Below, in pieces: positions 1-64,000 of a stretch of 64,000 bases of DNA. A program made the translations under genes and the position numbers. Within the stretch, counting starts at the first letter, position 1. Each line of letters begins with the position of its first letter. The notes below the pieces were generated by a model. That model made no database searches, was not told the DNA's origin, and saw only the letters and a program-made list of their open reading frames with translations. Source of the stretch: an uncultured delta proteobacterium (lineage in GTDB: Bacteria; Desulfobacterota; Desulfobacteria; Desulfobacterales; JAFDCJ01); assembly GCA_963769935.1 (NCBI GenBank), contig CAVYNY010000028.1, positions 32,001-96,000 of the forward strand, in the 5' to 3' direction.

Positions 1-864
1 CCCTGTGATGCTTTCATTGATAAAGACCTCATCAATGTCTAATTCACCTCTGGCATAAAGGGCCGCCATCTTGGCGGATGTGCCTGTCCCGCAGGGAGAC
101 CGGTCCACTTGACCCGCGCCGAATACAACAACATTCTTACAGTGTGCATCCGGATGATCGGGTTCATCATATAGCTCTACAACATCTACTGTTTTAAAGT
201 AAGACTTTTCCTTAAAGTCAATCCGGATTGTTTCATTAACCGCATCACGAAGTTTCAGACATTGTTTTGATAATCGGGCTGCTTGCTCAGCGACAATAGT
301 TAAACCAAGTGCTTTTGCCGGGCAAAGAATAAAAAATCCGGCATTAAAAGCAATATCCACCGCTACTTCACCCATTCCGTCTATTTTAACCTGCAAATCC
401 TTTTGATACAGGAATGCGGGCACGTTTTCAATTTCTACATCAATGACTTGGTCATTCCTAACAGTTGCCCATCCTGTCACCAACCCATCCGGCGTATCTA
501 AGAGTACCTTTGTCAGTGGTCCTGTTCTTTTGACCATTCCCAATTCGACGGCGGCGGAAATAAGTCCAATAGTACCATGCCCGCACATATACGGGTAAGC
601 TCTCGGATAGTCTCCCGTGCTTAGAAAAATCACGCCCAGATCTGCATCCGGGTTCACGGGTTCAACCAGCGCGGCCCCAAACATATCATTATGCCCTCTG
701 GGCTCCCGCAGGATCATGGTGCGGATCTGATCATAATTTTTTTCAAAATAATCGCGTTTTTCAAGCATGGAATTCCCCCGGATCCTTGGCAGTCCACCGA
801 CAATGATCCGGGTTGGTTCTCCTGCGGTATGGGTATCGATAACACTTATCACTCGATCAATCAT
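1..864 (-). CDS. Proline racemase / hydroxyproline epimerase family protein (3' end beyond window edge; absent from ORF track)
   Basis: Manual translation: GGAGG RBS, ATG at 864, MIDRVISVIDTHTAGEPTR...; both catalytic motifs present (YMCGHG near 575-595, DRSPCGTGTSA near 75-105). Confidence 0.92.
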   Translation of the reverse strand, partial: MIDRVISVIDTHTAGEPTRIIVGGLPRIRGNSMLEKRDYFEKNYDQIRTMILREPRGHNDMFGAALVEPVNPDADLGVIFLSTGDYPRAYPYMCGHGTIGLISAAVELGMVKRTGPLTKVLLDTPDGLVTGWATVRNDQVIDVEIENVPAFLYQKDLQVKIDGMGEVAVDIAFNAGFFILCPAKALGLTIVAEQAARLSKQCLKLRDAVNETIRIDFKEKSYFKTVDVVELYDEPDHPDAHCKNVVVFGAGQVDRSPCGTGTSAKMAALYARGELDIDEVFINESITG

Positions 865-1130
865 AATCCCTCCAGGGTATATCCCACTGGCCTAACGATG
901 ATCACCGAATCAGGCCCTGATCCAGAATTTGACATCCGACTGGACCATGGTAAAAACCAATGAAATTTAGGCTGATTAAACGCAGCAAGCAACTACATAG
1001 ATTACATTGCTATCAGAGTAAAGCCTGATCTGGTGATATATTGAAATTATATGCATCACAAACCCGGCAAAAACAAGGAGTTGAGGTTTTCAGGCACGCA
1101 GGGTACAATTCAAAGCCTTGCAAAATGCTG

Positions 1131-1146
1131 TGGAATGCCATATGCA
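1131..1146 (+). promoter_or_regulatory. Possible sigma-54 -24/-12 promoter
   Basis: TGGAATGCCATATGCA has GG-N10-GC spacing upstream of the ECF gene; imperfect consensus match. Confidence 0.25.
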
Positions 1147-1212
1147 ATGTCCAATGATCCATAGATTATCCTTCCGGACAGATGAATCCCCTGCTGTGAG
1201 ACATCGCCCTTA

Positions 1213-1809
1213 ATGTATGATCGACAAAATGATAAGAAAACGAATGAAGATCTTATGGGCGGGGTCGCAGCTGGGGACAAGCACGCATTTGAAACTTTGG
1301 TAGGCCGCCATCAAAGGCCGGTCCTTAATTTCATTTTTCGCTTCCTGGGAGATGCTGCCGAGGCTGAAGATCTGACCCAGGAGGTATTTTTAAGAGTCTG
1401 GAAATCTGCGGGAACCTATCGGCCTGATGCCAAATTCACGACCTGGTTGTACCGCATCGCCGCAAACCTCTGCATCAATAAGCAGCGGGCTTTACACATC
1501 AAAAAGTGGCTTGCCGGCTCTCAATTTTACAAACCGAACCGGAATTCCGAAGAAATCAATATCCCCGCCGAAGGCGCCGAGCCCACCACCGCCGAAGATC
1601 ACCTCATTATTTCCGAACAAGCGCAACTTCTATTAAATGCACTCAATAATCTGCCCGCCAACCAACGGCTGGCCATTGTTTTAAACATTTATCATGAGAT
1701 GTCCTACCATGAAATTTCAAAAATCATGGATCGTTCCGTCTCCGCTGTTGATTCTTTGCTTATCCGCGCGAAAAAAAATCTTCGAAAAAAATTGACCGGC
1801 AAAAAATAA
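1213..1809 (+). CDS. ECF-family RNA polymerase sigma factor
   Basis: Region 2 (AEDLTQEVFLRVW, FTTWLYRIAAN) and region 4 (MSYHEISKIM...VDSLLIRAKKNLR). Confidence 0.95.
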   Translation: MYDRQNDKKTNEDLMGGVAAGDKHAFETLVGRHQRPVLNFIFRFLGDAAEAEDLTQEVFLRVWKSAGTYRPDAKFTTWLYRIAANLCINKQRALHIKKWLAGSQFYKPNRNSEEINIPAEGAEPTTAEDHLIISEQAQLLLNALNNLPANQRLAIVLNIYHEMSYHEISKIMDRSVSAVDSLLIRAKKNLRKKLTGKK

Positions 1810-1895
1810 AAGCGCAGGTTTTGGGAACTTCAACTGTTTAAATAATTTGATTAGAAAGTATTTTCCCATCTTCTTTCAGATCAAGAAGGATTGTG

Positions 1896-2402
1896 ATGAA
1901 AACTTGCCAAAGTGTCGGGAAAAAACTGTCGGCCTATCAGGATGGCGAACTCGGGTCGGCTGAAGATAACGCTATCGAAGCCCATCTGCTCACCTGTGAA
2001 GCCTGCCGCAAGAAGCATGCGGCGCTGTTGCGTACCTGTCGAATGCTCAGGAGCCTGCCTGAAATTGAACCTCCCCCCGGACTTTCCCGCCGGATATTGG
2101 ACAAAGCCACAGCAGCGCGGGAACCGTTTTGGGTTCGAACCCGGGGCAATGCTTTCCGATTGTTGCCGGCACCCGCAGCCATGATCGCTCTGGCGGCCGC
2201 CGGTCTTTTGGTCGGGACGATGTTGGGCAATTTCTTGACCGAAACGCGATTTCACCCTTCCCGGACATTTTCGGCTCTTCATTCGGACCAGGCGCTCACA
2301 CTGGCATCGGTTCAGGTTTTTGATGCAACGCCGCCGGGGTCTTTTGCGGAAGGTTATCTGAAACTGGCGGGCCACAACCCGGAGAGAACGCATGAAAAAT
2401 AA
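1896..2402 (+). CDS. Zinc-binding (zf-HC2) membrane anti-sigma factor
   Basis: LSAYQDGEL...HLLTCEAC (HxxxCxxC), then one TM helix; directly follows the ECF sigma gene. Confidence 0.9.
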   Translation: MKTCQSVGKKLSAYQDGELGSAEDNAIEAHLLTCEACRKKHAALLRTCRMLRSLPEIEPPPGLSRRILDKATAAREPFWVRTRGNAFRLLPAPAAMIALAAAGLLVGTMLGNFLTETRFHPSRTFSALHSDQALTLASVQVFDATPPGSFAEGYLKLAGHNPERTHEK

Positions 2403-2874
2403 ATGGATTGCCATGATTTTGGTTTTATCCCTGGCGATGAACGCGGCGGTCCTGGCGGCGGCCGGATACGGCTATTATCACAACCGCAGTCGGCCGACTG
2501 CCGCCGGCGGTCAATCACCTGAAGGGGATCATCATTTTTACGAGATGCTGGGGCTTACACCGGCGCAATTGGAAAAGATGACCCCTATGGCGGCGTCATT
2601 TCATGAACGTCTAAAGAGCCTCCATTCCGGAATGGATAAAAAAAAGGCCGCCATGATAGGCCTTTTAGCCGGTGAAAGTGTGGCGCTAAACCGGATTGAA
2701 GCGTTGCGCAAGGAGATGGCCGCTATTCAGGACGAAATTCAAAAAACGGTAATCGCGCATGTCCTGGATGTTAAAGCGGTCCTGGATCCTGATCAGCAGG
2801 AACGCTTCTTCGACCTGCTGCGCCAAAGCATGACCCGGGAACGCGGCGTGTTCTCCGGAGCAGGAGAAAAGTAA
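2392..2874 (+). CDS. Spy/CpxP-family periplasmic heavy-metal sensor/chaperone
   Basis: Signal-anchor LSLAMN, two LTxxQ-type motifs (LGLTPAQ, LDPDQQERF), helical. Confidence 0.8.
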   Translation: MKNKWIAMILVLSLAMNAAVLAAAGYGYYHNRSRPTAAGGQSPEGDHHFYEMLGLTPAQLEKMTPMAASFHERLKSLHSGMDKKKAAMIGLLAGESVALNRIEALRKEMAAIQDEIQKTVIAHVLDVKAVLDPDQQERFFDLLRQSMTRERGVFSGAGEK

Positions 2875-2912
2875 GGCCAAAAGGGTGAATATTAACGAGA
2901 TGGAGGGCTGGA

Positions 2913-4163
2913 ATGAACCTGCGTTACTTGAGAAATGAACTTTATTACCAGAAACGAAGAACTCTGGCGGCCGTCATCGGCCTCTCCATCGGGATTGCGC
3001 TTCTAATTATCCTCAACGCCCTGTCGATGGCTTACCGCCGCGCAGCCCGCGTGCCTCTCCAGGAAATCGGTGCGGATATCGCTGTCCAGCGGTCGGGTGA
3101 TGTCCCGAAAGAACTCACTGGGGTCGTCTTCCCTTGTTCGGCGGTGACGATCCGCGCCGATGAGCTGAAAAGGATCGAGGCCTTGCCGGGGGTGCGCAAA
3201 GCAGGCAAGGCCGTCCTGCTGTGGGTCTTCGATCCCAACCGGGCGTGGATTGTTCTCGGAGTTGAGCAGCAAAATTCCGTCGGCCCTTCCGTTCTTCGCC
3301 ACTCTGTCATCGAAGGACGCTTTCTCAAAGAGGGCAAGCCGGAAGCCCTCGTTGAAGTTTCCTACGCCCGCCAATTCGGCATCAAGGTGGGAGACACCAT
3401 ATCGGTAGCGAAAACGGACTATCCGGTCGTCGGGCTTGTAGATGCATCCCGGGCTGCGAAAATCGCGGTTGCCAATGTCTATCTGCCGCTGTCGGAGGCG
3501 CAACGACTGGCAGCCTCATCGGAGCAGGTGCAGGCGGTCTCGCCGTTCAATCCGGCTGATGTCAACCTGCTCTTCATCAAGGCGGATGAAGAAAAAATAC
3601 CCGAATTATCCTCAGCCCTGCGGACCATGATGGGGAAAAATGCGACCATCGGCACCCCGGATTCCTTCCTGAAGCTTCTTGGCAGCCTGTTTGCCCTCTC
3701 AGATAAGTTTACCCTGGCTGCGTCCCTGATTGCCATCTTTGTCGCCGTCCTGATCGCCTTTAAGACCATGGCCGGCAACATTACCGAGCGGACAAAAGAG
3801 ATCGGGGTCCTCAAGGCCGTCGGCTGGATCAATCGCAACGTCGTAGCGCAGCTGTTGGCTGAATCGGTGGTCGAATGTTTCATGGCAGGGATTCTCGGGC
3901 TGCTCATCGCGCTTGCCGCCGCCTATGGGTTAAGCTTTATGAAAGTCAACATCCCCATTCCGTGGGAAATGAGCCCCGCGCCTCACTTCCTGCCGGGCGG
4001 GGGAGATCAGATCTTCAAGACGCTCAGGCTTCCCGTGCACGTACCGTGGACCTTGGCCGCGTTTGCCATCCTTCTTTCCGTGGTGATAGGAGGCCTCACC
4101 GGGGCGCTGCTGGGGAGAAGCATTTCAAAAATTAAACCTTCGGAGATTTTACGACATGAATAA
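2913..4163 (+). CDS. ABC transporter permease, MacB/FtsX (type VII) family
   Basis: N-terminal TM, large periplasmic domain, ERTKEIGVLKAVGW, C-terminal KPSEILR. Confidence 0.9.
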   Translation: MNLRYLRNELYYQKRRTLAAVIGLSIGIALLIILNALSMAYRRAARVPLQEIGADIAVQRSGDVPKELTGVVFPCSAVTIRADELKRIEALPGVRKAGKAVLLWVFDPNRAWIVLGVEQQNSVGPSVLRHSVIEGRFLKEGKPEALVEVSYARQFGIKVGDTISVAKTDYPVVGLVDASRAAKIAVANVYLPLSEAQRLAASSEQVQAVSPFNPADVNLLFIKADEEKIPELSSALRTMMGKNATIGTPDSFLKLLGSLFALSDKFTLAASLIAIFVAVLIAFKTMAGNITERTKEIGVLKAVGWINRNVVAQLLAESVVECFMAGILGLLIALAAAYGLSFMKVNIPIPWEMSPAPHFLPGGGDQIFKTLRLPVHVPWTLAAFAILLSVVIGGLTGALLGRSISKIKPSEILRHE

Positions 4164-4824
4164 CGGAACGATTTTAACAGGGACCGGTCTTAAAAAAAAA
4201 TACGGCGATCTTGAAGTGGTCAAGGGAGTTTCCCTCTCCCTTGAAACCGGCGAATTTGCCTGCCTCGTGGGGAAATCCGGCTGCGGCAAGACGACGCTTT
4301 TGTCGCTGCTCTCCGGCCTGGAACGTCCCACGTCCGGCCGTGTAGACCTCGACGGCCAAGACATCACCAGCGCCACAGAAGACGAACTCGCGCTCTTCCG
4401 GAGAGAAAACGTCGGTTTTATCTTCCAATCCTTCAACCTGATCCCGACGCTCTCTGCCTGGGAGAATGTAGCTCTGCCGCTCTTTCCCGTAAAAATCACG
4501 CGTGCTGAAAGGAAGCGGCGGGCAGCCGACCTTCTTGAGAGAATGGAGCTGGGACAGCGGATGGACCATTTGCCCTCGGCTCTTTCGGGAGGAGAAAAGC
4601 AGCGGGTGGCCATTGCCAGAGCGCTGGTGAATCGCCCCAAGATTATCTTTGCCGATGAGCCGACCGGCAACCTCGATTCCGCAACCGAGGACGCCATCAT
4701 GGAAATTTTAAAAAGACTCCACACCCAAGAGAGGGTAGCCATCCTCATGGTCACCCATGAAGTCGAACTGGCAAACAGCGCAGATCGATTGATCCGCATG
4801 CATGACGGGGAGGTTGTATCATGA
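4156..4824 (+). CDS. ABC transporter ATP-binding protein (LolD/MacB-type)
   Basis: Walker A GKSGCGKT, LSGGEKQR, ADEPTGNLD. Confidence 0.95.
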   Translation: MNNGTILTGTGLKKKYGDLEVVKGVSLSLETGEFACLVGKSGCGKTTLLSLLSGLERPTSGRVDLDGQDITSATEDELALFRRENVGFIFQSFNLIPTLSAWENVALPLFPVKITRAERKRRAADLLERMELGQRMDHLPSALSGGEKQRVAIARALVNRPKIIFADEPTGNLDSATEDAIMEILKRLHTQERVAILMVTHEVELANSADRLIRMHDGEVVS

Positions 4825-5243
4825 AAAAAATTCATTTGAGTTGCCTATTGGTTCTGGCCGCCGTCTCTCTTTTTTCCGGGGCCGGCGCTGCGCGCGCCTA
4901 CGCCGCAAAAAGTGCCAAGGTCGAGGTGCTCTACATGAACCACGGCCCCCTGAGGGACACGCTCGACCGGATGAGAAGTGTCTTCTCCACTTACGGCGAC
5001 AAGATCAGCGTCGCCTGGTATGATTTTGAGAGCAAGGAGGCGGAGGATTTCAAGGCCCAAAAGGGAATAAACCAGCATGTGCCGCTGGTCATCTGGATCG
5101 ACGGCAACGAGGTCGTAAAGTTGGGCTCAAAGCAGATAAAATTCGTCGGCTTTCCAACCGGCGCAGGACCCATGTTCTTTCAGGGCAAGTGGACCATCGA
5201 CGACCTGAAAGCGGCCCTTGATCAGGCCACCGGCAAAAAGTGA
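4821..5243 (+). CDS. Exported hypothetical protein, possibly thioredoxin-like fold without CxxC
   Basis: Signal peptide; VEVLYMNHGP and HVPLVIWIDG recall Trx-fold strands; ATGA overlap with the ATPase gene. Confidence 0.65.
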   Translation: MKKIHLSCLLVLAAVSLFSGAGAARAYAAKSAKVEVLYMNHGPLRDTLDRMRSVFSTYGDKISVAWYDFESKEAEDFKAQKGINQHVPLVIWIDGNEVVKLGSKQIKFVGFPTGAGPMFFQGKWTIDDLKAALDQATGKK

Positions 5244-5250
5244 GACTGCC

Positions 5251-6492
5251 ATGGACTATCGCTACGTGCTAAAAGAGCTCCGCCACCACCGAGATCGAAC
5301 GCTTGTCAATGTCGTGGGTATCGCTGTGGGCATTACCCTCTTTGTCTCGATCAATGCCGTATCGACCGCCTATCAGAAAGCAGTGAGCCTGCCCTTCAAA
5401 AATCTCGGGGCCGACCTCGTGGTCCAGCGGCCGGAGAGGCGGACGCCGGGTTCGACGCAGGCCCCTGAATCGATGCGCGGGATACGCCTGCCGTTTTCCA
5501 ACCAGCTTCTCCCGGCGGGAGATCTCCGGAAGCTCGCATCCATCGACGGTGTCGGGGCTATGGCTTCTTCTTTGCTGCTCTGGGAATTTGACCAGGGCGG
5601 GTTCAGGACCATTATGGGCGTTGATCTCTCGCAGCCAAGCCTGGGGCCGGTCAAAGTTAAAGAGTGGCTCAAGGAGGGACGCTTTCCTCAGCAGGAAGGG
5701 GAGGCCGTACTTGAAAAACATTATGCCAAGTTTCATCACGCAGGTATCGGAGCCAAGCTGAAAATCGGAGACCGTAACTTTACCGTGGTGGGGCTTCTGG
5801 AAATCAAGGAAGGGTCCCAGATCGCCTCGGCCAATATCTACCTGCCCCTGGCCGACGCTCAGAAGCTGCTCGGCGATGAGTCCCAGGGGGTTAACGTCGT
5901 GTACCTGCGACTCAAAAATCCCTCGCTGCTGGGCCAAGTGAAGACCCGGATCGCCAAACAACTCGGCGGCGTATCGGTTACCAGCTCCGATTCATTTCTC
6001 GAATTGCTGGGCGGCGTCTCCAAGATCTCGGACCAGTTCTCGCTTCTGACATCGATGATCGCCCTGGGCGGGGCCATATTCCTGATTATCAAGACGATGC
6101 TTGCCAATCTCGTTGCCCGCTCCAGCGAGATCGGCATCTTGAAAGCAGTCGGCTGGACCGAAAAAGACGTGCAGAGGCAGTTGATGGGTGAAGCCCTGCT
6201 CCAGTCGCTTGCCGGGGGCATCTGCGGCCTGATCATGGGATATGGTGTTGCCTACCTGCTGGGGTTTGTCTCGATTCCTGTTTCAACGCCATGGGAGATA
6301 AACCTCCTTCCCGCCCTTGCGAAGAGTGCCGAAAGCGCTGCATCGGCGGCGGTCCGGCTTCCGGTGAGCATCTCTCTGGGTCTCACCACATCTGCTCTGG
6401 CGCTCTCCCTTCTTGCAGGGGCTCTCGCAAGCTATTTCATGGGCAGGCGGACATCCCGCATGAAACCCGTCGACATACTGAGGAGGCTGTGA
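5251..6492 (+). CDS. Second MacB/FtsX-family ABC permease (paralogue of 2913-4163)
   Basis: RSSEIGILKAVGW, PWE motif shared with the first permease, KPVDILR; ATG at 5251. Confidence 0.9.
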   Translation: MDYRYVLKELRHHRDRTLVNVVGIAVGITLFVSINAVSTAYQKAVSLPFKNLGADLVVQRPERRTPGSTQAPESMRGIRLPFSNQLLPAGDLRKLASIDGVGAMASSLLLWEFDQGGFRTIMGVDLSQPSLGPVKVKEWLKEGRFPQQEGEAVLEKHYAKFHHAGIGAKLKIGDRNFTVVGLLEIKEGSQIASANIYLPLADAQKLLGDESQGVNVVYLRLKNPSLLGQVKTRIAKQLGGVSVTSSDSFLELLGGVSKISDQFSLLTSMIALGGAIFLIIKTMLANLVARSSEIGILKAVGWTEKDVQRQLMGEALLQSLAGGICGLIMGYGVAYLLGFVSIPVSTPWEINLLPALAKSAESAASAAVRLPVSISLGLTTSALALSLLAGALASYFMGRRTSRMKPVDILRRL

Positions 6493-6865
6493 AAACCGGA
6501 AAGTTGACTTCATAGACTGACGTGCGAATTAGGAAACAGTACACAACGCAACAAGTCTCGCGATGGCGAGCAGGAAGCCCGGGTAGTTTGTATCCAACTG
6601 GATATCGCAGTGAGTAGTTTCTATCCAGAACTTGAGAGTTGGATGCAAGCATCCGCGCTTGCACACTCTCTTATGAATCGGGAGAACTTGCAGTTTCGAA
6701 GATAAGTGAAGAATCGTTCGGTTATCTTATCACCGATTTTCAGATGTGGGGAATGAACAGAGGAATGTGAACCACTGGCTGCTTCGTCCCTTGCAGAGAT
6801 CGGCGTCATGTTTATTTTTGGAGCAAAAAACTTCTGGATATACTTGCAGTTAAGGAGAAAAACAT

Positions 6866-7570
6866 ATGGGTCTAATCGTAGCAGAGAATATCACCAAAGA
6901 TTACCATGTCGGAGAACTCACCGTCCGGGCTCTGAAGGGAGTCAGTTTTAACATCGAGCCGGGTTCCTTTATTTCCTTCGTCGGTCCCTCCGGGAGTGGG
7001 AAAACGACCCTGCTGAATCTCGTCGGCTGTCTCGACAAGCCCTCGGAAGGCCGGCTTCAGGTCGCAGGAATGGATGTATTGAGCTTGGGTAAAACGGAAT
7101 CGGCTGTTTTCAGGGGCAAGAACATTGGCTTTATTTTCCAGGATTTTAACCTGATACCCGTCCTCACGGTTTTTGAAAATGTTGAGTACCCGCTGCTCAT
7201 GGTTCAAAACTCACCGCCTGAAGATAGAAAAAAAAGGGTGATGAATCTCCTGGAAGCCGTGGGGATGAGGGAACAAAAGGATAAGTACCCGGACCAGATA
7301 TCCGGCGGGCAGAAGCAGAGAGTGGCCGTCGCCAGGGCGCTTGTGACGAACCCGAAGCTTGTCCTTGCCGATGAGCCGACAGCCAACCTCGATCACAAGA
7401 CGGCGTACATGGTCATCGAACTGATGAAAAGGATGCGGGACGAATTTAAGACCACCTTCATCTTCTCAACCCATGATCAGAAGATCGTGGGAGAAGCGGA
7501 GATCCTTTATTTGCTGGAAGATGGGGAACTGGTGAGCAAACAGATGAAGGGGGGCGAAGACCATGTATAA
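6866..7570 (+). CDS. ABC transporter ATP-binding protein (LolD-like)
   Basis: GPSGSGKT, ISGGQKQR, ADEPTANLD; AAGGAG RBS. Confidence 0.95.
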   Translation: MGLIVAENITKDYHVGELTVRALKGVSFNIEPGSFISFVGPSGSGKTTLLNLVGCLDKPSEGRLQVAGMDVLSLGKTESAVFRGKNIGFIFQDFNLIPVLTVFENVEYPLLMVQNSPPEDRKKRVMNLLEAVGMREQKDKYPDQISGGQKQRVAVARALVTNPKLVLADEPTANLDHKTAYMVIELMKRMRDEFKTTFIFSTHDQKIVGEAEILYLLEDGELVSKQMKGGEDHV

Positions 7571-8801
7571 TCTTTTCAAGATAGCGATAAGAAACCTGAG
7601 GCGCTACAGAAGAAGGACCATCCTGACCGCGTCACTCATTGCCATCGGCGTCATATTCGTGCTTGTCTTTGTCTCCGTATCAGGATCTTTCAAGAACATG
7701 ATCATCGGGCAGATAACGGGCTCCATGCTTGGAGATATGGAGATCCACCGGAAAGGTTATGTGGCCTCCATAGACAATCTGCCGTTGACCTTGATGATGA
7801 ACCCGCAACAGGCGAACAAAGCGGAAGAGGCTATCAAAGCGGTCCCGGAGATAGATGCCTTCTCCCCCCGGATAAAGTTTGGAGGGTTGTTCAGCAACTT
7901 TACCGAGACGACCAACATACGGCTCAACGGGGTCTATCCCGACATGGAGATGAAGACTCTGCCTCTTCTTACCTCAAGAATCATTGAGGGTGAAAAGATG
8001 ATTAAGAAAGGCGAGATCATTGTCCCGGAGCTCCTTGCGCGGGGCATGAAGGTCAATGTCGGTGATATGGTCGTTGTCATTGCGACGAATAAAGACGGCT
8101 CCGTGAACGGCAAGCAGCTCAAGGTCGGTGGGATCCTCGAAAGCGCAACCGGGCCTGGGGGACGGGACGGCTATGTACATATTGAAGACGCCATTGAAAT
8201 TCTGAGGATGGAGGAGCAAGAGATAAGTGAGATCGCGTTAAGGATACATGATTTTGACAAGCTCCGCAGCGTTGCCAATAGCCTGAACGGCGATCTGTCA
8301 AAATACGTGAACAAGCAGGGAAAACCGGTCTTTGAGGTGCACACCTGGGAGAAGCTTTCTCCTTTTTACAACATCGCGCGGATGATCGAATTGATGACAC
8401 TCTTCATAAAAGTTATGCTCATCGCCATTGTTCTGATCAGCATCATGAACGTTATGATCATGGCGGTTTACGAGCGCATAAGGGAGATCGGCACCATTGC
8501 CGCCATCGGAACCCTGCCCGGTAAGATCCTCTCCATGTTCGTGATTGAAGGGTTCTCCCTCGGCGTGCTCGGCGCCGTTGTCGGCAACGTCATTGGACTG
8601 GTGATTGTGCACATACTCGACCTTGCCAAGATAACCTTTGATTTCGGCAGACAAACCGGACTTGTGTTATCGCCAACCCTGCAGGTTTCAGATATCCTCG
8701 TTGTTTCGGTCATCGTCATTATCGTTGCCGTCCTGGGAAGCCTCCAGCCGGCGCTCAAGGCATCGAGAATGGAACCGATCACGGCTCTGAGACATGTGTA
8801 G
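7563..8801 (+). CDS. ABC permease, LolC/E-like
   Basis: IAIRNLRRYRRR N-terminus, ERIREIGTIAAIG, EPITALRH. Confidence 0.9.
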   Translation: MYNLFKIAIRNLRRYRRRTILTASLIAIGVIFVLVFVSVSGSFKNMIIGQITGSMLGDMEIHRKGYVASIDNLPLTLMMNPQQANKAEEAIKAVPEIDAFSPRIKFGGLFSNFTETTNIRLNGVYPDMEMKTLPLLTSRIIEGEKMIKKGEIIVPELLARGMKVNVGDMVVVIATNKDGSVNGKQLKVGGILESATGPGGRDGYVHIEDAIEILRMEEQEISEIALRIHDFDKLRSVANSLNGDLSKYVNKQGKPVFEVHTWEKLSPFYNIARMIELMTLFIKVMLIAIVLISIMNVMIMAVYERIREIGTIAAIGTLPGKILSMFVIEGFSLGVLGAVVGNVIGLVIVHILDLAKITFDFGRQTGLVLSPTLQVSDILVVSVIVIIVAVLGSLQPALKASRMEPITALRHV

Positions 8802-9330
8802 TAGAGATTTTGAACAAATGGAGTCAGGCCGGGAGGCCTTCCGGAAACCCCCGGCAGCGGTGGAGACTTCTCGATGGGCGACCGCCTTTAAAGGCAGGAG
8901 ATTACACATGCGACATGCGGTGGGGATAACGGCAGTTTTGGTCCTGTCCGTCGGGTGCGGGAGCAACCCTCTTGTCAAATCGATCACGATAATTGCCGTC
9001 GCTTCCGATGGGAACAACGCCACCTCTTTCATCTGCAATGCCGCCGAACGAAGCCCCTATAACCTTGTCTTCGCCGATACCGGAGAACTGTTGGACGTGC
9101 TCGATAATCCTTACAGCGGCGAGCGAGGCGATGTCGTTCCGGCAGTGCTCGCCCTTCTGGCCCGAGACAGGGTTGACGCTATCGTGGCCGCACGGTTTAG
9201 CCCCGCAATGATTGCGTCGATGAAGGCCCGGGGCATCAGATACGTGCAGTTTGAAGGCGTTGCCAGGGACGCGGTGGACAGGATAGGAGCTCGACCCTCA
9301 AACATTACCAAGTGTAACGAAAGGAGATAA
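8794..9330 (+). CDS. NifB/NifX (FeMo-cofactor-binding-like) domain protein; true start possibly near 8908
   Basis: IAVAS...AERSPY...LDNPY...VDAIVAARF...GIRY pattern; SVGC may be a lipobox. Confidence 0.6.
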   Translation: MCSRDFEQMESGREAFRKPPAAVETSRWATAFKGRRLHMRHAVGITAVLVLSVGCGSNPLVKSITIIAVASDGNNATSFICNAAERSPYNLVFADTGELLDVLDNPYSGERGDVVPAVLALLARDRVDAIVAARFSPAMIASMKARGIRYVQFEGVARDAVDRIGARPSNITKCNERR

Positions 9331-9333
9331 TTG

Positions 9334-10074
9334 ATGAATAGACTCTTGGCTTTCCTGCTCGCATCGTGCATGCTATTCATGGCCCCTCCCCTCTATGCCG
9401 CAGAGGGCACGGAGCTTCTTCGGCAAATTGACAGGAACTTGTTTCCCGAATCATTCGATTCTTATCGCAAGATCATCAATATCGAGTCGAACGGCCGAAC
9501 AAAAGAGTACGTGTATTACACCGCCAAGAAAGGCAAAGACAAAATAGCCGGCCTTTTCCTGCTGCCGGCCAGCGATAGGGGTAGAAGCACGCTAAGACTC
9601 GGGGATAATATGTGGCTCTATGTCCCCAGTGTGGGCAAACCCATCCGCATCACGAGCCTGCAATCCGTGATAGGCGGTGTTTTCAACAACGCGGATATAC
9701 TGGCCCTTGATTACTCGGTGGAATATAACGTGGAGAAGCTTGAAGACCTGGGAAATGAATACCTTCTCTACTGCAAGGCCAAGACTAAAACCGTAGCCTA
9801 TGACAAGCTCAAGATATGGGTTGACAAGTCCAAATTCCTTCCGACAAAGATCGAGTGCCTCACCGAAGCGGAACTGCTCATCAAAACACTTTACTTCAAG
9901 GACATAAAGGACTTCGGGGCCGGCATTGTCAGGCCTTCGATCATCGAGACGGACAGTCCTCTCTACAAGGGATATAAATCCGTTATGATATTCGCAAAGA
10001 TCGTAAAAAGGGAGTTCCCGGACGAGGTCTTCACCCTCACCTTTATGCCGAACATGGAGTCTCTTTTGAAATGA
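9334..10074 (+). CDS. Outer-membrane lipoprotein-sorting protein (LolA-like)
   Basis: Signal peptide; PASDRGRSTLRLGDNMWLYVPSVGKPIRI, YDKLKIWVD. Confidence 0.85.
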   Translation: MNRLLAFLLASCMLFMAPPLYAAEGTELLRQIDRNLFPESFDSYRKIINIESNGRTKEYVYYTAKKGKDKIAGLFLLPASDRGRSTLRLGDNMWLYVPSVGKPIRITSLQSVIGGVFNNADILALDYSVEYNVEKLEDLGNEYLLYCKAKTKTVAYDKLKIWVDKSKFLPTKIECLTEAELLIKTLYFKDIKDFGAGIVRPSIIETDSPLYKGYKSVMIFAKIVKREFPDEVFTLTFMPNMESLLK

Positions 10075-11447
10075 AACGGCTCTTTCCGGTCTTGCTTCTT
10101 TTCTGCCTTTTGGTGAGAGTGGCTGAGGCAGCGGAAGAATACACTTTCAGCCTTTCGGAGATCGAAAAAAAACCATACCATGTTGGAGGCTATCTTGAAT
10201 TTCGGCCCGTTCTGTTCGGTGTGGACAAAAACGCTTCTTTATCCAAACTTAACCTCTTTGACAAAAATGTGGGGAACCCCTTCTTGGAATATAACGGGAG
10301 ACTCTGGATCGATGCAAATATCCAGAAAGGAATGGCCGGCTTTTATCTCCAGCTGAACACCGACTACCAGCAGTCCGATGTCGTTCCTGCAACCGCTGAG
10401 ATTACACCTTACCAGGCCTACCTTTCCCTCAAGCCGTCATCGTCGTTGACAATGGACATGGGGAAGAAAACTTCAAAGTGGGGTAAGGGCTACGCATGGA
10501 ATCCGGCGGCCTTTGTGGATAGACCCAAGGATCCGGACGACCCGGAGCTTGCCCTCCAAGGCTATGTGATCGCCTCGGCCGATTACATCAGGAGCTTTGC
10601 ATCGGGACCGCTCAAGACGTTCTCTTTTACGCCTGTCATATTGCCCGCATACGGGGACATCGATGACAACCTTATTTCTTTGAACCATAAAAACCCCAGA
10701 ATTGAAGCCGTATTGCCCGTGTACGGGGCCGTCAATGCCGACTTTGGAGAAACCGATCATCTCAATTTTGCCGCCAAGGCCTATTTCCTGCTCTACGATA
10801 CGGATATTGATTTCATGTTTCTTTCCGGAGGAAGCAAATCGCCTCGGTACGGTTTGGATTTCTCGAGAAACATCGGAACGAACCTCGAAGTGCATGGGGA
10901 ATTCGCCTTCATCAGCGACTTCCAAAAGATGCTGATCGATGCGAACGGGAACACGTTCCAGAAGACCTATAACGCGGTGAATTACGTTCTGGGGACACGG
11001 TACCTGAGCACCCTCAACACTACTTACATCTTCGAGTATTATTTCCAGGATACGGGTTATTCAAGTGGGGAGATGTCCGATTATTTTAAATTTATCGATG
11101 AGGGCTACGATATCTTTGTTTCGAGCGGGGATAGAAGGCCTCTATCCAAGGCAGCCGCCGTGACCCAGCAGGGCGGCTATGGGAGGTTCACGCCTGAAAG
11201 ACACTATCTCTATCTCAGGGCCAGTCAATCGGAACCCTTTGATATCCTCTATTTTACTCCTGCGCTCACTTGGATCTACAACCTAAGTGATAGGAGCTTC
11301 TCCCTCACGCCGGAGTTGCTGTACTCGCCGATCACAAACTTGGAGCTGCGGCTTAAAACGGGTTTTCTTGTGGGAACCAAAGACAGTGAATTTGGAGAGA
11401 AACAGAATGACTACCGGATAGAGCTCAGAGTCAGGTACTATTTTTAG
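10071..11447 (+). CDS. Putative outer-membrane beta-barrel protein
   Basis: Signal peptide, GKKTSKWGKGYAWNP, alternating aromatic strands, C-terminal ...LRVRYYF. Confidence 0.75.
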   Translation: MKRLFPVLLLFCLLVRVAEAAEEYTFSLSEIEKKPYHVGGYLEFRPVLFGVDKNASLSKLNLFDKNVGNPFLEYNGRLWIDANIQKGMAGFYLQLNTDYQQSDVVPATAEITPYQAYLSLKPSSSLTMDMGKKTSKWGKGYAWNPAAFVDRPKDPDDPELALQGYVIASADYIRSFASGPLKTFSFTPVILPAYGDIDDNLISLNHKNPRIEAVLPVYGAVNADFGETDHLNFAAKAYFLLYDTDIDFMFLSGGSKSPRYGLDFSRNIGTNLEVHGEFAFISDFQKMLIDANGNTFQKTYNAVNYVLGTRYLSTLNTTYIFEYYFQDTGYSSGEMSDYFKFIDEGYDIFVSSGDRRPLSKAAAVTQQGGYGRFTPERHYLYLRASQSEPFDILYFTPALTWIYNLSDRSFSLTPELLYSPITNLELRLKTGFLVGTKDSEFGEKQNDYRIELRVRYYF

Positions 11448-11473
11448 CAAAACCAATCAGGTTCTCTACTACC

Positions 11474-12613
11474 CTATAATAGAGCTCTCGCCAACCCCAT
11501 GCAGGCGCCACCAAGCACGAGCCACGTGGAGTTCACCTTGAACCGGAACAGAAGCAACGCAGAAACAAGAGCCATTGCAGCCGCGACAGGATCAATGATG
11601 GAAGATCTGGCCAGTTGCCAGGTCACGGCGGCCATCAAAGCGAGCGAAGCCACATTCACGCCGTCCAGCAGGCCGCTCACCCACTCCGACTTCCGCATGC
11701 GAGGAATCAGCGGATTGGAAATGGCGACAAAAATGAACGAGGGAAGAAAGATGCCAAGAGTCGCCAGAAGCGCCCCCGGTATGCCGCCAAGGATATAACC
11801 GATGAATGTGGCCGTTGTGAATACCGGTCCAGGCGTTACCTGTCCAATGGCGATGGCATCCATCAACTGCTGGTCGGTGAGCCAGCCGAAGCGTACAACC
11901 AAATCGGCCTGGAGGAAAGCCAGCAAAACGTATCCGCTTCCATACAGGACCGAGCCGATCTTGAGAAAAGTAAAAAATAACTTAGGAAGACTAAAGTTAA
12001 CGGCAACCTGCGACCCCATGCCGACCCCACTAATTGGAATAATAAAGGCTCCCAATCCCTGTCTTCTTAAGCGCTTATAGTTCAGGGCTATCATCACTAT
12101 CAATCCACCTGCTGAGAGCAGGATGATTTCATTGATGCCTACAAAATACAGGAGGATAACAATGACCGCGACCGCCGCAGTCAGCGGACCTTTGACAGCT
12201 TTCCGCCCCAAGCTTAAAAGGGCTTGTACGATAATTGCAATGACCACCGGCTTTATCCCGTACAGCAACCACTCGGCTTGCGGTGTGGCGCCAAAGCGTG
12301 CATACACCCATGCCAGCAGCAGAACGATAAACATGGCCGGTACGATGAAACATATTCCACCGATAATCAGCCCAAGCCATCGGGCTCGCAAAAAGCCGAT
12401 ATGAATTGCCATTTCGGTGGAATTCGGCCCGGGGATAAGATTGGTAGCGCCGACCAAATCAAGAAATTCTTGCTCTCCTAACCATTTGCGGCGTTTCACG
12501 GTTTCATCGTGCATCATGGCAATATGGGCTGCGGGACCTCCAAAGGCAGTCACACCCAGCTTAAGGAATAATCTGAGGACTTCGGCTAAATTTCGTGAAT
12601 ACGATGGAATCAC
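11474..12613 (-). CDS. chrA: Chromate ion transporter (long-chain CHR family)
   Basis: FLKLGVTAFGG, IPGPNSTE, FLKIGSVLYGSG, QVTPGP; probable GTG start at 12613. Confidence 0.93.
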   Translation of the reverse strand: MIPSYSRNLAEVLRLFLKLGVTAFGGPAAHIAMMHDETVKRRKWLGEQEFLDLVGATNLIPGPNSTEMAIHIGFLRARWLGLIIGGICFIVPAMFIVLLLAWVYARFGATPQAEWLLYGIKPVVIAIIVQALLSLGRKAVKGPLTAAVAVIVILLYFVGINEIILLSAGGLIVMIALNYKRLRRQGLGAFIIPISGVGMGSQVAVNFSLPKLFFTFLKIGSVLYGSGYVLLAFLQADLVVRFGWLTDQQLMDAIAIGQVTPGPVFTTATFIGYILGGIPGALLATLGIFLPSFIFVAISNPLIPRMRKSEWVSGLLDGVNVASLALMAAVTWQLARSSIIDPVAAAMALVSALLLFRFKVNSTWLVLGGACMGLARALL

Positions 12614-12614
12614 T

Positions 12615-12878
12615 TTACGTCCTCTTTGCCCGCGCTGGGGATCGGCGTTGAGTTTTAAAAGTCCCAAGCGCAATTGGACGAAAGCCCAATGACATCGAAC
12701 CATTTGCATGGCGTAATGTCACACCTTGTGTAAGACTCACCAAGCAGAGCTTGCCGCCAGGTATGAGTACCCGTCGAGCCTCGGAGATTGCCTCCCGCAT
12801 GTCTGTCTCCGGCAGGAGGTCAAGCACGTAAGTGGAGACGACGCGATCGACTGAATGATCGGGTAGCGGAAAATGCAT
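12615..12878 (-). pseudogene. Class I SAM methyltransferase C-terminal remnant
   Basis: PLPDHSVDRVVSTYVLDLL...EARRVLIPGGKL; motif I region missing. Confidence 0.7.
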
Positions 12879-13111
12879 GGAACCTTCTGATTGAGATACC
12901 TTAGAGAATTAGCCCTCAATCTTCATTGTCAAGCCTGCCATAGTTCCTAATATTCTGGACTACATAATTATATGAATTCAACTGTTAAATCCAAATCTTC
13001 GAGACGTGGCATTAAAGGATAATTATCCTACTTCTTAAATTCTGAATTCAATATACTCTGTCATCAGTCTTATATCTCACGCCCCCTAGTCTATGAACTT
13101 TGACCTATCAG

Positions 13112-13981
13112 CTATGAGCTCTTTTTCTGTCCTCTGCCTTCTGTCATCTTGTATTTCTCAGCCAGTTCCTCATAATATTTGGCTTCCTCCTCCCGCCCCC
13201 TCTTCCGGCAGCCGGCGGCGTAAACGGCGCATTTTTCCCGCAGGGTTCGGGCGGCCGCGCGGTGCTGCGACTCGGAAAGCCGTCCGTGGTCAATGATTTT
13301 CTTCAGCGATTGTATCCGGTATTTATCAAGCCCGGCCGCCTTCGAAAGCTGGTCTTCGTGCCCGCCCCGCTTTACGGTGAGAGGATCGTCAAGGAGATGG
13401 ACCGGATACCGGCAGCTGACGCGAAGCCACAAATCATAATCTTCGCAGGCCGGCAGGCGCTCGTCGAACAGGCCCACGGTGTCAAACAGCTTTTTTCTGA
13501 TCATGACCGCCGAAGGGCTGACCAGGCACAGGGCAAGCGAAGGCTCAAAAATCATGCCTGAAAATTTATGGTGCCGCTTTTTGGGGTTCACCCGGACCCC
13601 GCTGCGAATCCAGATTTCCTCCGTCTGGCAGATGAGGGCCTCCGGGTTGGCGTTAAAAAATTCGACCTGGCGGGACAATTTTTGCGGCTGCCAGAGGTCG
13701 TCCGAATCCAAAAAAGCAATCAAGGGTGCGCAGGCCTCGGCGATGCCCCGGTTGCGTGCGGCGCTGACACCCCGGTTGTCTTGCGATAAAACGATGATGT
13801 CGTTGTGATAGGCCTCAAGAATCTCCCGGGTATTGTCCGTGGAGCCGTCATCCACCACAATCAGTTCAAAGTCGTCAAAGTCCTGGGCCAGAACGGAAGC
13901 GACGGCCTCTCCGAGAATCCACCCGCGGTTGTATGCGGGGATGATGACGGATACTTTGGGGTTTCCGGTTCTTGTTTTCAT
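13112..13981 (-). CDS. Glycosyltransferase family 2
   Basis: VSVIIPAYN, VVDDGSTD, FLDSDD, EDYDLWLR; ATG at 13981 (longer ORF-track N-terminus is repeat-derived). Confidence 0.93.
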   Translation of the reverse strand: MKTRTGNPKVSVIIPAYNRGWILGEAVASVLAQDFDDFELIVVDDGSTDNTREILEAYHNDIIVLSQDNRGVSAARNRGIAEACAPLIAFLDSDDLWQPQKLSRQVEFFNANPEALICQTEEIWIRSGVRVNPKKRHHKFSGMIFEPSLALCLVSPSAVMIRKKLFDTVGLFDERLPACEDYDLWLRVSCRYPVHLLDDPLTVKRGGHEDQLSKAAGLDKYRIQSLKKIIDHGRLSESQHRAAARTLREKCAVYAAGCRKRGREEEAKYYEELAEKYKMTEGRGQKKSS

Positions 13982-14012
13982 AGCATATAAGCAGGAGAAC
14001 AGAGGCCAAAAG

Positions 14013-14296
14013 CCGGGAAGTTGAGAAGTTGAGAAGTAGGGAAGTTGGGAGGCTGCGAGCCTAATCCTCGAAGCCTTGTCAGGCATTCCGCGCCGTGCGC
14101 CGGCCATCTTTTTCCTTTATCCTTACAACTATCAACTATCAGCTATGAACTATCAACCGGCGCAACAGCGTCTTCCTGGCGCGATTTCCTTTAACCTTTG
14201 TCCTTTTGCCTTTTGCCTTTCACCTTAAACCATCTAGCGTTGGTAATTTACCCGTTGATATCAACCAATTCGCAATCCCCAATCGCAAATCCGAAA
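14013..14296. repeat. Intergenic patchwork of 8-mer and 7-mer tandem repeats
   Basis: (GRGAAGTW)n, (AACTATC/AGCTATG)n, (CCTTTNN)n, (AATCNNN)n visible directly. Confidence 0.8.
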
Positions 14297-17200
14297 TCAG
14301 ACCATCCTTTCAATCTGCTTCAGTTTATCCTGCAACCGCTTGGCGGATATCGGAACGGCGGTCTTCAGCTCCTGGGCGAATACGGACACCTTGTATTCCT
14401 CCAGCAGCCAGAAGTAGTCTTCTACGGCCCGGCGCTTTTCGGCGGTGGCGTTCGGGGTAAGCTCTTTTAGCAGCCGGTTCAATCCATCGGCGAACTTTTG
14501 GATTTCATTGACTTTGGCCTGGTCCTTTTCAAAATCCACCAGAGCGCGCTGGACCCGGATCATTATGGCTTTGACATATCTCTCAAGATGATTGAAGCGG
14601 TCTGCATCATAAAGTTCCACAAAATTTTCCGGAACCAGACGGACCAATTCGTCAACCGCCTCCGCCAAAAAAATTTGAGCCCTTGAATTATTGCGAAGGC
14701 TGCGCTGGAAATCATGAATCCGGCTTCGGGCACTGCGATAGGCGGATAAGACCGGCACTGTGCCGGCGAGCAAGTCTGTGCCGCTTGAGAGAATCTTCGG
14801 GCCGGCTGCTTCCGCCAGGGCGTAAAAGGCATTTTGCGTCCTTATGTTTTGGCGGAACATGCTTCGGATTAATTGCCGGTAAACCATCTTTTCAAATTTC
14901 CCGGCCCCGCCGAAAAAATCCGCCGGAAGGGATAGGTCGGCCGGCAATTTCAGCTGTCGCTTTAAAAATTTCAGGTCCTTTGAAAAATGAATCGTAAAAA
15001 GGGTCTCCACTCCCTCCGGGTGGGCCGCCAGGGCTTTTTCACGCTGCCGGAAAAGACGCAGGTTAACCCGGTTGGGCAGCGCCGGGTCCTTTTCCAGGGC
15101 CGGATAGCCGATCAATTGGGTCCCCTGTTGGCCGGTTTCGCCGATAAAATCGGGCAAGTCCCCAAAATCCCAGCGACTGACGTCAAATTTTTCCCATTTC
15201 CTGCTCAGCGCTGCAAATTCGTCGGATGCCGCCGGTTCTTCCACCGCATGGTACAAAATGGCCGAATCTCTACCGGCACGCACTTCCCGGCCGTCCGGTG
15301 CGGTGATCGAAATTCGCATCCTTAGATAATCAGGCAGGGATTGAACGGACCAGGCGGCAGCCGGGATATCGACGCCGAAGCGTTGATAAATGAAGTTCCC
15401 CAGAGAAGACATCAGCGAGGTTTCCGCCGGCGGCATTTCCCGGCAAATGATTTCGACCGTGTCTTTGACCGGTACCAGTTTTTTGCGATAGGTTTTGGGC
15501 AGCCCTTTTATTAAGGCTTCGATTTTTTCCGGATAAAGTCCGGGCACCAGCCAGTCCATGGCCTCCGGCGGCACGGAAGCGGCCAGGGTCGATGGAATCT
15601 TGACGGTAACGCCGTCGTCCGGGGCTCCCGGTTCAAAGGCATAAGCGCACTGGACCGCATGGCCTGCCAGATCAAGTTTATTCGGGAATTGCGCCAGTTC
15701 CGAAGCCGTGGGATCGTAATGGACCAGATCCTCCCTCTTCAGCCGCAAAAATTGATCATTGCCTTTTTGCTTTAAAAATTTTGCCAGCGTCCGAATATCA
15801 TAAATGTCCGGCAGTCTCTCCCGGTAATAATTGAACAATTCCGCTTCGCTGACCAGCAGGTCCCTGCGGCGCAAACGATTCTCAATATCTTTGATCCCAT
15901 CAATAAGCTCCTGGTTGTGTTTCATGAAGGCATAAGGCTTCTTGACATCGCCGTTTATCAGGGCGCTCCGAATAAAAATACCGGAAGCTTCGGCGGCGTT
16001 CACTGGGCCGTATGGCGCTTTTCTTTCCGGAACAATGATCAACCCGAAAAGGGATACCTGCTCCGAAGCCACCACCTCACCACGGTCTTTCTCCCAATGG
16101 GGATCGAGGTAGGTGTGTTTGCACAGGTCTTTACCCAGATCTTCCAGCCAGGAGCTGTCGATATTGGCCACCGTGCGGGCAAAAACCCTGGAGGTCTCAA
16201 CCACTTCCGCGGCCACAATCCAGTTCCCGGCTTTGTCGAATAACCCGGATCCGGGAAAGATCATCACCTCCCTGCCCCGCGCGGCTCGAAAAATATTTTT
16301 TTCCTTTTTGTGGGCAATGTTGGAAAGAAATCCACTCAGGACCGATTTATGGAGCGCCGCATATCTATCATCTGGAATTCCATCCTCCAATTTCCCGCTC
16401 CCGGCCTCCGGCTTCCGCATACCGCCTTTCGCATTCCATAATCCCTGCTCGGCCAGAACAGCCATTATTTGACTATGGATGTCTCTCCATTCCCGCATGC
16501 GTTTAAAGGATAGAAAGTGCTCCCGGCAGTAGCGCTTCATCTGGTTGCTGCTGTTAACTTTCTGCCAATGGGCATGATATCGATGCCAAAGGTTAAGCAG
16601 CGTCACGAAATCCGAACCCGGAACATCAAAGGTTTTATGCATCCGATCGGCTTCGCGGGTTTTTTCGGCCGGACGCTCTCTGGGGTCCTGAATGCTGAGG
16701 GCGGCGGCGATAATTGCAATCTCCGGAACGCAGCCCTCCTTTACGGCCTCAAGCAGCATGCGTGACAGCCGGGGATCCAGGGGAATCCCGGCCATCATCT
16801 GGCCCTTTTCCGTCAAAACAACCCGGTGACTATATTTTATCCCGGCCGCCGCTTCAGGTCCGGTTCCCGGCGCGCTTTGTTCTATGCGCTCTGCCCTTTG
16901 CGCTTGGCCCTCTGCCGGTTGCCTTGCGCCGTGCGCCTTGAGCCGATGCGTTATGGCTCCCAGTTCAAACAGCAGGTTAAACCCATCCTGGATGCTTTTT
17001 AAATCCGGGCGATCGATGAAGGGAAACTCGGCGATATCCCCGAGTCCCAAAGCAATCATCCGCAAAATAACTTCAGCTAAATTGGCCCGAATAATTTCCG
17101 GTTCTGTAAACTGGGGACGGGCAAGATAATCGTCTTCCGAAAATAGGCGCATGCACACGCCGTTTGCTACCCGGCCGCAGCGGCCCTTGCGCTGGTCGGC

Positions 17201-18391
17201 GCTGCTTTGTGAAACCGGCAATACCGGCAAAGACGTGGTGCGGGAACGCGGCGAATAGCGGGCGATTCTGGCCAGGCCCGAGTCGATGACATATTTAATC
17301 CCGGGGATGGTGATGGAGGTTTCCGCAACATTGGTGGCCACGATGATCTTGCGGTCCGGCAGACGGGCAAATACTCTGTTTTGCTCGTCGGCGGTCAACC
17401 TGGCAAACAACGGCAGCACCCGGATTCCGGCCGGCCGGCCGGCCTGAATTAATTCGCAGGTTTCGCGAATATCCTGTTCGCTGGGCATAAACACCAGGAT
17501 ATCCCCCCCGCGTGTCTGTTTCAAAAGCCTGAGGACAGCCGCCGCCGCCAGTTCAACATGGGTCTGTTCACCGTTGTCCTCCCGGTCAGTATCAGCAGAT
17601 AGATATTTAACTTCGACGGGATACATCCGCCCGGAAACTTCGATGACCGGGGCACCATCAAATACTTTAGAAAATTTTTCCGTGTCGATGGTGGCCGAGG
17701 TGATGATCAGTTTAAGGTCGGATCTTTTTTTCAGCAGGGTCTGTAAGATCCCCAGAATAAAGTCGATGTTCAGACTGCGTTCATGGGCTTCATCGACGAT
17801 GATCGTGTCGTAGGCGCTCAAAGAGTGATCGCTGTGGGTTTCCGCCAGCAGGATGCCGTCGGTCATAAACTTTATGTAACCATCTTTATCAGTTCGATCC
17901 TTGAACCGGATTTTATAACCAACCGCCTTGCCCGGCTCCTGCCCGAGTTCTTCGGCAACCCGGCGGGCAACGGTTGTCGCAGCGATCCGACGCGGCTGCG
18001 TACAGCCGATGACGCCGTCAATTCCCCGGCCGGCAGCCAGGCAGAATTTCGGCAATTGGGTCGACTTGCCGGAACCGGTCTCGCCGGACACAATGACCAC
18101 CTGATGGTCGGCGATGGCCTTGATGATCTCGTCCTTTTTGGCAAATATCGGCAACTCTTCATTGAACCGCAATTCGGGCAAATTTTCCCGGCGCCGGTTT
18201 CTTTTCTGCACGGATGCCAACAGGCGATTTTGCAGCCGATCGAATCTTTGCTCGAAATTTTGTTTTGATTCGGACTTTTTACTAGACTGCCGGAATCGCC
18301 TGATTTCACGATACGCCGCCAACCGATCGACCGCCATGGCCCCGGGCAAAAGGGATTCAATTTTTTTTATAAGATTTTTCTTAATTGCCAT
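14297..18391 (-). CDS. hrpA: ATP-dependent RNA helicase HrpA
   Basis: GETGSGKS, TQPRR, DEAH, SAT, QRKGRCGR and HrpA C-terminus (EEYKVSVFAQEL); 1364 aa. Confidence 0.97.
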   Translation of the reverse strand: MAIKKNLIKKIESLLPGAMAVDRLAAYREIRRFRQSSKKSESKQNFEQRFDRLQNRLLASVQKRNRRRENLPELRFNEELPIFAKKDEIIKAIADHQVVIVSGETGSGKSTQLPKFCLAAGRGIDGVIGCTQPRRIAATTVARRVAEELGQEPGKAVGYKIRFKDRTDKDGYIKFMTDGILLAETHSDHSLSAYDTIIVDEAHERSLNIDFILGILQTLLKKRSDLKLIITSATIDTEKFSKVFDGAPVIEVSGRMYPVEVKYLSADTDREDNGEQTHVELAAAAVLRLLKQTRGGDILVFMPSEQDIRETCELIQAGRPAGIRVLPLFARLTADEQNRVFARLPDRKIIVATNVAETSITIPGIKYVIDSGLARIARYSPRSRTTSLPVLPVSQSSADQRKGRCGRVANGVCMRLFSEDDYLARPQFTEPEIIRANLAEVILRMIALGLGDIAEFPFIDRPDLKSIQDGFNLLFELGAITHRLKAHGARQPAEGQAQRAERIEQSAPGTGPEAAAGIKYSHRVVLTEKGQMMAGIPLDPRLSRMLLEAVKEGCVPEIAIIAAALSIQDPRERPAEKTREADRMHKTFDVPGSDFVTLLNLWHRYHAHWQKVNSSNQMKRYCREHFLSFKRMREWRDIHSQIMAVLAEQGLWNAKGGMRKPEAGSGKLEDGIPDDRYAALHKSVLSGFLSNIAHKKEKNIFRAARGREVMIFPGSGLFDKAGNWIVAAEVVETSRVFARTVANIDSSWLEDLGKDLCKHTYLDPHWEKDRGEVVASEQVSLFGLIIVPERKAPYGPVNAAEASGIFIRSALINGDVKKPYAFMKHNQELIDGIKDIENRLRRRDLLVSEAELFNYYRERLPDIYDIRTLAKFLKQKGNDQFLRLKREDLVHYDPTASELAQFPNKLDLAGHAVQCAYAFEPGAPDDGVTVKIPSTLAASVPPEAMDWLVPGLYPEKIEALIKGLPKTYRKKLVPVKDTVEIICREMPPAETSLMSSLGNFIYQRFGVDIPAAAWSVQSLPDYLRMRISITAPDGREVRAGRDSAILYHAVEEPAASDEFAALSRKWEKFDVSRWDFGDLPDFIGETGQQGTQLIGYPALEKDPALPNRVNLRLFRQREKALAAHPEGVETLFTIHFSKDLKFLKRQLKLPADLSLPADFFGGAGKFEKMVYRQLIRSMFRQNIRTQNAFYALAEAAGPKILSSGTDLLAGTVPVLSAYRSARSRIHDFQRSLRNNSRAQIFLAEAVDELVRLVPENFVELYDADRFNHLERYVKAIMIRVQRALVDFEKDQAKVNEIQKFADGLNRLLKELTPNATAEKRRAVEDYFWLLEEYKVSVFAQELKTAVPISAKRLQDKLKQIERMV

Positions 18392-18493
18392 TGTTCAGCA
18401 GCATTGATAATTCTGAATTTATTCTGATTGAAAATTAAACAATTATAAAATATTAATAATCTATTTAAAGGATTAAAATCAAGTGATCGATCC

Positions 18494-18706
18494 GTTCAGG
18501 GTTCAAAGTTCAGGGTTGAACGGTTTTACTCCGGTATGCCAGGTTCTTTGTATTGATCAAGATTCGGAATATTCTACCTGCCCTTTTGGGTGAGATGGTT
18601 TCATTTGCATAATCAAGACAGAGCTCCTTTGAAATAGATTTTTTTTAATAACCAACCCTGAACGCTGAACCTTGAACCCTGAACCCCAACCCCTGAACCC
18701 AGAACC
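18494..18706. repeat. Element with inverted heptamer arms (GTTCAGG)n ... (CCTGAAC)n around a ~130-bp core
   Basis: 18494-18525 and 18654-18706 are reverse-complementary 7-nt arrays. Confidence 0.75.
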
Positions 18707-18735
18707 ATTCAACCTAGTTATAAAAGGAGCACGCC

Positions 18736-20082
18736 ATGAAATTCGTCGTTATTGGAGCAGATGCCGCCGGCATGAGCGCGGCGAGCCGCGCCAAACGCAA
18801 CCGCCCGGAGATGGATGTCACGGTCCTGGAAAAAACCCGGGATGTTTCATACAGCGCCTGAGGGATTCCCTATAATCTGGCGGCGCCGGAGAGAGACATC
18901 GAGGAATTGGTGGTTCGCAGAGCCGAAGTTTTCCGCGAAAAACAAAACATTAATTTGCTGACCGGCCATGGGGTTGAAAACATCGACCCGGGCCGACAGA
19001 CGGTATCCGGGGCAACCGCCGCCGGCAAGCCCTTTGAATTTCCCTATGACCGGCTGCTGATTGCCACGGGCTGCTCGGCTGTCATGCCCGCTGTCCCGGG
19101 CATTGATTTACCGGGCGTGCTGGCCGTCAAAAGCCTCGAGGACGGCCGCCAAATCAAGCATTTGCTAAAAGACAGGCAGCCTAAAAACGCCGTCCTCATC
19201 GGCATGGGCTACATTGCGCTTGAAATGTGCGAAGCACTGGTGCACCTGGGCGTCCAGGTCGATATGGTCAAGCCAGGTCCGCAATTTCTGCCCTGGCTGG
19301 AGCCTACCATGGCCCAGGCCGTTCGGGAGACCCTCGAATCCAGGGGGGTCGGTATATACGCCGGTTACGTGGTTGAGCGCATCGAAACAGCCGGATCCGG
19401 CAAAGGCCTGCAGGTGATCTGTCCCGACTTAACTCTTCACGGGGATCTTGTGATAGTGGCGGTCGGGGTCACCCCCAACAGCCGGATAGCCGAAGCGGCC
19501 GGTCTCAGCTTGAGTGTCGCCCAATCCATCTCTGTGGCACGCAATCTGCGGACATCCGACGAATTGATCTACGCGGCCGGTGATTGCGCCGACGCCTATC
19601 ATGTGGTCACCGGAGAAAAAACCTGGATTCCCCTGGCATTGCGCGCCAACCGGGCCGGCTGGGCGGCGGCGGATAATGTGTGCGGCGAGAAAGCGTCCCT
19701 GGACGGCGTCGCCGGCACCGCCGTGTTTCGCGTACTCGATTTTGAGGTCGCCCGCACCGGTCTGAACCTGCAGGAAGCGCAGGCCGCCGGTTTCGATCCG
19801 GTTGAAAACATGATCACGTCCGGCTCCAAGGCCCATGCCCATCCCGGCAATACCACCATATGGGTCAACATGATCGGTGATAAAAAATCCGGCCGCCTGC
19901 TGGGCGTGCAAATGATCGGCCGGGAAGGGGCGGCCCACCGCATCAACGGTCCGGCCGTGGCACTTCACGCCCGTATGACCGTCGAACAATACAGCCAGAC
20001 GGATCTGGCCTACGCCCCGCCCTTCGGGCCGACGTGGGACCCGACATTAACGGCAGCCAATCAGCTGCTCAAGAACCTGTAA
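18736..20082 (+). CDS. Selenocysteine-containing CoA-disulfide reductase / NADH oxidase-family flavoprotein (U42)
   Basis: AAGGAG RBS, ATG 18736, MKFVVIGADAAGMSAA; in-frame TGA 18859-18861 in SYSA-U-GIPY; frame continues into the ORF-track ORF; ends DLAYAPPF. Confidence 0.92.
18876..18890 (+). promoter_or_regulatory. Candidate bacterial SECIS hairpin
   Basis: TCTGGC-GGC-GCCGGA stem-loop 14 nt after the UGA, G-containing apical loop. Confidence 0.55.
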
Positions 20083-20097
20083 ATTATAGGAGGCGAA

Positions 20098-20514
20098 ATG
20101 AAATCCTTTCGCAAAGAGTTGTGGTTTGAGGTCCCCACCCGGCGGGCCTTTATCAACATCACCCCCCAGGTAAAGGACTGCTTAAGGGAAAGCGGCATTC
20201 GGGAAGGTCTGGTGCTGGTCAATGCCATGCACATCACCGCCTCGGTTTTCATCAACGATGATGAATCGGGCCTGCACCACGACTACGACGTCTGGCTGGA
20301 AAAACTGGCACCCCATGAGCCGGTAAGCCAGTACCGCCATAACGTCGGCGAAGACAACGCCGATGCGCACATGAAGCGGCAGGTCATGGGACGCGAGGTC
20401 GTTGTCGCCGTCACAAATGGCCGGCTTGATTTCGGCACCTGGGAACAGATATTTTACGGCGAATTCGACGGACGCCGCCGCAAACGGGTGCTGGTAAAGA
20501 TTATCGGTGAATAA
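20098..20514 (+). CDS. yjbQ: YjbQ/UPF0047 family protein
   Basis: [33 protein letters not shown]. Confidence 0.93.
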
Positions 20515-20535
20515 TTTTCATCTTTGATGGTTAAA

Positions 20536-21114
20536 TTATTGTAGCTCTTCAGAACTTGCTAAGATAATAATTCTTGAAATCCATTTCATGGCTTCGACAT
20601 CGCGGATTTTACCCAGATATCTTTCCGTGGTCGATAAATTCGAATGGCGTAATATGATTTTCGAGATGATCTCTATTGGAACGCCGGAACGGCTTGCATA
20701 TGTCGCTGCATGACGCCTTAGGTCATGGGGTCTGAGATGAATGCCCACGACACTGCCCGCTTTGGCAACCATTTCCCTCGAAGCTTCATAACAAATCGGG
20801 AAAATGCGTTGATGGTGTTGAATACCTTTTTGCCTTATATAGTCTTTCAGCCTGTCCGCGAGCTTCTGGGGGATAAAAACGAATTCCTGATCTATGTGAT
20901 TTTTAATGAAGTTGAAAAATGCCAGCAAATGGGAATAGCGGGTCCGTTTGGTTTGCCGTTTTTTCCCCTCTGTGATTCGATTCAAGAAGGAGAGGGTCAT
21001 TTCCGTGGTGATCTCCTCCAGGTTCTCAGTCCCGAATTCCTCACAGAATTTGGTAAGAACCAGTTTGTATGCCCTGATTGAGTTTTCTTTAGAATGACAC
21101 TTATGATATCCCCA
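20536..21114 (-). pseudogene. Tyrosine recombinase remnant (N-truncated, internally deleted)
   Basis: HDLRRHAAT, ILRHSNLSTTERYL; N-terminal domain joins the C-terminal part near 20880 with the box I Arg region missing. Confidence 0.8.
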
Positions 21115-21231
21115 TCATGTTAAGAACCCATCGGAAAGGCACCATGTGCTCAGCTTTTCTAATAGAGCAGGATGGAAGATCTCCAAAAAAACAAGGCAGA
21201 TATTATCGATCGGTATACCGGTACAAGATTA

Positions 21232-21453
21232 TTAAAAACGGACGTTTTTTATCCTATAGGTACAATCTCGAGTGGAAATTTCCTTACCCTGAAACATTTC
21301 ACGTAGCGCCGGAGTAATCAGTTCAAAGGTATCCGCTAATTTTATTAGAAATTCCTTTTCAGAAACCCTTTTCCAATCATTTTCAATAAAGTTTCTTATT
21401 TCAAACTCTGGAAATTTGAATATCATTGCCATTGATCTGCCACTAACCGCCAT
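21232..21453 (-). CDS. Small hypothetical protein or fragment
   Basis: 73-aa protein-like ORF in AT-rich DNA; no family recognised. Confidence 0.3.
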   Translation of the reverse strand: MAVSGRSMAMIFKFPEFEIRNFIENDWKRVSEKEFLIKLADTFELITPALREMFQGKEISTRDCTYRIKNVRF

Positions 21454-22257
21454 TAATAAATTTCGGATCTATATACAATAAAAAGGTAGGTTGCGATTTA
21501 GCCGCTGCAATCAAGCCTTTTGAATAGAGATGCTGAAAATTATTATAGCAAAAATTTGCTAATAATTCAGAGTCTTATAAATTTTAGCCTTTTTTTCATA
21601 TATAGTCCAGATACAGATAAGGATTTTTTAGTCGTTTATTGTTCATAGCTGCCAGCACACCCGCATTGGGCAGCACATATTTAGAAATAAGTTATATTTG
21701 GGAAAATATTCCCAAATATAATTTATGTCAAGAAAAACTAGATTTGCAGGGCGGCCGTAGTTTGATACCTGAAAGCTACAGTTTGGGGGTTGTGTGGCTG
21801 AGAAAGGATGGTCAGAAGCGAGCAACAAAAGTTGACAAAATGCTACAGACCAAAGATAAATATAACTATTTCAAATTGGTACGGTTTAGCAAAAAAAGTT
21901 TACGTTGCTTCGAAAGCAGCGCCCTCCTATGGGATATTATTAAGGAACCGGTGCTTGATTGTTAAGATTACTCCGATGTATGCCCAAATTTGATGATATT
22001 TAAGTGTAATGCAAGTATGCTTGACTGCAATGAAGAACCGCAAAGTCCAGGAATTGCCAAAAAGGGGAAACCCCAATATTTTCGAGTAGACGTGTCCAAT
22101 AGTAACATATTTTCCCTATAACATCCGGAATGGAATGTTATTCAGATAGAAAGACCGTTAAATCTGCAGATTTCACAAGCAAGCAATAATATATTTGGAA
22201 GATTTACAGAAACTACTCAATCACTGGTTATGCGCGAGATAGGATAGGATAGACAAA

Positions 22258-22514
22258 ATGCCGACTATACTTGTAATTTTAGGATGGAGGCTGTTTTTTA
22301 TGCAAATGAAGGCGATGAACCGATTCACGTGCATTGTCGCAAAGGTGACATGGAATGCAAATATTGGTTGAATCGAGAAAGTTTTGACCTTGAAGAAGCT
22401 TTTGCATATAATATGTCACCAAGAGATAAAAGACAGATCCGAAAAATTATTTATGAACATTTTGAATATATTGAGCAGCAATGGGATGAATTTCAACGGA
22501 GACGCCAGCAATGA
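22258..22514 (+). CDS. DUF4160-family protein (putative toxin); 1-nt frameshift in T-run at ~22294-22299
   Basis: MPTILVILGWRLFF + YANEGDEPIHVHC...CKYWL; one T missing from a homopolymer. Confidence 0.8.
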
Positions 22515-22768
22515 AAAAGTTCCATGATATCAGCGATCTTAAATTTGAAGATGGCTTCCTCGTTATCACAATTGATGGGGAAGCGAAACGATTTCAATTA
22601 AAGGAAGTATCGCCCCTACTTGAGAAAGCTTCGGAGGAAGAAAGGAGTAATTTTGAAATTTCTCCTTCAGGCTACGGGATACATTGGCCTCTCTTAGATG
22701 AAGATATTTCCATAGATGGTTTACTAGGAATTGTTCGTGCCCCACAGTGGAAGAGACAGATCGCATGA
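22511..22768 (+). CDS. DUF2442-family protein (putative antitoxin)
   Basis: LEKASEEER.NFEISPSGYGIHWPLLDEDISIDGLL; ATGA overlap with DUF4160 gene. Confidence 0.85.
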   Translation: MKKFHDISDLKFEDGFLVITIDGEAKRFQLKEVSPLLEKASEEERSNFEISPSGYGIHWPLLDEDISIDGLLGIVRAPQWKRQIA

Positions 22769-22891
22769 CAAAGGCATGAAGATGGACGGGCCATATTTTG
22801 CGGTTTTGATTAGCATTAGGTGATTTCCGCTATTTAGTCTGCCACATCTTTCGAGCAAGCACCCGCCCGCCACTTATGCCTGGGGGAGGTT
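22763..22891 (+). mobile_element. Degenerate integron attC-like site
   Basis: GCATGAC overlaps the stop codon and mirrors GTTATGC at 22227 (1 mismatch); GGCAT[G]AAG[A]TGG[A]CGGG pairs with CCCGCCACTTATGCC leaving three unpaired bases; R' spacing is non-canonical. Confidence 0.6.
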
Positions 22892-23002
22892 CGGGCACGG
22901 GTATTGATATATTGATAAGGTTCGAGTCTATTAAAGCATCCGAAAAGACACGGCCGAAATTTTTCAGGTTATATATCCAGCTTCTCGCCCACTTGACCGC
23001 TC

Positions 23003-23215
23003 AACAATAATTATCCTATTCATGAATCCTGGCTGCCTGAAAAATTCAATGATACTGGAAAAATGTTTGGCTCTATGATTTTGGACACGAAATTTCATTT
23101 TAGCCTTAGCATCCTATGTCAGACTTATCAAAGGTTGCCCGGCCGGCTGATATCCTGGGATTTCCACAAGCGATCAAAGGTTTTGACAAGTCAGATTTTT
23201 GTGAGGTATCTCAAT
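23003..23215 (+). repeat. ~210-bp direct repeat, copy 1
   Basis: About 80% identical to 25117-25328 by hand alignment. Confidence 0.9.
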
Positions 23216-23665
23216 CTGTCTTTTTTTTTACGCTAAGCTTCGACCACAAAATGTTGATGTTCGCGCTATATTATTTTCAATGCTGGCGAAAATTTGTATT
23301 CTTAGCTGGTTTGTTGTATATATTAGCGAACTTAAAGTTCCTTCGCGATTCTCTTACTATAATCTTTCAAATTTAAGAATGCCATCCTGTATTGTTAAAA
23401 ATAGCGAGATTCAACCATAATGCAAGAATGTATGAGCGCTCGGATGTTGATTTACAACCATGTTTTCAACCGTGGAGCGGTTAACGCTCGCGGTCCCGTC
23501 GCGGGGGGGCGGATCAATCTAATCATTGTCAGGCTTCCAATGAGAATCCGTCTTATTAGGTAAAGAGTAAATGCTGCGGGAAGGAAAGTAGAGGGAGTGC
23601 CATCATGGCCAGAGTAAAAGAAATCAATTGATTACGAATTGTGGATTGAAAAAAAATTAGGACTG

Positions 23666-25081
23666 ATGATGCAAGAAAAGAATACACCGGAACTGCCCGG
23701 TCACATTTCCACTCGGACATCTGGTATATTTTCGACTTTCCACCTTCTTGGTTTTATGGGCAGATGGGGCGCCTGGATTGTTCTGTTGGCGTCTCTAATG
23801 ATCACTTTCAACGCCTGGTATTCCGCCAAGGGCGTAGCAACCAAAAGGGCTCAAGCGCGTTTTGATTTTCGGGTCAAGACAATAGAAACAGGGATCTACG
23901 AGCGCCTCCAGGCTTATGAATTTCTGCTCCGAGGGGGGAGCGGTCTTTTTGCGGCTTCCGACGAAGTCACTCGAGAGGATTGGCGGACCTATGTAACAAA
24001 GTTGCAGGTTAATCAATATTATCCTGGAATTCAAGGGGTCGGCTTTTCTAAACGAATTCTTCCTTCTGAAAAGGCGGCTCACCTCCGTCAGATTCGCGGC
24101 GAGGGTTTCCCTAAATACACTATCAAACCTGACGGGGAGCGGCCGGAGTACACCTCGATCATCTTCCTGGAGCCCTTCGATTGGCGAAATCAGCGGGCTT
24201 TTGGCTATGACATGTTTTCCGAACCCACCCGTAAAGAAGCCATGATCCGAGCACGTGACACCGGAATAGCAGCCTTGAGCGGCAAGGTCACCCTGGTCCA
24301 GGAAACGGACGAGGACATACAGGCGGGCTTTCTCATTTACCTGGCGGTTTACCGCAAAGGAGAATCGCTGGAAACCCTGGAACAGAGGCGTAAGGCGTTA
24401 ATGGGATATGTTTACAGCCCTTTTCGTATGAATGATTTCATGAAGGGTATTCTGGTCGAAAAGGAGGGATACGTTAAACTTCAGATTTTTGATGGCGATA
24501 AGCCGCTTAAAGAAACCCTGCTATATCGCAGCGATACCGCGGAAGAATATCACAACTACCCTGAAGGTCGCCATTTTGCCACTAACCAATCCATCCTGGA
24601 ATATGCCGGCCGTCGTTGGCTGTTATCTTTCGCTTCCTCAAAATATTTCGAAGAAAATATCGAGACCGGCTTAACGAACTTCAGCTTATTGCTTGGCATC
24701 ACCATCAGTCTGCTGTTATTTGGCATGGTATTGTCTTTAACCAAGTCGCGTAGCCAAGCCATAGCTCTGGCTAATACGACATTGGACCTGGAAAAGGCTA
24801 ATATAGGATTAAGGAAAGAAATCATGGAGCGCGAGCGGGCGGAGGAACAACGGGATAAGTTAATTGCGGACCTTCAAAAGACACTATCAGAGGTTAAAAC
24901 GTTGCGGGGTTTTCTACCCATTTGCTCAAATTGCAAAAAAATCCGTGATGATAAAGGCTATTGGAATCAGATTGAATCATACATTAGAGATCGCTCTGAA
25001 GCTGAATTCAGTCATGGTATTTGCCCTGAATGCGCAAAAAAACTGTATCCCGATATAGATCTATCTGAAGATGCCGAGTAA
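23666..25081 (+). CDS. Membrane CHASE-domain sensor with C-terminal Cys-rich domain; no kinase or GGDEF domain
   Basis: TM, YPGIQGVGF...EPFDWRNQRAFGYDM...LSGKVTLVQE, TM, coiled coil, LPICSNCKKIRDD...SHGICPEC. Confidence 0.88.
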   Translation: MMQEKNTPELPGHISTRTSGIFSTFHLLGFMGRWGAWIVLLASLMITFNAWYSAKGVATKRAQARFDFRVKTIETGIYERLQAYEFLLRGGSGLFAASDEVTREDWRTYVTKLQVNQYYPGIQGVGFSKRILPSEKAAHLRQIRGEGFPKYTIKPDGERPEYTSIIFLEPFDWRNQRAFGYDMFSEPTRKEAMIRARDTGIAALSGKVTLVQETDEDIQAGFLIYLAVYRKGESLETLEQRRKALMGYVYSPFRMNDFMKGILVEKEGYVKLQIFDGDKPLKETLLYRSDTAEEYHNYPEGRHFATNQSILEYAGRRWLLSFASSKYFEENIETGLTNFSLLLGITISLLLFGMVLSLTKSRSQAIALANTTLDLEKANIGLRKEIMERERAEEQRDKLIADLQKTLSEVKTLRGFLPICSNCKKIRDDKGYWNQIESYIRDRSEAEFSHGICPECAKKLYPDIDLSEDAE

Positions 25082-25116
25082 AGATTTTAGATGAATATTT
25101 CGATAATTTGGAACTT

Positions 25117-25328
25117 AACAATGATTATCCTATTCTTGAATTTTGGCTGGCTGAAATATTGAATGATACTGGAATAATGTTAGACTTTTAGATCCTGGAC
25201 CCGAAATTTCACTTTTATCCTTAACCTCATATGTCAGACTTATCACAGATTTTCCGGCTGGCTGATATCCTGGGAGCTCTACAAACTATTAAAGGTTTGG
25301 CACGTCCAATTTTTATGAGGTTCTCAAT
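25117..25328 (+). repeat. ~210-bp direct repeat, copy 2
   Basis: Homologous to 23003-23215. Confidence 0.9.
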
Positions 25329-25699
25329 AATCTGCACCCAGCTAATTTAAACCTAATCAGCAAAATCAAAAAAAAGTTCATATTGCATCATCACATCCAA
25401 CAAAATTACATCCCTTCTTAAATTCACCATCAGGCACGTTATCTAACAAAAATAGAGTCTCAAAAAAGTATATACTTCTTGTGATGAGGGGTCGGAAGGG
25501 CTCAATGATGTGTGGATACGGCTCCCACCGAACAGATAATCACAGGACCGTTTCGGTCGGACATATAAAATTAATTGTAAGTAGTTATCCTGGACCCAAA
25601 TGCTGCTGAATCTCAAGGGCCGCGGTCTTAAAGTGGGACCGCAGTTGGGTTTCAAATGCATTTTGTTCGGTGATATAGGTTAAATGGTAGTAACGTGCT

Positions 25700-26504
25700 G
25701 TGGTGGTGGGACTGCTGTGGCCGAGTATCCCCTGGATATGACGAAGGCTTAAGCCTTTTTCAAGCAGATGGGTTGCATAACTGTGGCGCAGGGAGTGAAT
25801 CGAGACTTTTTTTTAATGCCACACTGGGCCACCACCGCTTTCATGGCAGCCTGAGCGCCGCCGCGATCCATGTGGGTGGTTGCACTTCGAATGCGCTCGG
25901 GCGAGCCCATGGCATTGGGGAATAACCAGCAGGGGTTGCGATGTTTGCACCACAAAGCGCGCAGTGCCTGATAGGTCAGATCCGGCAATGGGACGAAACG
26001 ATCCTTGTAACCTTTGCCTCGTCGGATATGAACCTGTTTGCGCTGACCGTCGATATCACCCACCTGCAGATTGAGGGTCTCTGACGAGGCGCAAGCCCAT
26101 GGAATAGGTCGCCAACAGAAAAACACGGTATCGCAGCTTGCATGTCGCAGCGATCAATTGTTCAACTTCAGCAACGGTCAGAAATCAGGCAGCGAATGGA
26201 CTTTCGGGGGTTTGACTATATTTACCCACTGCCAGTCTTGTTTAAGGACATGTTTCCAGAAAAACTGCAGACCATTGCGGTCAACTTTAACGGTACTCCA
26301 GGAATGGGATTCCACCAGCTCGGAAAAATATTTTTCCCGTTGTTGCAGGATCAATTGATCGGGGCAACAATCAAAATGTTAGCTGATCCGGCGCACAGCC
26401 CTATCGTAGGCATCGGTGGTTTTTTGACTTTTGCCCTGAAGCTTGAGTAAACGCAAGTGACTCTGATAAAGTTCATTAAATCGAATCGTTTCAACTTGAT
26501 TCAT
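25700..26504 (-). pseudogene. Tyrosine recombinase pseudogene, of the type often paired with IS91-family transposases
   Basis: MNQVETIRFNELY...GKSQKTTDAY; in-frame TAA and frameshifts; IRRGKGYKDRFVPL, WLFP; no transposase visible. Confidence 0.8.
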
Positions 26505-26812
26505 GGTATACCTCCCTTTGTTTTGATGGTGCCCGGAATTGGGCAACTCTGGGAGTTATACACTATTTATAATTTTTTTCCCGCCGCGTAGCGGCTTCGT
26601 CCAACAAGGAGTTATATTCTGCGCTTGTTCCGCAGTTCGAAAAGGCGGTTGAGGTCAGCAATACATTTTAGAGCTAAATATAGCATCCCATTTTATTATC
26701 TCTAAAGCCCGGCGCGCATGAATGGGATCATCATTCGTAAGTATTCCTTTATTATTAATAAAATGATGCCGTTTAAAATGTCTTAGAAGGCTTCGGCGAA
26801 GACACAATAGCG

Positions 26813-27469
26813 TTATCCGGCAGATCCGGAATTTAGCGGTGAAAATATTTTGTTAATGAAACTTGCGACAGCATTTCCAAGTTTATAGTGATCTTCGGGA
26901 TCAAAATGAAGGCCGTCAAATTGGCTGGATTGAATAAGGGTTGACGTGTCAAGAAAAAAACAGCCATAGGCTGACGCAACGGAGTTGAAGCAGCCTGCAA
27001 TTCTTTTTGATTTTTCGACTCCACCTTCAAAGGTTTCCGCGTACTCTGTAAGCTTACCGAGAGGTGGCGGGACCATTATTAAGATATTAGGAGCTTTGCC
27101 ATCTTTTCCGCTTCGACTTCCCTGGGCATTTCAATAAGGGCGCCTAAACTTTCTCCGATATCATATGGGGTTACAGAGAACCTGGCCTTTAGATCATTGG
27201 TGCCTAACATAATTATCAATAGATCGATTGGAGAATGTGATTCAAGGCATGGTAAAAGATAAGATACTCCCGTTTCTTTTTGTCCCTCCACGCACAGGAT
27301 CATCCCATACAGTTGTTCTGCCGTTTAATCCTTCTTCAATTACATAAAATTCCTGGCCGAGTTTTCTCTGGAGTACCCCAGTCCATCGTTTTTTCTTGTC
27401 AAACCGACCCTTTGTGATTGGATCTCGACCATAAGTGTTTGAATCGCCATAGCAAAGAATAACTTTCAT
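26813..27469 (-). pseudogene. SGNH/GDSL hydrolase (frameshifted)
   Basis: ILCYGDSNTYG, IEEGLNGRTT, MLGTND, DGLH across three frames. Confidence 0.88.
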
Positions 27470-27821
27470 AAATTCCTCCCGTTAAGATTAGCCCACCAGT
27501 CGGCTGATTTCTGAAATCCCAATTTTGTATATACACTTTCGAACTTTCGTTATATGGGCCTCCTACCCCTGTTTTTTTGTTTGACACGACATTATTGAGT
27601 TGATAAAGGTGTTAATATGTGCTTACAAGTGAACGTATTTACCACAAACATCAAAAAATTTCCTTTCTTTTTTAAGTATCATGCAAGAATTAACACCTTC
27701 AGAAACGGAGCTCAATGTCGGATAGTCTCAGAAATTCAAAAGATTTCAGACAAACCTCCCGCTTTGCAAACCTGTACGGCCAGGACTATTCTCCGTACTG
27801 CAGGACAGCTGGTTTATTAGT

Positions 27822-27850
27822 TTGACACTTCATAATATATATGCTGATAG
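27822..27850 (+). promoter_or_regulatory. Candidate promoter/operator of the sugar-uptake operon
   Basis: TTGACA followed by CATAATATATATGCTGATAG, resembling the palindrome at 43825-43852. Confidence 0.4.
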
Positions 27851-27965
27851 CACTGAAAAAATCCAGAAAAGAAAGGAGGTGATAATAAAGATTTAAATGC
27901 TCTTTCGCGGCCTGCTGTTTGAAATTGAGCTAACATACTTTCAGCTAATTAAAGGAGGGTTTATC

Positions 27966-28967
27966 ATGAAACGTTATTTGACCATTGTGAGCCTTGTCAT
28001 TCTCACGGCCATGCTTCTCCTATCCAGCCCGGCACTTTCTCAAAGCAAGGTGATCGGCGTCTCTCATCTTTGGTTGGCAATGACTGGAATATTTATCTTT
28101 ATAATGGAATCAGCAAAACACTGAATCAATGGGCTACAAGGTTCTTAAGTTCAATGCGCAGGGAGATACTGCCAATCAGGTTGCCGGTATGGAAAACTTT
28201 ATCACCAAAGGGGTAGACGGCGCCATAATCGCCCAGGCAGGCCACGCCTTCAGGGATATCTCCCAAGCTTATGATAAGGCCGGCATTCCTTTAGTGGCAG
28301 TTGACATGGTCTTGCCCGGCCAGGTGGCCCATTTACTGCGACCAACGACTGGGAAGGCGGCGGCAAGATGGCGATGTTCCTCGTGAACTCGATGCGCGGA
28401 GAAGGCAAGGTTCTGATATTAAACCTGCCCAGTTGGGATTCAATTCGGCAACGTGCGGAGGCCGCCCGGCTCGTTCTGAAAGAGTTCCCCGGCATTAGCA
28501 TCGTCGCCGAACATGAGGTTGGTGTGCATGAGCCCATTGAGACCGCCAAAAGCATTACCAAGGCGACAATCCGTGCCAATCCCGATCTGAAGGGTATCAT
28601 CGCCACGTGGGGGTTGCCCGGAATCGGAGCTGCTCAAGCCGTTATGGAATTGGCCCTGCAGGATCAGGTGGCGGTCGCAACTTGTGATTTCGACAGGCCC
28701 CTAGTTCAATTGATCAATGACCCAAAGCCCCGCCGTTTATGGCTTACGGCCAGGACTCGTACACCGTGGGCGTTATTGCAGGCAAATTGATGGATCAGGC
28801 CATCAAGGCCGGTGACATTCAAAAGGCCAAGGCTGCATTGCCTCTGCTCAGCTTGGACCAACGCTTGTTATAGCTAACCGAGGCTTGGAGCAAGTATCGA
28901 CCGTGAAAGTCGGAACCCGAATCAGGCCTGGGACGAACTTTATAGCGACCAGAAAAAGCCCTGGTAA
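27966..28967 (+). pseudogene. Sugar ABC transporter substrate-binding protein, RbsB-like (frameshifted)
   Basis: AAGGAGG RBS, signal peptide, ENFITKGVDG, KAGIPLVAVD, ANPDLKGI in successive frames. Confidence 0.85.
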
Positions 28968-28976
28968 AAAATCGTC

Positions 28977-29031
28977 GAGACGGGGAAAGGGCTCATCCAC
29001 GATGTGACCCGCAAAGCCCCATCCCCGTCTC
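28977..29031 (+). other. Intergenic stem-loop after the binding-protein gene (mRNA stabiliser or attenuator)
   Basis: GAGACGGGGA...TCCCCGTCTC 10-bp inverted repeat. Confidence 0.5.
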
Positions 29032-29057
29032 CATAAAAACCGGAAAAAGCTGACGAA

Positions 29058-30553
29058 ATGAGAGATACGGTTATCAAGACGGTTGGGATATGCAAGAACT
29101 TCTCCAGCGTGACTGCTCTGGACAATTTGAGCTTTGAAATGAATGTGGGGGAAGTCCATGCGCTTCTGGGGGAGAACGGGGCAGGCAAAACGACCTTTGT
29201 GAAAATTCTCACGCGTGAGCTGCAAGAAGACTCTGGTGAGATTTACCTGCGGGATGAGGATGCCCGGGATTATCGGTCCGGCAAATACAGGACAAGGGTC
29301 TGGCCATGGTGCCCAGGCAATCAATCTGGTAGAAATGTTCACCGTGGCTATGAATATCATGCTTGGCATAGAACCGGTTCGGACAAGTTTTTAAAATGGA
29401 AAAATTACACGCCGAGGCCTGGTTCATCTCTCCCAAAATTACGGATCGGCTCGATGTCTGCTGCAAGGTCAGCGAATTGAGTGTCGCGGAAAAACAATCG
29501 GTATCCTTGGCAAGAGCCCTCGCAAGAAACCCGAAAGTCCTTATTCTTGATAAATCTACTGCTTCGCTTGGGGACCGGGTGACACGCGAATTTTCTTCAG
29601 TCCTGAGACAACTGAAAAAAGAGAGGACTTCCATTCTTTACATTTCAGATCGCCTGCAGGAAATTTTCGACCTGGCCGAAAAGGTCTCCGTGCTCGTGAT
29701 GGCAAAAAAGTAGGTACTTACTCGATCTCTGAAACGAACGAGGAAGAGCTGATCGGTCGATGATCGGCCAATCTCTGAAGGCAATGATCCCTAAAATAAA
29801 GGTTCCCATACCCAGGAAATACTGCGTGTCTGAGGATCCATATCAAGAATCGAAATGTAAGGGATGTTCCTTCACGGCAAAATCCGGTGAGATCCTTGGG
29901 ATCGTGGGCACTCTGTAAGCCGGTAAAAGCGAGATCCTGCATTCGATCTTCGGGCTGGAGCCCTTTCTGGCCGGCGAAGTTTTTGTAGATGGAAAAAAAA
30001 TGAATATAACCGAACCGCAGGCGGTGATCAGAATGGTCAGCCCTCATTCCTGAAGAGCGACGTGATGCGCTCGTCATGGAGCATCCATCGTGCGAAACAT
30101 CACTCTGGCGAGTTTGACAGCGTATGTTCGGTAGGGTGCGGGCAATCAGCTGTCTCTCTATTGAGGAATGTATGTGAATGCGGTAGGAAGAGAGCCCTTC
30201 GATAGCAGCTTTCTATGAAAAAAAATCTGTCGGCTCTCTCCAAGCGGTGGTAATTCAGCAGAAAACTGCTCAGATCGTGCTGGCTTAGCACTTTGGCTGA
30301 AGATTGATCCCCTGGATGAACCGAACGAAAGGAAATCTATGTCGGCGCAAGTAGCAAATATATGGACTAATCGGTACTCTGGTTAAGGATGGGGCGGCTG
30401 TCATATATGCCATGAACGAGATAAACGAAGCGTCTGAACTCTGTGATAAGGTGAGAGTGCTGCACCGGTGTCAAGTTGCGCGGAGCTTAAGTGTCCGGAA
30501 ACAAACAGGAAGAGCTTCTACTCCTGATGCTAGGCGGAAAGCGAGATGCATAA
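29058..30553 (+). pseudogene. Sugar ABC ATP-binding protein, RbsA-like (heavily frameshifted)
   Basis: GEVHALLGENGAGKTT, LSVAEKQ...NPKVLILD; second ABC domain garbled. Confidence 0.85.
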
Positions 30554-31506
30554 TAGCAATTGGCGTGAATTCATTTTGACCTGGGGGACCTTTTTGGCTT
30601 TTTGTCTGCTGTTTGTGGTTTTTGCGCTGTAGGCGATTCCCGGATTCGCCAGCTGGAGCAATGCCGAAAACATCTTCAAGCAGACGGCTGTACTCCTGCT
30701 AATGTCCTTCGGGTTGCTTTTGCCCATGATTGCAGGTGAAATCGATATCTCTTTCGGGGCAGTATCGGTATGGCAGGTGCTTTGTTCGCATCTTTGGCAG
30801 TCAACGGACAACCGGTTTTAGGTGCCGTGACGGCAATTGCCGTCTGTACGCTATTCGGCATTGTCAATGGTATTTTTATAGCGATCTTCAAGATGCACTC
30901 ATTTCTGGTGACACTTGCCACAATGTTCATCGGTATGGGGGCCGAGCGGGTTTACACCCACGGCTTTAATATCTGGGTAAAAGATCTGAAGCTGCTTGGC
31001 ATCTTTAACGGGTATGCCATTGGCGTGCCGAACAGCATCCTTATTATTATGATAGCCTTCGCGTTGCTATGGCTATGGGCGTCAAAACCCGCAGCGGAAT
31101 CTACATGCGGGCCGTCGGTGAAAACATTGAGGCGTCCCGCGAAACGGGAATAAATGTGGTTGCGATCAAGATCCTATCGTTTACTTTGGCAGGACTGTTC
31201 TACGGATTGGGGTCCATTTTGAACGTGCTCAGGGTTTCAGGCTCGTTGGCTTATTCCGGGCAGAATTTACTTCTCCCCACTATGGCCGTCTGCTTTATCG
31301 GCGCGACCATGTTTACGGCTCCGAAAAAAAATGTTCCCGGCAATCTGGTGGGGGCCTTTTTTCTGACTTTGATCACAAACGGACTGACCATTTTCGGTGC
31401 TGAATATTATTTTATTCCAATTTCTCACGGAATCCTGCTGCTAACCGCTGTGGTCGTAGCGAACCTCGGCAAAAGCGGGCTTAAAATAGAGCAAGTCAAA
31501 TTTTAG
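30546..31506 (+). pseudogene. Sugar ABC permease, RbsC-like (in-frame TAG plus frameshifts)
   Basis: GEIDIS, GIVNG...SFLVTLAT, AVGENIEASRETGI, GNLVGAFF. Confidence 0.85.
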
Positions 31507-31536
31507 CTCCTATCACAAGCCGGAAGGGAATCTGTA

Positions 31537-32495
31537 TTGAGCACTATACAACCGCCCTTAATTTAGGCCCGATCAAAGAGGCTTGGGGCCGAATAGGCAT
31601 TATCACCGTCTTTGTGGTTTTCATCGGCATAATCGCAACCATCGAGCCGCAGTTCCTGTCCCGTGGAAACCTGATGGACATCGTGACTGTGGCCTACATT
31701 TATCTTCTGATTTCCTTTGGTGAAACCTTCGTTATCGGTGCGGGGGAGTTTATTTTTCAGTTGGGCACATAGCGGGGTTTTCCTCAATCGTCAGTTCTCT
31801 GCTGATGAGCAATGCAGGCTTTCCGGTCTGGATAGCCGTTGTTCTGGGAATTTTAACCGGATTGATTCTCGGCATCATTAACGGATTTATTGTCGGCTGG
31901 CTGGGTGTGGATTCCTTTGTCACGACGCTGAGCACGATGTTTTTGATAACAGGGGCAAAATATTGGATGACAGGTGGAATGTCGGTCATGTACCTGCCCG
32001 GCACTTTCATGAACCTGGGAAGAGGCTGAATTATAAATGTCCCCTTCTCGTTCTTCATTCTGTTGGCGGGGTTTTTGTTCTCATATTTCACCTTCGGCAG
32101 GTTGCGTTCTGAAAGATGCATGTACATGACTGGAGGAAATATTCTGGCATGCTATTTATCAGGCATTTCGGTTCGATACTACACCTTGTTGGCTTTCATG
32201 TTAAGCGGATTTCTGAGCTCCATCACCGGTATTCTGCTGGCAGCACGCGCCGGACACACCATATTACCCTGGGTGAAGGTCTGTTGTTGGACGCCTTTGC
32301 CATGTCACTTCTGGGAGGGGTACTGGCGGAGGCCGCGCAAGTATCACCGGGACTCTTGCGGGCGGATTTTTCCTGATGATGGCCATCAATGGGCTCAACA
32401 TTCTCGGCGTCGATCCCGCTGCAGAATGGTTGATTAAAGGAGCGTTATTGATGATTCTCGTCATCGTTTCCATCAGGTTCAAGAAAGAAAGATAA
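31537..32495 (+). pseudogene. Second sugar ABC permease, RbsC-like (frameshifted)
   Basis: GIINGFIV...DSFVTTLS, TGGNILACYLSGI, AMSLLGG. Confidence 0.8.
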
Positions 32496-32510
32496 AGGCA
32501 GAGATTTTCC

Positions 32511-34075
32511 ATGGCTGAAAATAAAGAGTACGTGCTGGTTTTAGATGTCGGCACTGGCAGCGGCCGGGCGATCCTTTTCAAATTAAGTGGAGAGCCGATC
32601 GGATTCGAGGGCAGAGAATGGCAGCACAGCGTAGATCCCGATTTTCAGGGTGCTCTCGATTTTGATGTAAACACCAATTGGCTTTTGCTTAAGCGATGCA
32701 TCGAAGAGGTCATGCGCAAGACTTCAGCAAACGCCGATGAGGTGAAAGCGGTCAGTATCACCAGCATGCGCCACAGCATGGTCTGCTATGATCACCGCGG
32801 CAACCCGGTGGCGGCGTTCCCTAATGCGGATGCGCGTGCGGAAGCTGAGGTGAAATGGCTTATCAGCCAAGGATTGGCAAAACTAATCTACCGGATCGGC
32901 GGTGATTGGCCGAGTGTCCATGATGTGGCCCGGCTGCTCTGGCTAAAGAAAAACAAACCTGATTTGTTTAAAAGGATAGATCGCTTCACAATGCTCGAGG
33001 GCTGGCCCATTGTTCAACTTTGCCGCACCTATGTAACCGATCCCTCAAGCGCCTCCAGCAGCGGGCTATTTGATGTCGTCCGAAGAGGTTGGTCGGATGA
33101 GATCATCGAGGCATGTGGGCTGCCAAAAGGAATATTTCCGGAAGTCGCGGATGCCGGCCAAAAAGTGGGTGCGCTGAGCCGCGAGGTTGCCCGGGAACTC
33201 GGACTTTATGCAGGCCCCCGGTGATCATGGCCGGCGGGGACACGCAGTGCGGGCTCCTCGGTTCGGGTGTCGTGGAAGACGGACAGGCCGGTATCGTCGC
33301 CGGCACTTTCTGGTTGGATTGCGTCGTTTTGCCTCAAGCCATCATTGATGATCGTTGCGCATTGAGGACCTCCTGCCACATCATACCCGACAAATGGATC
33401 TTTGAAGGGGTCAGCTTCGTGGGAATGTTTACCCGTTGGTTTCGCGATGCCCTCTGCTCCGGGGAGAAGCAGCGTGCCGCCGAAGAAGGCACCGACGCCT
33501 ACAAAATCCTGGATGAAGCTGCATCACATGTCCCGGCCGGAGCATACGGAATTCAGGTTTGCATGTCCAATATCTTCAATGCCTCCAACTGGGTGCATAC
33601 CGCACCCATGTTCCTGAATTGGGATGTCTGGGATACAAGCAAATCGGCCAAGGAGGTATTCTACCGAGCTCTGTTGGAAAACGTCGCATATCAAACGCGG
33701 GGAGAATTCGGCAATATCCTGCGGCTGGCGGAGACCTCGCTCGCCGAAGTAGTCTTTTGTGGCGGAGCGGCCAAAAGCAGACTCTGGGCTCAGATTCTGG
33801 CAGATGTATTAGGCGCTGAAGTAAGGGTTCCTGAGGTCAATGAGGCGACAGCCCTGGGTGCGGCAATCTGTGCCGCAGCCGGTATAAATAGATATGCGAA
33901 CATGTCTGCGGCAGCACGCGCTATGGTAAAAGTGAATAGAGCGTTTGCGCCCAACCTGGAGAACGCCTCGGTTTACAGCGAAATGTACGCTCAGTGGAAA
34001 AAAATCTATGAACACATGCTTGTCCTTTCCACGGACGGACTTCTCAAACCGCTGTGGAAAGTGGCGGGGACCTGA
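32511..34075 (+). pseudogene. FGGY carbohydrate kinase, autoinducer-2 kinase (LsrK)-like; one frameshift near 33215
   Basis: LDVGTGSGRA, REWQH...DFDVNTNW, SMRH, NADARA, GGDTQ, GTFW, WVHTAP, LWKVAG. Confidence 0.85.
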
Positions 34076-34090
34076 AATTGGAAAGTAAAA

Positions 34091-35663
34091 ATGGAAAAAA
34101 ATGGAAAATTAATTTTGGTCCTTGATGTTGGGACGGGCAGCGGTCGGGCCATTCTGTTCGATGCCCGCGGGCAGCAAGTTGCTCTGAGTCAACGCGAATG
34201 GGTACACCCGAAACTGGAGCAGTCCCCCGGCGGATTTGATTTCGACACTTCAAAAAACTGGCATTTGTTGAAGAGCTGTATCCATGAAGTCCTGGCAGAA
34301 CCGGGCATCAATGCCGAAAACATCGCGGCTGTCAGCTCTGCTGCCCAGCGGCCCGGGATTGTCTGCTATGATGCCGCTGGCCAGGAGCTCTGTGCCTGGC
34401 CGTGTTTCGATGCCCGTGCGGACGGCGAAACCGAATGGATGATTGAGCAGGGCTACGGACCCAAAATTTACGCAATCAACGGAGACTGGCCGAGCATTCA
34501 CGAACCTGCCCGGTTATTATGGCTAAAGAAAAACAGGCCCCGGACTTTCGAGAAGGTTGCCGGAATAACGATGCTGGATGCATGGGTTTTGTACAAACTC
34601 ACCGGTCAATACGTGGCTGAACCAACGATTGCCTCCTGCAGCGGAATGTTCGATCTCAAGCTTAGAAACTGGTCTTATGAAATTTTAGACTTGCTGCAGC
34701 TGCCGACCGCAATCCTTCCACCGATGGCGGATACGGCATCTGTTATGGGACAGATTTCCACACAGGCCTCGGAAGAGACCGGGCTGCGTCCTGGAACCCC
34801 GGTCGTAGCAGGTGGCGGCGATACCCAACTTGCCCTACTTGGGGCGGGATTGACGGCAGCGGGGGCCGGCCTGGTAGCCGGCACATTCTGGGTTGAAGGT
34901 GTCATCGTGGATGCCCCGCTCATAGACAATGCCCGCAGGAAGACGAGGACCTTCTGCCATTGCTTGCCGGATAGATGGCTGATCGAGGCGGCCAGCTTCA
35001 GCGGCATCCTGGCGCGCTGGTTTCGGGATGTTTTCGCAACGGAAGAAATGGCGCAGGCCGCCAGGGAAGGTTCGAGCGCCTATGAAATATTGAACAGAGC
35101 CGCCCAAAAGGTTCCGCCCGGATCGAATGGTGTCCATGTCTGTTTTTCCTCCCTCTATAACAGCGGAAGGTGGATTCACACCTCACCGGCATTTATGGGG
35201 TGGGATGTATTTGATCTCGATAAATCCGGCAAGCCGGTATTTTGGCGCGCCATACTGGAGAACGCCTGCTATCTGGCCAAAGGCGAGTTTAATCTGATAA
35301 AAGATGTGTCGGGCGTTTCCTTAGAAAGTGTAGTATTTTGCGGCGGCGCCAGCAAGAGTTCTTTGTGGCGGCAGATCCTGGCCGATGTTTTGGGCATTGC
35401 GGTGCTGACGCCAAAAGTTGTTGAAACTACCTCCCTGGGAGCTGCCATGTGCGGTGCGGTGGTGCGGGCTTTACGCCGAGCTGAAGGGGGCGGCTGAAGC
35501 GATGTCTTCGCCCTGTCAGACCACGGAACCGAACCTTGGGAATACGCCGATATACGAGAGTGAATACCGGCGCTGGCTCGAGATAAGCAGACATGCAGGG
35601 GAACTTGTGGATAAAGGCATTCTGAGCCCGATGTGGGCCGCACCGGCAACCAGGGCCAGGTAG
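34091..35663 (+). pseudogene. Second LsrK-like FGGY kinase; frameshift near 35460
   Basis: LDVGTGSGRA, REWVH...FDFDTSKNW, GGGDTQ, GTFW, WIHTSP, MWAAPA. Confidence 0.85.
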
Positions 35664-35741
35664 CCCCTGTTCTGGCGCTGGTTTATAAAAACCTGCATCC
35701 GGTTTCTGCTTTTGAAATCGACAGATCCAAAAAGGCGAACC

Positions 35742-36307
35742 ATGAACGCGCAAACGAGAAAAGAGTTTTTGTCCAGGGCTTACAACCTCGGATTCGAATA
35801 TGAAAAGACTTACAAAGGATGCGCCCAGTGTGTAATCGCCGCGATCCATGACACGCTGAACATTAGAGATGACAGCGTGTTCAGAGCCGCAACCGGTCTC
35901 GCGGCCGGCGGTGGATTGACGGGAATCGGCGTGTGTGGAGGCTATGTCGGCGGATCGATGGTCCTGAGCCAGCTCTGCGGACGCGACCGATCCGATTTCG
36001 AAGACAAAGTACGGATCCGCCACCGGTCGTTCAACCTTACCAAGAAGTTGATCGATGTCTTCCTTGAGACATTCGGCACGCTCATTTGCAGAGACCTGCA
36101 GGTTCTTCGCTTCGGACGGCCCTACTACGTCAGAGATCCGGAGGAATATGCCAAGTTCGAGGAAGCAGGTGCGCATTTGGATAAATGCACGGATATAGTC
36201 GGAAGGGCGGCGCAAATCACTGTGGGAATCATTCTGGATGAGGGGCTGGTTAAGGTCGAACGTATTGATCACGCCCAATCAAAATCTCCGATCGGGCCGG
36301 ACCGTGA

Positions 36308-36311
<4 letters not shown>
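35742..36311 (+). CDS. C-GCAxxG-C-C family putative redox protein
   Basis: GCAQC...GLAAGGG...VCGGYVGG...FGTLICRDL...KC; intact. Confidence 0.88.
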
Positions 36312-37133
<822 letters not shown>

Positions 37134-37176
37134 ATGATGAAATCGAAATCTTGCACGAGCAGTGCAGGAGAAAAGA

Positions 37177-38223
37177 ATGCAAGCATTAGTGAAATACCGG
37201 ACGGGAGCCGGTTTTTGTGAAGTGAGAAAAGAGTCAGCAGAACCTGTTCCTCATGACAACGAGGTGCTCATCAGGATAAAAGCTGCGGGTATTTGTGGGT
37301 CAGATCTGCATTTTTATGACGGGAGTCTTACGACCTGTATCCCTCCGGTTATCCTGGGACATGAGTTTTCAGGTGTGATTGAGCAGGCGGGCAAAAATGT
37401 CATCAATTTCAAAAAGGGTGATCGGATAGTTGCCGAGGCGCATAAAGGAGGCTGCGGGCTTTGCGTTCACTGCCTGACGGGAAAAGTCGAGATCTGCGAT
37501 CATAAAAGAGCAGCCGGCTACAAAAGTGGACGGCTGCTTTGCGCCCTATCTCACGCTTCAGGAGTTCGCTCTGCATCGGATCCCGGAAAACCTGTCCTTT
37601 GAACAGGCAGATATGATCGAGCCCCTGGCAATAGGTGTCAAGGGGGTTCTCGAAAGGGCTCGGGTCGAACCCGAAGATTTTGTAGTGGTGTTGGGATGTC
37701 GGGCCGATAGGTCTTTTAGCCGCAGCGGCCGCACGCGCTGAAGGTGCCCGAAAGGTGCTTATCACAGGAACTGCTAAGGACGAGAAGGTCAGGCTTCCGC
37801 TTGCTGAGAAGATGAATATCGATTATGCCGTCAATTGCAATCAAGACGATATCGTCGCCAAGGTAATGCACTTAACCAAAGGAAGAGGAGCCGATCTGGT
37901 GGTCGATGCCTGTGGGGCGGAGCCGGCAGTTACATCAGGCTTTTGAGATGATTCGAAAAGAGAGGCAGGATCTGTGCAGTTGGTCACACCGGGAGAGAAA
38001 CCTTGGCCGTGCCGTGGGAAAAAGGCCTGATGAAAAGTATTCAGTTGATTTGGAGCCATAGCTCCAACTGGACCAGCTGGGAACGGGCTATTTCTATATT
38101 GGCGAACGGCAAGATCGATGTGGAGCCCGCTTATCTCCTACAGTTTTCCACTGCAAGAGTGGAAGAAAGCCTTTGAACTGCTCGGAGAATTTGGAGGCCG
38201 TCAAAATTCTGCTGGTGCCCTGA
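37177..38223 (+). pseudogene. Zn-dependent alcohol/polyol dehydrogenase, sorbitol-DH-like (frameshifted)
   Basis: GICGSDLH, ILGHEFSG, CGLCVHC...C, IEPLA. Confidence 0.88.
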
Positions 38224-38248
38224 TTTATTAATAAATCCATGTTGGATA

Positions 38249-39677
<1,429 letters not shown>

Positions 39678-39705
39678 CTAATCCGGGGGGGGGGGGGAAA
39701 ATCGT

Positions 39706-40425
39706 TTAAGGATTAATTTCAGGGTAGTCGATATTTCCCGGTTGCTGAATTAAAAAAAGGACGAGATCGGCAATGTTCTCAGGTTCAATCGGAGGGCCTA
39801 CACTGCATCGTTTGCCCATATAGGTGTCTTTAAGCAAATCGGGGTCCGGACCCCACCCGGGCAAATGGTGTGGACATGAACATTGTGCGGCCTGGCTTCG
39901 ATGGATAGACAGCGTGTAAACCCAAGCAGTCCATGCTTGCTGGCGCAGTAGGCTCCTTGATGGATGAATCCCTGGGTGGCTGGCGGAACTTGCGATCGCA
40001 ATGATCCTGCCCACTTTTCTGATCTTTCATTCTTTAAAAATGCACTTTGACACATAAGAAATGTTGCCGTGAGATTGGTCCGTAGAACCCGATCCCATTC
40101 TTCTATTTTAATTTCAGCGATCGGTTTTTCCAGAAAAATTCCGGCATTGCTAATAAGGACATCCAGGGAATCGAAATGTCGGAATACCACTTTTTAAGGA
40201 AGTCTCTACGGCAACGGGATAAATCATTAGATCACAAGCAACGGCGATGGCCTCACCCCCAACGGTGTGAACCTCATCGACCACTTCCTGCAGCTTATTG
40301 AGTTGAACGCGCCAGTAAGGCCAATTCGCATTTTTTCTCTGCCAAGCGCGATCGCTACGGTTTTGCCGATTCCACAGGCTGGCGCCGGTGATAATCGCTG
40401 TTTTCCCCCTAAGCATGTTTTCCAT
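39706..40425 (-). pseudogene. SDR-family oxidoreductase (frameshifted)
   Basis: IITGAS, SNAG, YCASK, ICPGGV. Confidence 0.85.
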
Positions 40426-40542
40426 CCTACTTTTTTAAAATAAAAAGTTTGATCAGAAAAAAACTGACTTAATAATCGGACTTAACTCATTTTGATAATC
40501 GGGTTAAATTAAAGAGCATAATCGATGCAGGAACCATGTCAA

Positions 40543-41512
40543 CTAGTAGCCGTACACGCCGCGCAAGATATTGGCAGGATCCGGTGGCGTGCATTCTTTT
40601 TCACTGTAATTTACAGCCACCTCAATCTCTTCATCCACCCGGATTTCTATTTTGCGATACTCTCCTTCGGTTAGAATGCCTTCCTTGATAAGCTCTCTTT
40701 TGAACCTTTTTATCGGATCTTTTTTTTCTCCTTTTTTTCTCTCTTCATCCGTACGGTAGATATCGGCATCACTGATGGAATGACCCGTCCACCGATGAAC
40801 CATGCTCTCTATTAGAGTAGGACCCTTTCCTGTGCGGGCCCTTTGGATAGCCTTACCTGTCTCCAGATAGACTTTTCGGACGTCATTGCCGTCTACGTTG
40901 ACACCCGGCATGCCGTAGCCTTTGGCCCGATCAACCAGCTTTTTCATTCCGGTCGCTTTTTCCACGGACACCGACATGGCATAGGCATTGTTGATCAGAA
41001 CGAAAATGACAGGCAGTTTGAGCGCCGCAGCTAAATTCAAACCTTCATGGAAATCACCTCTGTTGGCGGCTCCGTCACCAAAAAAACATACCATTACGGC
41101 GCCGTTTCCGTCCATCTTAAGGCCCAGGCCCACACCAACGGCTATGGGGATCACACTGCCGATAGGACCCGGCATCGGGATGATATGATGGGAAAGATCA
41201 CCGTACATATGAGAGCCTGCCGGAACTCTGCCCCCTTCACATCCCTGGTCTTTGGCATAATAACCGGCCATCAATTCTTTCAAAGGCATACCCTTCATCA
41301 ATTCCGGGTTCTTGCCGCGGTGGGACAGCGAGACATAATCTCTTTCTTCCAACCCATAGCAGACGCCGACGGCGGTAGCCTCCTGTCCGATTCCCGGATG
41401 ATGGTGCCCCCGCAAGCGTGCCTCTTTAAAAAGGGTGGTGATGCGTTCTTCAAGTCGTCTTCCCATCACCATCCAGTACGCCATTTCTTTTAGATCTTTT
41501 TGGTAGTTGCAT
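40543..41512 (-). CDS. TPP-dependent dehydrogenase E1 alpha (acetoin/pyruvate dehydrogenase-type); probable N-terminal frameshift
   Basis: GQEA, SHRG, GDGAAN...INN TPP motif, GHSISD. Confidence 0.9.
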
Positions 41513-41552
41513 ATGACTTCCTCTCTTATCGAACGTTCACCAAAGTCCTTCT

Positions 41553-42767
41553 TCAGTGCAATATCAAAAGGAGCGATTTAAGGCTTTCAAGTTTATCCCG
41601 CATTTCAGCAAAAAACCGAGAAGCAGGACCGCCATGGACCGCCCGATGGTCGTATGAATTGGTCACAAACATTTTTTTTCGAATTTCGATGGATCCGTCT
41701 ATTACGGCCGCAACCTCCCGCACGGCCCCGACACAAATGATCGTCGTCTGGGGAGGTACAATTATCGAAAATCCCGAATATAATCCCAGGGGGCCAACAT
41801 TCGAAATGGTAATGGTGCCATCCTGGACATCTTGGGGTTCAAGTTTGTCTTCGCGGGCCCTGCCAACCAGCGATTTCAATTCCAGGGCCAAATCTGCGAT
41901 CGATTTGTTCTGAACCTGTTTCACCACCGGCACAATCAGCTTTCCATTTGCATCAACCGCGATACCGATATTTAAATCATTTCGAATCACATAATGGCCT
42001 CCAAAACAATGCGCATTGATCTCAGGCGTAACACTGATTCCGGCCTGAATGGCTTTCATTATAAAAGGCATATAGGTCAGCCGCGGCATCGATGAATCAT
42101 TTTGGGTTTCGCCGATATAGTCCGATAATTCCGTTACATCGATATCAATTGATTGAGCATGATGTGGTATTTCGGTCCAACTGGCGGTTAAACGGTCGGC
42201 GATAACTTTACGCCAATGCGTGAGTTTCACGTTTTCGTCGCATCCGGATGTCCGTCGGGCCGCGAAATAAGACTGACTCAATTTGTTTATATTCCGGCTC
42301 GGACTGTTCTTTTTCTGCCTGAATAATTTAACAACATCTTCTTTCGCGATCCGACCCCCTGGTCCGCTGCCGGAGGAGATCAGCGACTAGATCAATACCT
42401 TCTTTTTTGGCGAAGGTCTTGGCCAGCCTGCGATATCCTTTTTTTTTTGGTATTCACGATCTTGAATGATAGTTTCATCTGAGTCTGGTTTATCGGAGTA
42501 TTCTGGTTTATTTTACCTTCAGATACGGCTTCAGTTTCGGCATCAATAATTCCGAAAACAGTCCGACCGGAACACATCGCCAACCTGACATCGTATTTCC
42601 GTTAAAAGCCACTGCCCGGCGCAGGTATTTCGACGTTGACCTTTTCGGTTTCAATGCAATATGGGCTCTCCTTCTTGAACGCTTCCCCGATTTTTTTAAA
42701 ACCATACTAAGATGGTTGCCTCTGCAATACCAAACCCTGTTTCTGGAACTTTGATTTCGTGCAACAT
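41553..42767 (-). pseudogene. Dihydrolipoamide acyltransferase E2 (frameshifted)
   Basis: N-terminal lipoyl domain (MLHEIKVPETG), GSGPGGRI binding domain, GTITISNVG, YDHRAVHG. Confidence 0.88.
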
Positions 42768-43773
42768 TATGAATCTCTCCCTCTGCCTAAACAATTTAAA
42801 ACCGCCTTAACGATCTTTTGCGCATTCGGCAGATAAAATTGTTCCATTTCCGGAGAAGAGGGAACTGGACAAAAAGGGGCCCCCAGACGTTTTACGGGTG
42901 CTTCCAGAAAATCTAGGCCTTTGTCCGCCAAAACGGCTGCGATTTCACCACCGAATCCACCGGTAACAGGCGCCTCATGGACAATGACGACTTTGCCCGT
43001 TTTTGCCACTGATTGGAGTATAATGTCTTCATCCAACGGCAGTATGGTTCGAGGATCCAATACTTCTGCCTGGATTCCTTTTTGCTCTAAAATCTCAGCT
43101 GCTGCAAGCGCCTGTTGCACCATTGCCGACATAGCGATGATGGTTACATCGTCACCCTTCTCTCTTGATATCGCCTTTGCCGATAGGGACGATGTAATCG
43201 TCTTCGGGAACGGACCCTTTAATCTTTTGTAAAGGAACTTGTGCTCCAAGAACCAGCACAGGATCGTTGTCGCGCACGGCCGCCTTTAAGGAGCCCCTTG
43301 GCATCACCCGGGGGTGGAAGGCAGCACGACCTTTAGGCCGGGAACTCCGGCAAACCAACTCTCGAAGCACTGGGAATGGTGCATCCCCGCTCCCACACCG
43401 CCTCCATATGCTGTCCGATAAACAATCGGAACATCGACCGCCCCTCCCAGCGACCAGCGCATCTTGGCCGCACAATTTACGATCTGCTCGGAAGCGATTG
43501 TCAAAAAATCTCCAAACATCAGTTCTACTATCGGCCGGTACCCTATAAGGGCAGCCCCCACTGCGCATCCGGCAATGCGCAGATTCCGATAGAGGAGCAT
43601 CGATGACGCGGTCACCGCCAAATTCGTCAAAAAGGCCGCGCGTGGCCCCAAAAACGCCCCCCCCCGCCATAACCAACCGCAATGTCCTCACCAATTATAA
43701 AAACCTTGCTGTCTCTGGCCATTTCCTCTCTGAGGGCTTCATTGACTGCATCCACATAATATAAATCCTTCAT
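42767..43773 (-). pseudogene. TPP-dependent dehydrogenase E1 beta (frameshifted)
   Basis: [10 protein letters not shown]...GEDIA, HHSQ, EHKFLY, DPRTILPLD. Confidence 0.9.
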
Positions 43774-43824
43774 TTTCACCTCACTTCTAGGAGTAAATAG
43801 GTGGCATATATAAATCACGTGAAC

Positions 43825-43882
43825 TTGTCAGCATGTAATATATGCATGACAATGTTTACAATTCATATATGTTTCTTGTCAA
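43825..43882 (-). promoter_or_regulatory. Promoter (TTGACA) with downstream palindromic operator for the dehydrogenase operon
   Basis: TTGACA at 43882-43877; TTGTCA-GCAT...ATGC-A-TGACAA inverted repeat at 43825-43852. Confidence 0.5.
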
Positions 43883-44082
43883 GAAAGAGTCAGGCAAGGA
43901 TTAGGTTGTTTTCTGTTGATGATGCAAGAAAATGTGACCGATAATTAAGAAAGAGATGGGCTATAAGATGGAATTTTCTTGAAGGATTGTACTATTTGGT
44001 TTTTATTTTTTGCAGATCAAAATAGAAAGTCTTTAGTTTATAAAAGCTCTGGCTTAAATTTTGTTTGAACATTGTTTTGAGA

Positions 44083-44869
44083 TTAGCCAAGCGATCTTTC
44101 AATGGAAGATTTCAACATACAGTTGGGACCGCTAAACCTGGCATCAAAATAGTCAACAGCTTGTCCTTCAGAGTCATACGCAATTCCTTTCATTCGAAGG
44201 CATGGCTCCCACAATTCTACCTGAAGTAACGGTGCGTCCATAAGTGACATCCTAACAGCCATAACCTCCCTCTCAGCCTTGACAATTTCCAAATTGTAAT
44301 ACTTATATAAAAGGCTATAGAGATCCGCTGAAAAACTTTCCTTATTTAAGCAACTTTGAAAATCTGGCAAAAGGCAAATATTGGTCAACAATAATTAGAG
44401 GTTTTTTATCTATGAAACGTAAGCGCTTTAAATGAATAACGGGATCGCCGTGATTGATTCCTAAACCATTTGAAACCGAGGCCAATGAATTTTCCTTTGA
44501 TCTCTCAAGCAAGTTGGTACTATGTTTTCGGTCGAGTTTATTCACCATCTCTCCGAAACTCATAAGTGTGTTCATGTACACCAAAGACACGCCTTCCAAC
44601 TTCTTAACAATTGTTCCTTTCCCTCGAATCCTTTTTAGAGAGTCGTTTTTAATTAATATGTTGATAGCCCGATTTACAGTCGGACGACTAACTTCGAGTT
44701 GCGATGAGATTTCTTCCTCGCTAAAAAAACGGCTCCCAGGTTTTAAAACTTTGCTGGCAAGAAAATGTTCCAGGACATAGGCAACCTGATAATAGAGCGG
44801 CAAATCACTTTCGATTATATAAGACCTGTACTGCGATAAATTATTATTCATATCATCATATGTTTTCAT
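44083..44869 (-). pseudogene. GntR-family regulator, HutC/UTRA subfamily (one frameshift)
   Basis: PLYYQV...SEEEISSQLEVSRPTVNRA...RIRGKGT; UTRA-like LKRLRFIDKKP. Confidence 0.88.
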
Positions 44870-45174
44870 GATTACAATGTATCTGTTTTTTTGCAGGATA
44901 TCAATATAAATATGGTTGCCGATTAATTCTCATATCTCTTAAGTGTTTTTAAATATTAGTATTAACTGCAAATTAGATATAGTGGCAGATCTACTTTGGG
45001 ATCAACAAGCAATTTCGCCCTTTCCTTCGAGAAATAAATAAAACGAGGGCTCTTATCAAAAAAGGCCCATTTTAATCCGATAATCTCTGCCGTTTTTGGG
45101 TTTCATCAATTTTTTTCCATTATATGGAACCGGTTGTCGTGAATCAAGAATGCCGGATAAAAATAAATCCTCAA

Positions 45175-45475
45175 TCACCCGCTTGCCGGCTGCTGGAGCG
45201 GCAGCGTGTATCTGGCCAGCACCCAGCCGAACTCCCCGTCGGGCAGTTCCACGTACAACCAGTCTTCGGTGCTGCCATGCACGGTTAGAACCGTTCCGCT
45301 GGAAACCCTGGCCACGACCGCCTGATCCAGTGCGGACCCCGAGCGGACGTTCAGGCGCTCAGCGGTGACGGCCACCCGATCGCCGGCAACCGCTTCGAAA
45401 TCCGGCGCGGGTTCCGTCACTACGACTTCCCGCGGCCGTTCTACCACCACATAACCGACGGCACTGCCGGTAACG
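45175..45475 (-). pseudogene. Bacterial SH3-domain protein, C-terminal fragment
   Basis: VTAERLNVRSG...WLYVELPDGEFGWV. Confidence 0.7.
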
Positions 45476-45504
45476 CAGTGTTCATTATTCCAACCGGTAG
45501 ATTG

Positions 45505-45660
45505 TTGGTAGAAGCAACAAAAACCGTCGACGAGATCTTCGAGATCATGGAGAAGGACTCGCAAGAAAAAGGCCAGGCCTTTCAGGACATCCAGGGCGAT
45601 GTTTGATGAACCTGATGATGCACGGCATTGACGAGCCCAACATCGACTACAAGGACATCG
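45505..45660 (+). pseudogene. Type I R-M methyltransferase (HsdM) remnant, internally deleted
   Basis: VEATKTVDEIFEIMEKD...DIQGDV joined to MNLMMHGIDEPNIDYKD, segments normally far apart in HsdM. Confidence 0.65.
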
Positions 45661-46238
45661 ACGAGCGCTACAAGGCGAAATGTTGCGATAGTGATGCCAA
45701 GGACTGGCTGGAGCAGGTTCGGATTCTGCGCGATGCCCAGGGCTCGCTCCTGAAGCCACGCTTGCCACCATTCGACAACAGACCGCGAAAGCGCCGGTTG
45801 CCTGCAACAATTTTTTGAAATTGGCCTTCCTTGAAGGCTGTCAGCGGGCTGGTCTGTTTGATGCCATTGCAGAGGGAGGTGACGCACTATGAGGTTGGGG
45901 ACATCTTGGATTTTGGATTTTAATTCCAACCACATTTTAAAGATAGCATGGACAAATATGTATTTATAATTTATCCAAAAATTCGTTGATAGCTATTTGC
46001 TCAATGGAAAGTTTTATCCCCTTACACTGGACCACAATCCAAAAGATTGAAACTATCGAATAATCTCAGCATTTAGATATATTTTAGCGACCACAGCTTT
46101 CCCAAAACCACTGATAAGAGAATAATACCTTAGAAATCATGCGATTTGAACCCCGAGGTATTTTGTCGAAGCCCAACCATAAATTTTTCCAAATCTCTCA
46201 TTCCATCGCCTTAATATCCGGGAAAGACTGATCGCCCG

Positions 46239-46417
46239 CTATAAGTGCCCTCCAAGCGGCCGTTTTCTGTCAAAATGGTATTTCCCGCAGCTCTCACAGA
46301 AAAATACCTCGTGCGTCTGCAATTTGAGCACGCATTGCCGGCAGGCAGAGAATTTCTTGCCCTCGATAAACACCTTTGACCGCCGATTGCACCGTTGTGA
46401 CAAATTTCACATTCCAT
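46239..46417 (-). CDS. Possible small Cys-rich protein (needs one indel)
   Basis: MECEICH + (shifted) ...ACRQC...FCESCGKYH...*; three CxxC motifs. Confidence 0.35.
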
Positions 46418-46748
46418 GAAGGCCTGCTTTATCCAAAGCAATCCCACACGTCAAACCCGGTGATAACGAACTGGCCGGCAATAGGCGACCACCGGTTTTT
46501 AATGGCCCACTTTAAGCTCCACCCTCAAGCCGGTTTTTTAATTCCCAAATCGCCGAGGATCCATCCCGGCCGTTTCAACCTCAATTCAACGATTTCCAGA
46601 ATAAAACAAAAAATCTTCCCAAATTTTCTCTATGTGAAATAATTCGAATAATATAAATATGTCAAATAAATTTTATTTTATGTATAATTTCGGCGCCTTA
46701 AACGCCAATACCGTAGGAAGATAGCCCTCTTCCTTTTTCCCAGCTCTG

Positions 46749-46785
46749 GCAAAGTCGAAGGGCCTGTCCTGAGCAAAGTCAAGGG
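46749..46785 (+). repeat. Short REP-like tandem (GCAAAGTCGAAGGG / CCTGTCCTGAGCAAAGTCAAGGG)
   Basis: Two adjacent near-copies visible. Confidence 0.5.
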
Positions 46786-47086
46786 ATAACCAGTTCATAG
46801 CCACCAGGTTTTTACCTTGCTAAACCCTGATTTTTGATGATATCTGTAATTTGTCCTGCTGCCAGATAGTGGCAAGAAAATCTGCCGCCGGGAATCTGTC
46901 AAATTTAGGCCAAATTTGGAGCATATCTTAAATTTTGCCGAGGTTTAGAGAATCTCAATATATAAGAAAGGCGAATCGACGCCGGTATGGCCGCAAGGCT
47001 CCAACAGCGTTATCAATGCTGAACCGGCCGACACCTGTTGCGGCAATATTATCAATAATGACTTCTTAGAATAATTCAGAACAGAA

Positions 47087-47627
47087 ATGGCGGACCAATC
47101 CAAAAACCCACGCATTCTGATAGTAACGCCGGAGGTCACCTATTTGCCGGAACGCATGGGAGATATGGCCTCCTTTTTTACAGCCAAAGCAGGGGGCCTT
47201 GCCGACGTTTCAGCCGCCCTGATCACGGCCCTGTTTGAACAGGGGGCCAACGTGCATGTCGCCCTTCCGGACTACCGCGCCATTTTCAGTAACGGGTTGA
47301 CCCCTGTTTTAAAAAAAGAGCTCCATAGAATCCATCGCATAATGCCCGATGATCACATCCATTGAACAATCGCGGGATGCCAACCCGGTTGATTTCCTCA
47401 CCAGCGGAATCTTTGCAGCCCACTTTGTCAACATCGTCAGCCCTACCTTCTTGAAAGAAGTTATTGAGGGCAAACACCCTTTTGTCGAGTATCAGATCCG
47501 GCGGGAATTAACCTACAAGAATGAGGCCGAGTGCGCCGCCGGAATCCTCAACGCACCGGATCCCGCATTTAATCCGATGACCGACGACGAATTGAAAAAA
47601 AAATACGGATTTCTTTTAGAACGGTAA
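47087..47627 (+). pseudogene. glgA: Glycogen synthase remnant (internal and C-terminal deletions)
   Basis: RILIVTPE...KAGGLADVSAAL...HVALPDY, jumping near 47362 to VNIVSPTF...GILNA. Confidence 0.8.
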
Positions 47628-48330
47628 CTTCAAAATTTTAGATATCTGCTATATCAGCCATTCCGGCGCCGGGAAAAAATTTGTGTTTCCATATATCCGG
47701 GCACCACGAAGATTCGTGCAAAAAATGAACGCTAAGATATTTTTGTGACACCCTTTTCAGGCTTGACCTTGCTCGGCATAAGATTGACACAATCCTTTCT
47801 TTTCTTTTTCTAACCAGTTAAAAAAATCCGTGCTGTAGAATTATTGAATCGTTCATTTTTAGCCACAGTGTTGTGTTTGACAAAACGCTAAATAAAAGGT
47901 GTCTTTTGTGGAGCATTTTGTGGTATAAACACTAAAATCCGGGGCAGGGGACATGCAAAAACAGCTACACAAAGCTACACGAAACAATTCTATGGAATTA
48001 ATTGCGGTCAAAAACGGGTTTCCGGACACGATTTCGTTTTGGATCGATGCTGGAGATAGAAAGAAGACGATGGAACAAACCTCCACTTAAATGGGCCTCA
48101 TTTTTAGGCACGATTTACACACTTTTTGTGAGGCGAATATTTTGTATATTTGTCATTGTGTAATCCACAAAAAACATTACCTACAATTGAATCATTGTTT
48201 CTTAAGTCAAGATATCAGCATCGGGCTATACCTTAGTGCCGCTTATGAGCTGTGGAGTATAAATTTCGAATAAAGTTATTATTGAAGTATGGAGGTTCAA
48301 GTGCAGATGTTATCCGTCCTTTAGATGCTT

Positions 48331-50070
48331 TCAATTTCCTGCATCATTTTTGGCCGCTATTTCAAACTTGATTTCCACCCGGCGATTTTTGCTTCTTCCT
48401 TCCCGATTATCATTGTCCCCTATAGGATTTTTGGGACCCAACCCAATGGCCTTAATCTGTGAGATAGCAACCCCTCGCCCTAATAAATAACTTTTTACCA
48501 TGTTGGCCCGCAATTGGGAGAGATGGACGTTGTATAAATCATCACCATAGGAATCGGAATAACCTTCAACTATGATTGATTTATCGGAGTTCAGAGAAAG
48601 ATAGAAAGCTAATTCATCAAGTGTTTCAATATTTTGACTATCAATTTCGGTTGAGTCTCGATCAAAATAAATCAGGATCTTCCTCAATGAGAGCGCCAAT
48701 GGTAGCTGCTCTCGCTGGTTTTTGGCGTTTTGATTAGCTGCCTGGAGTACGGCTGATTCTTTTTCATCTATTGTTGTATGTTTATCCTCGGTCAATACTT
48801 TTTCCGACAATTGATCGTCTGCAGCTTTATCCTGTGGTATTGTATCCGTTTTAATTTCTGTTAAATCTTTTTCGAGTTGTTTTGAATCGACAACAACTTT
48901 TTCAATGCTATTAGCCTCTTTTATTTCGTGAGAATCCTTTATATTCACTGGTATATCTGTAGTATCACCCTCAGAATCTGTAATTGTTGCCGTCTGCTTT
49001 TTTTCATTTTCAATTGAACTTGGTTCTAAGGCAGTTTCATTGTCATGCGTGGCCAATTTGGGAGAGTGCTCAAATTGCGAAGTGCTGAAATATGATATTG
49101 CGAGTCCAATAAAAAGAATGAAAATGATCATAAATCCAGCTATTCTAAAAAATGAATGTTTCTCTTTAATTTCCGGCTTTTCTATGAATTTATTAGTGGG
49201 CGGTTGCAGGGTTGGAGTGTGGTCCGCAAGCGGTATTTCTTCTTTTGGAGGCGGTGTGACTCTATTGACACTGATTTGCAGCTCTTTTGCACAGCCCTTG
49301 ATGATACCCCCGTCAATCATGGTCAAACCAGCGGAATAACCTGACATCAGAGCATGATCGCACATGACATTGATCAAGCGCGGAAATCCATTAGAAAATG
49401 CATGAATTTCTCGCATAGCATCTGCGGTGAAATATTTTCTGGTAGCACCGGCAACTTTTAACCGATGTTCGATAAAAGCGACTGTTTCCTCCTCATTCAG
49501 CGGTTCGATATTATAATTAACGGCAATCCTTTGCCTAAAAGGCCTGTTTCTTGCCTCCAATAGCATTTCTCTCAATTCGCTTTGTCCCACCAAAAAAATA
49601 TTGATTTGCTTGCTGCCTTGAAAATCAATATTCGATAAAACTCGGACCTCATCAAGAAGTTCATTCTCCAGCCGCTGTGCTTCATCTATTATCAGCAGTA
49701 CAGTTTTTTGGTCGCCATATGCCTTTATCAAAAATTTTTTAAAATGAATCAGAAACTCGCCCTTTTGAGTGAATCCCCTGCCCATTTTAAATTCATCTGC
49801 CAAAATATTATAGAAGTCGATAAGGCCGAGGCCAGGATCCGGAATCGTTGCGACTATCACTTTGGCATCGACAAGTTTGATAAGGCTGTTAATGAGAACC
49901 GTTTTACCGGTACCGACGTCACCGGTTAGAAGAAGAAAGCCTTTGTTTTCCTGAATTCCATATCTTAAAGTAGCCAGAGCTTCCCGGTGCCTTTCACCTA
50001 ACCAGAGAAATCGAGGATCCGGGCTTATATTAAAAGGTTTTCGTTTCAAACCATAGTATTCAAGATACAT
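48331..50070 (-). CDS. ExeA/GspA-like AAA ATPase fused to TM, linker and OmpA-like domain
   Basis: MYLEYYGLKRKPF, TGDVGTGKT, IIDEAQ, LVGQSEL, GFPRLIN; C-terminal EGYSD...LSQLRA...NRRVE. Confidence 0.9.
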   Translation of the reverse strand: MYLEYYGLKRKPFNISPDPRFLWLGERHREALATLRYGIQENKGFLLLTGDVGTGKTVLINSLIKLVDAKVIVATIPDPGLGLIDFYNILADEFKMGRGFTQKGEFLIHFKKFLIKAYGDQKTVLLIIDEAQRLENELLDEVRVLSNIDFQGSKQINIFLVGQSELREMLLEARNRPFRQRIAVNYNIEPLNEEETVAFIEHRLKVAGATRKYFTADAMREIHAFSNGFPRLINVMCDHALMSGYSAGLTMIDGGIIKGCAKELQISVNRVTPPPKEEIPLADHTPTLQPPTNKFIEKPEIKEKHSFFRIAGFMIIFILFIGLAISYFSTSQFEHSPKLATHDNETALEPSSIENEKKQTATITDSEGDTTDIPVNIKDSHEIKEANSIEKVVVDSKQLEKDLTEIKTDTIPQDKAADDQLSEKVLTEDKHTTIDEKESAVLQAANQNAKNQREQLPLALSLRKILIYFDRDSTEIDSQNIETLDELAFYLSLNSDKSIIVEGYSDSYGDDLYNVHLSQLRANMVKSYLLGRGVAISQIKAIGLGPKNPIGDNDNREGRSKNRRVEIKFEIAAKNDAGN

Positions 50071-50234
50071 GATAGCCGCTCTTAATTGTATAAACTTAAT
50101 TGTATACTGATAGCCGATTATGCGTTTTGTCAAACATTTTATTGATTTTTGAGAAAATTTGAGATATGCAAGTGTTATAATTACATAAAATAAATTTATC
50201 GATCTAATCTCACGGCGGAAATCCTATCTTACTA

Positions 50235-51149
50235 ATGTTTAAGAACTTAAGAATATTTTTTCTACTAACTTCAATTTTATTGATAACCGGTTGCGCCTTT
50301 GCCCTGATTGGAATTGGTGCTGCTGCTGGAACAGTAGCTTATAAAAATGGCAAACTGGTAAAAACCTACCAGGCGGAATACAATAGATCAGTCAAGGCGA
50401 GCAGTGACACCTTGGCGGAGTTGAAAATTCCCCTGACCGATAATTTATCAGACGATCTGAAGACAGTTTTAAAAGCTAAGCGTCCGGATGGAACTCTGGT
50501 AGAGATCTCAGTCGTTCGAATAGAACGAAATCTTACCGAAGTTGGGGTGAGAACCGGAGTTGTTGGTGTTTGGGATAAAAGGGTGTCAGAGCAAATTCAA
50601 AATTCTATCGGTGAAAAATTGTCATCTGGCCCCCGAACAGCCTCAGGTAATACTTTGGATTCAGATAGTAAAAATGTCAACCCGTTGAATAAAGAAAGCA
50701 CTCCAAAGGTGGCTACTGTAAATAAAAGCAAGGGGACGCTGGTCTCGAATACGCCAACCAATATTTCAACTCACAGAGAAGTTCAAGAGGTCGTAAAGAA
50801 ACCTTCTAGGAAGCAGCCCGATTTTGTAATTTATTTTAGCGATAACACCAATGAGCTTTCCGAAGTTGCCATCGAGAAACTCAACACTATCGCCGAGATT
50901 ATAATGAACAGGCCGGTAGTAGAAATAAAGATCAATGGATTTTCGGATTCGAACGGCACATCGTCCTTAAACAAAATAGTTTCTGAAAGCAGGGCAAATT
51001 CAGTTAAAATCTACCTGATTGCAAAAGGGATCCATCCTAAAATAATCACCACGAAAGGGTTCGGCTCCGACAATCCTGTCGCCAGCAACAAATATGTTGA
51101 CGGCAGAAGATTAAATCGACGGGTCGAAATCGAACTTATATATCGATAA
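50235..51149 (+). CDS. Lipoprotein with DUF3568-like N-domain and OmpA-like C-domain
   Basis: Lipobox [22 protein letters not shown]-terminal GFSD...SESRA...NRRVE. Confidence 0.82.
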
Positions 51150-51187
51150 ATTTAATACGAGTCTGGTCTATAAAAAATTAATGAAGA

Positions 51188-51400
51188 TTAAATTTCAATA
51201 TTACGCCGGACTATTTTGTTTAGAAACCATTGGCGCGTAAGGCATAGGTTGCAAACAGTTTGAGAGTGGTTCCCACCTGTCTCGCGAAGCGCCTTGGTGA
51301 CCATTTGCCGTTCCATTTGTTTAGTGACTTCCCGTAAGGTTATTCCATTTAGATTGGCTGGCGTAACATTTTCTCCCGGGCCGGTAGTTTTCTCTGAAGG
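51188..51400 (-). pseudogene. Fis-type HTH remnant of a sigma-54 activator
   Basis: TLREVTKQMERQMVTKALRETGGNHSQT. Confidence 0.55.
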
Positions 51401-52154
51401 ATATTTTTCCTTTATCTCGCTGTCTTCTATCGTAAGGATATAAGGGCCCTCCAGTATTTTAATCCGCCCTATCTTAAATATTTGAGATGAGGATCTTTGA
51501 TATATTATCATCAAGGGTGGTTGCCGTGAATCGAGGATGAGTTGGTAAACAAAAAGATTGCAAAAGCCCCAAAAACCTGTTGTCGCTGCAAAATATCACA
51601 GCCTTCCACAAACCTGCGATAATAGTATCATGGAATCCCCAGCTTGGGAGCCACTGAAAATACGACGCTCTTTGGCAACTTTGTGCTACCAGATGTAAAG
51701 TGTACTTGCATTATCCCTGAAGCCCGGCAAAATCAACTATTCTGCCGATATCTTGGCACTTGATAAAAATAATGGTCCTTACCATATCAGAAAAATAGGC
51801 TCGACTTCAAGATATTAGCGGAATTTTGAGGTGCATTGTCTTTGCGGATGCAGCTTTCATCTTCTCTTAAAGAGACATCCAAAACCTAAGGCAGACTATT
51901 TTCAATTCCCCAGTGACTGCGAACTGCATGGCTAAAGCGGCTATCATCATTTTCGATACAGCCGCAATTTAAGGGGTTTTAATAAGCTTGCGTTCACCCT
52001 GCGTTCTGTTTAGAAACCACTTTTCATTACCAATAAAAATTAATAATTATACAAAATGAATTCAACGTTTATCTTGCTGCGCCTCACAAACTCAAAAACA
52101 AAAGGGCCGGCACGAACAGCCCGCCAAGCACCCCGCTATCTGCCGCCTTGCTGA

Positions 52155-52205
52155 GATTAAGATCTTAATCCCACCTTGACTTCCGAAAAAACCAACGAAT
52201 ATTAT
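52155..52205 (+). promoter_or_regulatory. Perfect 16-bp palindrome next to a sigma-70-like promoter of qor
   Basis: GATTAAGATCTTAATC (52155-52170), TTGACT-18-TATTAT (52176-52205). Confidence 0.5.
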
Positions 52206-52261
52206 ATTCTGTTTAATATCGGTTTATCGAAATTTAATAACTCATAAGAAAGGAGGACACG

Positions 52262-53242
52262 ATGTCCAAAGCCATTCGCATACATGAAAACGGCGGTCCG
52301 GAAGTTTTAAAATGGGAGGAGTTTGATCCCGGCAAACCGCAGGCCGGCGAAGCCCTGGTGCGCCACGAGGCGGTGGGGCTGAATTTTATCGATGTCTATC
52401 ACCGCACCGGGTTGTATCCGCTGCCGGGGTTTCCTGCCGTACCGGGCATGGAAGGTGCCGGCATAGTGGAAGCAATCGGTGACGGCGTATCCGAAGTGGC
52501 CGTCGGCGACCGGGTGGCCTATGCGGGAGGTCCGCCCGGCGCCTATGCCGAAGTCCGCAGGATTCCAGCCCATCGGCTGGTGAAACTTCCCACCAAAATT
52601 TCCACCCGCCAGGGAGCCGCCATGATGCTCCAGGGCATGACGGCGCGGTATCTTTTGCGGGGATGCTACAAGGTCAAGCAAGGAGATACGGTGTTGATTC
52701 ATGCGGCAGCCGGCGGCGTCGGCTCGATTGCCTGCCAGTGGGCCAAACACCTCGGTGCGACCGTGATCGGAACCGTCGGTTCCAAGGAAAAAGCCGAAAT
52801 GGCGCGATCCCACGGCTGCGATCATCCCATCCTGTATAACGATGAAGATTTTGTCGCCAAAACAAAAGAAATTACCGGCGGCAAGGGGGTGGATGTGGTC
52901 TATGACTCCGTGGGGCAGGCAACGTTTATGAAGTCGCTGGACTGCCTGCGCCCGATCGGGATGATGGTCTCCTTCGGCCAATCGTCCGGATCGGTTTCAA
53001 CCTTTGATCCGGGCATTCTGGCAGCCAAGGGCTCTTTGTTTTTGACCCGTCCCAGTCTGATGGCCTATACCGCCAAACGCGAGGATCTATTGGACCATGC
53101 CCGGGACCTGTTCGGGGTCGTGGAAAGCGGGGCGGTAAAAATTGAGATCAAGCAGACGTATCCCTTGTCCGAGGCGGCCCAGGCCCATCGCGATCTGGAA
53201 GCCCGCAAAACGACCGGGTCGACGATTTTGATCCCAGATTAG
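52262..53242 (+). CDS. qor: NADPH:quinone oxidoreductase (zeta-crystallin/Qor)
   Basis: GGPEVL, GLNFIDVYHRTGLYP, HAAAGGVG, VYDSVG, GSLFLTRP, RKTTGS. Confidence 0.95.
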   Translation: MSKAIRIHENGGPEVLKWEEFDPGKPQAGEALVRHEAVGLNFIDVYHRTGLYPLPGFPAVPGMEGAGIVEAIGDGVSEVAVGDRVAYAGGPPGAYAEVRRIPAHRLVKLPTKISTRQGAAMMLQGMTARYLLRGCYKVKQGDTVLIHAAAGGVGSIACQWAKHLGATVIGTVGSKEKAEMARSHGCDHPILYNDEDFVAKTKEITGGKGVDVVYDSVGQATFMKSLDCLRPIGMMVSFGQSSGSVSTFDPGILAAKGSLFLTRPSLMAYTAKREDLLDHARDLFGVVESGAVKIEIKQTYPLSEAAQAHRDLEARKTTGSTILIPD

Positions 53243-53397
53243 GGTTCACGAAAAAATAAGTTCACAATTTTAGGCGTTGCGGCACCCGGCTGGTAAGGCG
53301 TGAAAACGCAGGAATATGTGGATATTCCGAGCTTTCGCAACGCAGCCAGGCGGGATGCGGCGGCGTATAAAATGTGAAGTTATTTTTGAGTGAGCCC
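53242..53397. mobile_element. 156-bp palindromic MITE-like element with TTA target duplication
   Basis: ~30-bp imperfect TIRs; TTA at 53239-53241 and 53398-53400; central GGAATAT-GTGG-ATATTCC hairpin. Confidence 0.75.
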
Positions 53398-53418
53398 TTA
53401 GTAAAGAATCCCGGCCCA

Positions 53419-53453
53419 GCTCCCGGCCCGTAGGGCGTACAGCCAGGAGGGAG
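53419..53453 (-). repeat. ~35-bp REP-like element (second copy at 63962-63996)
   Basis: Reverse complement CTCCCTCCTGGCTGTACGCCCTACGGGCC aligns with CTCCCACCGGGGCGTAGGCCCTATGGGCC. Confidence 0.65.
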
Positions 53454-53548
53454 GACCAGGTTTTCAATGTTGAAATAAACCAATCCAAAAAGAATTCTGG
53501 TCTATACCTCCAACCGTATGCCTTGCGCCATGGGCCTTGCTCTATGCG

Positions 53549-56317
53549 CTAAGCCGCCTTCGTGATCTTAACCGCACACACCTTATACTCAGGTATACCG
53601 GCAATCGGGTCCAGGGCGGAGTTGGTCAGTCGATTGGCGGCGGCGGCGGCATAATGAAAGGGGATAAACACCGTACCCGACACCGCTTTGGTCGAAATCT
53701 TAATCTTGGCCTGGATGTTGCCCCGGCGTGAGGCAATATTAACCGCCACCCCGTTTTCCAACTCATATTTACCGGCATCCCGGGGTGAAATCTCAACGAA
53801 GCACTCCGGCGCGATTTCCATCAGGCCTGCGCTTTTCATGCTCATGGTGCCGGTGTGGTATTGATAGAGCAAACGGCCGGTGGTCAGATACATGGGGTAG
53901 TCATCATCCGTATTTTCAGCCGGCGGTATATAGTCAATCGCGTGGAAGGTGCCCTTGCCCTTGGTAAACTGGTCCCGGTGCAGAATGGGGGTTCCGGGAT
54001 GCTCGGCCGTCGGCGCCGGCCAGTGAATGCCCTCCTGTTCGATCCGGTCATAACTGATGCCGCCGTATGACGGTGTCAGCCGCGCAATTTCTTCCATTAT
54101 CTGCCGGCTGTTCTCATAGTGCATGGAATAGCCCATGCGGCCGGCAATTTCACAGGTGATTTTCCAATCCTCCCAGGCCTGCCCGGGTGAATCCACTGCC
54201 TTGCGCACCCGCTGCACCCGACGGTCGGTATTGGCAAATGTTCCCTCTTTTTCAGCGAAGCAGGCCGATGGCAAAACCACATCCGCCAGTTGGGCGGTTT
54301 CGGTCAGAAATATGTCCTGCACCACCAGAAAATCCAGATTTTTGATGCTCTTTTCACAATGGTTTAAGTCGGGGTCCGAAACCAGCGGATTTTCGCCGAT
54401 AATATACAGGGCCTTGAGCCTGCCGTCATGGGCTGCCGGTATCATCTGGGTTACCTTCATCCCTAGCAAATCGGGCAGATCGGTGACGCCCCAGGCCTGG
54501 GCCATTTTCTGGCGGGCGTTCGGATCCGTCACCCTTTGGTAGCCGCTGTATACGTCCGGCAGGCCGCCCATATCACAGGCTCCCTGGACGTTGTTCTGGC
54601 CCCGCAGCGGATTGACGCCGCCGCCTTCGATGCCGAGATTGCCGCACAGCATCGCCAGATTGGCCAGGGATTTTACATTGTCCGTTCCGGTGGTGTGCTG
54701 GGTGATCCCCATGCAATACAGAATGCTGCCGCGCTCAGCGCCGCCATACAGGCGGGCCGCATCGATGATCTGCTGGGCGGGAATTCCGGTAATTTCCGCC
54801 ACATATTCAGGCGTATATTTTTCAACGACCCTTTTTAATTCCTCAAACCCTTCGGTACGGCTGGCGACATACTCTTTGGCGTGCAGGTTCTCCTTGATGA
54901 TGACATGCATCAAACCATTAATCCAGGCCACATCGGCCCCCAGATTGGGGCGCAGCCATTGATGCGCAAAGCGGGTAATTTTTATGCGCCGCGGGTCGAC
55001 TACAATCAGCTTCGCTCCTTTGCGAGTCACCGCCCGCTTGACATAACTTGACAGCACCGGGTGGTTCTCAGTGGTATTGGATCCGGTGATCAGAATGACA
55101 TCCGCTTTTTCGATGCAACCGATGGTGTTGGTCATGGCACCACTGCCGAACGCTGCGGCCAGACCGGCCACAGTGGAAGAATGTCAGAGCCGGGCGCAGT
55201 GGTCGACATTGTTGGTTTTGAGCACCGCCCGCGCAAATTTCTGAGTAATGTAATTTTCTTCGTTGGTGATTCTGGCGGAAGTCAGCACCGCCAGGCTGTC
55301 GGATCCGTGCGCGGCTTTAATATCGCTGAACTTTTTGGCGACCAGATCAAGGGCCTCCTCCCAGGAGGCTTCACGAAACCGGCCGTTTTCTTTGATCAGG
55401 GGGGTGGTCAGACGATCGGGCGAATTGATAAAATCATAACCGAACCGGCCTTTCACGCACAGACTGCCGTAATTGGGTGCATAATCCTCGGCCCCGGTAA
55501 CCTTGACAACCCGGTTGTCTTTGACATGCAGATAAAGCTGGCAGCCGACGCCGCAATAGCTGCAGGTCGTGCGCACCTTTCTGGTTTCCCAGGGCCGCAC
55601 CCGGTAGCGGACATTTTTTTCGACCAGAGCGCCCACCGGGCAGGCCTGGACGCATTCGCCGCAAAACACACAATCAGAGTCTTTATAGGGCCGGTCGCCC
55701 GCAGCAATGATTTTGGTGGCGGCACCCCGATAGCCGAAATGGATGGCTTGATTGACCTGCACTTCATTGCACGCCTGAACACAACGCCCGCATTGAATGC
55801 AGCGCGAAAAATCACGCACGATAAAGGGGTTGACGTCCTCCATCGGATACGGCGTATCGGTGGGTGTAAACCGTTCAGCGTTGACCTGATAGCGAAAAGC
55901 CAATTCCTGCAGCCTGCAGTCGCCCCAGACGGGACACAATTCGGCGGTGTCCTCGGTCTGCTGAGATTTAAGTTGAAATTCAGTCCAGTTGTTGCCGGCC
56001 GATCCGCTGACCGCGCAGTTGTGGTTGCCCGATGAGAGCAGCAGCTGAATGACCACGCGCCGGGCCGCAATAACCTTGGCGGATTCGGTGCGCACGACCA
56101 TATTGTTGCCGGCCGGGGCCGCACAGGACGCGACCAGGCTGCGGGCACCTTGTACTTCAACCACACAAACCCGGCATGCGCCGGTAGCGGTTGCCCCCTT
56201 TAAGTGACACAGCGTGGGGATATCAATACTATTGCGCCGGGCGACATCGAGAATGCTTTCGCCGGATTCGAAGGAAAATTCATTACCGTTGATAACGATG
56301 ATATTCTGATCAGCCAT
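53549..56317 (-). CDS. fdhF: Selenocysteine-containing formate dehydrogenase alpha subunit (U378) with N-terminal Fe-S domains
   Basis: Two same-frame ORF-track ORFs joined by TGA (55186-55184) in VDHCARL-U-HSSTV; TTCSYCGVGC, LRGQNNVQG, PEYKVCAV; 922 aa. Confidence 0.95.
55153..55173 (-). promoter_or_regulatory. SECIS hairpin of fdh
   Basis: CTGTGGCC-GGTCT-GGCCGCAG 10 nt after the UGA, resembling the fdhF-type SECIS. Confidence 0.85.
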
Positions 56318-56360
56318 AGTGTTATGGGACTCCTTTACGGGGACTTAATCGGAAGGTGTG

Positions 56361-56389
56361 AATGTACCTGAAACACCGGAATTTGTCAA
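56361..56389 (-). promoter_or_regulatory. Sigma-70-type promoter of fdh
   Basis: TTGACA-17 nt-TACATT about 45 nt upstream of the ATG. Confidence 0.6.
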
Positions 56390-56515
56390 ACCTGTTTTGG
56401 GTTTGGGAAAGATCGTCGGCAGGTCAAGCAGGTTTGCGTCGTCTGCCGGGCCGGAGTTGAACCTGCCGGATTTAAACGCCATATCCCGCAGCCCACCGGG
56501 CACATTGCAGGCGGG

Positions 56516-56950
56516 CTATTTTAAAGGCTTCCGCAGGCCGGCTTCCGACTGTAAAGACCTGCGGCGTTGGTCATTTCTGGCCGCCGCCCATAAATGGTAA
56601 ACGTAGACGCCGCCGACGCCGCCGAGGGCATCCGCGAGCGCATCCAGCAGGTTGCCGTCCCGATAGGGAACAAAAGACTGGTGGAGTTCATCACTGAGGC
56701 CGTACAGAGCAGCGGAAACCATGCTTAGCAGGATCAGCAGTGCGGTGTTGCCCTTTAAGGGCAGGGTCTGATAAGCCCGGTAAAACAAAACTCCCATCAA
56801 TGCATAGCCGGCAAAATGATATAACTTGTCGCTGAAATCAAATGAGGGCAGGCTCTCGGGTGAGGGATAATCCGACTGGATGTAGACAAATACACAATAT
56901 GCGATCAGCGGCAGCCAGCAGTATGTGAAATTTTTTATTTTTATGGACAT
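56516..56950 (-). CDS. VanZ-family membrane protein
   Basis: DKLYHFAGY, YGLSDELHQSFVPYR, DALAD; ATG at 56950. Confidence 0.88.
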   Translation of the reverse strand: MSIKIKNFTYCWLPLIAYCVFVYIQSDYPSPESLPSFDFSDKLYHFAGYALMGVLFYRAYQTLPLKGNTALLILLSMVSAALYGLSDELHQSFVPYRDGNLLDALADALGGVGGVYVYHLWAAARNDQRRRSLQSEAGLRKPLK

Positions 56951-57000
56951 GTATGTGTTGCTCCGGGATAGAGGATAGCGAGGTCTGGACATAAACAAAA

Positions 57001-57222
57001 GAAGGGGGGAAGGTGGGAGGGTGAGAGGATAAGAAGGCATCCGAATTTCGAAATTGTATGTGCTTTTGCCTCTAACCTTTTACCTTTCGCCTTTAGCCTA
57101 TCAACCAACCTGGTATCTATTTCCTAATAAACAAATCAACCCAATTACCCAATCAACTCATTCAACCTATTCAACCCAATCATCCCATCCGGACGATCTC
57201 AACGATCTCAACGATCAAAACC
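57001..57222. repeat. Intergenic patchwork of 8-, 7- and 9-nt tandem repeats
   Basis: Purine-rich 8-mers, (CCTTTNN)n, (TCAACCCAA)n, (GATCTCAAC)n. Confidence 0.75.
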
Positions 57223-57223
57223 A

Positions 57224-59140
57224 TCAACTGGCGAAAATATCCAGCGAAAGCGCTCGATTGCGGATGTGCGGCAACACCGTATCCAAAAAGTGCTGATGGG
57301 TCACAGCGTATTGGACATTTCCATCAAGGGTCCTCACCGAGAGCGTGCCGGCCTCTTTTTCCTTGGCGCCGATGGTCAGGATTAAGGGGATATACTGCAA
57401 TTGGGCCTCACGAACTTTTCTGTTAAGGCTCTCGGTGCGACTGTCGACCTCCACCCGCAGTCCGGCCCTTTTTAAAATATCCCGGATTTCCTCGGAATAG
57501 GACACCAGGTCATCGTTGATCGGCAAAATGACGGTCTGCACCGGTGCCATCCACAATGGGAACTTGCCTGCAAAATGCTCGATCAAAATGCCCAAAAAGC
57601 GCTCGATGGATCCGAATATGGTTCGGTGAATCATAATCGGTCGGTGCTTTTCATTATCTTTGTCGATGTAGTAAAGATCGAATCGCTCGGGCTGAGACAT
57701 GTCCAGCTGGATTGTGCCGCATTGCCAGGTCCGGTTCAAGGCATCTTTAATATGCAGATCGATCTTGGGACCGTAAAAGGCGCCGTCGCCTTCGTTTAAC
57801 ACGTAGGGTTTGCCGTAGGCCTTTAAGGCCGAATCAAGGCCGCTGGTGGCCGTTTCCCACTGTTCATCGGTTCCGATGGATTTTTCCGGCCGGGTGGACA
57901 GCTCCAGATTAAAGCCTAAACCGAAGGCACCGTACATTCTTTCTGCCAGATTCAGGATTGCAATGATTTCGGCTTCAATATGCTCGGCTGTCATGTATAA
58001 ATGGGCATCATCCTGGTGGAAAGCTCTGACACGGAAGAGCCCGGAAAGCACACCGCTCAGCTCGTGCCGGTGCACCAGTCCGACCTCGGCCACCCGCAGC
58101 GGCAAATCCCGATAAGAATGCGGCTTGCTCTTGTAGACCAGCATTCCGCCCGGACAGTTCATCGGCTTGATGGCGTATTCCATTTCGTCAATGACGGAAG
58201 TATACATGTTTTCACGGTAATTTTCCCAGTGCCCGGAACGCTCCCACAAAGCACGATTTAACATAATCGGGGTTTTCGATTCCACATATCCGGCATTGCG
58301 GTGCTCTTGGCGCCAGTACTCGAGCAGCGAATTCCATAACTCCATGCCTTTAGGATGAAAAAACGGCATCCCCGGTGCTTCCTCGTGAAAGCTGAAAAGT
58401 TCAAGCGCCTGGCCGATTTTGCGATGGTTTCTTTTCTTGGCCTCTTCCAAAAACGTCAGGTAGTCCTGCAGTTCCTTTTTGTCGAAAAAAGCCGTTCCAT
58501 AAATCCTCTGGAGCTGGGCTTTGGAGGGATCGGCGCGCCAGTAGGCACCTGAAACCTTGATCAGCTTGATGTTTTTGACAAACCCGGTGTGCGGAACATG
58601 AGGCCCGCGACACAGATCGGTAAATTCACCCTGCTCGTAAAATGAGATCGTGCCTTCTGCCAGAGCTGATATCATTTCCAGCTTGTACGGCTCGTCTTTA
58701 TAAAACTGCAACGCCTCGGATTTTGATACTTCTTTGCGCCGGATCGGCAGTTTTTCTTTGACAATTTTCTTAATTTCAGCTTCGATCTTCGGAAAATCTT
58801 CTTCTGAAACCGGTTGCATATCGATGTCGTAGTAAAATCCATCTTCCACGGCCGGGCCGATGGTGAGTTTGGCATCTTGGTATATCCGCAAAATGGCCTG
58901 GGCCATCACATGCGCGGCGCTGTGACGCAAAATATCCAGGGCCTCTTCATCCTTGGAGGTAACCAGTTTTATCTCCGCGTCATGGTCGATGGTGAAGCTA
59001 AGATCCACCAGCTTATCATCCAGTTCCATGGCCACGCAGCTGCGGGCAAGACCATCGGAAATGCTCTGGGCGACATCAAAACCGTTCACCGGGTTTTCAA
59101 AAGACTTTATGTTGCCGTCAGGAAGTGTTATATTTATCAT
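57224..59140 (-). CDS. thrS: Threonine--tRNA ligase
   Basis: TGS domain, RHSAAH, DLCRGPH, KPMNCP, GAFYGPKID, WQCGTIQLD, GSIERF. Confidence 0.98.
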   Translation of the reverse strand: MINITLPDGNIKSFENPVNGFDVAQSISDGLARSCVAMELDDKLVDLSFTIDHDAEIKLVTSKDEEALDILRHSAAHVMAQAILRIYQDAKLTIGPAVEDGFYYDIDMQPVSEEDFPKIEAEIKKIVKEKLPIRRKEVSKSEALQFYKDEPYKLEMISALAEGTISFYEQGEFTDLCRGPHVPHTGFVKNIKLIKVSGAYWRADPSKAQLQRIYGTAFFDKKELQDYLTFLEEAKKRNHRKIGQALELFSFHEEAPGMPFFHPKGMELWNSLLEYWRQEHRNAGYVESKTPIMLNRALWERSGHWENYRENMYTSVIDEMEYAIKPMNCPGGMLVYKSKPHSYRDLPLRVAEVGLVHRHELSGVLSGLFRVRAFHQDDAHLYMTAEHIEAEIIAILNLAERMYGAFGLGFNLELSTRPEKSIGTDEQWETATSGLDSALKAYGKPYVLNEGDGAFYGPKIDLHIKDALNRTWQCGTIQLDMSQPERFDLYYIDKDNEKHRPIMIHRTIFGSIERFLGILIEHFAGKFPLWMAPVQTVILPINDDLVSYSEEIRDILKRAGLRVEVDSRTESLNRKVREAQLQYIPLILTIGAKEKEAGTLSVRTLDGNVQYAVTHQHFLDTVLPHIRNRALSLDIFAS

Positions 59141-59297
59141 TTCAAACCTGCTTTACAAAAGAAAAGTTGATGGAATCAAGGCGGTGATCAAATTTTTCAT
59201 ATTACTACCATTTCCATAATTCAACAATCAAAGATTTGGCTAAACAGCAAATTGTCAACCAAATTAGGCAAAACAAACGCAGGGGTCAAGGAAAAAA

Positions 59298-60443
59298 ATG
59301 AGAGAAACCGGCGAAGTTCATAAAATTATCGATACCTTCGACGCGCTTGAAAACCTGGTCGAAGCGATCGAAAATGAAAAGACCATCGGCGTTGATCTGG
59401 AGGCGGATTCCATGTACCATTTCAAAGAAAAGGTCTGCCTGATCCAGATAGCCTCCCGCGGCATCAATGTGGTCATCGATCCTCTGATGATACAGGACCT
59501 GTCGCCGCTCAAGCCGTTGTTTAAAAAAATGGAAATTCAAAAAATTTTTCACGGCGCCGACTATGATGTCCGTTCCTTATTTCGAGATTTTCGCATTACC
59601 ATCAACAATCTATTTGATACCGAGCTGGCCAGCCGGTTTCTGGGCTATCCGGAAACCAGCCTGGAGGCGGTTCTTAAAAATAAGTTCAAAGTTACCCTGG
59701 ACAAAAAATACCAGCGCAAGGATTGGTCCAAACGTCCGCTGCCGCAGGAGATGATCTCTTATGCGGCCAAGGATGCACGGTATCTGCTGCCTTTGGCTGA
59801 AAGCCTGTCAACCGAACTCGAAAATAAAAACCGCTTGCGCTGGGTCATGGAAGAGTGCGAATACTTAAGCAAGGTCAGGCCGAACACCAACAATACCGAT
59901 CCGCTGTACTTGCATTTTAAAGGCGCCGGCAAGCTCGACTCTCGGAGCCTGGCTGTGCTCGAGTCTCTGCTGCAGTACCGTCGCAGAATTGCCCAAAAAA
60001 AAGATGTGCCCCTGTTCAGAATTTTCAGCAGCTCAACCCTGCTCGAACTGGCCGAAAAAAAACCGCTGAAGCTAAAGAATCTGGCGAATACCGAAATCTT
60101 GAGTCACCGCCAAATCAGCATGTACGGTAGCAGAATAATTCAGACGATCAATGATGCCATGCAGATTGCGCCGAAAAATCTGCCGGTGTATCCGAGAAAA
60201 AAATCACCCAAAGTGCCGCTGGTGGTGGCCGAACGCGTCAAGATCCTAAAACAGTGGCGCGATGCTCGAGCGGCCGAGCTTGCGGTCGATCCTGCTCTGG
60301 TATGCACCAAATCTCTTATCGGCACGATCGCTCTGCAGAAACCCCGAAAAATATCGGATCTGGCCGCAATTCAAGAATTGAAGAACTGGCAGCGCAAGGA
60401 GTTCGGCCATGAGATCGTGCAGTTGATGAATCAATTGCGATAA
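59298..60443 (+). CDS. rnd: Ribonuclease D (3'-5' exonuclease plus HRDC)
   Basis: GVDLEAD, CLIQI, HGADYD, DTELA, DWSKRPL...YAAKD. Confidence 0.92.
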   Translation: MRETGEVHKIIDTFDALENLVEAIENEKTIGVDLEADSMYHFKEKVCLIQIASRGINVVIDPLMIQDLSPLKPLFKKMEIQKIFHGADYDVRSLFRDFRITINNLFDTELASRFLGYPETSLEAVLKNKFKVTLDKKYQRKDWSKRPLPQEMISYAAKDARYLLPLAESLSTELENKNRLRWVMEECEYLSKVRPNTNNTDPLYLHFKGAGKLDSRSLAVLESLLQYRRRIAQKKDVPLFRIFSSSTLLELAEKKPLKLKNLANTEILSHRQISMYGSRIIQTINDAMQIAPKNLPVYPRKKSPKVPLVVAERVKILKQWRDARAAELAVDPALVCTKSLIGTIALQKPRKISDLAAIQELKNWQRKEFGHEIVQLMNQLR

Positions 60444-60537
60444 AAGCCTTGGGGTTATTCTTCGCCCCTTTACGCAGGTCCTATTTCGATTCCGGAATTG
60501 AAAACAAGGATCAGATAGTGGAAGAAGAAATAAGATT

Positions 60538-60840
60538 TTCATTGGATTCGAATCGGTCACCGGTATTGATTGCTTGAAGCTGATTGTGACAGGCAGCCGG
60601 GATGACATAGCTCCGCCGAATCTGATAGAAAAATCCTACCCCCGATGGAATCCGGAGGCAAACTTTGAAGTAATCGTCGGGGCTGATCATTTTTATGGGG
60701 GCTATAAGGCCAAGCTTGAAGAGATATTGACATCGAATCTAAAAAAATTGGGCCGGCCGCCGGCGGTTGAAAAACGGCCCCAACCAACCACAGCTCAGGT
60801 CTTCCGGCAAAAAACACGTTTCGGAAAGATGGATACATGA
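60538..60840 (+). pseudogene. Alpha/beta hydrolase C-terminal remnant
   Basis: LIVTGSRDDIAP...GADHFY; nucleophile region absent. Confidence 0.65.
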
Positions 60841-63266
60841 GGGCAGAGCCAACCATTCAAAAACTGCTGCAGAGGATAAGACAATTGGAAGCAGAACGCA
60901 AGCGTCTGATGAGAAACAGCAGGTCGGATGATGAAAACAGATTGAATTTCTACCAGAACGAAGAAACTCGGCGTCAGAAGTATTTGGAGTCGGTTCTGCA
61001 CAATGCACCGGATGCCGTTGTCACCCTTGACACAGACAATAAAGTCATCGAATGGAACCCGGGTGCCGAAAAAGTATTTGGGTTCAGCCGCGCCGAAGCT
61101 CAAGGCCGTGAACTTGACACGCTCATCTCGGGTCCCGCAAGCGCAGAAGAAGCCCGCCGGTTCACCCACAGCGTCCTTTCGGGTGTTGATTTACCTTCGA
61201 CTGAAACGGTTCGCTATCGGAAAGATGGATCTAAGGTCGATGTGCTGGTAGCTGCATCCCCAATTTACATCGACAGAGAACTGGCGGGTGCTGTGGCACT
61301 ATACACCGATATTTCGGATCGCAAAACTGCGGAAGCGGCCTTGCGGCAGAGTGAGGAGAAATACCGCCTGTTGGTCGAAAACCAGACCGATCTGGTGGTC
61401 AAGGTGGATCTTGACGGCCGGTTTGTGTTTGTGAGCCCGTCTTATTGCACCCTGTTTGACAGGTCCGAACAGGAATTGATCGGACAAAAGTTCATGCCGC
61501 TGGTGCATCCGAAGGACCGCCAAGCTACTTCCCAAATGATGGAAAAGCTCTACCAACCACCCCACAGGGTGCTCCTGGAACAGCGGGCTATGACCAAAGA
61601 CGGCTGGCGCTGGCTTTCCTGGATGCACACCGCCATTTTGGATGAAAACCGGAAGGTGATGGCGATTATCGGCGTCGGCCGGGACATAACCGAACAGAAG
61701 TCGGCCGAAACCGCCCTGCGACAAAGCAGAGAGTTGTTCGATTCATTCATGAAAAATCTGCCGGCCCTGGCGTTCATGAAAGACCGGGACGGCCGCTATA
61801 TCTACTATAACGATGCTTGTGTGAAATTTTTCAATGAATCCATAGATAGCAGACTGGGTAAAACCGATGCGGAGTTGTGGCCGGCGGATATTGCGTCCGA
61901 GCTTTTAAAAAATGACCGCAAAGTCATCCAAGAAGGCAAAATCGTTCGTGTTGTCGAAAAGCTGCGACTGCAGGACAGGATCCAATATAACCTGGTGGTT
62001 AAATTTCCTATTTTGCGTGAGCACAAGCCGCATGTGCTGGCGGGTTTCGCCATCGATATCACTGCCAGAATAAACGCTGAAAAAGAAAGAGAGGCTCTTG
62101 AGGATCAACTGCTGAGAGCCCAGAAGCTGGAGGCCATCGGAACCCTGGCCGGCGGGATCGCCCACGATTTCAACAACATTCTATCGGCAATCTTGGGCTA
62201 CACCGAGCTTGCCCTGGTAAGCCTGGACAACGTTCAACAGCTCAAGGACAATCTGGCCGGTATTCTCAGGGCCGGCAGCCGGGCCAAAGACCTGGTAAAG
62301 CAAATCCTGGCTTTCAGTCGCCAGTCTGAATCGGAAATGAAACCGGTTCAAATAAAACTGATCGTCCAAGAGGTCCAAAAACTCATCCGTGCCTCCCTGC
62401 CTTCAAGCATCGATATCCAGACGCGTCTGGAAAGCGACGCTGCGGTTACGGCCGACCCTGGTCAAATTCACCAGGTTTTAATGAACCTGTGTACAAATGC
62501 AGGCCACGCCATGCGGTCACCCGGCGGTAAACTGGAAATTGTACTCAGCGAGGTGAACATCAGGCCGGAGGCACCGGCCTTGCATCCCGATTTGAAATGC
62601 GGCAATTATCAGAAACTCTCCGTCTGCGATACCGGGCACGGCATCGCGCCCCCTCATCTTGAAAGGATTTTCGATCCTTACTTTACCACCAAAGAGCAAG
62701 GCGAAGGGTCCGGCCTGGGGTTGGCGGTGGTCCAGGGAATCGTCAAGAATCACGGCGGAGTGGTCACGGTTCAGAGCAACCCTGGAAAGGGCACTGAATT
62801 TTGCGTGTATTTGCCCATCGTTGAGATACCCCGGCTGCCGGCCGAGCAGACGACGCCGCAGCAGATTCAAATGGGCAGCGAATCTATACTATTTATTGAT
62901 GATGAAATGACCATCGTCGACATCGCCCAAAACATGCTCCAGCGACTGGGTTACACAACTGTGACCAGATCCAGCAGTGTTGACGCGCTGGAGCTTTTTC
63001 AAAATGCCCCCTACCGTTTTGATCTGGTCATTACCGATGTCACCATGCCCAACATTACCGGCGATGTTCTAGCCAGGCGAATGCGGAAAATACGCAGCGA
63101 TATTCCGATAATAGTGTGCTCCGGCTACAGTGAACGCATCAGTGAAAAGCAAGCCGCCGAGTTGGGGGTGAGTTGTATCCTCAACAAGCCCTTTCTGCTT
63201 AAAGATCTGGCAGCCAGTGTCAGAGCAGCTCTGGATGCCGCCCCCGGAAGCGTGCCGAAAAACTGA
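60837..63266 (+). CDS. Hybrid sensor histidine kinase (3 PAS, HisKA, HATPase, REC)
   Basis: LAGGIAHDFNNIL, QVLMNLCTNA, DTGHG, FTTK...GSGLGL, ILFIDDE...ITDVTMP...KP. Confidence 0.95.
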   Translation: MRAEPTIQKLLQRIRQLEAERKRLMRNSRSDDENRLNFYQNEETRRQKYLESVLHNAPDAVVTLDTDNKVIEWNPGAEKVFGFSRAEAQGRELDTLISGPASAEEARRFTHSVLSGVDLPSTETVRYRKDGSKVDVLVAASPIYIDRELAGAVALYTDISDRKTAEAALRQSEEKYRLLVENQTDLVVKVDLDGRFVFVSPSYCTLFDRSEQELIGQKFMPLVHPKDRQATSQMMEKLYQPPHRVLLEQRAMTKDGWRWLSWMHTAILDENRKVMAIIGVGRDITEQKSAETALRQSRELFDSFMKNLPALAFMKDRDGRYIYYNDACVKFFNESIDSRLGKTDAELWPADIASELLKNDRKVIQEGKIVRVVEKLRLQDRIQYNLVVKFPILREHKPHVLAGFAIDITARINAEKEREALEDQLLRAQKLEAIGTLAGGIAHDFNNILSAILGYTELALVSLDNVQQLKDNLAGILRAGSRAKDLVKQILAFSRQSESEMKPVQIKLIVQEVQKLIRASLPSSIDIQTRLESDAAVTADPGQIHQVLMNLCTNAGHAMRSPGGKLEIVLSEVNIRPEAPALHPDLKCGNYQKLSVCDTGHGIAPPHLERIFDPYFTTKEQGEGSGLGLAVVQGIVKNHGGVVTVQSNPGKGTEFCVYLPIVEIPRLPAEQTTPQQIQMGSESILFIDDEMTIVDIAQNMLQRLGYTTVTRSSSVDALELFQNAPYRFDLVITDVTMPNITGDVLARRMRKIRSDIPIIVCSGYSERISEKQAAELGVSCILNKPFLLKDLAASVRAALDAAPGSVPKN

Positions 63267-63592
63267 TACACGCTGATTTTAGTTTCCAGGAAGGCGCTGC
63301 GCTGAGTAATGCCGGCATTGTTGACGAGGATGTCGATACCGCCGTAAAGCCCGATGATCTGCCTGACGGCCAAATTGCATTCACCTTCATCGGCAACGTC
63401 GCATTTGATGCCCACGGCATCCACACCGCCAGCTTTGAGTTTATCCGCCGCAGCGCGCACGCCATCCACGTCCCGATCCAACAACCCGATCCTGGTCCCC
63501 TCCCGGGAGAATCGCCGGCAGACGGCGGCTCCGATTCCACTGGCGGCACCGGTGACGACGAGCACCTTATTTTTCATGCTCTGGGTGGGCAT
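63267..63592 (-). pseudogene. SDR oxidoreductase, 3' half deleted
   Basis: VTGAASGIG, DILVNNAGI, then runs directly into the antisense end of the kinase gene; no YxxxK. Confidence 0.8.
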
Positions 63593-63659
63593 TTACTCTC
63601 TTGAAACAAATGGTTGGATTTAGCCTGCATAATGAGAATATTATCCAGTATATAGTATA

Positions 63660-63870
63660 GGTTTCAGGTGTCGGGTTTCAGGTTTCAGGTTTCAGCCCGG
63701 TCGCTGGTCGCGGAGCGGCCGGTCTGATCGAAGAGGAAATCCCTCCCAACTCCCTTTTTAGCAAAATGGAGAATCACATTATTATGGCACCTGGGGTGCA
63801 GCTTGGCACATATATCTGTTGTAAAAACACACATAAAATTGCAACCGACTTCAGGCTGACACCTGAAACT
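63660..63870. repeat. Heptamer arms (GGTTTCA)n ... CTGACAC-CTGAAAC around a non-coding core
   Basis: 63660-63695 versus reverse-complementary 63856-63870. Confidence 0.6.
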
Positions 63871-63961
63871 TCATATGAAACTTCCTTAAATTCGATGCCA
63901 TTTTTACGAAGTGTCTCACCGCCGAGTGGAGAGATTAATTTAACTTTTTTTTCTCGGCGTT

Positions 63962-63996
63962 CTCCCACCGGGGCGTAGGCCCTATGGGCCAGAGGC
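63962..63996 (+). repeat. ~35-bp REP-like element
   Basis: Similar to the reverse complement of 53419-53453. Confidence 0.6.
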
Positions 63997-64000
63997 GGCG

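What the first reader, a model, noticed from the sequence alone, without database searches (positions are those of the whole stretch)
27966..44869. Candidate new catabolic pathway: twin LsrK-like kinases plus an acetoin-dehydrogenase-type complex, without LsrF/LsrG
Seen: sugar ABC importer, two LsrK-like kinases, C-GCAxxG-C-C protein, SDR and Zn-dehydrogenase, converging on E1beta-E2-E1alpha-SDR-E3 and a GntR regulator. No lsrF, lsrG or lsrR is visible. Known: LsrK phosphorylates DPD (AI-2), a vicinal diketone; AcoABCL-type complexes cleave acyloins to acetyl-CoA plus an aldehyde. Inference: phospho-DPD or a related deoxy-ketose/polyol is converted to a 1-deoxy-pentulose-5-phosphate-like acyloin and cleaved to acetyl-CoA plus glyceraldehyde-3-phosphate. 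This would be an alternative AI-2 or rare-sugar route in an anaerobe. It is my best candidate for an undescribed system, but the substrate is a hypothesis.
Basis: partly seen in the sequence, partly recalled or inferred. Interest (0 to 1): 0.72.

Follow-up and report, generated by a model that had tools for sequence, protein, structure and literature searches.

The report
Sugar-splitting dehydrogenase cluster, probably not AI-2
A Desulfobacterales-like bacterium carries a conserved two-operon cluster that likely imports an unknown small sugar or polyol, phosphorylates it with two divergent relatives of the AI-2 kinase, and would split it with an unnamed, sugar-associated branch of the pyruvate/acetoin dehydrogenase family; the substrate is unknown and is probably not AI-2.

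Summary
All listed genes are there. The frameshifts are most likely long-read errors. The 12 genes from binding protein to E1-alpha recur with matching accession spacing in a second Desulfobacterales genome.

Both halves have the right chemistry but fail membership tests. The kinases are sister paralogues outside the canonical LsrK clade (AU p=0.0004). They have lost the pocket signature kept by 186 of 213 relatives. The binding protein is not LsrB. LsrF exists elsewhere in the genome, as in 26 of 40 relatives, 25 of which show no such kinase.

E1 is neither AcoA nor PdhA by clade or motif. It is an unnamed beta-E2-alpha clade with a sugar kinase nearby in 9 of 23 loci (other E1s: 1 of 57). 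A distant Desulfobacteraceae genome has the same converging layout with non-orthologous LsrK-like kinases. However, 14 of 22 clade genomes show no such kinase.

Best reading: an uncharacterised ketose-phosphate-cleaving, acyl-CoA-forming route for an unknown sugar; AI-2 about 8%. An earlier scan note (e1-9732043) saw a similar kinase-E1 pairing in an archaeon.

The parts
27966..29000 (+). Sugar ABC substrate-binding protein (Peripla_BP_4), frameshifted; end approximate; not LsrB
29058..30560 (+). Sugar ABC ATPase, frameshifted; end approximate
30560..31506 (+). ABC permease 1 (BPD_transp_2), frameshifted; start approximate
31530..32495 (+). ABC permease 2 (BPD_transp_2), frameshifted; ends approximate
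32511..34075 (+). Kinase K1, LsrK-related FGGY kinase, pocket signature M-R-H-L-V, one frameshift near 33215
34091..35663 (+). Kinase K2, paralogue of K1 (46-52% identical), pocket signature Q-R-P-V-A, one frameshift near 35455
35742..36311 (+). C-GCAxxG-C-C family protein
36308..37133 (+). SDR1, short-chain dehydrogenase, frameshifted near its end
37162..38231 (+). Zn-dependent dehydrogenase (threonine/polyol dehydrogenase-like), frameshifted
38249..39653 (-). E3 dihydrolipoyl dehydrogenase, frameshifted
39700..40425 (-). SDR2, frameshifted; end approximate
40543..41514 (-). E1 alpha of the unnamed beta-E2-alpha clade (motifs HRGK, GSHMYGD, NRGDFHE, HRWTGHSISD); start approximate
41553..42780 (-). 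E2 acyltransferase with lipoyl domain and catalytic DHR, N-terminal part frameshifted; start approximate
42767..43773 (-). E1 beta (GAGMHHSQ), frameshifted
44083..44869 (-). GntR/UTRA regulator, frameshifted

Best explanation
The two converging operons likely form one catabolic unit for an unknown small sugar or polyol, probably not AI-2, in which a phosphorylated ketose would be split by the thiamine-dependent E1 into an acyl-CoA and a sugar-phosphate fragment. Shown: gene identities, conserved order, tree positions and neighbourhoods. Inferred steps: (1) ABC import; (2) SDR1 and the Zn-dehydrogenase set the keto group or interconvert epimers; (3) K1 and K2, with different pockets, phosphorylate two related ketoses at the terminal CH2OH; the loss of the polar Glu94 and Gln278 hints at a less hydroxylated or substituted substrate; (4) E1 cleaves the C-C bond beside the keto group and loads the two-carbon unit on lipoyl-E2, which gives acetyl-CoA (1-deoxy-ketose) or glycolyl-CoA (ordinary ketose); (5) E3 passes the electrons to NAD+. 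SDR2 may handle the aldehyde fragment. The complex would do the job that the thiolase LsrF does behind most other LsrK-like kinases.
For: Matching gene spacing in a second Desulfobacterales genome: binding protein UCD76981, K1 ..85, K2 ..86, E1alpha ..92, at 80-87% identity (only 4 of the 12 genes looked up). Of 22 same-genus genomes, the only one with the kinase is also the only one with the E1 clade, 26 kb apart on one contig; its GntR orthologue (76%) sits beside K1-ZnADH. G048, labelled Desulfobacteraceae (E1alpha 69%), has two non-orthologous LsrK-like kinases, a C-GCAxxG gene, a 59% ZnADH and a sugar ABC system around the same E1 operon, with the kinases converging on it about 11 kb away. 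One of its kinases shares K1's Leu278/Val310 and K2's Gln92, a signature found in 4 of 213 rows. An SDR1 homologue (66%) and C-GCAxxG homologues (44-46%) lie next to the clade in spirochaete-type loci L026, L016 and L020. An FGGY kinase lies in 9 of 23 clade loci against 1 of 57 other E1 loci, with both the window kinase and an HMM as query. Other neighbours include transaldolase and transketolase (L008), Pta (L009) and butyrate kinase (L010), DeoC, RpiB, TIM and BMC genes, and L-ribulose-5-P 3-epimerase. LsrF-like genes lie in 43 of 80 kinase loci but in none of the 6 where E1 directly follows the kinase; no LsrF was found in G048, G052 or G061.
Against: 14 of 22 genomes with this E1 clade show no LsrK-like kinase at E<=1e-90, including the two closest outside the genus (91-93% E1alpha) (these are MAGs). 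The FGGY kinases in those 9 loci are other subfamilies, 23-38% identical to K2. In G001 the modules are separate operons with different transporters. No convincing shared operator was found. No residue-level test separates ketose cleavage from 2-oxo-acid decarboxylation; the fold is ordinary E1alpha. Several spirochaete loci pair the clade with thiolase and 3-hydroxyacyl-CoA dehydrogenase, and L022 with a tartrate-dehydrogenase-like gene and branched-chain-type ABC genes. The six kinase-E1 operons are one kinase clade with a different E1, so they count as one event.
Confidence: 0.52

Rival explanations
1. Same pathway, but E1 is an oxidative decarboxylase of a hydroxylated or phosphorylated 2-oxo acid (for example hydroxypyruvate or a 2-oxo-tetronate phosphate), releasing CO2 and a hydroxyacyl-CoA.
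For: The fold and nearest structures are decarboxylating E1s. D-2-hydroxyacid dehydrogenases lie in 52 of 80 LsrK-like kinase loci and in G048. Butyrate kinase beside L010 suggests an acyl group larger than acetyl. The clade has an invariant Lys and Arg (HRGK, NRGDF) that could bind an anion.
Against: The window cluster has no 2-hydroxyacid dehydrogenase. Its importer is of the ribose/monosaccharide type. The sister E1 clade, with no sugar neighbours in 6 of 6 loci, shares HRGK and NRGDF.
Confidence: 0.22
2. Two separate modules sit side by side in a sugar island: the kinases feed ordinary pentose-phosphate metabolism and the E1 complex serves another substrate.
For: 14 of 22 clade genomes show no LsrK-like kinase. 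G001 keeps the modules 26 kb apart. Integrase fragments lie at 20.5 and 25.7 kb. Sugar-rich genomes hold many FGGY genes (16 matches in G000).
Against: The same converging layout occurs with non-orthologous kinases in G048. Three non-kinase genes of the plus operon recur beside the clade in distant genomes. Such kinases are rare in the phylum: 3 of 400 genomes had a match, all at 34-37% (at most 4 candidates scored per genome).
Confidence: 0.16
3. One reading: AI-2 (DPD) is imported, phosphorylated, reduced to a 1-deoxy-pentulose 5-phosphate and cleaved to acetyl-CoA plus glyceraldehyde 3-phosphate.
For: LsrK is the best model for both kinases, and the intact K1 orthologue P0005 passes the NCBIfam cut-off (537.8 against 528). 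K1 keeps 7 of the 10 modelled LsrK pocket residues. The fate of AI-2 in bacteria without LsrF is stated as open in PMC7828210.
Against: The grouping with canonical LsrK is rejected (p-AU 0.0004). Glu94, Gln278 and Ile310 are kept in 5 of 5 canonical LsrKs and changed in both kinases. The K2 orthologue fails the cut-off (465). The binding protein has no LsrB hit. No LsrR or clear LsrG was found. (S)-DPD would give L-glyceraldehyde 3-phosphate (inference).
Confidence: 0.08

Closest known systems
Lsr system for AI-2 uptake and breakdown (LsrACDB, LsrK, LsrG, LsrF, LsrR)
   Same: Sugar-type ABC importer plus LsrK-related FGGY kinase; a predicted CoA-dependent C-C cleavage of a phosphorylated ketone (LsrG/LsrF steps as in PMC8016206 passages).
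   Different: Two kinases outside the canonical clade with changed pockets; binding protein not LsrB; GntR instead of LsrR; an E1/E2/E3 complex instead of LsrG/LsrF; LsrF-family gene unlinked, on another contig.
Acetoin dehydrogenase complex AcoABCL
   Same: Separate E1 alpha and beta subunits, lipoyl E2 and E3; predicted non-decarboxylating cleavage of an alpha-hydroxyketone (reaction recalled, not from a call).
   Different: Separate clade (99% support against 98% for AcoA), 35-41% identity, motifs HRGK/PMPGPIG/HRWTGHSISD instead of HRGH/GANGIVGGG/YGHFEGD, gene order beta-E2-alpha, sugar-kinase neighbours, no AcoX or AcoR.
QncN/QncL and NapB/NapD of quinocarcin and naphthyridinomycin synthesis
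   Same: Thiamine enzymes that take a two-carbon unit from a ketose phosphate (seen as a passage on NapB/NapD in PMC7570522; the lipoyl step of QncL is recalled, the primary paper was not held).
   Different: Biosynthetic, hands the unit to a carrier protein; no catabolic E2/E3 or kinase; no sequence comparison was made here.
D-apiose transketolase pathway (AplK, AptAB)
   Same: ABC importer, FGGY kinase and two-subunit thiamine enzyme that cleaves a ketose phosphate (recalled; paper not held).
   Different: Transfers the unit to an aldose phosphate, with no lipoyl E2/E3; the apiose-bound structure 5IBQ (ligand recalled) is only a weak match to this binding protein (E 6e-6).
Pyruvate and branched-chain 2-oxo-acid dehydrogenases (PdhABCD, BkdAB)
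   Same: Same fold (TM about 0.9) and complex architecture.
   Different: About 33% identity, below the TIGR03181/03182 cut-offs, separate clade; the genome has other candidates for these roles.

Membership tests
LsrK (AI-2 kinase) | NCBIfam NF008187 cut-off of 528 bits | tested here: inconclusive
   Intact K1 orthologue 537.8 (passes), K2 orthologue 465.4 (fails)
LsrK (AI-2 kinase) | In the clade of kinases from lsr operons | tested here: not met
   5 canonical rows form one clade (100); K1/K2 lie apart; p-AU 0.0004 (quick tree, long branches)
LsrK (AI-2 kinase) | Pocket signature Met92-Arg93-Glu94-Gln278-Ile310 | tested here: not met
   186 of 213 rows have it; K1 is M-R-H-L-V and K2 is Q-R-P-V-A. 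The pocket is from a model (PMC8016206) and from GlpK positions (PMC3245297)
LsrK (AI-2 kinase) | Phosphorylates (S)-DPD | not testable with these tools
   needs an assay
Lsr system | LsrB-type binding protein | tested here: not met
   Intact orthologues P0274 and P0276 do not hit NF011937 at 1e-5; the E. coli control scores 700
Lsr system | Linked lsrR, lsrG, lsrF | tested here: not met
   None in the cluster; lsrF-family gene on C16; no LsrR hit; one weak LsrG hit
Acetoin dehydrogenase AcoABCL | E1alpha, E1beta, lipoyl E2 and E3 in one operon | tested here: met
Acetoin dehydrogenase AcoABCL | E1alpha inside the AcoA clade with AcoA motifs | tested here: not met
   the four AcoA references are assigned by annotation or context, not by assay
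Acetoin dehydrogenase AcoABCL | Sister relation of the clade to AcoA | tested here: inconclusive
   p-AU 0.096
Acetoin dehydrogenase AcoABCL | Cleaves acetoin | not testable with these tools
   needs an assay
PdhA / BkdA | Family cut-off and clade | tested here: not met
   273 against 394 and 261 against 411 bits; tree

The most novel reading that the evidence does not exclude
The beta-E2-alpha clade is a new catabolic class of lipoamide-dependent ketose-phosphate dehydrogenase: an oxidative counterpart of phosphoketolase that turns a ketose phosphate directly into acetyl- or glycolyl-CoA, NADH and an aldose phosphate. It serves several sugar-kinase modules in anaerobic Desulfobacterota and Spirochaetota, and E1-type complexes have replaced LsrF behind LsrK-family kinases several times.
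Probability: 0.35. Interest if true: 0.78.

Novelty: new variant of a known kind. Interest (0 to 1): 0.5.

Why it matters
Dehydrogenase complexes of this architecture are known for 2-oxo acids and acetoin. One that cleaves sugar phosphates in catabolism would add a route from sugars to acyl-CoA, in sediment and soil anaerobes not usually treated as sugar users, and could be useful in pathway engineering. The result also warns that 'autoinducer-2 kinase' labels on these environmental proteins do not show AI-2 use. The intact orthologues make every step testable.

Tried and rejected
Shared operator for the two operons: only weak 16-17-base matches, not convincing.

True pseudogenes: judged unlikely.

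The C16 LsrF as partner of the kinases: unlikely. The family is in 26 of 40 relatives, only 1 of which has the kinase, and here it sits with CCG/4Fe-4S genes.

Substrate from homology: PDB matches of SDR1, the Zn-dehydrogenase and the binding protein are generic. The fold search gave only PDH/BCKDH.

P0054 (kinase) and P0163 (clade E1alpha) share a longest-contig length of 74,141, but no accessions were returned, so they are not counted.

Expression: no RNA holder listed.

Literature: searches returned 0 papers; searches listed none on this cluster (listings only). The library lacks most subscription journals. Four papers were not held (the PNAS ketose paper twice, the apiose paper, the LsrF paper). 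No supplements were read.

No complex prediction was run, since E1/E2 binding is not in question.
Full report
Setting. The window is G000:C28:32001-96000. The closest named proteins come from Desulfobacterales MAGs, so the host is most likely of that order. Most genes are in pieces. Near-identical short-read contigs from other runs carry the missing base at the breaks they cover: three runs at 28720 and at 28852, one run at the K1 break (the table shows 12 indel rows and omits 14). Orthologues are intact. I treat the breaks as long-read errors, although this is among the worst 1% of the genome for long-ORF coverage.

The cluster is conserved. In a Desulfobacterales MAG the binding protein, K1, K2 and E1alpha have accessions UCD76981, 85, 86 and 92. 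These are the offsets 0, 4, 5 and 11 of the window's gene order, at 80-87% identity; I looked up only these 4 of 12 genes. Locus L087 has K1-K2-SDR1-ZnADH without C-GCAxxG. Among 22 same-genus genomes, one (G001, 77% complete) has the kinase and the same one has the E1 clade. There K1-ZnADH converges on the GntR orthologue, and the E1 operon lies 26 kb away with its own FGGY kinase and ABC system.

The kinases. LsrK is the best model (E. coli LsrK structure E 6e-98). In a tree of 62 rows, five kinases from lsr-type loci form one clade (support 100). K1 and K2 are sister paralogues on long branches elsewhere, and holding them with canonical LsrK is rejected (p-AU 0.0004). At the modelled DPD pocket (PMC8016206 passage) and the GlpK specificity positions (PMC3245297 passage), 186 of 213 rows read M-R-E-Q-I. 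K1 orthologues read M-R-H-L-V (6 rows) and K2 orthologues Q-R-P-V-A (4 rows) (some rows are near-duplicates). The catalytic aspartates are kept. The intact K1 orthologue still just passes the LsrK cut-off, and the K2 orthologue does not. The binding protein is not LsrB. An LsrF-family gene exists on C16, but the family occurs in 26 of 40 relatives, only one of which has the kinase. The natural signal is (S)-DPD (PMC7828210 passage).

The dehydrogenase. E1alpha has at least 120 relatives at 62-94%. A scan of 185,579 species genomes kept the best 80 of 111 loci; 23 of them, from 22 genomes (Desulfobacterota, Spirochaetota and two other labels), are at 58% or more. They form one clade (support 99), apart from AcoA (98) and Pdh/Bkd; a sister relation to AcoA is not rejected (p-AU 0.096). 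The order beta-E2-alpha holds wherever the locus is long enough. G000 has three other E1s. An FGGY kinase lies in 9 of 23 clade loci, 0 of 6 sister-clade loci and 1 of 51 other E1 loci; any sugar marker lies in 14, 0 and 4. The permease models were built partly from these loci, but the kinase count is the same with the window kinase as the only query. The loci are related, so these counts are not independent tests. Other neighbours are transaldolase, transketolase, Pta, butyrate kinase, DeoC, RpiB, TIM, L-ribulose-5-P 3-epimerase and lipoyl synthase, but also thiolase with 3-hydroxyacyl-CoA dehydrogenase. The fold is ordinary E1alpha.

Are the two halves linked? For: G048 has two LsrK-like kinases from other branches, a 2-hydroxyacid dehydrogenase, C-GCAxxG and a class II aldolase, converging on RpiR-E1beta-E2-E1alpha-SDR-ABC, with a 59% ZnADH nearby. 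One of its kinases shares pocket changes with both K1 and K2. SDR1 and C-GCAxxG homologues lie by the clade in three further loci. Such kinases are rare in the phylum (3 of 400 genomes, all at 34-37%), yet 2 of the 8 clade genomes assigned to it have one on the E1 contig. Among 80 metagenome kinase loci (best 80 of 545), 43 have an LsrF-like gene, and 6 have E1 directly behind the kinase with no LsrF; those 6 are one clade with another E1 type. G052 and G061 add two more E1 types. Against: 14 of 22 clade genomes show no LsrK-like kinase, the clade's usual partners are other FGGY subfamilies, and no shared operator was found. An earlier scan note on an archaeon (e1-9732043; unchecked) concluded that LsrF lay just off-window there. 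That prompted; no LsrF was found in G048, G052 or G061, which are MAGs.

Verdict. This is a real, conserved and apparently uncharacterised sugar or polyol catabolic cluster; my ten literature searches found no description, in a library that lacks most subscription journals. It works like Lsr at the front and like Aco at the back, but it is a member of neither by the features tested. I put ketose-phosphate cleavage to acyl-CoA at 0.52, decarboxylation of a hydroxy-2-oxo acid at 0.22, chance adjacency at 0.16 and AI-2 at 0.08. The more general finding is the sugar-associated beta-E2-alpha E1 clade. The substrate and reaction are inferred, not shown. Papers were seen as keyword passages (PMC3245297, PMC8028047, PMC2663715, PMC7570522, PMC11387542, PMC5983913, PMC8016206, PMC7828210). 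The Aco reaction, the QncL lipoyl step and the apiose pathway are recalled.

Noticed in passing
G000:C16:385140-391217 (L190): LsrF-family thiolase gene, unlinked to any LsrK, between CCG/4Fe-4S (heterodisulfide-reductase-like) genes and a Zn-dehydrogenase plus GntR. The family is in 26 of 40 relatives, which suggests an AI-2-independent role in Desulfobacterales. A roughly 90%-identical inverted copy sits at the contig end (possible assembly artefact).
   Followed up: partly
L089-L164 (metagenome loci): A widespread cluster of VOC/glyoxalase protein, D-2-hydroxyacid dehydrogenase (52 of 80 loci), LsrK-like kinase with the full LsrK pocket and LsrF-like gene (43 of 80, about 60% to E. coli LsrF), often with an LsrR-like regulator and DUF4432. 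It looks like a non-canonical Lsr-type pathway in which VOC may replace LsrG.
   Followed up: partly
L100:8739-14788; L102, L105, L108, L109, L116: Operon of VOC, class II aldolase/4-epimerase-like gene, LsrK-like kinase with intact pocket, E1alpha, E1beta and E2, with no LsrF in the loci (short loci show only part of it). This is a better candidate than the window for AI-2 breakdown through an E1 complex, since an epimerase could fix the L/D problem.
   Followed up: partly
L183:7053-12496 (G061); L185:2693-10088 (G052): LsrK-like kinases beside further E1 types: a fused alpha/beta E1 in the same operon (G061), and a glycyl-radical enzyme plus kinase converging on E1alpha-E1beta-VOC (G052).
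   Followed up: partly
L011, L017, L027: The beta-E2-alpha operon follows aldehyde dehydrogenase, RpiB, DeoC and flavodoxin genes; in L011 and L017 also BMC shell, TIM and RnfC-like genes, resembling a sugar-phosphate microcompartment locus.
   Followed up: no
L212, L213: Rhizobial plasmid E1/E2 genes (42-44% to the window E1alpha, another clade) beside a glucitol-type PTS and a sugar-binding regulator: another sugar-linked E1 group.
   Followed up: no
window:20536-26126: Two integrase fragments, a CHASE-domain gene flanked by 82%-identical direct repeats 2114 bases apart, and low GC (0.39-0.45) upstream of the cluster, as in a genomic island.
   Followed up: no
window:39680-39700: A long run of C between SDR2 and E3, probably a read artefact.
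   Followed up: no
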